DNA of 64,000 nucleotides. Source: Octopus vulgaris (Eukaryota). The position numbers were made by a program, and so were the translations under genes. The stretch covers positions 23,188,001-23,252,000 of the forward strand of contig OX597820.1 of the NCBI GenBank assembly GCA_951406725.2. The letters are read 5' to 3'. Below, in pieces: positions 1-64,000 of the stretch (the first letter of the stretch is position 1; each line of letters starts with the position of its first letter). The notes below the pieces were generated by a model. The model made no database searches and was not told where the DNA came from. It saw nothing but the letters and a program-made list of their open reading frames with translations.

Positions 1-261
1 CTTGTGGCTAAGTAGGCCGGATTATGAGAATTAAACAGAGAGGCAGCGAGAAGGAAGGATGAGTAAAAATCCTTTACTAGTCAACCACTACTTTTTCAGG
101 CTGGTTTGCTATTGTAGCCATCTAATAGAAGATCGTTAATAACATTAGATTTACTAAATGTTTTAACTACTTGCATTCATTTAGACTAGATTATTGATAT
201 TTTAGAAAAACATGCCTTTGTTAAAATACAACTTGCAACTTAATTATTTCATCTTTCAAAG

Positions 262-417
262 CTGCTGCGGTTCCTGAAAAATATATGCTACAGAGTCTTC
301 ATGGTTTTGTTGAAGAATTAGTTGTTAACGATGATCCAGAATATCAATGGATTGATAAATTACGTACTCCAAGAGCATCAAATGAAGCGAGACAAAGACT
401 GTTTTCAAAACTATCAG
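262..417 (+). CDS. C2CD5: C2 domain-containing protein 5 (CDP138/KIAA0528), internal coding exon A
   Basis: Acceptor tttcaaAG (260-261) and donor GTAAGT (418). Translates AAVPEKYMLQSLHGFVEELVVNDDPEYQWIDKLRTPRASNEARQRLFSKLS(G). This matches the C2CD5 motif HGFVEELVVNEDPEYQWIDRIRTPRASNEARQRL recalled from vertebrate C2CD5. Phase 1 to 1. Confidence 0.95.
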
Positions 418-539
418 GTAAGTTTTTTTTTTTTATTCCACTGAGTCTATCCACTAAAACTTTGAATTCAATGTTATTTTCTTTTGAGTTGATATTTCTC
501 TGGCCAATGATGAGAGCATTTGACTCTTCCAAAAATATT

Positions 540-979
540 AGACCCCCTTCAGTCACTAAGAGCACCATCTGAGTGTCATCGTTGCCAGAGCAGCAAACTG
601 GCTTCTGTACCAGTGACACGTAAAAAGCACCATTCGAGCGTGGTCGTTACCAGCATTGCCTTACTGGCACTTGTACCGGTGGCACGTGAAAAAACATTTG
701 AGCGAGGTCATTGCCAGTGCTGCTGGACTGGCTCCTGTACAGGTGGCACATAAAAAACACCATATGAGCATGGCCGTTGCCAGTACCGCCTGACTGGCCC
801 TCGTGCCGGTGGCACGTAAAAGCACCCACTACACTCTTGGAGTGGTTGGCATTAGGAAGGGCATCCAGCTGTAGAAACTCTGCCAGATCAGATTGGAGCC
901 TGCTGCAGCCATCTGGTTTGCCTCAGTCAAATCGTCCAACCCATGCCAGCATGGAAAGTAGATGTTAAACGATGATGAT
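540..979 (+). mobile_element. SINE/retroposon family C with internal ~55-bp tandem units and (GAT)n tail
   Basis: Contains gagtggttggcattaggaagggcatccagctgtagaaac...ccatgccagcatggaaa...gttaaacgatgatgat, which recurs many times in the window. Repeated gtggcacgtaaaaagcacc units. Confidence 0.8.
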
Positions 980-980
980 T

Positions 981-1019
<39 letters not shown>

Positions 1020-1061
1020 GTTTGATGATTTAACTCATGACTTCCTTTTATCTTTTTTCAG

Positions 1062-1122
1062 GAGAGTTGCAACGGAAAATTGGCTTGAAGGTTCTTGAAC
1101 TGGGTGGAAACTCAGTAATAGG
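1062..1122 (+). CDS. C2CD5: C2CD5 coding exon B
   Basis: ttttttcAG acceptor and GTAGGT donor. (G)ELQRKIGLKVLELGGNSVI(G) continues exon A in frame and matches C2CD5 GELQRKIGLKVLEMRGNAVVG. Phase 1 to 2. Confidence 0.95.
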
Positions 1123-1250
1123 GTAGGTTTCAGTTTTCATTCTTATAATGGAGATAATGTTCTTTTATCTCTTTAATAAATAATTTTTTTATCTACATCT
1201 CTATGTACTGACTACCGTCTTGTTATGTTGTGTAAACAAAGTTCTGAATT

Positions 1251-2055
1251 AGGTGCAAACATTACTGTGTGGTAAGAAGTTTGCTTCCCAACTACATGGT
1301 TCTGGATTCACTTGCCCAAGGTGCCATGCAGTAATATATGGCACCTTAGGCAAGTGTTTTCGGATCTTTTCGGTTTGAACGGCAGTTTTTTCTAGCAGTG
1401 TCATATGAAATTGTCACCCATAATTACGACCCTAGTATCAATCTATTGCATTTCAATCTATTTTAGGGTTAGGGGTAGGTGGAAGGGTATCTTTTTTTCT
1501 TCACAAATGTAAATAAACCCAATCTGTTTCTTAAACGAGGGACATATTCATACGGCACAGAATGTTGTTTACCTCAATGGACGTAGGTGATTGGTTGAAA
1601 TTGCAGAAATTGAAGGAAAAAACATCAAATATCTTTCAACATATAGAATTTTCTCAATAAAGCCAAGAGAAAAAGATGTTTTATAAACACATTCTACCAG
1701 TATACGAAGTTTAAAATTTTTTAGTTACCTACAAATTATGTTAAAAACTGCCGTTCAAACCAAAAAGATCCGTGTTTTTCTACTATAACCTTGGACTGAC
1801 CAAAGCTATGTGAGTGGATTTGATTGGCAGAAACTGAAAGAAGCCCGTCATATATGTGTATGTGTGTGTATGCCTCTTTGAATCTCTGTTTGTCCTTCAC
1901 AACCAGTGTTGGTGTGTTTATGTCCCCATAACTTAGTGCTTTGGCGAAAGAGACCAATAGAGTAAGTGCAAGGCTTTAAAAAAATGTACTTGGGTGGATT
2001 CAGTTTGCTAGAAATTCTTCAAGGTGGTGCCCCAGCATGGCCACACTCTAATGGA
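1251..2055 (+). mobile_element. tRNA-derived SINE family A, interrupted by a MITE
   Basis: Same body as 2567-2950, split at caagtgtttt|tctactata by the 1361-1772 insertion. Confidence 0.8.
1361..1772. mobile_element. Non-autonomous DNA transposon (MITE) with ~30-bp TIRs and 6-bp TSD
   Basis: TIRs cggatcttttcggtttgaacggcagttttt and aaaaactgccgttcaaaccaaaaagatccg. TGTTTT is duplicated at 1355-1360 and 1773-1778. Confidence 0.9.
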
Positions 2056-2566
2056 TATGGGCTTGCTTTGTTATCACATGGTCTTGAGTTCTGTCTCACT
2101 GTATGGCCTCTTAGGTAAGTATCTTCTCCTGCAGCTTTGGGCTGACCTGTGGTTTATGAGGAAGTTCAGTAGCTGGAAATTGTATGGAAGCCTGTTGTGT
2201 GTGTGTATAGTGTATGTAGCACAGGCAAGAAGTTCCAAACAGTACTCAATACCAAGAGGTGAGAGTCATTTATGGATATAGCATTGCAGCTGGCACTGTA
2301 CATTTAGGTTTATGAATTTCACCCTCTTGAACATCAGACTGGCTATAATGTGTTGTATAGTTAATTGATTGTTTAGAATATATGGTCAAGAATATGGGAA
2401 TTCAGTAGACATTTGGTGAAAAAAAAAAAAAAAAAAAGAAACATGGAAAAAAGAAAATTTTGCCTTTTCTAGGTGAATTTCTTTATTTTGTACCTTTGAA
2501 ATAATTTGTTAGCACTGAAACAGTTTTATGACTGTCAGCTTTTCATTTATGTAAATATTGCATATA

Positions 2567-2950
2567 TAGGCGTAGGAGTGGCTGTGTGGTAAGTAGCTTG
2601 CTTATGAACCACATGGTTCCAGGTTCAGTCCCACTGTGTGGCACCTTGGGCAAGTGTCTTCTACTATAGCTTCAGGCCAACCAAAGCCTTGTGAGTGGAT
2701 TTGGTAGACGGAAACTGAAAGAAGCCCGTCGTATATATGTATGTATATATGTGTGTGTGTGTGTCCAACATCGCTTGACAACCGATACTGGTGTGTTTAT
2801 GTCCCCACAACTTAGCAGTTTGGCAAAAGAGACTGATAGAATAAGTACTAGGCTTACAAAGAATAAGTCCTGGAGTCGATTTGCTCGACTAAAGGTGGTG
2901 CTCCTACATGGCCACAATCAAATGGCTGAAACGAGTAAAAGAAAGAGAAA
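2567..2950 (+). mobile_element. tRNA-derived SINE family A
   Basis: A-box-like tggctgtgtggt, B-box-like ggttcagtccc, internal (TA/TG)n, 3' end gctgaaacgagtaaaag. Many copies in the window. Confidence 0.85.
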
Positions 2951-3373
2951 AGACTTAAATAAACTTAGACATGTTTTAGCCAAAAACTGGTCCTGATCCT
3001 GTCTAACTTAACAGCACCACCTGACATCATCATCCATCCATTTTCCATGCAGGCATGGATTGGCCGGCTTGATAAGAACTAGCAATGCCAGGGCCTGCGC
3101 CAGGTTCCATAGCCTGTTTTGGCTTGGTCTCTACAGCTGGATGCCTTTCCTAACCCCAGTCACTTCACAGAGTGTACCGGGTGCTTTGTATGTGGCACCA
3201 TCACCAGTACTTTTTATGTAACATTTTAAAGTCAAGGTTTGTGGTGTCATGGCCCATTCAAGTAGGGAGTTATTGTTGCCTGAGATGTATATATATATGA
3301 ATGTATATGTGTATGTTTATATGTATATTATGTATGTCTGTATTGATATCTCTATATGTCTATAAAATTTCAG

Positions 3374-3499
3374 TTATCGGCAATGCTTTGACCTCGAAGG
3401 AGAATCAGGAATTGTCGTTCGTGCTATTGGGACAGCTGTCACATTATCGAAATCCTTAGTGCTATCTACATCTCCCATGGGGCTTTCACCTTTCAAAGA
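3374..3499 (+). CDS. C2CD5: C2CD5 coding exon C
   Basis: tttcAG acceptor and GTAAGT donor. (G)YRQCFDLEGESGIVVRAIGTAVTLSKSLVLSTSPMGLSPFK(D/E) matches C2CD5 YLQCFDLEGESGLVVRAIGTA. Phase 2 to 2. Confidence 0.95.
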
Positions 3500-4199
3500 G
3501 TAAGTTATTTGAACATTTTAAAAACATTATTTGAAATCATATTTAATATTTTTCCTTTATTTTTTTTCACTTTCTATATTCATTAAAAGCAAGTTTTTTT
3601 AAAATCTTTTTGCTAGAAAGTTTGTAGAAGTGGTAATTGGAAGAAAAATTTATTGAAAGAGTAATTAGAATATTTTTTGGACACGAAACACTAAATTTTC
3701 TAGTCAGTTACTTTGATACTCAAATAAACTAGATTTAAAGTTCCCTGAGCTGGAGATTAATCTGTTGTGGTATTTGAATCCTATTTATTGTTTTGGAAAC
3801 TAAATCAAAATTATATCAAAATGTTAATCTTTTCTAAATACTTAAAAACCACTTCAAACCATCTGAGGATACACAATGATAATGATAGAATATCATTTTA
3901 AAATTAATTATTCTAAACATCTTTATGTTCTTCCATACTTTTTTATTTTGTTATTTGTGTAAATAGGATTTTTCCGTTTTGTTAAATAGTTTTCAGTTAA
4001 ATACATTTTTTGTTAACCTTCTATTTTTCATACATTAAAACAGTTAAACAATATCTATTTATGCACAATACAGTGTAAATTTAAAAAAGCTGAAGTAAAT
4101 TCAAATATTGATAAAGCCTCACTGTGAGTTAAATAAGAATGTAAATATATCATTTTTGTACTATTGATTTGTGCCCTCCTTCCCTTTTTTCTGCTCATC

Positions 4200-4440
4200 A
4201 GGCACATGGCTTAGTGGGTAAGTTGTTGCATCCATGATCTTAAGATGGTGATTTTGATTCCTGGACCAACAATATGTTAGGTTCTTGAGCAAAACACTTC
4301 TTTTCATGTTCCTCAAATCCACTCAACTGGTAAAACTGAGTAATCCTGTGATGGACTGGCATCATGTTGAGGGGGAGATATATATATGTCACAGAATTTG
4401 GGAAACCTGCCTTATGAGCCCATGGCTCAGGAAGGACCTT
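4200..4440 (+). mobile_element. tRNA-derived SINE family D (CORE/V/Meta-like core)
   Basis: tggcttagtgg..ttgattcc head and ttcttgagcaaaacact core. Related copies at ~8690-8900, ~34060-34205 (minus) and ~63600-63830. Confidence 0.65.
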
Positions 4441-5367
4441 TGATCTTTTGATCCTCCCTTTTTTCCTGCTCATCAGTAGGATGGAAGGAATCTGTTTACA
4501 TTTCTATTTAACTCACAGTATAGCTTTGTAATATTTAAATTAAAACAGTTATTTGTTTAGTTTTTTTTCATGTAAATATGATTTTGTGCAACAGATTTAT
4601 TATTGAAATAAACAAGAAAAAAATCTATTGTATATTGATTATAAATGTTTGTTTATTTGCAATAATCTCTTCCTAGCGATCTAATCGAGAAAAGCTTACT
4701 GAACTATTAATATTGGCCTCAATTGATTATTGCTTAAAGAAATTTGCTTCTGGTTAATTTTCACATTTTTTTACCCTAGATGTTTTCCCTCTGGCCTGCT
4801 TTTATTTCCGTCTTTCCTTTCCTGTTTCAAATGCTTTCTCATTCTTACCTGGTCTTGTCTAATGCTGGCTTCAAAAGAACATCTAATGTGCAAAATTTCA
4901 AAACATAAACTTGATTTATTTTCGTTAGGCGCCTTATGACCGTTTCTTTTATTTGAAAGATTTATTCTGTTTACAGACATTTGTGTGTGTGTGTGCTTCT
5001 GTTAATGTTGGAAATGCTGTACTTTTATTTTAAAAAACATGCTTGTATAGAGATTAAATAACTCTATATTTGTATAGAGATGAAATAACTCAGTAACACC
5101 ATCTGACAACAAACATATCAACAAAAAATAAAAACAAACGAACAATAGCTAAGTTAGTTTTAATATATTTGATGCATAAAATACAGCATAGAACAAACAT
5201 CTGAATTTTAAAATCTTAAAACATTTTTATTTTTATACTTAATTTGTAAGATACTTGATGTGAAATTGCCTGTCAAAAGAGGTATTTATTGTAACTTGGT
5301 CGAGTAAGTTTGCCAATAAAAACAAAAACACTTCTCTTCTTTTTATTATTATTATTATTATTATTAT

Positions 5368-6490
5368 CAGTGGAAGACAGTGAGCTGATAGAACTGTTAG
5401 TACACCGGACAAAATGCTTAGCAGCATTTATGTTTACGGTTCAAATTCTGCCAATGTTGATTTTGTCTTTCATCCTTTTGGGGTCAATGAAATAAGCACC
5501 AATCAAGCCCTGGGGTCAATGTAATCGACTAGTTGCCTTCCCACACAAATTTCAGGCCTTATGCCTACTGAAATGATTATTGTTATCATTATTATTATCA
5601 TCATCATCATCAGTGAAAAACTGAGCATGCTGGACAAGTTGCTTAGTGTTCTAAGTTTTAATTTCGCCAAAGTCAACTTATGATTTCATCCTTTCGGAGT
5701 TTGTAAAATAAGTACCAGTTAAGCATTGGGGGTCAGTGTAATCAACTAGCCCCCTCTCCTAAAAAATCTCAGGTCTTGTGTCTGTAGGATTATTAGTATT
5801 AAAGGCAGTGAGCTGACAGAATCATCAAGGTGCCAGACAAAATGCTTTGTAGCATATCTTCTGCCCTTATATTCTGTGTTCATATGCCACAGGTCCACTT
5901 TGTCTTTTATCCCTTTGGGCTCAACAAAAGTATCAGTTGTGCACTGGCATTGATATAATTGACTTACTCCCTGAAATTGCTAGCCTTGTGCCAAAAATCA
6001 GAAACCATTATTATTATTATTATTATTATGAAGGCAGCAAGCTGGCAAAATTGTTAGTATACCGGGCAAAATGCTTGGTGGCATTTCATCCTTCTTTATG
6101 ATCTGAGTTCGAATTCCTCTGAGGTCAACTTTGCCTTTCATCCTTTCAGGGTCATTAAATTAAGTACCAGTTGAGTACTGGGGTCGATGTAATCGACTAG
6201 CCCTCTCCCCACAAATTTCAGGCCTTGTGCCTTTAGTAGAAAGGATTGTTATTATCATCTAATTAGAAGGTGGTGAGCTGGCAGAATCGTTAGCATGCTG
6301 GACAAAATGCTTAGCAATATTTTGCCTGTTCCTACATTCTTTGTTCAAATTCTGCCAGGGTCGACTTTGCTTTTCATCCTTTCAGAGTCGATAAATTAAG
6401 CACCAGTGATACACTGGGGATTGATGTAATCAACTTAGTCCCCTCCCCCAAATTTTAAGCCTTGTGCCCATAGCAGAAATGATTATTATT
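5368..6490 (+). mobile_element. Head-to-tail array of five family B SINEs (Deu/Nin-like core) separated by (ATT)n
   Basis: Repeated unit ggcgagctggcagaatcgttagc...gagttcaaatt...ggtcgactttgcctttcatcctttcggggtcgataaattaagtaccag...ggccttgtgcc, each followed by attattatt. Confidence 0.85.
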
Positions 6491-7094
6491 ATCTAGTTTG
6501 CTAATTAGCTAATCAATTGTTTGGTCAATCAATCAATTCATTAGAGTCCTGTCTATGACGTTATCAAAAGCATGCACTTTCACAAGTTCTTTGTGACAAA
6601 AGTAGAGCAGATGAGGACACATCAATGAGAAGGTTGCAAACAGTGGCAAAAAGACTCTGATGAATCAACTCAGTGAATTGATCAGTTAATTAGCTAATTG
6701 GTTAGTTAATTAGCTGTTTCCAATTCTGGGTACAAGTTCACAAATTTCTTTTTGAGTGGAATGAGATTAGCTTGTTGAAGTCAACTCCAGTACTTGACTG
6801 GTACTTTATTTTGTTAATCCTGGAAGAATGAAAAGCAAAATTGACCTTTACGAGATTTTGTATTCAGAACATAAAGAGCCAGAATAAAATAGTGGTGCTC
6901 CAGCATGGTCACAGTCAGATGACTGAAACAAGTAAAAGAGTAATGATTTTGCCTGTCCACTATCCTTGCCTGATAGGAATAAAAGTTAGTGATATATAGC
7001 CATTGTGTGTGTTTTTATTGGCAAAATGAATCACCCAAGGTGCAATAACATTTTAAAATTAATTTTCATACATCAATAAATGTACAATCTGATA

Positions 7095-7590
7095 TCATCA
7101 TCATCATCATCGTTTAATGTCTGATTTCCATGCTGGGACGGGTTGGACGGTTTGACTGAGGACTGGTGAGCTAGAGGCTGCATCAGGCTTCAATCTGATC
7201 TGGCAAAGTTTCTACAGCTGGATGCCCTTCCTCACGCCAACCACACCAAGAGTGTAGTGGGTGCTTTTACGTGACACCAGCACGAGGGCCAGTCAGGCGA
7301 TTCTGGCAACGACCATGCTCAAAAGGTGTTTTTTATGTGCTACCTGCATGGGAGCCAGTCCGGCTGCACTGGCAATAACTACCCTCGAATGTTGTTTTTC
7401 ACGTGCCACCGGCACATGTGCGGGTAGGATGACTCTGGCAATGATCACGCTTGAATGGTGCTTTTCACGTGCCACTGGCATGGGAGCCAATCTATGGCCC
7501 TGGCAATGATCATGCTCGGATGTGATTTTAATGTTCCACTGGCATGAGTGCCAATCAAGTGGTACTGTCATCGGCCACATCAGCAATTTT
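7095..7590 (-). mobile_element. SINE family C, minus strand, with internal tandem units
   Basis: Reverse complement of the 540-979 family (catcatcgtttaa...tttctacagctggatgcccttcct). Confidence 0.8.
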
Positions 7591-9255
7591 GATCTTGATA
7601 AATACATATTTACTTATTGATTCAGTTAAACTGTTTCAACAATTACAGTGAAATCTGTGTTTCATTGAGGGGGGCAAAATAAAACCAAAATATGTTGAAA
7701 GTTGTCTGTGTAATCACCAGAAAAATGAAAATAGTATGGACCATTTATCATCATCATTTAGCGTCTATTGTCCATGCTGGCATGTGATGGACGATTTGAC
7801 TGGGCTGGCATGCTGGAAAGCTGTGCCAGTCTCCAGTCTGATTTAGCATGGTTTTCTACAGCTGGTTGCCCTTCCTAACACCAACCACTCCGAGAGAGTA
7901 ATGGGTGATTTTATGTCCCACCGGCATGGGTGCTATTTGCATGACATCGGTATATGCCATGACTGCAATTTTGCTTGGCTTGATGGGTCTTCTTCTCAAG
8001 CACAACATAATGCCAAAGGTTTTGGTCATTGCCTCCATGAGACCCAATGCTCAAAAGAAACTCAACCACCTCACCTCCATGAGGCTTAACACTCATTTTT
8101 CATCACATATTTTTTTCTATAGTTAGCTGTTGAACCCTTTGGTTACAATATTTCTGACTGACTTTATTTCAGTTCATTTCGAAAATAATAAAGATTTTAA
8201 TAAAATAACTTTGTTGTTAATAATATGGTGTTTGAAGCATAAATTAAAAGGAAATTTTGATGACAGACATTAATTTAGGTCACTGTAAAACAAAAAGTTT
8301 GTATTATAGACCCGGGACAGCCTCATGCAAGTTGATATGAAAAAATTTAATGCACCCAACATTACATATCTTAACTTTGGCATATTTAATATTGTTTTTT
8401 CACAGAGATAACATCTCTGATTTATTTCATCTCTTAGCATTGCTATTTTCTTGCACCAGTAAATTTACTATAATGTATATTTACTTAGTGATGGATTCAC
8501 TAAGATATGGAGGAGGTCAGAATCGGATCAAAACTTGTGTAAAGCTCTCTGTTGTACTGCACATAAGATATTAATCCACTGACTAATTTTATTAGCTTTT
8601 TAATAATGCTCCATGTATTAAGTACACTAACTTATTTGTATACTTCTATGGTTACTTATTCTATGTGACACCCTAACAATTCACCCCATTATGGTTATTG
8701 TTTTGGTATTCGATTCTTGGACCGGGCGACATGTTGTGTTCTTGAGCAAAACACTTCATTTCACGTTGCTCCAGTCCACTCAGCTGGCAAAAATGAGTAC
8801 CGCTGTGATGGACTGGCGTCCCGTCCAGCTGGGGAACACATATGCCATTGAAACCGGGAGACCGGGCCCGTGAACCAGGCTAGGCTTTAAAAGGGCGCAC
8901 TTATTATTATTATTATTATTATTCTAAGGTTGAATCTGACCAAAGTCGAGGGTGACTACATATTTTATCCTTTTGGGAGTTCATTCAATAAAGTACGAGT
9001 GAAGTACGAGTACTGGAGTTGATTCTTTCTCTGTCCTTCTCTGAGTTGGTTATGTTGCATACTGAAAAACTAAAATGAGATGATTAACTGCAGTTGTTTG
9101 AATGTTGATGATTTGGCATGGCCTGCTGGACATTCTGCTTGCTTTAGCGACTGCGCTTTTTGGCACTTGGAGACATACACATGGACATACATGTGCAGAA
9201 ATATACCCATGTGGATTGAAAAAGTGAGAGAAAGAGGTTATAATTCATTAATCAA

Positions 9256-9605
9256 CCCTTTAGCATTCAGATTTCTCTTTCAAAAGTAATGCTTATTTAT
9301 TCACATTGATAAAAATTTGTCATGCGTTACCTTCAAGCTTAGAGATTTCAATGATGTGGTTGTTTATTTTTAAAATAATATCATCTACCACTACACTCAC
9401 AGAGTGGTTGGCGTTAGGGAGGGCATCCAGCTGTAGAAACACTACCAGATCAGTCTGGAGCCTGGTGCAGCCTCCTGGCTTCCCAGACCCCCCCAGTCGG
9501 ACCATCTAACCCATGCTAACATGGAAAACGGACGTCAAACAATGATGATGATGATCGTAAAGTAAGCGTGAGAGATCGGATCTGACCAGTTTAAATGCTA
9601 ATGGG
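9256..9605. mobile_element. piggyBac-like MITE interrupted by a family C SINE (~9389-9555)
   Basis: Termini ccctttagcatt / aatgctaatggg next to TTAA-like sites. Related copies at 28977-29193, 41585-41804, ~56410-56615 and ~63840-end. Confidence 0.7.
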
Positions 9606-10077
9606 TTAAACATGACTGACATAAGCACTTTCCTTCTCTTCATACATGTAAAGAGAAATATGTTCACAGACATAAACAGGGAGAGAGGACATGATTTATA
9701 AATTGAACTCAATTGTCATAAACACCTTTTTCTTCTCATATATATACATGAAGAGAAATATATTTACGTTCATAAACAGAGGGGAGAGGGAGAGAGAGAG
9801 AGAGAAAGGGGTAGGAGAGAATGAAAGAAATATCAAAATGTCTGATGTCAAGTAAGTTAGTGTCAAATCAGCGATGCCAAAATGGCTGTACCAAACAGCT
9901 GTGCCAAAATGTCTCATACCCACTTATAGTGTCCATTTCTTCAGAAATGGATCCTGGCTGAGTCATGGGATTAGCAGCAACCCCTTCTCAGGAAAAAAAA
10001 AAAAAAAATTGACACACTGGTAGAACTATCCAATGATGGATTGATGTGGAAGTACAGCTTGGAATAAAAGTTATTCA

Positions 10078-10452
10078 TAGGCACAGACATGGCTGTGTGG
10101 TTAAGAAGCTTGCCTTGCAACCACATGGTTTCAGGTTCAATCCCACTGAGCAGCACTTGGGGGAAAATGTCTACCGCTATAGCCCAGAACCAACCAATAC
10201 CATGTAAGCGGATTTGGTAGGTAGAAACCTTATGGAAGCTCATCATGTGTGTGTGTGTGTCTGAGTTTGTTACGCCCCTACCATCACTTGACAACCAGTG
10301 TTGGTTTGTTTATGTCCCCATAACTTAGTGGTTTGGCAAAAAGAGATCAGATAGAATAAGTACTGGGGTCAATTTGTTCAGCTAAAAGCCTTTTGAGGCC
10401 ATGCCCCAGCATGGCCAAAGTCCAGTGGCTGAAGCAAGTAAAAGATAAAAGA
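10078..10452 (+). mobile_element. SINE family A
   Basis: Full-length diverged copy of 2567-2950. Confidence 0.8.
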
Positions 10453-10848
10453 TCAATTACTAAATGGGAGCCATTTTCTCATTTATCTTCACTATCTAGC
10501 AATTAAGACTAAATCAATCCACCAAATTTCCAATGCCAGGAACAAGTTTAGATCTACATGCAAAAGAACTGATGGTTTCAAGATTTTATTGCTGTGCCAG
10601 GCATGTTTGTTGCTGACTATATAGTTCACCAAAGAACCATCTATTATGTGATTGATTTTATCGATATTGTAGGAAGAATTAGAATGATTTATTGCTACAT
10701 GCTATTTTTAAATTTAATAAATAATTTCTTTTTTATCTTCTTTGTTATTTGATTAATGAGTAAGCGTTTTCAGCCTTTCTGTTTAATTCGTCTTTTGATT
10801 TCTGGGTTTTGTGATTGTTCCTTTAATATTTTATCATTCTTTTATTAT

Positions 10849-11290
10849 CATGGCTCAGTGGTTACAGCATCAGGCTTACACTTGTGAAGTTGTGAGTTTG
10901 ATTCCCAGACCAGGCTGTTTGTTGTGCTCTTGAGCAAGACACTTTATTTCATGTTGCTGGGTTTGAGTTTGATTCCCAGACCAGGCTGTGTGTTGTGCTC
11001 TTGAGCAAGACACTTTATTTCATGTTGCTGAGTTTGAGTCCCAGACCAGGCTGTGTGTTGTGCTCTTGAGCAAGACACTTTATTTCATGTTGCTCCAGTT
11101 CACTTAGCTGTAGAAATAATTTGCAATGTCGTTCATGCCAAGCTGTATCAGCTTTTGCCTTTCTCTTGGTCAATATTGGTGGTGTGGAGATGAGAGACTG
11201 GTATGCATGGACGACTGCTGGTCTTCCTCAAACAGCCTTGCCCAGAGTTGTGCCCAGGATGGGAACTTTCGAGGCACAATCCCTTGGTCA
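10849..11290 (+). mobile_element. Family D-related SINE with an internal ~70-bp triplication
   Basis: cccagaccaggctgtgtgttgtgctcttgagcaagacactttatttcatgttgct occurs three times. An unduplicated relative lies on the minus strand at ~29660-29978. Confidence 0.75.
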
Positions 11291-11904
11291 TTCATGTTTT
11301 GCAAACAACTTGCACATGCAAGTGCTACCAGTCAAAAGCTCTGCATACTAGAAACCAGCAAGTGTATGAGGTCATCAGGAGAGAATGTGTGCTATTTTGG
11401 GGCCTACCTCTCAACAGCATCAATGCACATCACCCCACCCCACCTCACTGATATGAGGCCCTGCTTGCTAGGTCAACTGATTACCAAGTAAAACTCAATA
11501 TTCTTCTATCCATTGCTCATTGTCTCTTTTTAACCAAGAGACAATGAGAAAACAAAAAAATTCAAACCTGGTCTTTATTCTTTGTGTGTGTAATATATAT
11601 GGAGAGAGAGATAGCTGTAGCTAGTTCTGATAAGGAGATATATTTATTCTTGTGTCTGTATGTATATGTGTGTTCATATATAAATATATATATATTGGCT
11701 TCTAGGAAGCTATAAACAGTCAGGTCTAGGTGCATGCTTGCTCACAGTAGAAACAGCTGTGAGCTAATGAAAGTGATTATGTAATGCTTTTTTTTGTTTT
11801 TATAATTCATTAATTGATTCTCTGTACTGACCCGGTGGTTTACTGTAAAGCATGATTATACTGAGTTTTTATTATTTTAAATTTAAATAACTATGTTCTC
11901 CAAC

Positions 11905-12430
11905 CGGAAATCAGAAACCATGTTGGGTGTCAGTCAGCAAGTCATTTTCTTCAAGGAAGGTGATTAGTTTTCTTCTGACTATTCGTTCCATGACCTTGCT
12001 GATGTGCAAGGTCAAAGAGATAGGTCTGTAGTTTTTGGCCTCTGCTCTACTACCTCTTTTATGAACAGGGTATATTTTACCCTCCTTCAGTTTTCTTAGA
12101 AGTTTGCCAGCTGGAAGGAAGCTCTGAAAGAGGGACTTGCTTACATGCTTTTAGAAGGATTGCTGGGAATCCATCGGGGCCAGTAGCTGAGTTTGAGTTC
12201 ATTTCATCTATAGCCCTTATTACATCGTCTTCCTTTATATTGATGTAATCAATCATCACTGCTTCTGTTTTTTTATCTGCAGTGATAAAAAAGTCAGTTG
12301 GATTGCTGACTTGCAAGTGTCCTAGGGGTGGAGTGAAAATACTTTTGAATTGCTTATTTAGTATTTCACTTATTCTCATTGGGTTTCCTGTTAGTGAACC
12401 ATCTTTTTTGAGGAGTGGCCCTATCCTGCA
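11905..12430 (-). pseudogene. Decayed non-LTR retrotransposon ORF2 fragment (CR1/L2-like, start of the RT region)
   Basis: IGPLLKKDG..ISEILNKQFKSIFT..ATGPDGFPAILLK, then after a frameshift IYPVHKRGSRAEAKNYRPISLT..SKVMERIVRRKLITFLEENDLLTDTQHGF. Confidence 0.9.
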
Positions 12431-12458
12431 GTGCACTGAAGCTGCCTATATGTATGTA

Positions 12459-12490
<32 letters not shown>

Positions 12491-12556
12491 AATTTTTTTC
12501 ATAATGAGATAAAAAACCAAGGCTGAGTAGATTTTAGAACATTCATAGATAGAAGG

Positions 12557-12602
12557 TCTTACAGCTGTTTCCAGGATATTTATTATATACCTTCATCAGA
12601 GA
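12557..12602 (-). ncRNA. Type I hammerhead ribozyme motif in a Penelope-like terminus
   Basis: Minus strand reads tct-CTGATGA-aggtatat(aataa)atatcct-g-GAAA-cagct-GTA-aga. Core boxes, stem I tct/aga, stem II and palindromic stem III are present. Confidence 0.75.
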
Positions 12603-12782
12603 TGGTGTGAGAGAATAGTTAAGTAATAGTTAATTTAGATATGATACAAAATAGAGAGTGAGGTGAAGGAAAGAAAATAGATGTGAGATATGTAGGGATA
12701 TTGAAGTTGTAGATCCATTTTTTAGGCAAAATGGTATACATGTATATATATATATATATGTGTATATATGTATATATATATG

Positions 12783-12821
<39 letters not shown>

Positions 12822-13059
12822 ATTACAATAATTTTCATAGAGAAGACTATTGTTATAATAATGAGTTCAGGGCTAATACAATAAATATAATGAATAAGAA
12901 TAGATATAGAAATAAAAGACTAAATAGTAGGAATAATAATGATGATGGTAACATATATTAATTTTAGATGCAAACAAATTTATTCGTATTGAATTAGCAT
13001 TTGTCAAAATCAAGTGTGGAAAACATCATCCATCATGTGGTGTCTGTTTTCATTGATGC

Positions 13060-13470
13060 ATTTCTGAAAGCTTGTCTGACGTGCTCCATATTTTCCCGGG
13101 TCTGTACCATTTTTGGTGCCCCCTCTGGTCTCCTATTCATTAGTGTACCTTGTGTACAAAGTGCATTCATTCCCCCAATATAAATATTGTGTTACAGATG
13201 GGAACAGCCTGACTTCAGTCAATGTTGAAGTGGCACCAAAACTCACGCTGAACTGCTGTGACAGACTTGTTATTCTTCATGTAACTGTCGTAGGCAAACA
13301 CACAGTGCTCTATCATCCACGGCGCCATGTCTTCACCTGAAAAGAAAAAATGCTAAGATATCACAGACTGAATGGTACCTATCGGACATATGTGTCACAC
13401 CACGGGGGGGGGGGATGGCTGAGTAATAGCCATTTCAAAAATGTCCATCCTCTCTGCACCACCCTGTATA
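13060..13470 (-). mobile_element. Decayed Tc1/mariner (DD41D/rosa-like, DUF4817-type N-terminus) transposon 5' fragment
   Basis: Minus strand starts TATACAGGGTG. From 13328 it reads MAPWMIEHCVFAYDSYMKNNKSVTAVQREFWCHFNID*SQAVPICNTI, then after frameshifts NALCTQGTLMNRRP and VQTRENMEHVRQAF. Confidence 0.8.
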
Positions 13471-13730
13471 AGTGCGTCTGGATATAGCACTTTCTGATCA
13501 TGAAACTTGAAGTAGCTCATGTATAATTCCTGTATTCATTAAATTATATAATACATAAACTATAACATGAGTTGTCCCAGAAGAAGCATAATAGGCATTG
13601 CATAGGGATTGAACTTGTAAATTTTGGCTCAGTTGTCCAGCATTTTTAATTGGCAGCTTGGACATTTCAGGTTAGAATCAAGTTTTGGCATTCTGTTTCC
13701 TAACAGTGCTTCATTTATATATATATATAT

Positions 13731-13774
13731 CATCATCATTTAGCGTCCGCTTTCCATGCTAGCATGGGTTGGAC

Positions 13775-13818
<44 letters not shown>

Positions 13819-13827
13819 CATATATAT

Positions 13828-13860
<33 letters not shown>

Positions 13861-13881
13861 CATATATATATACATACATAC

Positions 13882-13920
<39 letters not shown>

Positions 13921-13988
13921 CTGCCTCTCACAATTTGGCAAGTATAATCAGCCTATATATTTGTCTCTGTCTGTATATATCTATCTTT

Positions 13989-14027
<39 letters not shown>

Positions 14028-14221
14028 TGTCTTCTCTTCTTTCTTTCCTTCTTCTTCCTTCATGCTTTCTCTCTGTTCAAACTGAACTTTTCAGAAATGA
14101 TGGCCTGTTTCATTAAGGTCAGTAGGTTTGGCAGTGGTAATATTTGCTTTGGCTGGAAACAATTGATTGCAAACTGGAATGGGCTGCAAAGTTATAACCT
14201 GTCTGTTAAGTTAGCAGAGGC

Positions 14222-14257
<36 letters not shown>

Positions 14258-14280
14258 ATATGTGTATATATGTATATATG

Positions 14281-14311
<31 letters not shown>

Positions 14312-14390
14312 GTGTATATATGTATATATATATGTATATATATGTATATATGTATATGTATATATGTATATATATATATATGTATATATA
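13731..14390. repeat. Compound microsatellite region (TA)n/(TACA)n/(CT)n/(TATG)n with a family C 3' fragment
   Basis: Directly visible; it is the source of the spurious YIYI ORFs. Confidence 0.95.
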
Positions 14391-15134
14391 GGGAAAAATG
14401 GTTACCAGGGTGGTAGTTATCAATAAATAGCTGATCTATAAAAAAAGAAAAAGAATGAAGAATATCACAAAATTACTTTAAAAAGATGATGAGAAAAGCC
14501 TCATATTTTATTGATAGTTCCATTCTGTAGAAATATACTATTATTATTATTATTATCATTATTATTATTGTATATTGATTGGTTGACTTGGGAGCTGAAA
14601 TCATTAAGTCTTTCATGTAGAAAGAAACATGACTAGATCAAAAATAGATTTATAAGTTATATCTGATTTTTGCCTATTTAGTCCTCATTAAAGTGTATGC
14701 ATGTGTATATGGGCGTGGGTAATTATGTGTGCTTGTCGGCATGCATAGAAATTTGTGTTTGCTTGTAATCTATCAGTGTAATTTGTGTGTGTGTGTGGGT
14801 GGGTGTATAAATGTGTGTATGCGTTTATGGCTGTGTGTTAGAAACTCATTCTGCAACCTCATGGTTTTGGGTTCAATTCCACTGCATGGCACTTTGGGCA
14901 GATGTCTTCTGTTTCAGTTCTGGGCACACCAAAGCCGTGTGAATGAATTTGGTAGATGAGAACTGTGTGGAAACCTGCCACATACATACATATACGTGTG
15001 TGTGTTCACCCCCACCGCTATTGCTTGACAGCTGGTATTGGTTTGTTTATGTCCTTGTAATTTAGTGGTTCAGCAAAAGAGACTGATAGAATAAGTACCA
15101 GACTTTAAAAAAGCTTAAGTATTAGAGTCAAAAC

Positions 15135-15465
15135 TAAGGGTTCTCAATCATTTTTTACCTCTTAGCCCCTTTGATTACTATATTATTCTAGTGGACCCCG
15201 TAGCCATTCGATGTTTAAAAATTAGTTTTATAGAAACTTCTTTCAAAATTTCTATATTGTTTTTCATATATTAGCTTGTGTAGGTTGTACTATGTAAAAT
15301 GTTAGAGAAACCTAGCTGTTTCTTGCAGTGCATACCGATACATACATCTAGAGCAAGACTTTTTCAGGGACCCTTAAATTACTATTGTGGATCTCTGATT
15401 TACTATTTTGTTATGTGACCCCCCCACCCAAAATTTTATATATGGACCCCATTTGAGAACCACTG
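15135..15465. mobile_element. hAT-like MITE inserted in a family A SINE (~14825-15540)
   Basis: Termini agggttctcaa / ttgagaaccactg and internal ggacccc motifs. Related copy at ~52603-52853. Confidence 0.7.
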
Positions 15466-17725
15466 GACTAAATCCTTGAAGGTGGTGCTTCAGCATGGCT
15501 GCAGTCCAATGACTGAAACCAGTAAATGATAAAAAATAGAAAAAAAATATTCCTTTTACAGTGGAGAATAAGATTGGCTCACACACACACACACAACGTG
15601 TGCGCACATACAAACACATGTATTTCAATATACAAATAGGAAAAAGAGTACTCAGTATCCGTTGTACTCCTATTTTCTTGCCATGTGCAATTCACCAGCG
15701 CCCCTAAAAATATAGATGGAAAAACCTTGGTCAGAGTGGAAGTTCAGGAACATGTTGAAATATGTTTTTAATTTTCATTTTTTCAAATCCTGTCTACAGC
15801 TCTGTTTTGTAAATCTCAATAATACAAACAAGTTCCTCTCCAATTTCTTTGTCTCCATCATCATTAATATGTCCCTTTTCAATGCTGGCATAGGTTGGAC
15901 AGTTTGACAGGAGCCGGCCAGCTTGAAGAGCTGCCCAGGCTACATGTCTGTTTTGCCATGGTTTTTATGGTTGGATGCCCTTTCTAACACCAACCACTTT
16001 ATAGAATGTACTGGGTGCTTTTTACATGGCACCAGCACTTTTTATGTGGCACCAGTACCAATCATTTTCTTTATTACACCTCTCCCACTCATCTCCAAAA
16101 TTATCTTTCTAAAAGCTTGATATAACTAGATATTTATAGCAGAGGTTTATTGTTTGTCTATTAGAGATATCTACAATTATATTCCTATGCGTTTTGTGTT
16201 GAGTAGGCTTTCAAACTGACTTGCTTGAATGTTCATTCTAAAATTTAGTTTTGTTGTGATTTATTACACAGAGGATGATAAAGTTACAGACTTTGGAAAC
16301 ACATTATGATATCATTATTTAGAGTTCCCTTTGCTCTGTTTTTTTTTGTTTGTGTGTTTAATTTTATTTATTTATTTATTGATTTGGATTAGAAAGTTTT
16401 GAATTTGTAGACATTTTGGTGAATGAGAGAGAATCTGCTATAGTCTCGGAAGAAATACTTTATTGTATTAATTTACATTACTTCAGTTCATATGCTGGCC
16501 AGGTCAACTTTGCCTTCCATCAATATGTAATATGTACTATTATAGTACGTATGTGTGTATACACTATAATTATAATACATACATATACAGTATTCATATG
16601 TATTGTATGTATACTTGGTGTTGTGGGAACTTTCCTTGGATTCTGCCCTGTGGCAAATGTACATATAAACAAAACTTATTATGTATGTGTGACCAATGAT
16701 ATTTATTGGGGTTTGAACAATTCACCTCTGGAAACATGGGTGTTTCATTCAATATCCTTAAACAACCCTTATTCAGGGACCTTTTGAGTGGGATGGGTTA
16801 CTCGACCAGAAGAAAGTTCTAACTGGGCCCCAATTGCAAGGTCATGTGCTGTTTATCTTGATATGAGATCACCATGTCGCGCACATATGGTTGTGATGCA
16901 TGTGCCTAATGTACTCTTATCAGACGGGTAATCATGATGGGTATACATTGGGCTTTGTATATTTTACCCCAGTGTCACTTTGATGGCATGCACGGCTGTC
17001 TCACTCAATAATAATAATAATAATAATATTAATAATAGTTACCATTATCATAATCCTTCATTATGATGACCATCAATTTTTTTGTTTTGTTTTGTTTTCT
17101 TTTGGGGTTCCTTTTCAGTGTTAATGTTTGTAATGGTTTACATTGCTATTCAACAACTGGTTCCAGAATGGCTTTTTATAATATCTTCGTATTTCTTGTG
17201 CCAACTCTTAGACCAATCGCATTACACTTATCTTTTTGCGTTTCCCACTTTTTAAAGCAACTTTCCTTTTGGATTTTCCTGCAATTAACATCTGTTGTCA
17301 ACAATTGCTGGGGTTCCACCGCATTCCCCTTTTATCACTACTGCAACTCCTACTACTACTACTACCACTGCTACTGCATCTTAAACATCAAAGGCTGTTT
17401 GGTTTACATAGTGGTGGGTAATAATAATAATAATAATAATAGCAATAATGATAATAATAAACGATAATTTATGAAGATTGACGTAAGTTTTCATGAAGAT
17501 AAATTCGCAATAAGAAGAGTGCGATACGATATGTAATGAATAGTGACTGACCCTTTTCCAAAAGGAACGCAGGATATTGCAGTTCATATTTTGAATTTCT
17601 GTATTTCTGCCTATTTCCCATTTTTCATTTTGAACCCAGGGAAGACAAACATACCTTAGAAATATTCTTCAATTCAATGGAGTCAATCTCTATTGCTTAC
17701 ATATTGTATCACGCTCTTCTGATTG

Positions 17726-17758
<33 letters not shown>

Positions 17759-17859
17759 TAATAATAATTAATAATAACAATAGTAACCTATGTCTTTTAA
17801 ATTCTAAGACATTTGTTTGAACTTATTGTTGTTTTTTCATTTTCTTTTGTTTTCACAAG

Positions 17860-17889
17860 GAAATTTGATTTAATCCGCCGCCAATTCAG
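17860..17889 (+). CDS. C2CD5: Candidate 30-nt alternative microexon of C2CD5
   Basis: Long U-rich tract plus cacaAG acceptor. Frame-preserving phase 2 to 2, encoding (E)KFDLIRRQF(S/R). The donor AG|GTTGAA is weak; an alternative in-frame donor follows 17895. Confidence 0.4.
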
Positions 17890-18593
17890 GTTGAAGTGAC
17901 CTTTTATCTTTACTTATTTATTTATCCATTTATTTATTCATTCATATATTTATCCATTTATTTATATATTTACAATTACTCAATATTAAGAGTGGTTTTT
18001 CATTTTTTTTTTTCTATTCTCCCCATGTTCTTATAACACGTATTCCTGCTGCTTCCCCTCAACTAACAGAAGCCGTTTTTTTTTTTTTTTTTTTTGTTTG
18101 GCTCTCTCTCTCTCTCTCTCTCTACACATATATATAAATGGTAAAAGAAAATATATAAATGCCTACTCTCGGATTTATTAAAACAAAGATTCAAGCTTGC
18201 TTACATCATTATTCATAAGCTCAGCTTTGTAATAGTAGGGAGGATATTAAATCAGAAGAAATAAATCAGTTATTTGATAGCTTCAATCTAGCATAACAAT
18301 TGTACATATTAATAATAATAATAATAATAATAATAACAATAATAATAATGATAATAATAATAATAATAAAAACAACTGTTAATATCGGTAAATGTTTATT
18401 TTATGTAATTGTTGCTTTTCATCTCTTTGTATGATGTTTGGCCTGGAAGATCAATAGTTGATCTCATGCCCGCTACTACTCCCATGATAAACTTGCATTA
18501 TTATTATGTAGTTCCCTGTTAAAGACTACTGAAAGTGTTTTGGTAAAGCCAGCAACTCTTTCCCATCATTGTAGTATATATATATATATATCA

Positions 18594-19420
18594 GGATTGG
18601 CTGTGTGGTAAGTAGCTTGCTTACCAACCACATGGTTCCGGGTTCAGTCCCACTGCGTGGCATCTTGGGCAAGTGTCTTCTGCTATAGCCTCGGGCCGAC
18701 CAAAGCCTTGTGAGTGGATTTGGTAGACGGAAACTGAAAGAAGCCTGTCGTATATATGTATATATATATATGTGTGTGTATGTTTGTGTGCCTGTGTTTG
18801 TCCCCCTAGCATTGCTTGACAACCGATGCTGGTATGTTTACGTCCCCGTTACTTAGCGGTTCGGCAAAAGAGACTGATAGAATAAGTCCCGGGGTCGATT
18901 TGCTCAACTAAAGGCGGTGCTCCAGCATGGCCGCAGTCAAATGACTGAAACAAGTAAAAGAGTATATATATATATATATATATACTACAACGTGCCTAGG
19001 CACAGGCGTGGCTGTGTGGTAAGAAGTTTTACTTTCCAAGTACATGGTGTCAGAACCATGTAGTTGGGAAGCAGTCTTATTGCTGGCACCTTGGGCAAGT
19101 GTCTTCTGCTATAACCTCAGACCGACCAAAGCCCTGGAGGGTGGATTCGGTAGATGGAAGCCGAAAGATGTCTATTGTGTATATATGTGTGTGTGTGTGT
19201 GTGTCTTTGTGTCTGTGTTGCTCTCCCCCACCACCACATGATAACCAGTGTTGGTGTGTTTACATCCTCGTAACTTTGCAGTTTGGCAAGGGACCATTAG
19301 CATAAGTACCGGGCTTTAAAATAATTAGTATGATGGTTGATCCAGTCAGCTAAAATTCTTCAAGGCTGTGCTCCAGCATGGCCACAGTGTAATGATTGAA
19401 GCAAGTAAAAGGTAAAAAGA
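18594..19420 (+). mobile_element. Two tandem family A SINEs
   Basis: Near-consensus copy 18594-18963 in a (TA)n tract and a diverged copy ~18998-19420. Confidence 0.85.
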
Positions 19421-19455
19421 AAGATTATATATATATATAGATAGATAGATAGATC

Positions 19456-19700
19456 CAAATATTCCATAATTATAAACATAATTATAATCAGGGGTCAGCT
19501 AATTGTTTTGCCATGCACCAAAATTAGAAATAGGAGTTAAAGTGCCTTTTCTGCTACCATAAAGATCTTCCAGACAGTAACACTGGGAGATCTTTATGGT
19601 AGCAGAAAAGGTATTTTAACTCCTATTTCTAAATCCGGTGCATGGCGAAGCAATTAGCTGACCCCTGATTATAATTATGTTTATAATTATAGAATATTTG
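19456..19700. repeat. Long inverted repeat (~118-bp arms, ~9-nt loop)
   Basis: caaatattccataattataaacataattataatcaggggtcagctaattg... pairs with ...caattagctgacccctgattataattatgtttataattatagaatatttg. Confidence 0.95.
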
Positions 19701-19794
19701 TATAATTTTATCTAAAAAGGTTATTTTAACGTACTGAACTACTTGGTAAAATTATTAATTAATTAATTAATTAATTTTACTCTTTTATTATTAT

Positions 19795-19862
<68 letters not shown>

Positions 19863-19955
19863 ATATAGGGTGGCAAAAAATTTCGTAGAATTTTTTTGCC
19901 ACCAGCGGCCTAGTGGGAAAAAATTAAATAGTCATAGACCATTTATAAATTCAAC

Positions 19956-20081
19956 ATCACAATCAAGGAACGGCCATAATAGGCCATTCACCCACTAGAA
20001 ATAACAGCCAAAGCTTCAACCGGTTGAAGCTTTGGCTGTTATTTCTAGTGGGTGAATGGCCTATTATGGCCGTTCCTGATT

Positions 20082-20086
<5 letters not shown>
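19956..20086. repeat. Near-perfect spacerless palindrome (~65-bp arms)
   Basis: atcacaatcaaggaacggccataataggcc...gcttcaac|cg|gttgaagc...ggcctattatggccgttcctgattgtgat. Confidence 0.95.
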
Positions 20087-20123
<37 letters not shown>

Positions 20124-20270
20124 AAAAGCAATAAAGATTCAAGTTAATTTAAATGAATTTACTTGAATATGGTACCTAACTTAGATGCACCAAAAAAACT
20201 ATACTGATTTAACAATACAGTAATGTGGGGTGATTATAAGCGAGAATGAAGCAACAAGAATGGATAGGTT

Positions 20271-20360
20271 TTTAGTACAATCGTTTCATACAAGGACAGG
20301 TTTTATTAAAAGTTGCAAAAATTACAGCATATAAACGTGTCCCGTACTCATCAGCTAAAA
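20271..20360 (-). ncRNA. Type I hammerhead ribozyme motif (antisense copy)
   Basis: Reverse complement of 22227-22317. Confidence 0.65.
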
Positions 20361-22226
20361 TACATGTGAGTTCTCTAGACATCCTAGTGGTTGAGGCTAT
20401 ACTCATGAAGTAATGTAGATAATTAAGAAACATAAACAGATTTCAAAAGTTCATTAAAGTTCTTTAAAGATGATGTACAGTCTTATCACAGAATTTTAAA
20501 AAAAGTCTTAATAGTATCACAGAGAAGGTGACCTAATCCATAGTTCACATATGAATTTCCAGAGATATGATGAGGGATTACATACTCACAGAAGAAAAAT
20601 TTATCCATTGTTAATTACAACGAGGTGGGTTTCAATTCCTGCTTATTAGCATTACAGAGAGGGTGAATTAATCCTTTGTATAGATGCACAATTTCCAATG
20701 GTGTAGGTGTAAATTTCCAAGGAATTTCATATTCACAGGCGATAAATTTATCAATGGTTGAACACAATGAGGTAGGTATCAATTCTTGCTATATGATTAG
20801 GTATTTGCCACATTAATCACATTACTGCTATTTACAAGAGGCTGTAGCTATTTAACTTTTAAAGGCTGAAGGGCTTACTAGAGCTGTATAGAATAGAAAA
20901 GGGAAGGGCATAGAAGAAAAGAGAGAAAATAAAAGAGGAGGGGGCAAAAAGGGGGGAAGGGGGCTCAAAGAGAAGAGAAAAGGAAAAAGAGGATAAGAAG
21001 AAGAAAAAGAAAAAAGAGAAAAGAGAAAGAAATAGGGAAGGAAGGGAAAAAAGAGAAAAAGAAGAAAAAAGAAAAAAGAAGAAAGAAGAAAGAAAAAGAA
21101 AAAAGGTTCTACTTATACAGAAGAATTGGTAGACGACAAGTCTGGTTTTAATTTACAGGCATCTAGGAATTAGAGGAGAATATTATTCTTTGACCAGTTA
21201 AAACAGCTAATTTATTGCTGTTGGAATCAGCTATGAATTTAAAGAGAATCTAAAGAGATAACACAGTTAGGGGTTTCTGGGTCAGATGCTAAAATCACCA
21301 GAAAATACATTAGGGAAAACTAGGTATAATCTTATCAAAAAGTCATTAAATTTATTCATTTTATTGTCTTAAGGAGTTGCCGTTTTTATTCATACATTGC
21401 CGGACTACAGGTCAAATCTTAGAAGATCATTTAAAAGGTGTTAGGGGATTGTCTATCATAATGAAGATAATCATATTATCACCGAGGGAATAGTCTCATT
21501 TATTTAATTTTGAATTAGAATTATGGGTCTATAGTAACTCATTTTAATTAATTAGAGTTATGCTAATTAAATTAGATTAAGTTAGGAACTAAAATTAAAA
21601 ATTACAATTAAGATTTAAAATTAAGAATTTAAAAATTTAAAAATTGTGAGTTTGAAATTAAATAAAGCCTCAATTAAGCAGCGAATAAGTGCTATTCATT
21701 TCCCTGTTCTCAAAAAACTGATGCAGATATAAGGAAAAAGATAACTGTAGTGTGAGAACTCTTAGTTATCTACTTAAAGCAGTGCTATACCAGTAGAAAT
21801 CAGGTTATATCTATCTATCTAGTTACGAAAATTCTAATCATTTAAAATATTTTAAAGTCTTCAATTTAGCGTGGACACAAACTTGACCTAGTTCGATATG
21901 GTTATTCAATAGGTTTCTATGTTTTCTATGCTTTAGAATTTCATACACCTCGTTGTAATTAACCTCGTTGTAATTAACAATGGATAAATTTTTCTTCTGT
22001 GAGTATGTAATCCCTCATCATATCTCTGGAAATTCATATGTGAACTATGGATTAGGTCACCTTCTCTGTGATACTATTAAGACTTTTTTAAAATTCTGTG
22101 ATAAGACTGTACATCATCTTTAAAGAACTTTAATGAACTTTTGAAATCTGTTTATGTTACTTAATTATCTACATTACTTCATGAGTATAGCCTCAACCAC
22201 TAGGATGTCTAGAGAACTCACATGTA

Positions 22227-22317
22227 TTTTAGCTGATGAGTACGGGACACGTTTATATGCTGTAATTTTTGCAACTTTTAATAAAACCTGTCCTTGTATG
22301 AAACGATTGTACTAAAA
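22227..22317 (+). ncRNA. Type I hammerhead ribozyme motif with long loop 2
   Basis: ttttag-CTGATGA-gtacgggaca...tgtccttgtat-GAAA-cgatt-GTA-ctaaaa. Stem I is ttttag/ctaaaa; predicted cleavage after 22311. Confidence 0.7.
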
Positions 22318-22345
22318 ACCTATCCATTCTTGTTGCTTCATTCTC

Positions 22346-22407
<62 letters not shown>

Positions 22408-22986
22408 TAGCTTCATGCATACATGCACACACACACACATGTAGATGCAGAAGTGTGTGTGTGGTAGAGAAGATTGCTTCCCAGCCATGTGGTTTCGTGT
22501 TCGGCCCTACTAAACAGCACCTTGGCCAGTATCTTCTACTATAGCACTGGGTCAACTAAAGCCTTCTGGGTGGATTTGGTGAAGGGAATTTGAAATAGCT
22601 CTCTCTTTTATTTATACGTATGTATGCATGTATGTACTTACTTTTGTCTTGAGCCCAGCTGATGATTGTAAATGTGTAAATGAGTATCACTGTTACATAA
22701 GTGATGCTGCTCAATTCTAGTCTTCCATGAAAGACCTGTCTGACTATGAGAGAAATATTACTTTGCTTGGAAAAGGTGAGCGTTGGCAACAGGAAGGGTA
22801 CCTGTTGAAAATCTACATCAAATTCTGTCCAACCTATGCAAGAATTATAAACTGGACATTAAATGATGACACACACACACATGCACATATATATAATGAT
22901 GGTTCCATGATGGTAGGATCAACAAAAAAAAAAGGTACTCTATCAGGTGAGAGGTAAATATTTAATAGACACAATACATGTTTTTA

Positions 22987-23043
22987 TGTGCTATTAATAG
23001 TTTCATATGTTGAGAAGTACCTCAAGCATATTCATCAGGCACA
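22987..23043 (-). ncRNA. Type I hammerhead ribozyme motif (antisense copy, AUA triplet)
   Basis: Minus strand reads tgtgc-CTGATGA-atatgcttgaggtacttctcaacatat-GAAA-ctatta-ATA-gcaca. Confidence 0.6.
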
Positions 23044-23078
23044 AACTAACTAAAAATAGTTCCTTACGATATGCGGTC

Positions 23079-23135
23079 TGTGCCTGATGAATATATTTGA
23101 GGCGCTTCTCAACATATGAAACTATTAGTAGCACA
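23079..23135 (+). ncRNA. Type I hammerhead ribozyme motif
   Basis: tgtgc-CTGATGA-atatatttgag(gcgctt)ctcaacatat-GAAA-ctatta-GTA-gcaca. Stems I, II and short III are all formable; predicted cleavage after 23130. Confidence 0.8.
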
Positions 23136-23910
23136 TAAAAACATGTATTGTGTCTATTAAATAATTAACACACACGCACACACACACACATACATACATG
23201 GATGAACAAATGAAGTTTGCGATGCAGTTTTCTGCATGGGACTGTTGGCGCTCAATACTGCAAGCTAACAAACACACACATATACATACGATTTCCACTA
23301 TTCACAGTGGCAAACTGTATGTTTCCCTCTTCCTTCAATTTACATTTTTGTTTTTACTGTTAAGTGGAATGAGACTTCTAGATTTAAATGTATTTCTTTG
23401 CGATAAAGTGTGTTGCTGGTGAAGGTATAGCAGCCGTGGTTTCTTCATGAAACTAGCAATGCTGCATTTCTGATGCCTTAGAAGAATGTTAGACTTTGTA
23501 TGGTAGCTAAGAGCTTCAGGTTTATGTCCAACCTGTAACACCATACTTTCTAATATTCCCGTCTAACCATGACCTCTAGTTTTTATGGGATTAGTTCTAC
23601 CAGAGCCGTCATTTATCTTCATTAAGAAGCATGTGGGCTTCACTATATAACAGTGAAATCAGGAGTTTATTGCAATTTTAATGTTATTGGCAGGCAGTTG
23701 GTTTCTACAGTCCTATAGATATAATATATTACAAAACATGTTTTTATTAATACAGCAGTGGTTGCGTGCTTAGCCAGCAAAATCTGCAATCCAAGTTTGT
23801 TTCACTGTTTCAAGGACTGTTTATTCTGCTTATGTCCAATGTAATGATAAGCATCAATGCTTCCTCTCTATCCATCTCTCTCTCTCTCTATCTATCTATC
23901 TATATATATG

Positions 23911-23943
<33 letters not shown>

Positions 23944-24707
23944 ATATGTATGTATATATGTGTATATGTATTTATATATGTGTATATGTATATATATATA
24001 TGTATATATATGGCTCCATAACTACCATCTCAGCTATAGCCTTGGAGCCCTGGTAATCCGTTACACCACTTACCTAGCATATCTAATTATTTAAATCACC
24101 TGTGTAGTAAACCCCCATATTTTGTATATATATATACATATATATACTTAGGCAGACAAAGCTATTGATGGATAAGTGTCTTTGTCATCAACGTAGTGCA
24201 GTGGCTCTGGCAGGATGTGAACTAAAATCCTTTTAGTCATCAGAAATAGCATTTAATGACTTGATGAGTTATTGCTTTCATTGATACTGAAGGTGCTCAG
24301 TTCTGACAAAACAGAAAGCTTAGTTACAAATCTATTAAAGACCTTTTTTTTACTTAGATCCTGGGTTGGGAAGAATGGACAGAGGTCATAGTCTTCATGA
24401 GATCAATGCCTTTAGTGTTCGTCTTGAACATTTTAAGTCAACATAATTATCATTTTAATGTTCATTTTTCCATGCTTGCATCAGTCAGATGGAATTTATT
24501 GAGGCAGATTTATTTTCTTTTGACTGGATGCCCTTCCTGTTGCCAACCTTCTCCTCTTTGTAAGCAAAGTAATATTTCCTCATTGGCAGAATTTTGGAAA
24601 TGAATGATAGTGCTTGTATGACAGTGACACTCATACAAGTGTCATACAGTTATCGTACATCAAGACAAATAGACACAAACATACATACACTGACATACAT
24701 GTGCACA

Positions 24708-25353
24708 CTAGGGTGGAGTGAAAATAAAAAAATTGTGGTAATTGAAAATGTCTGAGGACTAAAATGTTGTTATATTTGACTAGAAAAATGCTAAATTTTA
24801 GCTGAGATCCCTCAAGCCCTACAGACTCCAAAAATGGGAGATTTTTGTAAATTTTTTTACAATAGTGGAGTTTGGCGTTGTTTGAGGGAGTAAATGCCAT
24901 TGACTGATATTTACAAAAATTTAGCATTTTTCTAGTAATAATAAGCAAGATATAGCATTTTCAAGTGTTTATTTTCACTCCACCATAACACACATGTATA
25001 TGTGTACAGGTATATAGATTGTATAATCAATCTAGAGTGGAGTGAAAATAAAAAACTGTGGAAATTGAAAATGCCTGAGGCCTAAAATCTTGCTATATAA
25101 TATTGCTCGAAAAATGCAAAATTTTCGCTTTGATCAGTCTAGGGCATTTACTCCCTCCTCCTCCTCCCCAACTCCACTATTGTATAAAGTTTAGGAAAAT
25201 CCTTCATTTTCGGAGTTTAGAGGACTTGAGGGAGTAAATAACCTTGAATGATCTCAGCAAAAATTTAGCATTTTTCTAATAATCAAATATAGCAACATTT
25301 TAGCCCTCAGACATTTTCGATTTCTGCAATTTTTTATTTTCACTCCACCCTAG
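24708..25353. mobile_element. Dimeric foldback MITE (two TIR-bounded units plus spacer)
   Basis: Each unit is bounded by ggtggagtgaaaata.../...tttcactccacc. Overall ends are ctagggtggagtg and cactccaccctag. Confidence 0.8.
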
Positions 25354-28300
25354 CGCGTACGCACACACACACACACACACACACACAATAGGGTTATTTC
25401 AGTTTCTACCAAATCCACCTACAAGGATTTGGTCAACTTGGACTATATTAGAAGACACTTGCCCAAGTTGCCTCACAGTGAGACTGAACCCAGGACCATG
25501 TGGTTGAAAAGCGAACTTTTTAACCAGACAGCTATTCTTGTATCTGTGGGAAAGACATAAGCAGAAAAATAATTCTAGAGAGAAATGGCTGGGTTTAGTG
25601 ATTAATGCATCATATTGAGAAAGGATGTCACTGTTCTTATGTATGTTTTGTGTACAGTTCAGTGACTATGTGGGCCATGGCCACATTTCTTAAGGAAGGA
25701 ATTTATCAAAAGATAAAACAAATTGTTATGTTTTGTCTTAATGACCACCAGCTTAATTAAGCCGGTATTTGAAGATTTCAGAAGATTCTATAAATATCTG
25801 AAATGTCCCTTTATCAGACTAATTGTAATCATGAAAGAAGAATCATATCCGTTCAAATATTAGATGACTCCTATACAGTAACAAGCTTCTATTTTCATAA
25901 AGGAAAGTAGAGTTGAAAATAAGGCAAACATCATCTTTGTTGAGGTACAATTTGGGTGTTGGGGAAGAAATGAAATAAAGTTTTATTAGAATACTGTTAG
26001 AATACAAATAGGACGTATTGAAATTATGAGGGTGATTGTGATATTGATTAAGGATTGATTAGATAGAGAAGATAAACTGCCCAATAATATCATTGGTTAA
26101 TGGCCATTATCATCTCCCTCTTCTTCACCACCACCACCATCATCATCAATATTCTTTCATCTTTTCAGTGCAATTTAGTAAATGATTTCAAAAAAAGGCT
26201 TTTTATAACAACTTCATTTTCCCCTTTGTACTGACACATCAGTCTCATTACAGCTATTTTAGTTTCTCCCCCATTTTTTTAATATTGCTTCTCCCTACAT
26301 TTCCCTGCAATTAAAATATCCCTTATCAACAATTGCTGGGATTTTACTGCCAATAAAACTAGAAGCCAAAATCAATTTGCTATATTGTTGAGTCATCTGT
26401 TGTTGAAGCTCAAAACCAAAGTAAGTATTGAATTAGATTAAGAACAAAGAATTCACTGTATCTTGGGAAGGTAGTCATGCCAATAATAAACACATGCTGG
26501 TTCTAGTTCACTTCTTTTATTATTGGTTGATACTTACAAAAGAAATTAAATAAAACCAGTGCCAATCAGATTGGGGCCTGGTGAGGCCTCCTGGCTTGCC
26601 AGTCCCCAGTCAGACTGTCCAACCCATGTCAGCATAGAAAATAGACGTTAAACGATGATGATGGTGATAACGATGTGCATGTGCTTATTACTGGCATAAT
26701 GACCCTCCCAAGGTACAACAAAATATGTTTCAACAAAGGATTACACATCCATTACAAACCAAATATGAAAACGATGGGCAAAGCCGTATGAGAGGATTTG
26801 ATAGATGGAAACAGAAAGAAGCCTTTCTTGTGTGTGTGTTGAGTTTCTTTGTTTTGACATTGCATGATAGATGTAAATAAGTATCACTGTCAAACGATTA
26901 GTGTCATTCATTTCTGGTATTCTGCGGGACCATGCCTGAGCATGGGGGCAAACATTATCTTGCTTAGAAACAGGTGAGGACTGATGACATGAAGGGCATC
27001 TGGCTGTTAAAAAAATCTGCTTCAAATAAATTCCATTTGACTCACTGCAAGCATGAAAAAAGTTGATGTTTGATGATGATGATGATGATGCTGGCATTCC
27101 GTATGGTAACCACACTTGTAAAATGCAATATTTTGAAGAATTAGCAGATCAGCAACACGCTTCCTTTCTCTTCATGTTTGAGTAAACAGCCTTGTTTTGT
27201 TGGGTCTCAGAAAATTTCCCAGATTATGTGTTGCCTGTCATCTATTTTTTAATTAACTTGTATATGAAACTGTTCTCTTCTCCTTGTTGCTTATCAGCTT
27301 ATTCCATGTTGCTTATTAAGTGACTTAACTTACAAACATAGGCTTTATTTACCAATGTAATCCTTTTAATTTTCTTTTTAATCTTTACAATTCATATTAC
27401 ATGTTTTTTTCCTTTGATGATAACTGGTCTTTGTATACAGAGACTATTTCTTTGACTACAATGTGGACTTAGCATATTAATAAATAAATAAATATATATA
27501 TAAGGTGATCTGGCAGAATGGCTTAGTGGTATTTCGTCTGTCTTTACGTTCTGAGTTCAAATTTTGCTGAGGTCAACTTTGCCTTTCATCCTTTCAGGGT
27601 CGATAAATTAAGTACCAGTTACGCACTGGGGTCGATGTAATCGATTTAATGTCCTTGTTTGTCCCCTCTATGTTTAGCCCCTTGTGGGCAATACAGAAAT
27701 AAAAAATATATATATATATAGATAGATAGATAGAGCGAGAGAGGGGTGGGGCACAAGCATGGCTGTGTGGTTAAGAAGCTTGCTTGCCAACCATGTAGTC
27801 TTGGGTTCAGCCCCACTGTGCAGCACCTTGGACAAGTATCTTCTGCTAACCGAAGCCCTGTGAGTGAGTTCGATAGATTTGGTATTCGGAAACTGGGAGA
27901 AGCCTATTATGTGTATAGGCATGGCTGTGTGGTAAGGAGCTTGCTTCCCAGCCTCAGGGTTCAATCCTGGTTCATGACAACTTGGGGAAGTGTCTTCTAC
28001 TGTGGCCCCAGGCTGACAAAAGCCCTGTGCCTCAGCATGGCTGCAGTCCAATGACTGAAACAAGTAAAAGATAGAACATGGTGGTGCTCCAGCATGACTG
28101 CAGCTGCATGGCTGAAATAAATAAAAGATATATATATAAACAGACACTAATGTTGGCATAGGTGAGTCGCTAAAGTATTATATAGCCAAACAGAATTGAT
28201 AAGTTTCAATTTTGATGATGCCTGTCCATATTCTATTGATCTGTTTGTGCCTCTCTGCTAAGAAGGTTAGAGAACATGTAAAAGGAAAACTTCAATTATC

Positions 28301-28798
28301 TGTCCAAATTATATACAGTATTGATTGTCTAACCTTTTCCAATATTAGTTTCTCCAAATTTGAGTTATATATTATCAGTTTCAACAATATATCTTTATTT
28401 AGAACATGACTTCATCAAAAGTATTCATAGTAAAAAAAGAAAAAAAACACAAAAAACCCCCAAAAATCACTATTTTGTGCATGACAGTATAATGTATAAT
28501 ATTTTCAGTAGTATGTGTATAATTTTTCTATTTCTTTTTTTTCCTGGGTGTTGGTGGAGGGGAGGGGAATTAATCAATAGAAATGTTAAAAGGTTAATGT
28601 ACTATTTTATATCAGTAGTTTTCAAGAATTGTTTTATTTATTTATATAAATTTATTATTTATTATTTTTTTTTTTTTTTGTCTTCTGTTAAGAAAACAAC
28701 TTGTAGTGTTTCCTCTCGTTATAAATAGAAATAAATTATTGAGAAATCTGCAATGTGGTTTGACTGAAAGCAATGTTCCTGCAGCTGTGAAACCTTAA

Positions 28799-29482
28799 CA
28801 CTTTCACTATGATATTTCCGTTGAATACACCCTCTTTGATTTTTTTTTTTTTTCCAATTAATTTTTTTTTAAATAATGAAGAATTTAGTGAAACAACTCT
28901 GTCGTTATTAAGCTGGCGTTTAGAACTTAAATCAAGATGAAATTTTAATGGGAAATTTTAATCTAAATCATTTTAACCCTTTGGCATTTAAACTAGCCAT
29001 ATGTGGACCAAATATTCTAGCTATTTTATGTTCAAACTAGCCAGGTCTGACCTCTAACACCTCAACAATGTCATTTTAAAACTAAACAATCACATCATCA
29101 AAATTTTGAAGTTGTGAGATAATGCATGACAAATTCAAAACATTGTGAATGAATAAGCATTACATTTGACTGAATAATCTAAATGCTAAAGGGTTAGAAC
29201 TTGGAAGCTTGTACTATAGATTCAGGGTCAGTCTTGGGAAATTTGTATCAAAAGGTCTAACCCTTTTGATACCAACCTGCCTGAAACCGCCTCTGGCTCT
29301 GTAGTATAAATGTCTTGTTTTCAAAAGTTCTGAATTAAAATCTTCCACCAAACCTTAGTCACAATTTATGTTCCTAACACTAGCTGAATGATAAACTAAA
29401 TTATTTTACTAATTCTTTGTTATATTTAAAATTAATTGACAGAAACACAGAGCATCTCAACAGAAATATGGTAACAAAAGAG
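28799..29482. mobile_element. Nest of three piggyBac-like MITEs
   Basis: 28977-29193 is inserted at a TTAA inside a second family (~28799-29256), which abuts an inverted copy 29261-29482 (cccttttgatacc/ggtaacaaaagag-TTAA). The second family also occurs at 50516-50740 and ~8135-8346. Confidence 0.7.
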
Positions 29483-31378
29483 TTAAAGACATTTTAAGCT
29501 TCCCCATTCTAGAAGGAAAGAGGAACGCTTGAAACTTAGTGTAAAACTTGCCAAAATCTTTCAGTTAATACTTAGATTATATGCACACTTACACAGACAC
29601 ACACTATTCTTTAGAGATTTTTGTATAAATTATCAGAAGCATTTTCCTACTAATATTCTGAGACCCTCTTTGGTCACGACACAGACCATGGGATTGCACC
29701 TAGAATGTTACCCTCCCAGACACAAGTCCGAGCAAGGTTGTTTATGGAAGACTAGCAGTCACTCATGCATACCAGCCTTCCCTCTCCAACTACTGATGTT
29801 ATCCAAGGGAAAGGCAAAGGCCGATACAGCTTGGCACCAGTGACAGCTGAGTGAACTGGAGCAATGTGAAATAAAGTGTCTTTCTCAAGAACACAACACG
29901 CAGCCTGGTCCAGGATTCAAGCTCACAACCTGACCATCATAAGCTCGGCACTCTAACCACTGGGCCATGCGCCTTCACTACTAATATATAAGTAAAGAAT
30001 CACTTATCTATTTATCTGACATGCTAAGCATAGTTGTTATTTTTGGAGAGTGGCTGGATTGGGTTTGCTTTTAGATAGTCAAGCTTAAAACATGCTGAAT
30101 TTTTATGGCATGTTTTAAGGATATTTATAGCATAATGATCATATCTATGAAGAGAAGTTTGAAAAAATTTTAAAAGAAAACGGGTAGGTTTCAAACATTT
30201 ACCATCAACTGGTTTGGAAAAGTGATTATACTGTAATTAAAATGGTAGCTAGTGGAATTTCTTGGCATGAATTTTTAAATATTACACTTGGTCTAAGTAT
30301 AAAGTTTTCAAGATGTTTTGAATACTAGAAAGCAGAATGAAGTTTTCTGCACCTGTATCCGGTATATGTTTAGTTACAAAGTAAACATGTTTATAAACAT
30401 AGTGACAACCTAAACATATTTTACAAGTTTTTACATGTTTACTGATATGCTCCACTATTAATGTGGTTAGTAACATTAAATGTGTTATCTAGAGGAAAAT
30501 ATGGCTTGCAGTAAATCTGTTTCCTATTTTTCTATATTTTAGTTTGTTTGTTGGTATATTTGATATTTTGGTCATCATTTTTTTTTTCTTTAAAGCTATT
30601 TAAAAAGAAAAATTATAGATAAGGGATGACTTAGAAGAACTATATTTAGCCATTGCTTGTAAACAAGCAATGGCCGATGTTTTTATCTTGAAACAATTAA
30701 TCAAACTAAGATTAGCAACAAGATTAAGCCTACCACAAAGAATTGAAATAAGAAAATGGAATGGCACATGTGTGTGTGTGTGTGGAATGGTGGTGGTAAA
30801 TGCAACACAACTAGCAAATGTACCTGTATTATTCAATGTATCACCAACTTCATTTTAATCTCTTTGGGGATTTTGGAATTGTCTCCCTTGTCTTTCTTGA
30901 AAAGAATTATTATTACCACTAGTGATTTTTCTTTCTATTACAGTTGTAATTTTGAATATTTTTTTTTCCTTTGTTTTACATTAACTCTTCATCATATAAA
31001 CCAGCCATATCCGGCTCAAATATTCTACCTATTTCACATTAAAAACTGGCCATATCTGACCTATCACACCTACCCTACAATGTCGTTCTAAAATTAAGCA
31101 ATCTCATCATCAAAATCACGAATGTATGAGATAATGCATGATTGATTAATTCAAAACAATGTGAATAAATAAGCTTTACATTTGGACAATAATCTGAATT
31201 TAGACAGTTAAATACATCGGTTTCCACTTAAATTTAGAGATTGTTCTTGTGTAACTTTGGTCAGCCTTGCTTTAGCAAACCTCTAATTTGTATGTAGTAA
31301 GTGGATTAACTGGGTGTTATTGACTCATCCAGCATTCAAAATATATCATATTGAGGAAAGGAGGAGGAGGAATGCATG

Positions 31379-31416
<38 letters not shown>

Positions 31417-33128
31417 GGTTTTTTGTCTGAACCAGGTGTGGGGAAATTGGGTACATAGGATAATGTTGTTAATTAGCTCCAGTTCATCTCTGATTGAGTT
31501 GACTAATGATCAAAAGCCTTCAAGCCTTGACCCCCCCCCCCTCTCTCTCTCTTTCGGAGAAGCACTGAGCACCTACACGCACATATACATACACAGCAGT
31601 AACTTCCGCCTACCGAAATCAATCACAAAGCTCCAGTCGGCTCGGGGCTATAGCGGAAGACACCTACCCAAAGTGCCACGCAGTGGGACTGAACCCGAAA
31701 CTATATAACTAAGAAGCAAGCTCCCTAACCACACAGCCATGCCCGCGCCTACAGCCATGCCCGATCTTGTCTATTTTATAAAGTACTAGCTTAAAAGCCA
31801 CATTCCATGGAGACTTTTAAACTAATGGAGGGCTAATTGAGCCTGCAGCGCAAACCTAAAGAATGACTGTATTATGTCTATAATAATCATATGCCCTGGT
31901 GGTGTTTGATCAGTGGTTAAGGACGGATGAGAATTACTTTTGTAATGCAATCATTCTATTGTTCCAGTCCCAAGTTGAATTCCAACTGTAGTCCAATTTG
32001 TCTCAAAGTTCTTATCTCGACATAAAATTGACAAAGTGAATATCATTTATTTCCCCCTTGATCTCTGACATCATCTGACAAACGACAACCAAGATGGTGT
32101 GAATCAGCCAAGCTTTACCTGCTTGAAGTAGCAGCCCAAATGCTTTTAAATCAGATCCCAATGCTGGATGTTCAAGAACCAAATGAAGGGCAGATTTTCA
32201 ATCTCGGGATTATTCTGATTCCAAAATGGTATAATATGTCTATATAGAACGAATGTATACTGAGATACTGGGGTCCCGGACAGACAGAAGTTTCCTTTTA
32301 TTATAATAGATAATACAGCAGAGTATGATCATCATCAAGTGGTTTTGGGGCAAGCACAAAGACACTTAATGACACCCACACAGATATATATGCAATGGGC
32401 TTCCACACAGTTTCCATCTACCAAATCCACTCATAAAGCTTTGGTCAATGTGCTGTTAATGTAGAAGTCTCTTACCCAAGGTGCCAATCAGTGAGACTGA
32501 ACCTGAAATGATGTGGCTGCAAAATGAGCATCTTAACCACACAGCCATGGCCACGCCTACACATTTTTGAAAAAAAATCACTTATTTTAATTTAAGATTT
32601 TTTTTTGTAGCTTTTAAATGAATTTATTGTTTTGATCTCCAAGTGCCAACAATATCCAACAGTAAGTAATAATTGGAAGACCAGAAAACAAAAACGGAAA
32701 AAAAAATGATAGATGCATCTCTTGAGTTGTAATGGGTTATCTAGAGGTCAGTTAATGACGGATGCATGTACATATGTATGTACAAGTGTGCATGGCTGTT
32801 TTGATTGCATCTGTTACATCATCTAACCATGCACACACACACACACAGTTGAATAATAAAAAAAAAAATGTATGAATGATCAAAACAAAATGGAAAAAAC
32901 AGATATCACTTGCGCTGGTGATGCAGTAGGGTTATAAGAGAGGTTAGTGAATGTTTGAAAGGGAGAGAGAGAGGGGGAGGCAGAGAGAGACAGATTGAAA
33001 GACAGCATTTATGTGCCTAGAGTGTGTGCATGTGTGCATATATGTATACATGTGTGTAATATGTGTGTGTGTATATATATACACACATGTCTGTAATATA
33101 ATTGTATATACATTGTGTGTGTGTGTAT

Positions 33129-33160
<32 letters not shown>

Positions 33161-33187
33161 GTGTGTATATATGTATATATATATGTG

Positions 33188-33229
<42 letters not shown>

Positions 33230-34402
33230 CACATATCTGTATGTAGCAGCAGTTCTGTATACTCTCACATGCATCATGTATATGTACATTCTGAGAAAGA
33301 ATAAATGTTTAAAAAGGAAAAATAGAGGGATTTTTTTTTGTCTCTAAAGTTTCAATAAGCCTAAAGAGTGTGTGTGTGTGTGTTTCAATAAGCTCAGAGT
33401 TTGTGTGTGTGTATTTGCACATGATTGTTTGTGAGGCCATGTATGTATGTTAGCTTACATGTGCAGACCTCTTCATCTAGCTCTGCCAACACACACACAC
33501 CCACACACACACATTGAAGAAAGGAAAATTGTTCGTGATGTTCATAAAGGGGAAACGGAGCAATCAAATTGGACCAGATTGTAAGAATTATTGTTCACTC
33601 AGATGTTTTCATTATTCATTATGTATTTTAAAACTATTTTACCTTTTTTTTTTTTCGTACCTCCAATAAAATTTATATTCCATTTATTCATGTTTCCTTT
33701 AACTTGTTAAAAAAAAAAATCATTATTCCTTCAATGTAGGAGGGAGTTCTGTTGAGTAGATATTAAACTGCTGGCAATCCCACTACATACCCCCGCCCCT
33801 CTCTTCAGTTTCTCTGTGTGGCAACTTATAATTTCATTTGCAATTTTACCTTGTGCAAAAGTTGGCTATCTGAATAAAGCACCCTTCTTGAGCCTTATGG
33901 ATCCATAGGGGCTAGTTTCCTGGTTTCCATGCATATATAAAGACTTTTTCTATTCCTGAGCGTTATACTAATACATCTGTTTGTTTTGTACACCACCTAT
34001 CTTCATCTGTTGTTTTTTTCATAAACTCTCCTTATATATATATAAATATATATATATACTCCCATCACAGGATTACTTATTTTGCCTGTTGAGTGGACTG
34101 GAGCAATGTAAAATGATGTGTTTTGCTCAAGAACATAACATGTTGCCCGTCCCAGGAATTGGAATCATAATCTTACATGAGTCCAGTGTGCTTACCACTA
34201 GACCACTCCCCTCCACAAGCTATCTGAATGGATGAAGTTTTGTAGTGTGAATAAGAGGTGGAGATAATTTTAATAAATCAAGAATTTATGTTATATGGTA
34301 TTTGATATACCTGCATTTGTCTAACTTATTCAAAGACATACAACTGGCCACTCTAAGTTATTTCTCTTAGATCATTTGTGTCTAAATTATACAAACTATC
34401 TA

Positions 34403-35066
34403 GTAGAGTGGAGTGAAAATTAAAAATTGTGGAAATTGAAAATGCCTGAGGGCTAAAATGTTGCTATATTTGATTACTAGAAAAATGCTAAATTTACATT
34501 GAGATCAATCAAGGGCATTTACTCCCTCAAGCTCTCTAATCTCCAAAAATTGGGATTTTTTAAAAATTGTTTTACGATAGTGGAGTTTGGGTGTTTTGAG
34601 GGAATAAATACCCTTGACTGGTCTATGCGAAAATTTAGCATTTTTCTAGTAATAATATATAGCAAGATTTTAGGCCTCAGGCATTTTCGATTTCCACAAT
34701 TTTTTATTTCTACTCCACCTTAAATTACACAATCTGTATACCCACACACACATACATGTGTGTTAGGGTGTAGTGAAAATGAAAAATTGAAAATGCCTGA
34801 GACCTAAAATCTTGCTATATATTATTACTAGAAAAATGCTAAATTTTCGCTTAGATCAGTCAAAGGCATTTACTCCCTCAACCCCACAAACTCTGCTATT
34901 GTAAAGAATTTACAAGCATTCCCCATTTTTGGAGTTTGTGGGGCTTGAGGGAGTAAATACCCTTGTTTGATCTCAGCGAAAATTTAGCATTTTTCTAGTA
35001 TATAGCAACATTTTAGCACTCAGACATTTCCAATTTCCACAATTTTTTTATTTCCACTCCACCCTA
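34403..35066. mobile_element. Second copy of the dimeric foldback MITE, opposite orientation
   Basis: Spacer attacacaatctgtatacccacacacacatacatgtgtgtta is close to the reverse complement of the spacer at ~24985-25028. Confidence 0.8.
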
Positions 35067-35802
35067 GGCCATAAATGCATTCTACTTTTTTTTTTTAAGT
35101 CTAAGTCCCTTAACTACTGGAGATAAGTCAAGACAAGCTGATGGCAGCTATTGAGACGATTGTCCTCTTCTCTTCAGACAATAAACCTATCCTTTTCCTT
35201 AATGGCATGTCAGTTTTGGAGAAATTCTTGAGATTGTCCCTCCTTATCAGGTGAAGTTGGTGTTAATTTTCATTTGGTGGAGGTAATTTTAATAGATCAA
35301 GAATTTGTTAAACTTTTTTTTATATATATATACATATATAATTGAGTAGTTGAATGAATTATCTTATTATGGATAATTCGGTTAACCGATACCTGGGTAG
35401 CAAATTCACGTCAGAAAACCACGGTTGAAGCTACATACCTAGGGCAGAGATCATGTGCTACCGTTTGGAAATTTGTGTGTTTTTTTGAATACAAATAAAT
35501 GAAAGAATGGAGTTGAACGACGAATTAACAAAATTCCTTTATTTTATTTTCGATATATGTTTCGAAGGCTGCATATTCCTAATGTATGTATGTATGTTAT
35601 TCAAAAGGCCAGCCTCGTCACACTCTGTGCCACGCTGAATCTCCCTAAGAACTGCATTAAGGGTACACGTGTCTGTGGAATGCTCAACCACTTGCATGTT
35701 AATTTCATGAGCAGACTGCTCCGTTGATTATATCAACTGGGACCCTCATCATTGTAACTGAAGGAGTGCTTTTTTCTTTTTTTAATGTGTATATATATAT
35801 AT

Positions 35803-35946
35803 AAGAATTTTTTGCCCAATAAGATAAAAAAACCAAGGCTGTGTAGATATTAGAGCATTTATAGATAGAAGCTGTAAGACCTTCTATTTATAAATGCTCT
35901 AATATCTACACAGCCTTGGTTTTTTTATCTTATGCTAAAAATTCTT
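35803..35946. repeat. Inverted repeat built from two Penelope-like termini
   Basis: taagataaaaaaaccaaggctgtgtagatattagagcatttata / tataaatgctctaatatctacacagccttggtttttttatctta. Same family as 12495-12565. Confidence 0.85.
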
Positions 35947-36589
35947 ATATGCACACGCTGACATAGAACCAACATTGAACCCTTTATTCGCAATATTACC
36001 GAATCAAGAACTTAACTATGGTCTGTCTATAGCACTTATTCAGCATTACCTGACACCTTTGGGTCTCAATGACACCATTATCTCTTATATATATATATGT
36101 AGGCACAGGCATGGCTGTATCCTTCCTAACCACATAGTTCCAGGATCAGTCCACTGCATGGCATCTTGAGCCAGTGCCTGCTACTATAGCCTTGGACCAA
36201 CCAATGCTTTGTGAGTGGATTTAATAGAGAGAAACTGAAAGAAGCCTGTCATATGCATGTGTGTTTGTCCCCGCCACTACCACCACCACTTGACAACCTG
36301 TGTTGATATGTTTATCTTCCCATAACTTAGTGGTTTGACAAAAGGGACTGATAGAATAAGTACCAGGCTTTACAAAATATCAAGTAATGGATTTGACTCA
36401 TGTGACTAAAATTCTTCAAGGCGGTACCCCAGCATGGCCACAGTCTAACAACTAAAATGAATAAAAGATAAAAAGATATATACATACATACATATATGGG
36501 TGATTTTTAGTTTTTAGTATGCATGGCTGTGTGTACATAAGTGACTTGTATAATTTTCAATGTGTCTGTCTTTTCTCTTTTAACATATA

Positions 36590-36910
36590 TCATCATCATC
36601 ATCGTTTAACATCCATTTTCCATGCCAGCATGGATTGGACGGTTTGACCGGGGTCTGGGAAACCAGGAGGCTGCGCCAGACTCCAGTCTGATCTGGCAGT
36701 GTTTCTACAGCTGGATGCCCTTCCTAACGCCAACCACTCTGTGAGTGTAGTGGGTGCTTTTTATGTGCCACCAGCACAGGGCCCAGAGGAGGCTGGCAAA
36801 TGGCCACGATCGGTTGGTGCTTTTTACATGTTACCAACACGGATGCCAGTCAGGCGGAGCTGGCATCAGTCAAGTTCGGATGGTGCTTTTTACGTGCCAC
36901 CGGCACAGGT
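36590..36910 (-). mobile_element. SINE family C
   Basis: Reverse complement of 45305-45470 plus tandem units. Confidence 0.8.
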
Positions 36911-37889
36911 ATCATAACTACAATCTCCATTTGATTTTTATTTTGATGTTGATGTTGACGTACTTGACTCAATGGGTCTCCCCAAGCACAACAGGTCACT
37001 CTACGATCCAAGGTAAGCACAGTAGGCCGTCCTGTGAGCCATGAACTCACTTCATTTGTCGGGTCTTCGCAGTCACAGCATATCACCAGGTCTCGGTCTT
37101 TCGTCATTTCCTTTGTGAGGCCCAATGTGCCACTAGCACAGGTATCACCACAACAATATGAAGGAAAATTTTCTGAAACTAAATGTAAAAAGAACCTTAA
37201 AAAAAAAAGAAAAAGAGAGTCGCATTCTATGTTTTTTTTGTGAAGATTTTTTTAATATAATTAATAATTTTTAAGAAAAATCTTTCTTCAAATATTATGA
37301 CTATATCAAGAATTCTCAGCAAAAACTTTTTTTGAATACACACACATACATACACACACACACACACACAAACTGCTGTTGTCTATGAACTCAATTTGTT
37401 GAACACTGCTTTAGAATGCAAGTGTTCTTTATCTTAGCTGTCTGCAGCTAAGTGGAAAGCAAGCTATTAGTGTCTGCCTTAATACAACCATCCACAATTG
37501 TAACAATGTAAAATACTAAATTTTGCAATATATTTTACTGAAAAATTGCCAAAATATAGCGATTTTCTTTTCTTTTTTTTCTCCTCTTTGATTCTTTGTT
37601 GTGGCTATTGTTTAGCTCCAGGTCAGTTTTGGTTGTGCAGACTTAAGTTCAAAGGTATTACAGTTATGATTACACCATATTTCTCTCAAGTATTGTGTAT
37701 CTCAGGCTATATTATCTAAATGTGTTCCATTTTCCAAGACAGTTGGGTCTAATTGATATTTTCTTCACTTTATATGATATAAAATTCAAATTATAGGCTG
37801 AAAAAATATTTTGAAAAAAAGAAAGAAAAAAAAACCCTCTTTTCTATCCACAAGAATATGTATCTGGAATTTATTTTTCCACTGTAAAA

Positions 37890-38730
37890 AGCTAAAAGTT
37901 ATTTCCTTATGATTTTGCCTTTCATCTCCGTGGGGTTTATAAAGTACCAGTAAAGTACCGAGGTCAGTAGAATTGATTAATCCTTTCCCCACCGAGTCTC
38001 TGGCTGTGTGCCTAAATCATAAATAATTTAAGACACCAAGCAGGTAGAATCATCAAAGCTTTGGAAAAAAATGCTTTGCAGTATTTGTACTGACTCATAT
38101 TCTGAGTTCAGATCCTGCCATGGTCAACTTTGCCTTTCATCCATAGGGCATTGATAAAATACAGTAGTCGCGAAAACTGGGGTGATATTACCAATTAAGC
38201 CCCTTTCCTTAAAATTGCTGGCCTTGCATCAAAAATTGAAATCATTGTTAATATTAGTAGTAGTTAATAATTAGTAGTAGTCAGGCAATGAGCCAGCAGA
38301 ATCGTTAAATCGCTGGACAAAATGCTTTGCTGTATTTCTTCAATTTTTACATTCTGAGTTCAAATTCCTCTAAGGTCGACATTGCCTTTTATCCTTTTGG
38401 GGTCAATGAAACAAGTACTAGTTGAGATCTGAGTACTGGGGTCAATGTAATCAACCAAAAGTGGAGGCCTTGTGCCTATAACAGAAAGGATCATTATTAT
38501 TATTATTAAGGTGGTGAACTGGTAGAATCGTTAGCATGCCAGGCAAAATGCTTAGCAACATTTCGTGTGTCAGCACTTGTGGGTTTAGATCTCACCAAGG
38601 TCAACTTTGCTTTCATCCTTTTGCAGGTCGATAAATTAGAACCAGTGAAACACTGGGGATGATGTAATCAACTTAACCCCTCCCTCAAAATTTCAGACCT
38701 TGTGTCTTTAGTAGAAAGGATTATTATTAA
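37890..38730 (+). mobile_element. Array of family B SINEs (3 full copies plus 1 partial)
   Basis: Same unit as 5368-6490, head-to-tail. Confidence 0.8.
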
Positions 38731-39225
38731 TTTCTCCTTTTGTGTTCTAACTGCAAATCTTGGTGGATGGGGGGGGGGCTCTCTAGAAGGTAATCATAAT
38801 GAAGTTCTGAGGTAAATTTAATCAACTGATCTGTCCCCAAATTTGTGGCTTTGTAACCAAATATTAAAAAAAAAAAAAATTCAATAACCCAAGGTAGGTA
38901 GCATTTATCTTGTGTTTATTTTTGTTTTTTTTTCCATTCTTTTTTATTTCATTTTTTTTTTTCTTTTTTTTTAAACCTTGTTGCATTTTTTATTACATTA
39001 AACGAACATTATTTTTTTCCTTTGTTTATTCCTTTAGCAGTCTAAAGGCTTCTGGAAGAAGGCCCACCCCACCATATACCGTGCTGTAGTGTCCCGTAAA
39101 TCCAAACCTGCGTTAGTAAATGACCATTCTGTAATCAGTTTCCACAGCCTTCTCTCACCTTCTTCTTCGTTAATTTTCTTAATTACTACTATGGCGTTTC
39201 TTGTTTTTTCTCTCTTCTGTTGCAG

Positions 39226-40127
39226 TAAACGGCATGTGAAATTTCAGTCACCTGCTACCTCATCTCCTAGGCGTGCAGTACTGATGCAGTCTACACCACC
39301 TGCATCTACATCCACTACGAGTCTTACGGCTAACAATAACACTACTGTCTCTACTAACACTAGTACCACTACAACTACAACTATTGCTACTACTGCTACT
39401 ACTACTATTTCTACCACTACCACTACTACAACTGCTGTCTCTTCTACCTGCCCGCCTTCCCCTCCTTCTCCACCACCGCCTCCCCCACTCCCTCCACCTC
39501 CACTGCCTTTGCCCCCTCCGCCGTCTTCTTCTCTACCTCCTCCGCCATCCCCTTCGAACCTACCACCTCTCCCTCCCCCTCCGTTGCCTCCACCGCCGGC
39601 AGACTTCTCCAACGAATCCGAACCCGACACCGAGTCCGAGTCCACTTCTCTCGCCCCGCTCTTGCCTCCGCCTCCGCCTCTTCCCCCTCCTCCACCGCCG
39701 CCCCTCCCGCCTCCGCCTCTGCCTTCCCAACACCCCAAGCTGTCCCACTTTCACCACCAACAGCAACACCTCCTCCACCACCACCACCACCACCATCACC
39801 ATCATCATCACTACCAGCAGCACTCGTCAGTGGACCGAGATCGGGACAGGCCAATGTCTCCGCTTGCCCAACCTCGATCACAGCACGCGTCTCCATGCTC
39901 CACCCCTCCCGTGGTAGCAACTTGCCACAGACACACAGAACAAGAACCAGACAACTCAATATTTACCTTCCCTTGCAGCTCTCCTCTTCCCGAAGACATC
40001 ATCACTCCCTCCTCCCCGACCATTAACCAGTCTGGTGGCCTCAAATCGTCCACGTCACCTGCTAAATGCTCCAGTACAGCTATCCGACGCCGGTCTTCAG
40101 ACTCAGACTTGAGTACCACTCCAAAAG
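39226..40127 (+). CDS. C2CD5: C2CD5 exon D, long form (poly-Thr/poly-Pro/poly-His linker)
   Basis: Polypyrimidine tract plus tgcAG (39224-39225), phase 2 compatible with exon C. The frame is open to donor AAG|GTAATA at 40128 and ends RRRSSDSDLSTTPK(G), matching C2CD5 RQSSSSDTDLSLTPK. Confidence 0.65.
39979..40127 (+). CDS. C2CD5: C2CD5 exon D, short (probably ancestral) form
   Basis: Acceptor atttaccttcccttgcAG (39977-39978), phase 2. (D)SPLPEDIITPSSPTINQSGGLKSSTSPAKCSSTAIRRRSSDSDLSTTPK(G) is similar in length and end motif to the vertebrate segment IPFNED...SSSSDTDLSLTPK. Confidence 0.85.
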
Positions 40128-40420
40128 GTAATAATAATAATGCAATAATCACAAATATGAATCACTCTAATACGTATTAACCCTTGAAAAGCAAAAAAAA
40201 AAAAAAAAAAAAAATTATGAGGAAAAGACTAAACAAGGAAGAAATGAGATTTTCTTTTTTTTTTTCTTTTGGCTAATTTAACCAAACCATTTGATCACAT
40301 TTGTTTTAATTTTTGCTTCTTTTTTCCTCAATATTAATAATGATGGTTTCTTTTGTTGGTCACAAGGGTTTTACTGTTACTACTATTATTAGTACTGCTA
40401 CTAATAATAACAATAGTAAT

Positions 40421-40505
40421 AATAGGAAACCCTATTGTATCAGACCTACAAAAAGTTCTTCTTGTGGGTACTGCACACATCCTTAGTAAAACACTGTCAA
40501 CCTGA
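40421..40505 (+). pseudogene. 3' fragment of an R4/Dong-like LINE ORF
   Basis: IGNPIVSDLQKVLLVGTAHILSKTLST* resembles the C-terminal LQK..LLGTA.ILRK.L motif; it follows a (TAA)n tract. Confidence 0.55.
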
Positions 40506-42477
40506 AAATATCTACAAAAAAGAAACGGGATGATGATGATGATTCAGGGAGAAATATTACTTTGCTTAGAAATAAGTGAGGGTTGGCAACAGGAAGAGCA
40601 TCATCCATAGTAAAACTGCCTCAACAAATTCATGTGAACATGGAAAATGGCAATCAATGATGAATGCTCCAATTATTCAGTCAGTGGAGCAACTTACTCA
40701 CTGAATTTTAATGTAGGTGGCTGAGTATTCCACAGACAATGTACTCTTGATTCTCTGGGAGAATTGGCATGATGCAATATGTGAGTTGACAGGACCTTAG
40801 AATTACATGTCAGTCTATCCCGCAGGCTTCAGTACAGTTTCTGTCTACCCAAATTTCACTCACAATACTTATGTTGATTTGTGGCTATAATAAGAGACAA
40901 ATCATCCAAGATGCCATAGAGTAGGGTTGAACCTGGAACCTCATAATTGCAAGGCAAACTTGACCAGGTTTGTGTCCATCACTTATACTATTGTTGTTAT
41001 TGGTTAAATATATAAAAACAACTGAGTTAGTATTTCAACTAATTTGTTTTGGATAGCATCTTAAATAATTCCATCACTTTTTTTTATATTTGTTATTTTA
41101 ATTTCAATATTCTACATTATGGAATCATTCAAATTAAAAAACAAAAATCAAAATAAATTAGAAATAAAATGAGGAAAAAAGATTTTTAAAAATCAAAACA
41201 ACCAGAAAATCAAAGCATTAACAGAATAATACTAATTGCTCGACTAAATACGTTAGAGAGATTATTGCTTTTTTTTATTCTCTCTTCCCTTCTAAAGTCA
41301 ACCTACAAAATAAACCAAAATGGAATTTTCTCAGAGAATTTAAAAAAAATACTTTTGGGGTTTTACAGTAGCTTGTCTTAGTGACATTAATACATAGGAT
41401 TTTGAATTTAGCTTATTAGGAACTGCATTAGTATTGTCCCTGTAGTCTTTGTTGATATTACATATGCTTCTGACAAAAAAGTTGTGCAGCATTAATAACG
41501 ATATCAATGGTCCAAGTGCTACACTGGCTGCTGAGCATTTTTAAGTGCAAATAGTCTGTTGAGCACCAAATGAAGCCACCTTATCCCTTTAGTGTTTAAA
41601 CCGGTTATATCCGGCCCGAATATTCTACTCATTTTATGCTCAAACTGGCCAGAACCAGTATCTCACACCTACCCTGCAATGTAATTCTAAAAATACACAA
41701 TTACATCTTTCAAATCTTGAAGCTACAAGATAATACCAGATTAATTTTTTTTAATGTAAATGAATAAGGATTACTTATGACATATTAATTTGAATGCTAA
41801 AGGGTTAATTGTGTTTGCTGCAATAACCACCTGAATGTTGAATAATTGTGGTGTAGTCTGGATGATGAAACAAACATGACTTGGCATGACTGCCTCTACT
41901 CAGCACTATATAGTGCTAAAAAAACATGGGCTTGGAACAAGATGAAGTTGAGTGTGTCTGAGATGCACACCGATGGACCACTCTCACATTGTTTGATTGG
42001 TTAATTCTGTTTGCACAAAGTGAACCAGAGTTATTTAACACAGCTGCTTTGTGGAATGATTTATTGAACATTAAAAAAAAAGGTTAAGGTAGTAAATAAA
42101 CTCCTACTGAAAATCCAGATGGAGGGGCCCTAAGACAGATATGTATGGTTATATTTAACTGATATCTGGTATCTCTTGCTGCTCTATGGATGCTACAAAC
42201 AGATTGACTTACCTTTACAGTATATCAATAAGTGGAGATGGTAGTAAGTGTACTTGGTGCCAGTCATTTGCTTCTGGAAACAGCCCAGGCACAGCCAACC
42301 TATACAACATAAACACTTTTAAAATATAAATGACATTATATTTCTTCAAATTTGATAAGCTTTGAAGACAGTAAAGTAATGACCTTGTAGATATAGCATA
42401 TCCTTTAGATTTCATACTTTATTTGCTCTTGATTTGTCTGTTCTCTTGTGACTGATGTAAACTAAAAGTCAAATGAT

Positions 42478-42798
42478 AACAAGAGCACCCAGAGGACGCA
42501 AACTTCCGGCAAGGCAACACCTACATCCTCTCAATGATTAGCCGGATGTGATTTTTAAAAAGAGAATATCTGAAATAAACTTGACTTCTCTCAAAAATTA
42601 AGTAAAAAAAATTGGAAAAATAATCCAGAATTCTTGTTCAGTACCTGATTGATCCCAAAATCTAATCAGTTCATGCTAGTCATGAGGCCAAACATCCCTG
42701 AAAGTTTCATCCGAATCCATCCAGACATCTTGTCCACAGACAAACAGACAAACACAACTGAAAACAATGCCTCCACCTTCGCTAAGGTGGAGGTAATA
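42478..42798 (-). mobile_element. Helentron-associated (HINE/DINE-1-like) non-autonomous element
   Basis: Minus strand starts ttattacctccaccttagcgaaggtggagg (hairpin), then gtctgtttgtctg repeats, and ends gtgctcttgtt. Confidence 0.7.
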
Positions 42799-44544
42799 AG
42801 TATTTAGACCAGTCACCAAGAAGTCATTGATTTTTGTGAACCTAATTATTGAAATCAAAGGAAAATTTCTTGAAACAATTATTTTATTAATCTTTTTAAG
42901 GATTCTTTATTGGTTCCCAATGTATATCTCTATATTTGGTGGTTTGGAGATGTAGCTTCTTCAGTGTCTAGTTTTCTTATACTGGTATAAGATAGATAGA
43001 TTTTGGAAAAGTTGGGCATTTATATATTGTTGCAGTGTATTATTTGACAATTAGATGACCATTTAATCATGAAACTGAAGTTATATTGTTAACCAAGTGG
43101 ACGGAATCAAGCTGCTTTTTTGCTCTCCCCAGTAATATATTATTCAGTGGCTGTAGCAAGTGTTGAACTCTTGACCATGAGATCAGAAGCTGCAAGGCTT
43201 AACCTTATTGTCATCCACTGAAGTAATAAAATGGGTAACTATTAAGCGGTTGGTTAAATAAGGATGAGAAGCAATTGAACACAGCCTTGAGCACCCCTTG
43301 TTTGAGTCATTCAATTTGTTATCCCCAGCTCAGTTTCATCCTTACTCAACAGTAAACGAAATTCAGCATTTAAACTTCTTAAGATAAAAAGCAAAAATAT
43401 TTCCCAAAACAGACACTACCCACTAACGTAATTATGAAACATAATTATTTTTTTTTTGGTTTTAAATTCAAATATAAAACCAAAAAAAAAAGAACAAAAC
43501 AAAAGCCAACCCCATTGATAGGAGGAAAGAATTATATTCCAAAAAAAATATACAAAGTTAGATACGTTATTTAAGAGTAGTGTGGATTAGCATGTGGTGA
43601 GTTACAAGGTAAGTGATGTTTTTATGGATAAACCCTTGAGGACTATTTCAAATTTGGCTGAGATTGTCATGTTTAACAAACTAAACTGCACTTTTGCCTT
43701 ATAGTTAAGAAATGCATTGTTTTTAGCTTTCTTTTGTCTGTTTGTGTGTATGTGTGAGTCTGTGTATATGTCTGACCACAATATATACTCATTCTTGTTA
43801 ATTTTCGTGAAATATCACCTTGTTTCCAGTTTTACCCAGTGTTTTTTGTTGTTTTAATTAATTTGGTATTGCATTTCAAAGAGATCACCACGTTAATTGC
43901 ACATTACAAAAATTTTTTTAAAAAAGTAATAATTACACACCCAGCATGTATTTTTATACACCACATCCTCAACACACTCTTATAATTGCATGGTTTTCCA
44001 CAAATTTATCATAATTATTTTGCATGCTTCACTGTTGTTCATAACAGTATTTATGGATTTGATTTCTATTGGAGAGAAAACATAGATCAGCATTTAGGAT
44101 TATCTATACCATTTTTATAAAATGGTAATTAGTGTTTGTATTTATCAGGATATAAATTGATGTTTTAAAGGAAATTAGCTTTCTTTAATCAGATATCTTG
44201 ATTTTTTTTTCGAACTGCAAGCATACTGGGTTTTTTGATACTTCTTTACTATAATAGATAAACTAACTAAAGCTAAACACATCTTGTAAAGAATTTCATG
44301 TATGGATATTGATTTGTATGTACGTATGTATATATATGTATATATATATATATATATATATCGTGCTAGCGCGGAAAACGGACGTTAAACGATGATGATG
44401 ATGATATATATATATATATATAATTTTGTTGGGAAAATTGAGTCATTGCCAAAGTAGCTTGTTGAATAATTCATTGAAATGAAGAAAAAAGGTGTCCTGC
44501 TTGATAAATAATAATAATGATAATAAAAATAATAATTATTATTA

Positions 44545-44832
44545 TTATTCACTTAACTTCTGATTTGTCTATGTCATGTCCTAGCTTCTTCCTGCAGCTT
44601 AGAAATGCAACACTTTTCTCAACACATGAGTTGTTCCAAGTATTGTTGCCAGCTGAATACTTCATATGAAGTTTGGTCTCCGTGGCTTTTGATGCCAGAA
44701 TATTGCCCTCTTTCAGATGGTCCCAAGTGCACCAATCACAATAGGTACCACACTCAACTTTTGAGGCTCTCTGGATTCGTTCCATTTCCAATGCTAGGTT
44801 TTGGTACTTCCCAACTTTCTTGCCCTCTGTCT
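44545..44832 (-). pseudogene. 3' fragment of an R4/Dong-like LINE (restriction-like endonuclease end) within (TAA)n
   Basis: KKVGKYQNLALEMERI, then after a frameshift VVPIVIGALGTI and LATILGTTHVLRKVL. Flanked on both sides by (ATT)n. Confidence 0.7.
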
Positions 44833-44869
44833 TTATTATTATTATTATTACTATCATCATCATTCTTAT

Positions 44870-45845
44870 TAAGGTGGCCAGACAAAATGCTTAGTAACAT
44901 TTCATCTGTCTTTATGTGCCAAGGTTATCTTCACCCATCATCATTTTGTGGTCTATAAAATAAGTACCAGTCAGGTATTGGAGTCGATAGAATTGACTTC
45001 ACAGTCATCAAAAACTGCTGGCTTTGTGCCAGAATTTGAAATCATTATTATCATCATTATTATTGTTGGGCGGTGAACTGGCAGAATTGTTAGCACACTG
45101 CGCAAAATGCTTAATGGCATTTCGTCTGTCTTCGGGTTTTGAGTTCAAATTCCACCGAGGTTGACTTTGCCTTTCATCTTTTCAAGGTTAATAAAGTAAG
45201 TACCAGTTACGCACTGGAGTCAATGTGATCTTCTAACCCCCTCCCAGCAAATTTCAGGCCTTGTGCCTATAGTAGAAAGGATTATCATTATTATTATTAT
45301 TATTACACTCACGGAGTGGTTGGCGTTAGGAAGGGCATCCAGCTGTAGAAACATTGCCAGATTAGACTGGAGCCTGGTGCAGCCTTCTGGCTTCCCAGAA
45401 CCCCGGTCGAACCGTCCAACCCATGCTAGCATGGAGAACGGACGTTAAACGACGATGATGATGATGATGATTATCAAGGCAGAATTGTTAGCGCGCTGAA
45501 CGAAAAGCTTAGCGGTATTTTGTCTGCCTTTACGTTCTGAGTTCAAATTCTGCCGAGGTCGACTTGGCCTTTCATCCTTTCGGGGTCAATTAAATAAGTA
45601 CCAGTTACACACTGGGGCTGGTGTAATCAACTTAATCTCCCCTCCTCCAAGCTGCCCCTGTGTCAAAAATTTGAAATCATTACTATTATTATTAATATTT
45701 TTCCACCTAAGTCAACATTGCCTTTCATCTTTTCGGGGTTGATAAAAGAAGTACCAGTCAAGTACTGAGGGTGATGTAATCAACTTACTCCCTCCTCTCA
45801 AAAACTGTTGGCCCTGTACCAAAATTTTAAACCATTATTATTATT
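44870..45845 (+). mobile_element. Array of family B SINEs with an inserted family C fragment (45305-45470)
   Basis: Repeated B units separated by (ATT)n. Confidence 0.8.
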
Positions 45846-48800
45846 ATTTGGTATTAATTATTTTAAATTAATGCTGTTGAAATAGTGTACTTAAGAGTTT
45901 GATTTGAATGAGATTCCAGGAATGTATTTCATGATATGTCAACAATACGTTTTATAGAAGTTTTTTTTTTTTTTTTTTTAAATAATTCATTTTTCCCATT
46001 CAATACTTTTGGTTTGTTGATTGTTGCATGGGTTCTTTCTTTTAATTTTTCTGAAAGCTTAATGTTTTATTCCCACTTTAAGCCAGTGTTTTTCTCTTTC
46101 TGCACTTAGGGATGCTCAAAATTTTGTCAATCATCATCAAAACAAAAAAAAATCAATATGATTGTTCTTATTTGTTGTCATGAAAAGAAATAACAACAAA
46201 AATGTATTATTGTATTTTGTCTTTTTAGTGTTTTTAAATCTACTTATTTTCTTTACATTATTTATTTATAATCTTCAATTATAATTTTCAATTATTTTTA
46301 CAAATCCTTCTTATTTTCATATGACAGAAGTTTCTCACAAATCTCTGGCATTTTTAAGTTTTGCTAGTATTTTACTTCAGTTTGTCTTCTTGAAGGTCAT
46401 CAGTCACACACACATTATATGTTTTTGATGATTTTTGGTGTACCGATGTAAGTTGCTGTCTTCCTTAGTTTCAAAACTATGCTCGTCAAAGCGACTGTAA
46501 TCAGTCGATCCATTTAGAATATATTTGCTTTGAGGTTTTAGAGATTCCCACTGGAATATACCACAAAGGTTATCTCTGACAACAATTGAATTCAGAAACA
46601 GTAGAGTTTGCATTAAAATTTGAAATATCACAGCTATGAACCATCTACTGTTACTAGCTTGATATAGTGTAATGCTAATAGTTATTAGCTATTCTTAACA
46701 GTTTTATGTCTATTTTATACTCTTGAAGAAGATGTCAAGCTGGCAGAAATATTGGGATCTCAGACAAAATGCTTAGTGGCATTTCTTCTGGTTCTTTATG
46801 TTCCCGGTTCAAATCCTCATGAGATCAACTTTGCCTTTCGTCTCTTAGTCAAATAATTGATTGTCCCCTCTTCTCAATATTACTGGCCTTGAAAAGGCAG
46901 TAAGCTGACATTATCATTAGCACATCAGACAAAATGATTAGTGGCATTTTGTCCATCTCTAAATTCTGAGTTCATATTCTTCTGAGGTTAACTTTGCCTT
47001 TCATCCTTTCAGGATCAATAAAATAAGTACCAGTTGATCACTGGGGTCAGTTTAATCAACTTAACCCCTTCTCCAAAATTTCTGGCCTTGTGACAAGATC
47101 TGAAACCAGCTTTTGTATCCTGTTCAGGGTGAATGTTGTGAATCAGTCACTTAACAAGCCATGAAAGCTGAGTAACTGGCCTCATGAGTCCAAGGGCTCA
47201 AGATAAAAAATTTTTTTTTTTAATAATAATAATAATAATAATAAAATGCTCTACAAATCAGAGGTTAGCCATGAGCTGTGGAATTTTTTCAATGAGTTCA
47301 TGAAAGATCATGTACCATAAATGTTTGCTGACAATTTAGGAAAAAAATTCATGCCTTATGGCTGTGGTAGAGTCTTATTCAGGATTAGCTGTCTGATTAT
47401 TTGAAACCTGTCTTGAGTTGAACTTAGAACATGTTATTCTGGCCTCTTTCACTGCAAAATAATGTTATTGTAATAATGTAACTAGCATTCTTCATTTATT
47501 AATCTGAATTAAGTTTTCCTTTTGAACTATATTCCCCCGGTGTATATCTATAGCAGTTGTCTTGACAAATTGTGTGCATGGTGAACAGTGATATCAGTAA
47601 ATAATTTGCTCACTGAAGTTACTAGAGCCACAAGCTCTTGTTAGATTTATTAGTCCAGAGTGTCTTTGGCTGATAAGACACAATAATGTCAGAACACTGG
47701 ATGTCCCAGAGTCCTTTTATATTAAAGAATCAAGTGTATTATGAACACTCGATTCTTATGAGTGTATTATGAAACACAACAATGATTAGCATATTCCTGC
47801 TTGAATCTGCAGGTATGTATTAGGAATGAATATGCAAATCATCTATAGATGGTGAACTGACAGAATCATTAGCATGCCAGGCGAAATACTTAGCGGTATT
47901 TTGTCTGCTGAGACGTTCTGAGTTCAAATTCCGCCGAGGTCAACTTTGCTTTTCATCCTTTCGGGGTCGATTAAATAAGTACCAGTTACACACTGGGGTC
48001 GATATAATCAACTTAATCCGTTTGTCTGTCGTTGTTTGTCATCTCTGTGTGTAGCCCCTTGTGGGTAGTAAAGAAATAGGTATTTTGTCCATCTTTACAT
48101 TCTGAATTCAAATTCTGGTGGGGTCAACTTTGCTTTCATCCCTTCAGGTTTGATAAAATAAGTACCAGTTGAGCACTGGGGTCAGTGTAATCAACTTAAT
48201 GGCTTCTGGGTATGAATATAAACTACATCCCTCTGCCAGGAGCCAGTGTGAGAGAGTAGGCTCATCAAACCAGTAAGATCTCAAGTCATTACCTGGAAGG
48301 GGGAACATGAAGGGGCTGTCTAAACTGACAGCCATTTTCAAAGCTAGCAAGTTTTGTGCGTGTGTATTTCAATTTGAAAACTTGTGCATTGGTTTAGCAA
48401 TTTATTTAAAGTTGAGTTACCCATTACCTCAAACCACTTGAATAATTGGTACCTGTTTGTTAGCCAGACAAACTCCAGTTTTGCAATAGTCATATGTCTT
48501 GTTAAAAAGCACAAAGCAAAATGCTTTATCTTAGTTTGAACAGATGTAGTTAGTACAGCACTTTAACACTGTAGTCTTTATATCTCCTTCATTCCTTAAT
48601 TTTTCCTCAGATGTCTGTTCTAAAATTGCATGTGTATTTATCTGAGGTATATTATTATTTTTAGTTGTTCTAATAAGTTTGTTTTATGAATAATCGAAAT
48701 TTTTGCTAGTTTTTGTGTTCTTTATAATTTTTCTCACTTGTGTGTCTGTGTGTGTGTATGTGGGTATGTATTTTTCCCACCCCCATTCTATAAATTTGTA

Positions 48801-48922
48801 TTTTTATGCAATTAATATATAATTGTTTAAACAACTGGTTGTATATCTTATTTACATTTAGTCTTTATTGCATAAAATTAATATTCTTTTTCAGCTAAAA
48901 AAGATTATTATTATTACTGTTG

Positions 48923-48963
<41 letters not shown>

Positions 48964-49328
48964 TCTGCAAGAGATTGCATGCTATTTTATCTTAGACCCT
49001 TTATTTTCCCTATTCGATGGCCCTCCCCTTCCTCATCCCTGTTCCTTTACATATACACACACACACACAGATATAGAAGTGCATACATTCACAAACATGC
49101 ACCCATGCAAATTTAAGAAGAAATATCTTTATTTTATAATTCATTTTATTTTGTCTCTCACATATATACATAACTTTATTTTTGGTTTCGTTCAAATCTT
49201 CACCAACACATTTAGACCCACTCCACCAGATTTGACTTTGTCAGCTTTTTTAACGATTTTAAAAAAACAAACAACCGACAACAGAAACAACAACTTCAAC
49301 AATGATCTTGTATTAACTTATTTTTCAG

Positions 49329-49355
49329 AAGTTTCTCCAGGCCCGCCTCCTCCAG
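49329..49355 (+). CDS. C2CD5: 27-nt microexon of C2CD5 (EVSPGPPPPG)
   Basis: Branch-like tattaac, tttttcAG acceptor and strong CAG|GTGAGC donor. Symmetric phase 1 to 1, fitting between exons D and E. GC-rich island in an AT-rich intron. Confidence 0.75.
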
Positions 49356-49992
49356 GTGAGCTGTGGTACCAACTGCTATTTATGGGTAGTCTTGTCTCTA
49401 GTCAGTGTTGTTCTGTTCGTACGTACATAGGGTGTTGTTGTTTAGTGCAAAATATTCTTGTCACCAGATGCATTAAGTAAAGCTGAAACCACCCTTCTTG
49501 CAATAAACTCCTGCTTCATTGTGAAACCAGTCGACTATGTTTCTTATCTGTTGCTATACAACCCAAGTTCTCTTACTCAGTCTAGAAAGTTTATTTTGTT
49601 TCACTGTTGTTCGTTGTTTCATTTTTTTTTTTTAATGGTCAGAAGAAGAAGAAAATGAAAATATTTTTCTGCTTTTGTAAGTTAATTTTCTGAAATGCAT
49701 TGTTTCTAACACAATATGAAGTTTCCGGATTATGGAGCCGTTATTGCTTATTGACCTCATATTTGTTTCTGTGTTCAACACCATATTTTGATTCCTCCAT
49801 TCTTTGATTGCCTTATTATACATATAGCTATGTCTTGTGGCTGGTATGCAATTATACACACACATACACATGAAAAAAAGATCAAGGACCTTTCTCAAAC
49901 CAAAGATCGATTTCCCAAATTGTGTGGCAAAGTTCTGTGTACACACAATTACTTTGGGTTATTGCATTTTTATAGCAGTGAAACCGTAAGGC

Positions 49993-50031
<39 letters not shown>

Positions 50032-50076
50032 TGATTATTGAATGACAAAGGAACATGAATTATGTAAACAACTTTA

Positions 50077-50151
50077 GCTTACAGCTGTTTCTATTGTGAA
50101 AATTCACTCAGAGATGAGTGTTTGTGCATCATCTTATAGCTTCTTCAGAGC
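50077..50151 (-). ncRNA. Type I hammerhead-like motif (CUGAAGA variant) in a Penelope-like terminus
   Basis: Minus strand reads gct-CTGAAGA-agctat...ata-GAAA-cagct-GTA-agc, with the same stem III palindrome as 12557-12602. Confidence 0.55.
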
Positions 50152-51008
50152 CATTAAAATGAAGTGTATGTTTATTTAAGAAAGCATTTAAATGCATAGA
50201 AATGATTACCTTTGGAACCCTGTATATGCATAAATAATATTATACATACATGTATGTATGAACACATGAATATGTCTACATTTCTATGAAATGCAAAATT
50301 ACAGCCATAAACTTATACACTCAAATGTGTATGTATATGCTTTATATGTATATCTAAATAAGAACTGGGTAACTGAAGGCTGTCTCTTGTCACAGTCTGA
50401 TCAAAATGTGTTGAACAAAGATACATGTTATATAAGGTTATTAGACCAGAAATGTTTAATTACTTTTCCTGTTTTTGACAAATTATTCAATTTCTATTTT
50501 TAAAAATGTCTTCAACCCTTCTGTTACCATATTTCTGTTGAAATACAGTGCTTTTGTTTCAATTAATTTAAAAAATAATGAAGAATTTAGTAAACTAATT
50601 TTGTCATTATTAAACTGGTGTTTGAAACATAAACTGACATGAAATTTCGAGGGAGGGAAGGTTTTAATTTGGATCACTGTAAAAAGCAAGTTTATATCAT
50701 AGAACCAAGGGTGATCTTGGTTGGCTTTGTATCAAAAGGGTTAACTCATCAAATGAAAATATTTGTTTAAATTTCCGTATTTTAGTTACATACAAAAGTA
50801 TCAAGAAAAACATTTTCATTTTTCCTCTTCATCATCTTCATGAGTATTTTTTTTTGTTTTTTGTGTTAAGTGCCTAGCGCAGGAGGCAGGCTCTTGCTAA
50901 ACTGAGCCTGCAATGCCGTTTCCATTCGTGGCTAAAGATAATTGCTAATTCATTTCTCTTATGCTGCTGTTGCTCTTTATAACAATCATCATTGTCAAAA
51001 AATCACAA

Positions 51009-51068
<60 letters not shown>

Positions 51069-51269
51069 CAGTATATATATAAAGTTTAAGCTTTATAAAA
51101 AAATAATTAATTTTCTGTTACAATTTTGAGTCCTTATTAGCTTTCTGGAAACTTATCTTCATATCTAATCTGGCATATGGCCATTTTTTTTTATCAAGAG
51201 GAAAGGTCATCTTGATTTTAAATATCAAAGCTAAACACTTTTTTTTTAATGGATAAAATTATATTAATA

Positions 51270-51659
51270 CTAGCAGTATTGCCCAGCGTTGCTCGGGTTT
51301 GTAAGGGAAATAACTATATAAGCATTTTAGAGAGTTATAGCCAAAAAATAGCAAAAAAATGCATTAAAAATGGAAATAAAAATTATGGTAAATTTTTTTT
51401 AAATCGTTGACTCATCGTAGACATTTTTAGAGAGTTACTTCCCTTATATAATAGCGAAAAAATGCATTAAAATGGAAAAAAAAATATGGTAAATTTTTTT
51501 TTAAATCGTAGACTCGCGCTAATACCCAGAAGGGCTCGATATGAATCACGACTATAAGATACCCGGTTTTGGTTAAACTGCACCGCAAAATGTGGGAGTA
51601 GTTAGGAATCTAAATCGTAGGAGACAGACACCACACAACTTCACTTTTATATATAAAGA
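51270..51659 (-). mobile_element. Non-autonomous Helitron
   Basis: Minus strand has 5' A|TCtttatatataaaag, subterminal hairpin cccgagcaacgctggg and 3' CTAG|T. It has an internal ~105-bp direct repeat. Confidence 0.8.
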
Positions 51660-52394
51660 TATGAAATAATCTACAATGTGTTGGTGTATCTCAAGCAACA
51701 TGGTTAGAGTATAGAATAGAATTTTGTCTGTGTGGTTAAATACCATTAATAGGAGAGGCTACAACAGAAAGATTATGTTATAAAGTATAAGAATGTATGT
51801 ATGCAACAAAGCCTCTATAAGCTAGAAACCCCTAAACCTCAAAGAAGCCCGTTGTGTGTGTGTATGTGTCCTTAACTCAACATTACATGATAGTTTTTAA
51901 ATGACTGTTATTGTTTTCAATCTTTCGTGTAAACACGTCCAGCCATTGAGAAATATTACCTTGCTTGGAAACCAGTTGGGTTTGGCAACAGGAAAGGCAT
52001 CCAATCATAGAAAATCTGCCTCATCAAATTCCACTTGACCCATCAAGCATGAAAAAGTAGATGTTAAAATGATGATGGTGATGATGACTATAGAATAAAA
52101 TTATTCTGGTACACACATGCACACACACAATTTTATACTCTTACTGCCCTTCCATATGAATGAATTAACACCCTCCCCCTTTAATGATGCCATTCAGATT
52201 ACCCACCTCTCACTGATTCTCTGTCATCATTCTTGAGGAACTAATTTCTTTTTTTATTTCTATCTTTTGTAACTTTAATTGATTTGAGTCAAATTTGTTT
52301 CGAATATTTGAATCATTAAAAATTGGAAACCTGCTTTTATGAGAGGTTGAATGAAGAGAATGGATAGAACTGAGAAGCTTGCTTTGGTTAAGCT

Positions 52395-53712
52395 TCTTTT
52401 GTTAAGAAGCTTGCTTTGCAACTGTGTGATTTCAGGTTCGGTCCCACTGCACAGCACCTTGGGCAAGTGTTTTTTACTATAGCTTTGAGCTAACAAATGC
52501 TTTGTGAATGAATTTGGAAACTGAAAGCCCATTGTGTGTGTGTTTTTTTTTTCGTCACCACACTGCTTGATGACAGGTGTTGCTTTATTTACATCCCTGT
52601 AACACATTATTTCTCGACCATTTTTTACCTGTGGGACCCTTTTGATCCCTAATTTACTGGGATGGACCTCCTAGCCATTCATTATTTTAAAAATTACGTT
52701 TTTATAATTAAATATAATTAGGAACTGTATTAAAAAAAAGATTAAAATATTTGGTGTTTTGGAGAAGTATAAGCAATTATTTGCTCATAAATTTCAAAAA
52801 TAAAATCCCTGTGGACCCCAAAGGATCAGGTGAAACTTGGTTGAGAACCACCAGTCTAAACAATGTTGACTCAATAGGGAGACCAGCTATCCAAATTGAC
52901 AATAGTAAGGTAGCAGGTATGACTGAGGATATGAAAGCAAAGAAAGCATAGGTGTAGGAGTGGCTGTGTGGTAAGTAGCTTGCTTACCAACCACATGGTT
53001 CCAGGTTCAGTCCCACTGCGTGGCACCTTGGGCAAAGTGTCTTCTACTATAGCCTCAGGCCAACCAAAGCCTTGTGAGTGGATTTGGTAGACGGAAACTG
53101 AAAGAAGCTCATCGTATATATGTATATATGACAACCGATGCTGGTGTGTTTACGTTCCCATAACTTAGTGGTTTGGCAAAAGAGACCAATAGAATAAGTA
53201 CTAGGCATCCAAAGAATAAGTCCTGGGGTCGATTTGCTCAACTAAAGGCGATGCTCCAGCATGACCACAGTCAAATGACTGAAACAAGTAAAAGAATAAA
53301 GCAGCATAGTCCATGACAAATAGTCACTGAGATAAAAACCACTGTTGTAAAGCATAGCTGTGTGGTTAAGAAGCTTGTTTTGCAACCATGTGATTTCAGG
53401 TTCAGTCCCACTGCACAGCACCTTGGGCAAGTGTTTTTTACTACAGCTTTGAGCTAACAAATGCTTTGTGAATGAATTTGGTTGTTGTGGACTGTGGAAG
53501 CCCATTGTGTGTTTTTTTTTTCCTCACCACACTGCTTGATGACAGGTGTTGCTTTATTTACATCCCTGTAACTTAGCGGTTCAGCAAAAGAGACTGGTAG
53601 AATAAGTATCAGACTTAAAAACCAAGTACTGGGGTGAATTTGTTTGACTAAATACTTTGAAGCAGTACCCCATCATGGCCACAGTGCAGTGTGTAAAACA
53701 AGTGAAAGATAG
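52395..53712 (+). mobile_element. Cluster of three family A SINEs plus a hAT-like MITE, including a local duplication
   Basis: 52400-52602 and 53365-53572 share private variants (gtgtttttactatagctttgagctaacaaatgctttgtgaatgaatttgg). Confidence 0.8.
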
Positions 53713-53984
53713 AACACAGTCATTTGCACAAGAAGAACTAATAGTCAATGTCTAATATAGCCACATTGTCAACTGCTACAAGGGCAAAGGAGATACACTA
53801 GAGAGAAGAAACTGCCTCAGTAAACTTCCCTAAAAGTGGACATAAAATAATTGAATACAGTTCTGTATTTAAGAGATGAGGAATTACATACATTATTTAC
53901 ATTTGACGGATATTTGTTCTCATCTCGTTGTATATGAGTAATCTTTTTACCACCTTGTTTCACATTTATGTGTTTACTCCGGTG

Positions 53985-54025
<41 letters not shown>

Positions 54026-54868
54026 TCACATACACATCATGTTTGATGGCATGTAAGACGCACTTCATTTTTCCAAGAAATGTCTAAGAAAAATTATTCT
54101 CTGTGCAAAGTTGAGCTTCCCATAAACTAATATTACATACTTTAATGTACTACAAACTTTTCTCTTGAATATGCACTTTGGAAACTGAAGTCCATCTAAC
54201 TATGTCCATGTGTCTTTTATGCCATCAAATAATACACACACACACACACAAAAGTGTTATGCTGTTTCTTTTACACACACACACACACACGTGTGTGTGT
54301 GAAACAGCATGACACTTCTCTATGAGCAAAGCAAATATGTATTGCTTGAAGGCCTATGGCCGAGTAACCCCATTGTCTCATAGTAGTTGTCTTCAATTGC
54401 TCTCTATCCTGTCCTCCTCAGCTACTCTATTCTAGCTATAATCAATTAACAAAGAAACAAAAGGTAATTTTCTTACCTTTTTTTTTCTTCCTGTTTACAT
54501 TTTCATGATTTCTTTTGACAATGAATTGTGAAAAACGGTGTGCTCTGAGATAGCCTGATAGCATTCAAAAGCTTTCAATGTAGTTATGATGTTCTCTCTA
54601 AATGCAATTTTCATTTACACCTTTAGTTCTTCTTTTTTGAATTTTTTTTTTTTAAATTTCACTTTCGCCACCATTTCCTTCTCCCACAATCTCTTATACT
54701 AAAATATTAAGTACCATATAAAAAAAAAACTAAACTAAACATCCCAAAACATCAATCCTGTGCTTCATAGGCAAATACAGCTGAAGACCGCAATTTTACC
54801 TCCCATCCTTCCAAGGGTGATGAATATGTATATTTATATATATATACATATACATATTCATCACCTTG

Positions 54869-54901
<33 letters not shown>

Positions 54902-56953
54902 GGTACTGGTCAAATACTCGGACTGATATAAATGTCTGTTTCTATCCCCTGAATTTCTATCCTTGTTCCTATTTTAGAAATTACTATTGTTATTGCTGTT
55001 TGTAGAGAAGTGGTTGCTTTCCATTGGTCTTAAGAAGCTATGTGCTTAGTTGCCTTATGTCTCTTCTTTAGTAATCAACAGTTGTACCATAATCGTTATC
55101 TTGGAAGATATACCTCTATGTATGTGTGTATGTACGTAATATATATATATATATATTATATGTACATGCATGCATGCATTAAAATTAAATACACTTATAT
55201 GCGTAGTAATCTCACTGCAAATTGTTTTTTTTTGTTCTTCTTATTGCTTTTGAGTTTGGTTGTTATTTTTATTATTATTATTATTTTCTTCTCGTGTCAG
55301 TCATTGTATAAAGTGAAATTGGATACTGGGTGTCAGAGTAGCATTGGGCTTGGCGGTTATGTTCATGGCGGAGCTTTTGTGATAGCAATTAAAACAAAAA
55401 CAACTGTGATTCCATGCTATAACTATGGCAGTTATGAGAATAGTTACTTATCTAGAACATGAATTCATTTAAAATTGATAAGATTTCATTCCTCTCTGTC
55501 TGTCTCTCTCTCTCTTCCTCATTGTCATACACACACACACACACACAATCCATTGACAGATTATAAACCTCAGCTGTACATCAAATGTTTCATGTATGGT
55601 GGATACTCTTCCAAATATTTCTCAAAATGTTAGTTAACACTTAGTAATAAATATTCTTCATGTTATATAATTTAGAAAGACTTGAATTTCATTTCATATA
55701 GATGCAGATAACAAACCGAATTGCCAGAGAGAGAAAATTAGTCTCCTTTGTAGAAGTTTTATTAGTTTACATCTGATAATATACCTTTGATGTTGCTAAT
55801 CAGCAGATTTGCAATATTTTAATCTATTTTTTATATAAATATTTTTCTTTTTTTTTTCTTTTAGTTTTAGCTTTTATATTTGTTCATGTTTATCTTAAGA
55901 TGAGTGTTCCTAATTATTCAAACGCAGATTTCTTCATGTAAAAATATGTACATGCATGAACTGCTTGGTCACATACACATGTAAGTGACCAGCATTTGGT
56001 ACTGTGCAAAAGCTAGTATAGGAATTGCATGTACACTCTGTGTGTGTGTATGTGTGTGTAGCTTAGCAAAATGTTTAAGTTCACTTCAAAATCTTGTACC
56101 TGCTTTAATCCCTGACATCTTGAGCATGAGTCTTTTACCTATAGTCTTTATGTTTACATTGTACAAGGGTAGAAATAGTAGAGAAACAGAGTCAATACCT
56201 TTACATTTTGAGCTGAAAATTCTTGCCAGGATAATTTTGGCATTTCATGCTCCTGGGATCATTAAAATAGATACCAATAGGATTTTAATCAGGCAAGTGT
56301 CTTCTGCCATAGTGTTATGTCAGTCATAGCTCACTAACAAAATTTGATAAAAGGAAACTGTATAGAAGCCCATGAGACGGACCATACTTGTTCATGGGTG
56401 ATAGATTTAACCCATTACTCGGTCAAATGTAATGCTTATTTATTCATACTGTTTTGAACTTATGTATTATTTCATAGTTATGTGATTTTGATGATCTGAT
56501 TGTTTATTCTTAGAATGACATTGTAGGGTAGGTGTGAGAGACCAAATGTGGCCAGTTTGAAAATAAAACAGATACAATATTTGGGCTTGATATGGTCAGT
56601 TTAAATCCTAAAGTGTTAAGCTGTCATCCAGTTTAGCACCACCTCCTGGCCCTTGAAAGTGGTTTAGTAAAGTCCATTGTATTTGAAGAAATTGAGCCAT
56701 ATCTTTGGTTTTAGAATAACTTCTGGTTTTCCTCTCACCAGTCTTGGAAGCCCTAAAAAGGCCATAGGTACAGTGATTGGTAAATCCTCTGATTTACCAG
56801 ATTTACCAGTGATTGGCAGCTATATGCTGGTTTTTGGTAATGAGATTGTGTAGAAAAACATGAATGGCATGATGCGTGAAGAGGGGGTGTTAAAAAGGAG
56901 ACAGGATAATGGAAGTTAGGAAAATTGATGCATATTAAGAATTAGTGAAGGTG

Positions 56954-57001
<48 letters not shown>

Positions 57002-57324
57002 AATGAAGGATATCAATAAAGATGATAAGAGAATGGGGAGAGAAAGAGTGTGATGGCTAGTAGCATGGTAGAGAATATGCTGGACATTGAATATGAACAG
57101 TACACAAGTGTTTATGTTAGAGAGGAGAGGTAGAAATATAAAGGCTGATTATGATGAAAAGAGTGTGAGATTGGATACAAGTAGATCCGGCATCATCCCT
57201 TGCTACACAGGCGGTGTAATACAGTGGTAGAGGGGAGGGGTTGAGTGTTAGATATGAGGGGAACTAAGAAAAAGGAGGAGAGCAGAGGTTTTACTTAAGA
57301 GGAGCTTAATAGGCAAGATACATA

Positions 57325-57529
57325 CTCTTTTACTTATTTCAGTCATTTGACTGCAGCCATGCTGGAGCACTGCCTTTAGTCGAGCAAGCCGACCCCGGGA
57401 CTTATTCTTTGTAAGCCCAGTACTTATTCTATCGGTCTCTTTTGCCGAACCGCTAAGTGACGGGGACGTAAACACACCACCATCAGTTGTCAAGCAATGC
57501 TAGGGGGACAAACACAGACACACAAACAT

Positions 57530-57567
<38 letters not shown>

Positions 57568-57730
57568 GACAGGCTTCTTTCAGTTTCCGTCTACCAAATC
57601 CACTCACAAGGCATTGGTCGGCCTGAGGCTATAGCAGAAGACACTTGCCCAAGGTGCCACAAAGTGGGACTGAACCCGGAACCATGTGGTTGGTAAGCAA
57701 GCTACTTACCACACAGCCACTCCTGCGCCT
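57325..57730 (-). mobile_element. SINE family A, near-consensus, minus strand
   Basis: Reverse complement of the 18594-18963 and 52950-53298 copies. Confidence 0.85.
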
Positions 57731-58394
57731 AAAATACATGATGTATTTTATATTATACATCCTAGCCATCACATTTTACATCTGTTTTTCCATGCTTAGG
57801 TGAATCTTCTGCAGCATTGCATATCACCACTTGTCACGGTTTGTTGTTGCCTCCTTGTGCGGTTCAGCTTCCTGAGATCAGATTTAACCCCATATCTGTC
57901 TATCTTTGTGTACACACACACACACCGACATTTTAGCAGTGTTTGATTTCCATACTCAAATTTATTATGCTGTAAACTCAAAGGTTTTACCATCATTTCA
58001 CTTCTAAATGTTTGTGACCATCCAGTATATCTAATTAAATTTTAATTTTAATTAGCTTACATATGCAATGATAGCTAAAATCTTTGGGTTTTCCTGTAGT
58101 TCATATGTAATACACACACAAACACAAATGTCTTATATTCCATTCAATTTTCCAGGCTAACATGGGTGGTGCAGGTTTTCTTAGGCAGTGTTTTATGGCT
58201 GGGTGCCCTTCCTTCCACTAACCCTATTCCTTATCCCTTTTAATCACTCTGACAAATAGGAACATGGTTTATCTGTTCTACAACTGCTATAATGTAAACC
58301 TATGTCTACCTTGGGTTACACCCCTAAAAAGTGAATTGTGCTGATGTGGTGTAGCATCATGTAACAATTTGTATTGTATCTATTTTTTTCTCAC

Positions 58395-58777
58395 TTCTTT
58401 ACTTGTTTCAGTCATTAGACTATGGCCTTGCTGGGGCACTGCCTTGAAGAATTTTTAGTCAGACAATTCAACCCCTGTACTTATTTTTATTTTAAGCCTG
58501 GTAGTTATTCTGTTGGTCTCTTTTGCTGAACCACTAAGTTACAGGGATGTAAGCACACCAACACCTGTTCTCAAGTGGTGGTTGGGGACAAACACTGATA
58601 CACACACACATGTTTATATGATGGGCTTCTTTCAGTTTCCATTTACCAAATCCACTCACTAGGCTTTGGTTGGCTCAAGGTTATAGTAGAAAATACTTGC
58701 CCAAGGTGCCATGCAATGGGACTGAACCCAGAACCATGTGGTCTGGAAGCAGTCTTCGTACCATACAGCCACGCCTA
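58395..58777 (-). mobile_element. SINE family A, minus strand
   Basis: Full-length diverged copy. Confidence 0.8.
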
Positions 58778-59661
58778 GTCCTAGAGATTGTATTATAGTG
58801 TAATAAAGTACTACACCAATGGGCTAATGCTCTCATCTTCTAAATACAATGATCATACACACAAGCTCTCTCTCTCTTGTGTATGTGTGTGTGTGTGTGT
58901 GTGTGTATGAGTGCATATGCCGTAATACATTAAGTTTCTTTTTATATTTCATCATTTTAGCTTTATTTCTCAAACATGAACTGCAGTTCCTGTAATTACT
59001 CAAATGTCATTTTAGAGAGAAAAAAAAAAACATTTCGTCAATTGATAGTAACTAAGTGATTACTGGGTAAAATGAAAATATTTCATACTTTGTTATTTCC
59101 ACAGATAAAAACAAAAAAAAAACCAACAAAAATTAAATTAAAATAAAGAAAAGCTATTGATGATGATGACGATGATGATGACATTAATAATAATAATAAG
59201 TTTTTGCTGTTTTCCTGTTGAACTTGAATAGTTTCAGTGGTTAGGCTTAGCCCTTCTGTCTTCCGGAACCATCCACCCTCCGATGCATTTGCCAACTGCT
59301 GATAACGTTACCAAGTTTTTGCTGTTAGTCTCACAATACGTTCCAATACATAAACACACACATATGCACACACACATACATACATACATAAATGCATGGA
59401 CATGTGGACTCACAAATAAACACACACATATAGACATGCATGTAAAATACCCACGCAAATTACACAATCACTCACGCATTTACATTTACTCACACTCGCA
59501 TACACACTAACACACGTGCAAATATATGTCTAGAAATGCTTGCCTCTCTTGAATGTTATACAAGATACATTTTTTTTTTTTTTGGTCAGTATAATTTGAT
59601 TCAGAATTGTTTTTTTTTTTGTTTTTTTTCCACACCCCTCTATTTTTTTTTTTTTATACTT

Positions 59662-59695
<34 letters not shown>

Positions 59696-59842
59696 TCTCG
59701 CTCCTCTCCGTATTCCTCTCTTCCACCGAACACACATCTCCCCTCCCTGACAACCTTTCATTTTTAGTGTTTTATATTTGTTGATGCCTTCATTTTGTCT
59801 TTAGTTAAGTTGAATTTTGGCTTGATTTGCTGTGACTCGCAG

Positions 59843-59964
59843 GGGGTAGTCTGACAGGAAGCAGTGGGAGTGGGAGTGGAACTGGAGTCCTGAGTGGAAT
59901 TTCTGGGAGAGCGGCAGGACACAAACCAGGGATGCCGCAACAACAGCCAACCATTGACATGTTG
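59843..59964 (+). CDS. C2CD5: C2CD5 coding exon E (Gly/Ser-rich)
   Basis: ctcgcAG acceptor and TTG|GTAAGC donor. (G)GSLTGSSGSGSGTGVLSGISGRAAGHKPGMPQQQPTIDML, phase 1 to 0. Positionally equivalent to the GSGS..QQ segment before the conserved E(F/Y)PF block, which was not found in this window. Confidence 0.85.
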
Positions 59965-59990
59965 GTAAGCCCTGCTGTTTTTTGTCTTTT

Positions 59991-60124
<134 letters not shown>

Positions 60125-60199
60125 TTATATTTGTTTTTCTACATATTTTGAAACCTTACATAATGTTAGTAACAATTATAATTATATTACTTATAATTC

Positions 60200-60657
60200 T
60201 CTATGTGTTTGTTGATTGGTGGAATTTGTTAGATCATTGGACAAAATGCCATATTATTTAGTTATAGTCCTTTACATTTTGAGTTCAAATCTTGCCGAAA
60301 TCAGCTTTACCTTAGATCCTTCCATGATAGATAAAATAAACTATCAGTCAGGTACTGGAGTCAATATAATCAACACTTCCTTCCTCTGAGTTTTCTGACC
60401 TTGTGCCTTTGTTGGAAATTATTATTACTATTATTATTATTATTATATTAAGGCGACGAGCTGGCAGAACCGTTAACACACCAGGCAAAATGCTTAGTGG
60501 TATTTCTCCCATCGCTACATTCTGAGTTCAAATTCCACCATGGTCGATTTTTGCCTTTCATCCTTTCGGAGTCGATCAAATAAGTACCACTTACTCACTG
60601 GGGTCAATGTAATCAACTTAATCCCTTCCTCCAAATTTGAGGCCTTGTGTAGAAAGG

Positions 60658-60690
<33 letters not shown>

Positions 60691-60950
60691 AGGTGGCAAG
60701 TTGGCAGAATTGTTAGCGTGCCAAACAAAATGCCGTGTGACTTTTCTTCCAGCTTTATATTTTGAGTTCAAATTCTGCTGAGGTCAACTTTGCCTTTCAT
60801 CGTTTTCATGTTGATAAAATAAGCTCTGAGGTTGATGTAATCGACTAATCCCCTCCCACAAAATTTCAGGCCTTGTACCTGTAGTAAAAAAGATCATCGT
60901 TATTATTAAGAGTGGTTGACTGGCAGAATCAGCAATGTCAGACTTGTTAT
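60200..60950 (+). mobile_element. Array of family B SINEs separated by (ATT)n
   Basis: Three full units plus the start of a fourth. Confidence 0.8.
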
Positions 60951-62836
60951 GGTATTAATAAAAAGACCTTTATATTTCCAGTAGAAATCTTGAAAATGTC
61001 GACTGCTTTTAATTGTTCTGGGTAAAGGCCACACACTGTGAAGTGGTTGACATTAGGAAAGGCATCAAGCTGTAGAAACCAATCCAAATCAGACTTGAAC
61101 CTGGTGCCGCTCTCCAGCTTTTGAGCTCTGGTCAAACTGTCCAGCCCATGCCAGCATGGAAAATGGATGTTACCGGATGATGATGATGCGTCAGTAATAT
61201 GAGGTTCCTTTTGAGTACTGCTATTTATCTCTGCCACTAGATCATTCTCTCCCCATCTTCTAAATATGACTATCTGTATAGCTTCTCTACAACATGAAAC
61301 CTGCTCTTTCCCCTTCTCTCATACTTTTAACCCCTCATCCCACATCATTCATCATCATTGTTCGACTGTGGTTGAGACAATGGAATTTACTATGTTACGC
61401 CAGACTTCACGGTCCATCATAGCATTACGGAGGTCCTGTTGCTGGATGCCTGTACCCCTGGAGATTACATCAGATTACATCTCACAGCATACCCCACCCT
61501 TTTAATGTCCACGTTTCATGCTAGGAGAGGTTAGAGGATTTAACAGGATACAAGGAATCCAAGGACTGCGTTGTGCTCCCTTATCTTTCTTGGCATGCTT
61601 TCTATGGCTCGATGCCCTTCTTAATGCCAACCCTCTCACAGTATCTACTGGACATGGTTTTTCTTTGTGCCGCCAGCACTAGTGAGGCTACCAGACCCTC
61701 AGAATATGATGAGCAGAGGCAGACATCACAAATGCATCCTATCGAATTCTGTAATGACTCTGCCACTTTTCTAAAAAGAAAAAAATGCCAATTAATAACA
61801 AGGTTGTTAATTATTAATTAATAATATAATATTCTAGCAGTGGTTTTCTTTGGTTTGTTTTGTTTTTATGTTAATGTATTTCTGCTTCTGTGTAAATGTA
61901 AAATAAAAGGATGTTGTTTTTTATGTTTTTGCTATCCCTTAGGAGGGTCAATAACAGAAAATAAGAAAAATTGGAAAACGAAGTTTTTTTATGGTTAACA
62001 TTTTGATTTGTTTTTAGTGTTTATTTTAAATATTAAAAATGTCTTAAGATGAATCATAGTCCAGAACAGGTATTAAAGCACTCACACTCAATATATTTAA
62101 TGTCAAATAAGTGACGTCCATCATTTCCAATCTTCTATGAAAACATGTCTGCTCATGGGAAAATATTACCTTACTTAAAAACGGGTAATGGTTGGTGACA
62201 GAAAGAGCATCCAGCTGTAGAAAACCTGCTTCAGCTAATTCCATTTGATCCATGCAAGCATGGAAAGGGGACATTAAAACGATGATGAGATAGTCGAGCC
62301 AATAAGGAAGTCTCCAAAGTGGTTGCTTAGTCTGTTAGAAATAGCAGTCAAATTTCACTCCCATTTAACAAGAAAAGAAAAGGACACATTTGATAAAGTT
62401 GAGTCAGATACATTTTATCTGAGAAGAAAGACAGACAGGTTACAGCTGAAGCATATTTGGTCATTGGTTTTCTCAATCAGGGATGATGTGAGCCAAAACA
62501 ACAATAATGTCTTAAATGTTTTAATATTTCAGTTAATTATTTTAAGGACGTCTGAAATCATTTTCAGTGAGGCTTCCTCACAGTTTTCACTTTCTAAACT
62601 AGAATGGATAGCAATACATCCAAAATGTTATCTTGCAATAAAAATGCTCAGAAATGGAGAAGGATCTCTTCCCATCTCTTTCTCTTTGTACTTATTAAAT
62701 CATACAAGCGGTGTGCCCTGGTGACCAGTTATTATAAGGGAGGCAGTTACTCCTAGATAAATCAAACCAGAATTAGAATTTTGAATTCTAAATCAAGAAA
62801 CCTGGAAGAAGATGCATTGCTGTATGATGGTAACTC

Positions 62837-63072
62837 ATGGCGGCAAACTGGCAGAAATGTTAGCACACCGGGTGAAATACTTAGCAGTATTTCGTCTGCC
62901 ATTACGTTCTGAGTTCAAATTCCGCCGAGGTCGACTTTGCCTTTCATCCTTTCGGGGTCGATTAAATAAGTACCAGTTACGCACTGGGGTCGATGTAATC
63001 GACTTAATCTCCTTGTCTGTCCTTGTTTGTTCCCTGTATGTTTAGCCCCTTGTGGGCAATAAAGAAATAAGA
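62837..63072 (+). mobile_element. Family B SINE, near-consensus subfamily with a different 3' tail
   Basis: B core followed by tttagccccttgtgggcaataaagaaataa. The same tail occurs at ~27500-27705 and ~47850-48080. Confidence 0.8.
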
Positions 63073-64000
63073 AATAAGAAGATCATAAAATTTTAAAATT
63101 GTAGGTGTAATACTTTGCTTTTTCTTTTCTTTTTTCCCATTTTTTTGTTTTTGTTGTTGTTTGTATTGTGTCTGCTAGATTATAATTCTGGACCCGTAAC
63201 AAAAACAGTTGATTACAGTGTTTCCGGAGCATGGCAGAGAATAAATTAATAACTGTTAATTGAATGTGTGTTTGTATCCATATTAGCCTGGCTTCTGTCC
63301 TTTGAACTGTCCAGCGTTGGAGGCCCTACCAAGAGCTTGCCCTCTGCTGGCATAGGTCACAGGGTCATTGAAGCACTCATGCCCCCACACTGCAATGAGG
63401 ACTGGACCTTGATGTAGAACATGGGGTTTTAACCATAAACAATCTTCATAACAAAATTGATGACTGTCCTTATCTGAAGGCATAACTATCATTCCCATCC
63501 CTAATCATCAATTTTACACTCTAGTTTTCACTTGTAAAACTCTCTAAATTGGCCATGCCAGGCATGACCTTAACAGAGGATGCTATCAACCAAAACGTGA
63601 TGCCATATGACCTAGTGGTTAGGGTATTACATTCATGATTGTAAGATTATAGTTTTGATTCTTGAGCCAGTCAGTGCATTGTGTTCTTGAGCAAAATGCT
63701 TTATTTCATGTTACTCCAGTCCACTCAGTTGTAAATAAGTTTCAACAATAACTGGGAAGTTAACCTTGTGATGGACCAGTGTCCTGTACAGGAGGGAGTG
63801 TTTTAATCTCAATCGTATATACATTTTTGGAAACTTTATCATTTAAACCGGCCATATCCGGCCAAAAGTATTCTGCCTGTTTTATGTTCAAACTGGCCAG
63901 ATCTGGTCTCTCACACCAGCCCTACAATGTCGTTTTAAAAATTAACAGCTACCTCATCAAAATCTCATAGCTACAAGATTAATGCATGATTAGTTCAAAA

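Follow-up and report, generated by a model that had tools for sequence, protein, structure and literature searches.

A probable head-to-head Hydra-clade Penelope-like remnant with a minimal hammerhead motif in an intron of Octopus vulgaris C2CD5

Within the window (the 64,000-nt stretch of Octopus vulgaris DNA that we analyzed), an inverted repeat bearing a hammerhead motif belongs to a 269-bp insertion at 22897-23165, which is very probably what remains of a Hydra-clade Penelope-like element (PLE) inserted in head-to-head form and likely neutral scrap in an intron of C2CD5. The insertion is 5′-truncated and consists, in order, of a tail, a left pseudo-LTR (pLTR) end, a junction and a right pLTR end.

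Results

The host intron and the organization of the unit

All of the C2CD5 exons located by tblastn with P0001 and P0002 are on the plus strand (255-425, 1046 to about 1120, 3375-3500, 39980-40132, and 59860-59973). The motif is enclosed by an intron bounded by the consecutive exons 3375-3500 and 39980-40132 (3500-39978, plus strand, 36.5 kb, with GT at 3500 and AG ending at 39978), which falls between residues 263 and 264 of P0002. This agrees with the preliminary description of the DNA, made from its letters alone, which had placed the motif on the sense strand of a C2CD5 intron. The upstream exon, 3375-3500, has 98% identity to octopod C2CD5 proteins and matches Pfam YbjQ_2 with an E-value of 1.3e-5, which is below the curated cut-off. 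At the other side of the intron, an open frame of 380 codons with many Pro, Thr, and His residues (39038-40177, plus strand) ends in exon 39980-40132; its upstream part is absent from both P0001 and P0002 and could represent an extended alternative exon.

The tail, 62 nt in length and one-sided (22897-22958, minus strand), carries the left arm on beyond the short end that is characteristic of the family. The left arm itself (22959-23046, minus strand) is a pLTR end with a damaged hammerhead whose core starts at 23038, and the right arm (23076-23165, plus strand) is a pLTR end that stops at the short end. Between them is a loop (23047-23075) that holds the inversion junction, near 23057, where the truncated 5′ ends meet; each side of the loop matches the family 3′ UTR, in opposite orientations. 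The inverted repeat (22959-23046/23076-23163) measures 88 bp, in line with the ~87 bp first given for it with the ribozyme as its right arm, and has six non-Watson-Crick positions, three of which are G-U wobbles on the plus-strand transcript. Although the arms had been correctly placed, the earlier extent of 22959-23163 missed the 62-nt tail, and the limits of the unit are 22897 and 23165. Similarly, the left arm is antisense, as had been described, but it is not an exact copy: a G16.2 to A change at 22994 makes its ribozyme read AUA, with the loss of one stem III pair. Each arm differs from the family majority letters at 4 of 87 positions. Family copies recurrently stop at two points, to which the two ends of the unit correspond, and the setting of the unit is a TA/CA microsatellite, in which no clear target-site duplication of the unit was found (the best candidate, 27 nt with 5 mismatches, is within the microsatellite). 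In most copies the tail (22897-22958, minus strand, in the window) contains a stretch of pyrimidines that closes with CAG directly ahead of an ATG, resembling a 3′ splice site, and PLEs have been reported to carry introns in their 5′ UTRs.

The hammerhead motif

The right arm contains the minimal type I hammerhead motif (23079-23135, plus strand), and every part of the complete motif reported at this position was recovered, using the standard hammerhead residue numbering: stem I (23079-23083/23131-23135), the core from C3 at 23084 to A9 at 23090, stem II (23091-23117), G12-A14 (23118-23120), and a palindromic stem III with a 3-nt loop (23121-23129), all on the plus strand. The core letters CUGANGA, GAAA, and NUH are present together with stems I and II, and the predicted cut is after A23130 (23130/23131, plus strand). 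The motif matches a strict descriptor that had three matches in the window, compared with an average of 0.02 over 200 resampled windows of matched composition. Two departures were seen in this hammerhead, an A-C mismatch in stem II and an A-U at pair 10.1-11.1, where G-C is usual (though not universal); the A-U is found in 40 of the 42 aligned family copies. Stem III is suited to a dimer, as energy prediction gave +2.1 kcal/mol for the hairpin alone and -4.9 kcal/mol for the self-duplex.

Across the family alignment 88% of the stem cells are paired and 5 of 18 pairs show changes on both sides, with 112 of 500 shuffles equally high, and covariation support within the ribozyme family is weak. 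The first core box is kept in 67 of 78 copies, with U at position 7 in 58 of these and A in nine. The copies of one subfamily (L067, L071, L073, L077, and L079-L083) have A at position 7 and two bases fewer in loop II, and in a few copies of this set a C-G pair replaces U-A in stem I.

The check suggested in the preliminary description, an Rfam covariance search, gave no match to a hammerhead family, either at the gathering score over the whole window or at E-values up to 10 over 22700-23400, where none of the 10 matches was a hammerhead; the sub-gathering miRNA matches in that interval were rejected as reflecting the long hairpin. Model R1 had further matches in the window at 54807-54873 (E 0.09) and 14499-14540 (E 0.69), the first of which we rejected as a hammerhead since it is a microsatellite hairpin without a core.

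Assignment of the family to the Hydra clade

A genome search with the right arm returned 1405 first-look candidates, and among the 40 that were scored the other copies were 84-94% identical. The proposed count of genomic copies therefore revealed many, and the motif is not unique. Family copies have a common fixed 3′ region and differ in their 5′ reach, and they terminate either at the short end or about 60 nt beyond it, after the tail. By eye, most of the ends adjoin TA or CA runs, which fits the (TA)n preference of the Hydra clade. Copies average 89% identity to the family majority letters. The longer ones continue 5′ into a decayed reading frame, and a genome search with one piece of this remnant frame gave at least 150 scored matches. 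The ribozyme was found behind a PLE thumb/endonuclease remnant, on the same strand, in 16 of 20 loci (these loci were picked on protein), upholding the original attribution of the hammerhead to a Penelope pLTR.

The remnant frame matches seven proteins with a reverse transcriptase (RT) and GIY-YIG (best E-value 3e-38). Four homologs considered in full are 625-715 residues long, and have the motifs YRDD (4/4), DKT (4/4), and RWK (3/4). Translations of the family's own frame (L013, L018, and L071) contain a CxCX5C linker, and CxxC and CxH around conserved E and N residues. The CxCX5C linker, CxxC, CxH, YRDD, RWK, and DKT are listed as Hydra-clade features in section 11 of PMC8557442, whose File S1 includes an octopus element, Hydra-1_Obim, with its ribozyme in File S2. 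From these sequence features we infer that the family is a Hydra-clade PLE. The Neptune clade was dropped as an assignment because the linker is CxCX5C and the homologs carry RWK/DKT. RWK and DKT were seen in the homologs only, as what was found of the family's own frame was limited to residues matching about 329-696 of P0121, and neither its RT core nor its N-terminus was recovered. An N-terminal genome search returned other, younger families, and none of its 25 loci had this ribozyme; nor was a full-length or direct tandem pLTR-ORF-pLTR parent present among the loci examined. In Pfam the remnants had no significant match to any family, and one of six homologs matched GIY-YIG weakly (E 0.021). 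A protein search with L018:905-1243 among longer proteins scored none of 35 candidates, and the search among representatives had 2727 unnamed matches.

Head-to-head pairs in this and a neighboring family

Using an exact pattern on the ribozyme core, we picked 28 core-intact copies, 13 of which (the window's included) have a divergent inverted partner within 1.5 kb. None has a convergent partner and 14 are solo; the remaining one, the sole case that appeared direct, is one copy into which an insertion has gone. The tail is on exactly one arm in all eight pairs of the first locus set, and the spacer between arms ranges from -2 to 1179 nt in 22 distinct pairs (repeated rows merged). Among 17 copies not picked on the ribozyme, eight have an intact core. 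Published accounts describe pairs of minimal hammerheads on opposite strands, 100-700 bp apart (PMC4209133), and an inverted truncated copy with a one-sided tail (PMC8557442, PMC3846280), and PMC3846280 gives head-to-head as the commonest arrangement. The window hairpin is the usual insertion product of its family and is not special, and as such architecture is already published, the unit is one more stub of a described kind.

The same intron contains a young Hydra-clade element of another family with the same head-to-head form (20122-22346), located 550 bp upstream of the hairpin unit. Its hammerhead motifs (20272-20358, minus strand, and 22229-22315, plus strand) have a long loop II, its arms are 99% complementary, and its tail is about 113 nt. 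The 40 scored candidates of this family have 99-100% identity, and of 19 other copies, 12 are paired with an inverted one, the junction point varying among them. In two of them (L113 and L115) the inverted arm continues into the start of a Hydra-type ORF.

A second locus with the same junction

A 28-nt pattern of the junction, allowing up to 3 mismatches, had two matches in the genome, one in the window and one at G000:C7:20642427-20642454, and none in the control. The second locus (G000:C7:20.64 Mb) is 2.6 Mb from the window unit on the same chromosome. The tailed arms of the two loci have in common a 5-nt deletion that is present in none of 76 other copies, and two substitutions that are present in three and five of these; their short arms have four common substitutions, present in 7, 1, 4, and 11 of the 76. 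(Three rows, two mis-anchored and one duplicate, were left out before counting.) In each set there is one variant that one locus carries in its opposite arm as well. Both ends of each locus are the ends of the element, and the flanks of the two are no more alike than controls over 300 bp and have only common repeats over 10 kb; segmental duplication was rejected, as the flanks are unrelated. The genome pattern search found no third copy or master with this junction, and at C7:20.64 Mb no target-site duplication was clear, the best candidate being 17 nt with 2 mismatches in the microsatellite. In a separate observation, stem III of the tailed arm at this locus (L031, G000:C7:20640927-20643950) is interrupted by a repeat of ~330 bp, and a short duplication marks the break.

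Because the same junction and arm-specific variants are found within unrelated flanks, the joined hairpin was duplicated as a unit on at least one occasion, likely by the element's RT/endonuclease. With two copies, the source could be either a hairpin parent or a full-length master whose 5′ end is inverted.

Discussion

Is the hairpin itself mobile?

The preliminary description had suggested that the hairpin could be a tiny retrozyme-like mobile unit. The retrozyme element of this suggestion fails, and a non-LTR retrozyme was rejected, as there are no direct tandem units each with a hammerhead; the existence of the unit at two unrelated sites gives the idea of a tiny mobile unit some support. 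Stated in full, the hairpin would be a non-autonomous, MITE-like palindromic PLE derivative whose 269 bp are copied end to end by a Hydra enzyme acting in trans. Transcripts of either strand would carry a sense pLTR end, and one locus would be the parent of the other, or both would stem from a lost hairpin. We regard this as a tentative proposal that is rather doubtful, and it would supplement the head-to-head remnant explanation, not replace it. The junction, the 5-nt deletion, and the arm-specific variants common to two unrelated sites argue for it, as does the coincidence of both ends of the unit with the element's ends. However, there are only two copies, both could descend from one full-length master whose 5′ pLTR is inverted (the arrangement in L113 and L115, and one described in PMC3846280), and as both are on one chromosome, a DNA-level copy with its ends hidden in microsatellite is possible. 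Our literature search on palindromic non-autonomous Penelope elements produced no fitting title.

Formation of the unit

As a head-to-head remnant, the unit probably formed as follows. The element's RT/endonuclease would cut a TA/CA microsatellite, reverse transcription would start at two fixed internal sites, corresponding to the short end and the tail end, and both cDNA products would stop early and be joined at their truncated ends. There is precedent in the anole PLE, whose protein was shown in vitro to cut both strands of AT-rich DNA and to begin reverse transcription from two internal positions, which bound the tail (PMC11167929).

Pairing of the arms and tolerance in the intron

Pairing of the arms in the C2CD5 pre-mRNA is predicted to yield an 88-bp duplex incompatible with the ribozyme fold. 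By energy prediction, the penalty for imposing the monomeric hammerhead fold is 7.3 kcal/mol in the arm alone, 58.0 kcal/mol when the antisense arm precedes it, and 69.7 kcal/mol in the whole unit. The prediction is thus on the side of the antisense arm sequestering the ribozyme, as had been proposed (58 versus 7.3 kcal/mol), but that the antisense arm is transcribed first simply follows from the geometry on either strand, and the minus-strand transcript is predicted to form the same hairpin. Pairing of the arms would be a by-product of this geometry and is probably unnecessary, because minimal PLE hammerheads are described as lacking monomer cleavage in vitro (PMC4209133), while the anole PLE hammerhead is reported to need its protein to cleave (PMC11167929). 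The ribozyme would be nearly silent anyway, since its 3-bp stem III is predicted to be unstable and a second sense copy would be needed; as an inverted pair provides one sense copy per strand, there is no dimer partner inside the unit.

These considerations bear on the proposal that the antisense arm locks the sense ribozyme and makes it tolerable, selection having kept paired sense copies and removed unpaired ones, which we consider improbable. The predicted exclusion of the hammerhead fold by 58-70 kcal/mol is consistent with a lock, both of the sense-strand hammerhead motifs found in the window have an upstream antisense copy, and tandem retrozymes are described as depleted in Xenopus introns (bioRxiv 10.64898/2026.07.22.740005). 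Against this, pairing is found in about half of all copies irrespective of their location, which makes two of two unsurprising; the isolated arm is itself predicted to misfold, by 7.3 kcal/mol; and there is the published inactivity of single minimal hammerheads. With head-to-head pairs routine (13/28, none convergent) and monomers inactive in vitro by the account in PMC4209133, the lock is not supported as the reason that the hairpin arose or is retained, or that the motif is tolerated in an intron. Retention of the core in the window copy can be explained, on sequence grounds, by a neutral remnant without selection, given the 4 of 87 differences per arm and the intact core of 8 of 17 unpicked copies; a counterpoint to full neutrality is that the sense arm kept its core and the other arm lost one stem III pair.

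RNA editing is extensive in coleoids, and an intronic duplex of 88 bp, as predicted here, would be a typical ADAR substrate. Nevertheless, it is scarcely credible that the hairpin acts as a regulatory switch in which A-to-I editing unpairs the duplex and releases a ribozyme able to cut C2CD5 pre-mRNA, as the 58-70 kcal/mol gap would need many edits, which would probably hit core adenosines too, a dimer partner would still be required, and the window copy has no sign of selection. Our literature search on an editing-gated intronic hammerhead produced no fitting title. Contig pieces over the hairpin (four runs, none spanning the stretch) carry the variants of other copies, and their few A>G differences are uninformative on editing.

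Relationship to known systems

Among known systems, Hydra-1_Obim of Octopus bimaculoides resembles the window family in its C-terminal endonuclease with a CxCX5C linker and its (TA)n targets, and its ribozyme, like that of the window, is near the 3′ end, with a palindromic stem III (a palindrome of 4 bp with a 1-nt loop in File S2) and an A-U opening stem II (PMC8557442). The window family differs from it in its ribozyme letters (by comparison with File S2), is older and decayed, and no full-length copy of it was found. The inverted-pLTR units of Adineta vaga Pen2a (PMC3846280; PMC8557442, Fig. 2 legend) are likewise head-to-head with a tail on one end, whereas the window unit has no ORF or direct pLTR between its arms. 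The family's tail of about 60 nt exceeds the 30-40 nt given for published PLE tails. The minimal metazoan PLE hammerheads of PMC4209133 also have a short stem I, a long stem II, a palindromic stem III, and opposite-strand pairs; in the window, A-U replaces their conserved G10.1-C11.1, and the two cores, 35 nt apart, are closer than the 100-700 bp described there. Non-LTR retrozymes, as described in bioRxiv 10.64898/2026.07.22.740005, are non-coding, derived from PLEs, and carry a type I hammerhead, but they are direct tandem repeats with a ribozyme per unit, in contrast to the one inverted pair of the window with one sense ribozyme per strand.

By itself the window locus, one of many stubs, has little significance. 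Two loci with one junction show that copying of a joined PLE hairpin as a whole can occur, a finding relevant to how head-to-head PLE insertions form. The young Hydra families, whose copies are near-identical and include many open frames, make this genome a good system for the study of PLE integration, and they steadily supply intronic double-stranded RNA in a group of animals noted for editing. In a third Hydra-type family (e.g., L085, C8:62063324-62066740), a 727-residue stop-free frame is present in 45 of the 150 matches listed, which suggests recent or ongoing activity of that family.

Other repeats were noted in the window. Two more near-perfect hairpins, at 19442-19714 and 19954-20086, lie next to the elements and lack hammerhead cores, and related inverted-repeat elements, MITE-like and also without a hammerhead core, are at 25032-25353, 34408-34718, and 24764-24951. 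Fragments at 11914-12445 (minus strand) resemble what we take to be the reverse transcriptase region of a non-LTR retrotransposon.

What the first reader, a model, noticed from the sequence alone, without database searches (positions are those of the whole stretch)
39226..40127. Ladder of three in-phase acceptors could add a 251-aa poly-Thr/poly-Pro/poly-His insert to C2CD5
Seen: AGs ending at 39225, 39930 and 39978 are all phase 2 and share the donor at 40128. The exons would be 902, 197 or 149 nt, adding 251, 16 or 0 aa. The extension uses mixed Pro codons, is CpG-rich unlike the surrounding intron, and has an acidic spacer (DFSNESEPDTESES) between two polyproline blocks. Known: such tracts bind profilin, EVH1, SH3 and WW domains, and C2CD5 acts in vesicle-plasma membrane trafficking. 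As I recall it, the vertebrate linker is short. Inference: a lineage-specific isoform that could couple C2CD5 to actin regulators.
Basis: partly seen in the sequence, partly recalled or inferred. Interest (0 to 1): 0.72.

Follow-up and report, generated by a model that had tools for sequence, protein, structure and literature searches.

The report
Octopus C2CD5 hidden 251-residue splice insert
An octopus membrane-trafficking gene (C2CD5) splices to a second site 753 bases upstream in one of the transcript sets examined, which would add a 251-residue, likely unstructured stretch whose start is nearly identical in cuttlefish and is predicted to dock a phosphatase; such optional inserts are a known kind of splicing, and the proposed third splice site found no support.

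Summary
The window is octopus C2CD5, and the finding's arithmetic is right. The distal acceptor is real: run X9 joins the exon ending at 3499 to both 39226 and 39979 (39226 junction in 1 of 4 runs). No junction at 39931 was listed in any of 7 runs, so the ladder has two rungs.

The 753-nt extension behaves as coding DNA. Its frame is open (5-13 of 3000 shuffles), 6 of 8 natural differences are synonymous (p=0.014), and a cuttlefish model matches 20 of its first 21 residues. Actin-regulator binding is plausible but untested.

Against: several runs cross 39225 unspliced. X9's listed downstream path uses an acceptor that is out of frame unless a nearby weak donor is used. The cuttlefish model drifts out of frame later. 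Automated annotation may already hold this isoform.

Verdict: a real alternative 3' splice site, likely regulated; a new variant of a known kind.

The parts
3374..3499 (+). Upstream C2CD5 exon (end of the first YbjQ-like domain); its phase-2 donor splices to 39226 and to 39979
   Evidence: tblastn with P0001; Pfam PF23025 profile end, below cut-off on this exon alone; the loose ends of X9 and X8 are its last 30 nt
17860..17889 (+).
   Evidence: Encoded in P0007-P0010; an 11-residue counterpart in P0013/P0017
39148..39225 (+). Distal acceptor: 78-nt AG-free zone, branch-like motifs at -52 and -43, pyrimidine tract, CAG
   Evidence: junction 3499>39226 in an X9 contig; a 1-nt deletion at 39204 in organism D lies here, outside the exon
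39226..39978 (+). 753-nt optional exon extension, 251 codons: conserved basic start, Thr tract, Pro block, acidic spacer, Pro block, His tract, Arg/Asp-Pro tail
39230..39253 (+). Predicted PP1-docking RVxF-type motif (insert residues 2-6) overlapping a PP4-type FxxP (residues 6-9); CDK-type site at residue 13; all present in cuttlefish P0004
   Evidence: Pattern scans; consensus definitions from passages of PMC6406801 and PMC7776573; binding not tested
39351..39436 (+). Imperfect trinucleotide array encoding the Thr tract
   Evidence: TRF; Thr tract also in P0004
39452..39724 (+). Two Pro-rich blocks around an acidic spacer
39752..39816 (+). His-rich tract with a run of 12 His (39776-39811)
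39929..39930 (+). Proposed middle acceptor; weak and unsupported
39979..40127 (+). 149-nt core exon (proximal acceptor 39978, donor 40128)
   Evidence: 100% to P0001 residues 264-312; junction 3499>39979 in X8 and X9
49329..49355 (+). 27-nt Pro-rich microexon B
   Evidence: P0001, P0003; X9 loose end at 40127
59805..59964 (+). Next exon, with two acceptors: 59843 (in frame) and 59805 (38 nt longer; stop at 59852-59854 unless a GT at 59846 or 59849 is the donor)
   Evidence: Loose ends in X22, X23, X8, X9

Best explanation
This is an alternative 3' splice site in octopus C2CD5: the exon ending at 3499 splices to 39979 or to 39226, and the longer choice, likely tissue- or stage-regulated, would add 251 likely disordered residues that are predicted to bring in a phosphatase-docking motif and proline-rich binding sites. 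Shown: both junctions in one run, an open frame, synonymous bias, and a near-identical start in cuttlefish. Inferred: the insert sits in the linker between YbjQ-like domains 1 and 2, so it would loop out without disturbing the fold. The conserved basic start would bind PP1 (or PP4 through the overlapping FxxP), and the neighbouring CDK-type site could switch that binding off. The Thr tract would be a spacer. The Pro blocks would offer weak multivalent sites for EVH1 or profilin partners. The long isoform would thus turn a Ca2+/lipid-sensing trafficking protein that partners the kinase CDK5 into a scaffold carrying both kinase and phosphatase at membranes.
For: X9 contig 39226-39745, whose loose end is the last 30 nt of the exon ending at 3499, across a 35.7-kb GT-AG intron. 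Its depth is 27.4; the implied short-junction depth is 10.9; the sum, 38.3, is close to the core depth of 39.2 (contig depth is a rough measure). Raw RNA of organism D covers the extension (X22: 8.5 just inside the exon, 1.0 upstream of the AG, 9.9 in the core). Frame open in 5-13 of 3000 shuffles; 6 of 8 differences synonymous in frame (expected 0.31, p=0.014) against 1 of 8 in each other frame. The only indel listed lies upstream of the AG. Cuttlefish P0004 matches 20 of the first 21 residues, starting at the first full codon; score 94 against a shuffle maximum of 47, 0 of 2000. A strict RVxF pattern arises in 135 of 20000 shuffles of the first 26 residues and is absent from the three short isoforms scanned. 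The insertion point (P0001 263/264) lies between Pfam YbjQ_2 matches. Mammalian C2CD5 co-precipitates with CDK5 (PMC6751209, PMC6335402, passages) and with AP2, clathrin and dynamin (10.1101/793000, passages).
Against: The 39226 junction is listed in only 1 of 4 runs of the clean lay; the loose-end table was swamped by repeats (208 rows not shown). X1, X5, X21 and X23 run unspliced across 39225, up to about 38963, and X8 has a low-depth contig just upstream of it. In X9 the piece 39808-39978 is missing and the core contig is not broken at the expected merge, so continuity in that run rests on depth sums and on other runs. X9's listed downstream path (microexon B, then 59805) is out of frame unless a weak donor at 59846 or 59849 is used. 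The cuttlefish model leaves the octopus frame after the first Pro stretch; reading it back into frame was not significant (8 of 9, reached by 33 of 200 shuffles). No full-length protein carrying the insert came back from three homologue searches or the representatives search. RVxF and FxxP are short, common motifs, and no binding was tested.
Confidence: 0.6

Rival explanations
1. The long isoform is real, but only its first 20 or so residues matter; the Thr, Pro and His tracts are slippage-grown filler kept in frame, with no partner of their own.
For: Residue-level identity with cuttlefish is confined to the first 21 residues. Tract lengths differ, and P0004's insert has no Leu-Pro4 and no His run in its annotated frame. 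The tracts are imperfect triplet arrays.
Against: 5 of the 6 differences listed in the Pro region from 39487 to 39709, plus 39547, are mostly synonymous third-position changes, which argues for amino-acid constraint there. The order Thr then Pro is kept in cuttlefish.
Confidence: 0.25
2. The main RNA here is unspliced at 39225: a retained 3' end of the 35.7-kb intron or an internal first exon starting near 38.9 kb, giving pre-mRNA or a product without the C2 domain; the spliced long form is a side product.
For: Unbroken X1 and X5 contigs from about 38963 through 39225; X21 and X23 reads across it; zero depth at 38745-38855; in-frame ATGs at 39191 and 39284.
Against: ATG 39191 is put out of frame in organism D by the 39204 deletion (all 3 of 3 and 4 of 4 reads), and ATG 39284 is Leu in cuttlefish. 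X1 pieces end at genomic T and A tracts on both sides (38964-38972, 40193-40214), as pre-mRNA, internal priming or DNA would. Cuttlefish similarity starts exactly at the acceptor. A hole in contig cover proves nothing.
Confidence: 0.12
3. The long form is a regulatory, non-productive or truncated product: paired with the 59805 acceptor it stops 110 nt before the next junction, giving NMD or a short C2-YbjQ-tail protein.
For: In X9 the only spliced downstream contig listed (depth 34.7) goes through microexon B to 59805. 59805 also appears in X8, X22 (4 reads against 4 for 59843) and X23 (5 against 6). First stop at 59852-59854.
Against: High steady-state share is not typical of NMD targets (general knowledge). 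GT at 59846 or 59849 would restore the frame. Bases 59839-59842 were not checked against RNA. 59805 is also used with the short form (X8), so it is not tied to the insert.
Confidence: 0.12
4. The His run and the low-complexity tail send the long isoform to nuclear speckles or other condensates rather than to actin.
For: Run of 12 His; His repeats are tied to speckle localisation in human proteins (PMC2644819, title and start of abstract only); mammalian C2CD5 acts in a CDK5-PP4 nuclear repair pathway (PMC6751209, passages).
Against: No His run in the annotated cuttlefish frame; the protein keeps a lipid-binding C2 domain.
Confidence: 0.08

Closest known systems
C2CD5 / CDP138 / KIAA0528 (C2 domain plus YbjQ-like domains)
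   Same: Window exons are 92-100% identical to O. sinensis P0001 and O. vulgaris P0005 where aligned. PF00168, PF23025 and PF23028 pass their cut-offs; PF23128 scores 23 against 27.
   Different: None of the octopus or argonaut proteins returned (P0001, P0002, P0005-P0011) carries the 251-aa insert. Only a C2-less cuttlefish model (P0004) holds its start. O. sinensis isoforms X1 and X2 were not returned and could be the +251 forms (1317 and 1307 aa; untested).
Alternative 3' splice sites and tissue-regulated exons that add disordered segments with short linear motifs (general class; recalled)
   Same: Two acceptors share one donor, the frame is kept, and the insert is low-complexity linker sequence with motifs.
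   Different: The acceptors are 753 nt apart, far more than is usual for alternative acceptors (recalled), and the linker also holds two microexons and another acceptor pair.
PP1-interacting proteins with an RVxF motif; PP4R3 EVH1 ligands with FxxP
   Same: Matches [K/R]x(0-1)[V/I]x[F/W] (PMC6406801 passage) and FxxP (PMC7776573 passages), in Pro/Ser/Thr-rich sequence, conserved in cuttlefish.
   Different: The motif is optional, switched in by splicing; binding is not shown; no second PP1 motif was looked for.
Ena/VASP EVH1 and profilin ligands (FP4-motif proteins such as PCARE and ABI1; formin FH1 tracts)
   Same: 8 Leu-Pro4 motifs, 3 runs of five or more Pro, and an acidic flank; Leu-Pro4 binding and acidic enhancement are described in PMC8789275 (passages).
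   Different: No aromatic FP4 motif, no PPxY, no FH2 or other actin-binding domain; tract conservation in cuttlefish is unclear.

Membership tests
C2CD5 | N-terminal C2 domain followed by YbjQ-like domains | tested here: met
   P0001: PF00168 3-110, PF23025 (3 stretches), PF23028; PF23128 below cut-off. Window exons map on P0001; the C2 exons lie outside the window.
Alternative 3' splice site (39226 vs 39979) | The same upstream donor joined to both acceptors in RNA | tested here: met
   X9 loose ends at 39226 and 39979 are both the end of the exon ending at 3499.
Alternative 3' splice site (39226 vs 39979) | The long form continues to the shared donor at 40128 | tested here: inconclusive
   No single record spans it. 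X9 lacks 39808-39978. X5, X8, X22 and X23 cover 39825-40008, and the X9 depths add up.
Three-acceptor ladder | Junction into 39931 | tested here: not met
   None listed in 7 of 7 runs laid (rare forms can be dropped); weak acceptor context.
Coding exon under selection | Open frame, synonymous bias, no frameshift inside | tested here: met
   for the octopus runs; 39746-39824 was skipped by the tool's repeat filter.
Coding exon under selection | Frame kept along the whole insert in a distant relative | tested here: inconclusive
   P0004 is in frame for about the first 100 residues, then drifts; no cuttlefish DNA was available.
PP1-interacting protein | RVxF consensus, conserved | tested here: met
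   Residues 2-6 in octopus and P0004; loose consensus from PMC6406801; the strict pattern used is recalled.
PP1-interacting protein | Direct binding to PP1, lost when the motif is mutated | not testable with these tools
Ena/VASP EVH1 ligand | FP4-type motif | tested here: met
   10 pattern hits, all Leu-type; 0 aromatic; 8 Leu-Pro4.
Ena/VASP EVH1 or profilin ligand | Binding to EVH1 or profilin | not testable with these tools
   Needs a pull-down.
WW group I ligand | PPxY motif | tested here: not met
   0 hits.
Formin | FH2 domain beside the Pro tract | tested here: not met
   No Pfam family on the 300-aa exon; none but C2 and YbjQ on P0001.

The most novel reading that the evidence does not exclude
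A coleoid splicing switch converts C2CD5, a CDK5 partner in vesicle traffic, into a kinase-phosphatase-actin scaffold. One acceptor choice adds a conserved overlapping PP1/PP4 docking site gated by a CDK site, plus Ena/VASP and profilin tracts. It sits in a linker with four combinatorial splice choices, used in a tissue-specific (perhaps neural) way.
Probability: 0.2. Interest if true: 0.7.

Novelty: new variant of a known kind. Interest (0 to 1): 0.47.

Why it matters
It corrects the gene model of a conserved trafficking protein in a model cephalopod. It shows a 753-nt alternative acceptor hidden inside what looks like microsatellite DNA; such exons are easily lost to repeat masking. If the docking motif works, it gives a direct test of how C2CD5, a CDK5 cofactor whose mechanism is described as unknown (PMC6751209 passage), is tied to phosphatases, and an example of splicing adding a signalling module in coleoids. 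It does not overturn a general principle.

Tried and rejected
No whole genome is held for the window. No listed holder run is on record as RNA; raw RNA runs came only as additions. The first lay at 88% likeness was swamped by repeat reads. Homologue searches with the insert's start found nothing at E<=10, not even P0004, so they lack power. The representatives search gave 3 unrelated repeat proteins. The ESM Atlas gave no usable hit. BLASTP with composition correction missed the conserved start. An AlphaFold model of P0001 from a 10-row alignment was useless (mean pLDDT 25.9) and is not used. Reading the later cuttlefish residues in a shifted frame was not significant in 3 of 3 segments (33, 100 and 199 of 200 shuffles reached the score). 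One search had one-base slips for microexon B and the 59843 exon, corrected; a notebook entry gives 39 nt for the 59805 shift, and the right value is 38. A count of deviations by codon position inside the tracts was left undone, so that line of evidence is open. A CpG-island promoter reading was set aside because CpG o/e equals that of other exons. The original CDP138 paper is not held. The Iso-Seq annotation in the supplement of PMC9699675 gave only 100 characters of text and may already hold this isoform. Three look-ups of earlier findings showed nothing.

Full report
Gene and place. The window holds the middle of octopus C2CD5. A search with the end of the exon in question returned four clusters: O. 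sinensis isoform X4 (P0001, 100% over the core exon), Argonauta, a Logan protein and a cuttlefish model. tblastn places exons at about 255-420, 1064-1122, 3374-3499, 39979-40127, 49329-49355 and 59843-59964. P0001 has PF00168 and YbjQ-like domains. The exon in question encodes part of the linker between the first YbjQ-like domain (ending near residue 246) and the second (from 361). The insertion point is residue 263/264.

Observation. But 11 of 41 AGs in 39000-40127 are in phase, so being in phase is not special. By context, 39225 is strong: 78 nt without AG, 24 pyrimidines and 18 T in 30 nt, and two branch-like motifs. 39978 is moderate. 39930 is weak: an AG 13 nt upstream, 6 T, no branch-like motif. 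The CpG excess (o/e 0.83; 0 of 140 intron windows reach it) equals that of three of five other exons and comes mostly from Pro codons.

RNA. Of 24 runs listed I laid 7: X1, X5, X21, X22 at 88% likeness and X22, X23, X8, X9 at 97%. The contig runs are only guessed to be RNA; X21-X23 are RNA-seq of a related organism, about 6% of each read. In X9 a contig starts exactly at 39226 and another at 39979, and both carry the last 30 nt of the exon ending at 3499. A join across a 35.7-kb GT-AG intron means spliced RNA (inference). Depths in X9 add up: 27.4 long plus an implied 10.9 short against 39.2 for the core, a rough long share of 0.7 (the tool warns that contig depth is a poor measure). X8 shows 3499>39979. 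No run lists a junction at 39931, and X1, X5 and X8 contigs cross it. The 39226 junction is listed in 1 of 4 runs; the loose-end table was swamped and could not show it.

RNA results against. X1 and X5 contigs run unbroken from about 38963 across 39225, and X21 and X23 reads cross it (X23 depth 6.4 upstream against 3.0 inside the exon). X22 steps from 1.0 to 8.5 across the AG without a listed junction. So an unspliced form exists: pre-mRNA, retained intron end, internal priming between the genomic T and A tracts, or an internal start. The last is weakened because the in-frame ATG at 39191 is shifted out of frame in organism D by the deletion at 39204, and the ATG at 39284 is Leu in cuttlefish. 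In X9 the stretch 39808-39978 is absent and the core contig is unbroken. I think this is assembler pruning beside the His repeat (inference from recalled assembler behaviour), but continuity in that run is not shown. Downstream, X9's spliced contig goes through microexon B to 59805, 38 nt upstream of the annotated acceptor. That gives a stop at 59852-59854, 110 nt before the next donor, unless a GT at 59846 or 59849 is used, which would restore the frame. A full-length protein with the insert is therefore inferred, not shown.

Coding constraint. The frame has no stop; block shuffles leave it open in 13, 5, 9 and 7 of 3000. Of the 10 differences, I dropped two outside the insert (39172, 39997). 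Of the other 8, 6 are synonymous in this frame (expected 0.31, p=0.014) and 1 of 8 in each other frame. Adding five gives 9 of 13 (p=0.005), though some of those come from the looser lay. The only indel listed is upstream of the AG; 39746-39824 was skipped by the repeat filter. The cuttlefish model P0004 matches 20 of the first 21 insert residues from the first full codon on (score 94; 0 of 2000 shuffles above 47), then has a Thr tract and the start of a Pro tract. This model lacks the C2 domain and later drifts from the octopus frame. Reading it back into frame was suggestive at best (8 of 9, reached by 33 of 200 shuffles) and null in two other segments. The octopus-cuttlefish split is old (about 270 million years, recalled), which makes the conserved start meaningful.

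Mechanism. The conserved start is an RVxF-type motif (residues 2-6) overlapping FxxP (6-9), with a CDK-type site at 13, all kept in P0004; the strict RVxF pattern is absent from the three short isoforms scanned. RVxF is the commonest PP1-docking motif, and phosphorylation can block it (PMC6406801, passages). FxxP is read by the PP4R3 EVH1 domain but is frequent by chance (PMC7776573, passages). The strict pattern (recalled) appears in 135 of 20000 shuffles of the first 26 residues. The Pro blocks hold 8 Leu-Pro4 motifs and 3 runs of five or more Pro beside an acidic spacer, a context that can bind Ena/VASP EVH1 (PMC8789275, passages); there is no aromatic FP4, no PPxY, one class I and no class II SH3 site. 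Mammalian C2CD5 binds CDK5 (PMC6335402 and PMC6751209, passages) and endocytic machinery (10.1101/793000, passages). My committed reading (0.6): a regulated acceptor switch adds a disordered arm that recruits a phosphatase, with proline-rich partners as a second, weaker function. The splice event and coding status alone I put near 0.85. All binding is predicted. Tissue regulation is inferred only from differences between unlabelled runs.

Novelty. No paper in the library holds both 'octopus' and 'C2CD5'. The 30 of 199 C2CD5 papers listed, the 15 of 22 on C2CD5 and splicing and the cephalopod microexon search showed no such isoform in titles or abstract starts. One human study lists primers for an alternative C2CD5 exon (PMC12558363, one passage). 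[quoted passage not shown] RefSeq isoforms X1/X2 were not returned and could be the long forms (1317 and 1307 aa by arithmetic). So the isoform may sit in automated annotation, undescribed. The vertebrate linker length was not checked. The class, an optional disordered insert with linear motifs, is well known; the 753-nt acceptor distance, the cuttlefish-conserved docking motif and four splice choices in one linker make this a good but not startling case. Verdict: new variant of a known kind, interest 0.47.

Noticed in passing
window 17860-17889: 30-nt microexon present in several octopus isoforms, with an 11-residue counterpart in Logan proteins P0013/P0017; an X5 contig entering at 39976 fits its junction to 39979 (inferred).
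   Followed up: partly
window 49329-49355: 27-nt Pro-rich microexon, included in X9 and skipped in X8, X22 and X23; also optional among annotated isoforms.
   Followed up: partly
window 59805-59854: Frequently used acceptor 38 nt upstream of the annotated one (X8, X9, X22, X23). It gives a premature stop unless a GT at 59846 or 59849 is the donor, which would make a short in-frame alternative exon with two adjacent Cys. Unexplained.
   Followed up: partly
window 38915-39040: A very strong-looking tandem acceptor (AG 39037/39040, 136 nt AG-free) out of phase with the 3499 donor; it would stop at 39087-39089. A low-depth X8 contig starts exactly at 39038. Possible poison acceptor.
   Followed up: partly
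window 38963-40190: X1 contigs are unspliced and end at a genomic T tract on the left and the 22-A tract on the right, as internal priming, pre-mRNA or DNA would give.
   Followed up: no
window 39547: A>G (synonymous) in nearly all reads and contigs of the runs that cover it; likely an allele or error of the window's assembly rather than editing.
   Followed up: no
window 38600-38729: End of an interspersed repeat with 14 other matches listed in the window (75-85% identity).
   Followed up: no
window 12077-12445, minus strand: 122-codon stop-free stretch that looks like a LINE reverse-transcriptase-region fragment (resemblance recalled, not tested).
   Followed up: no
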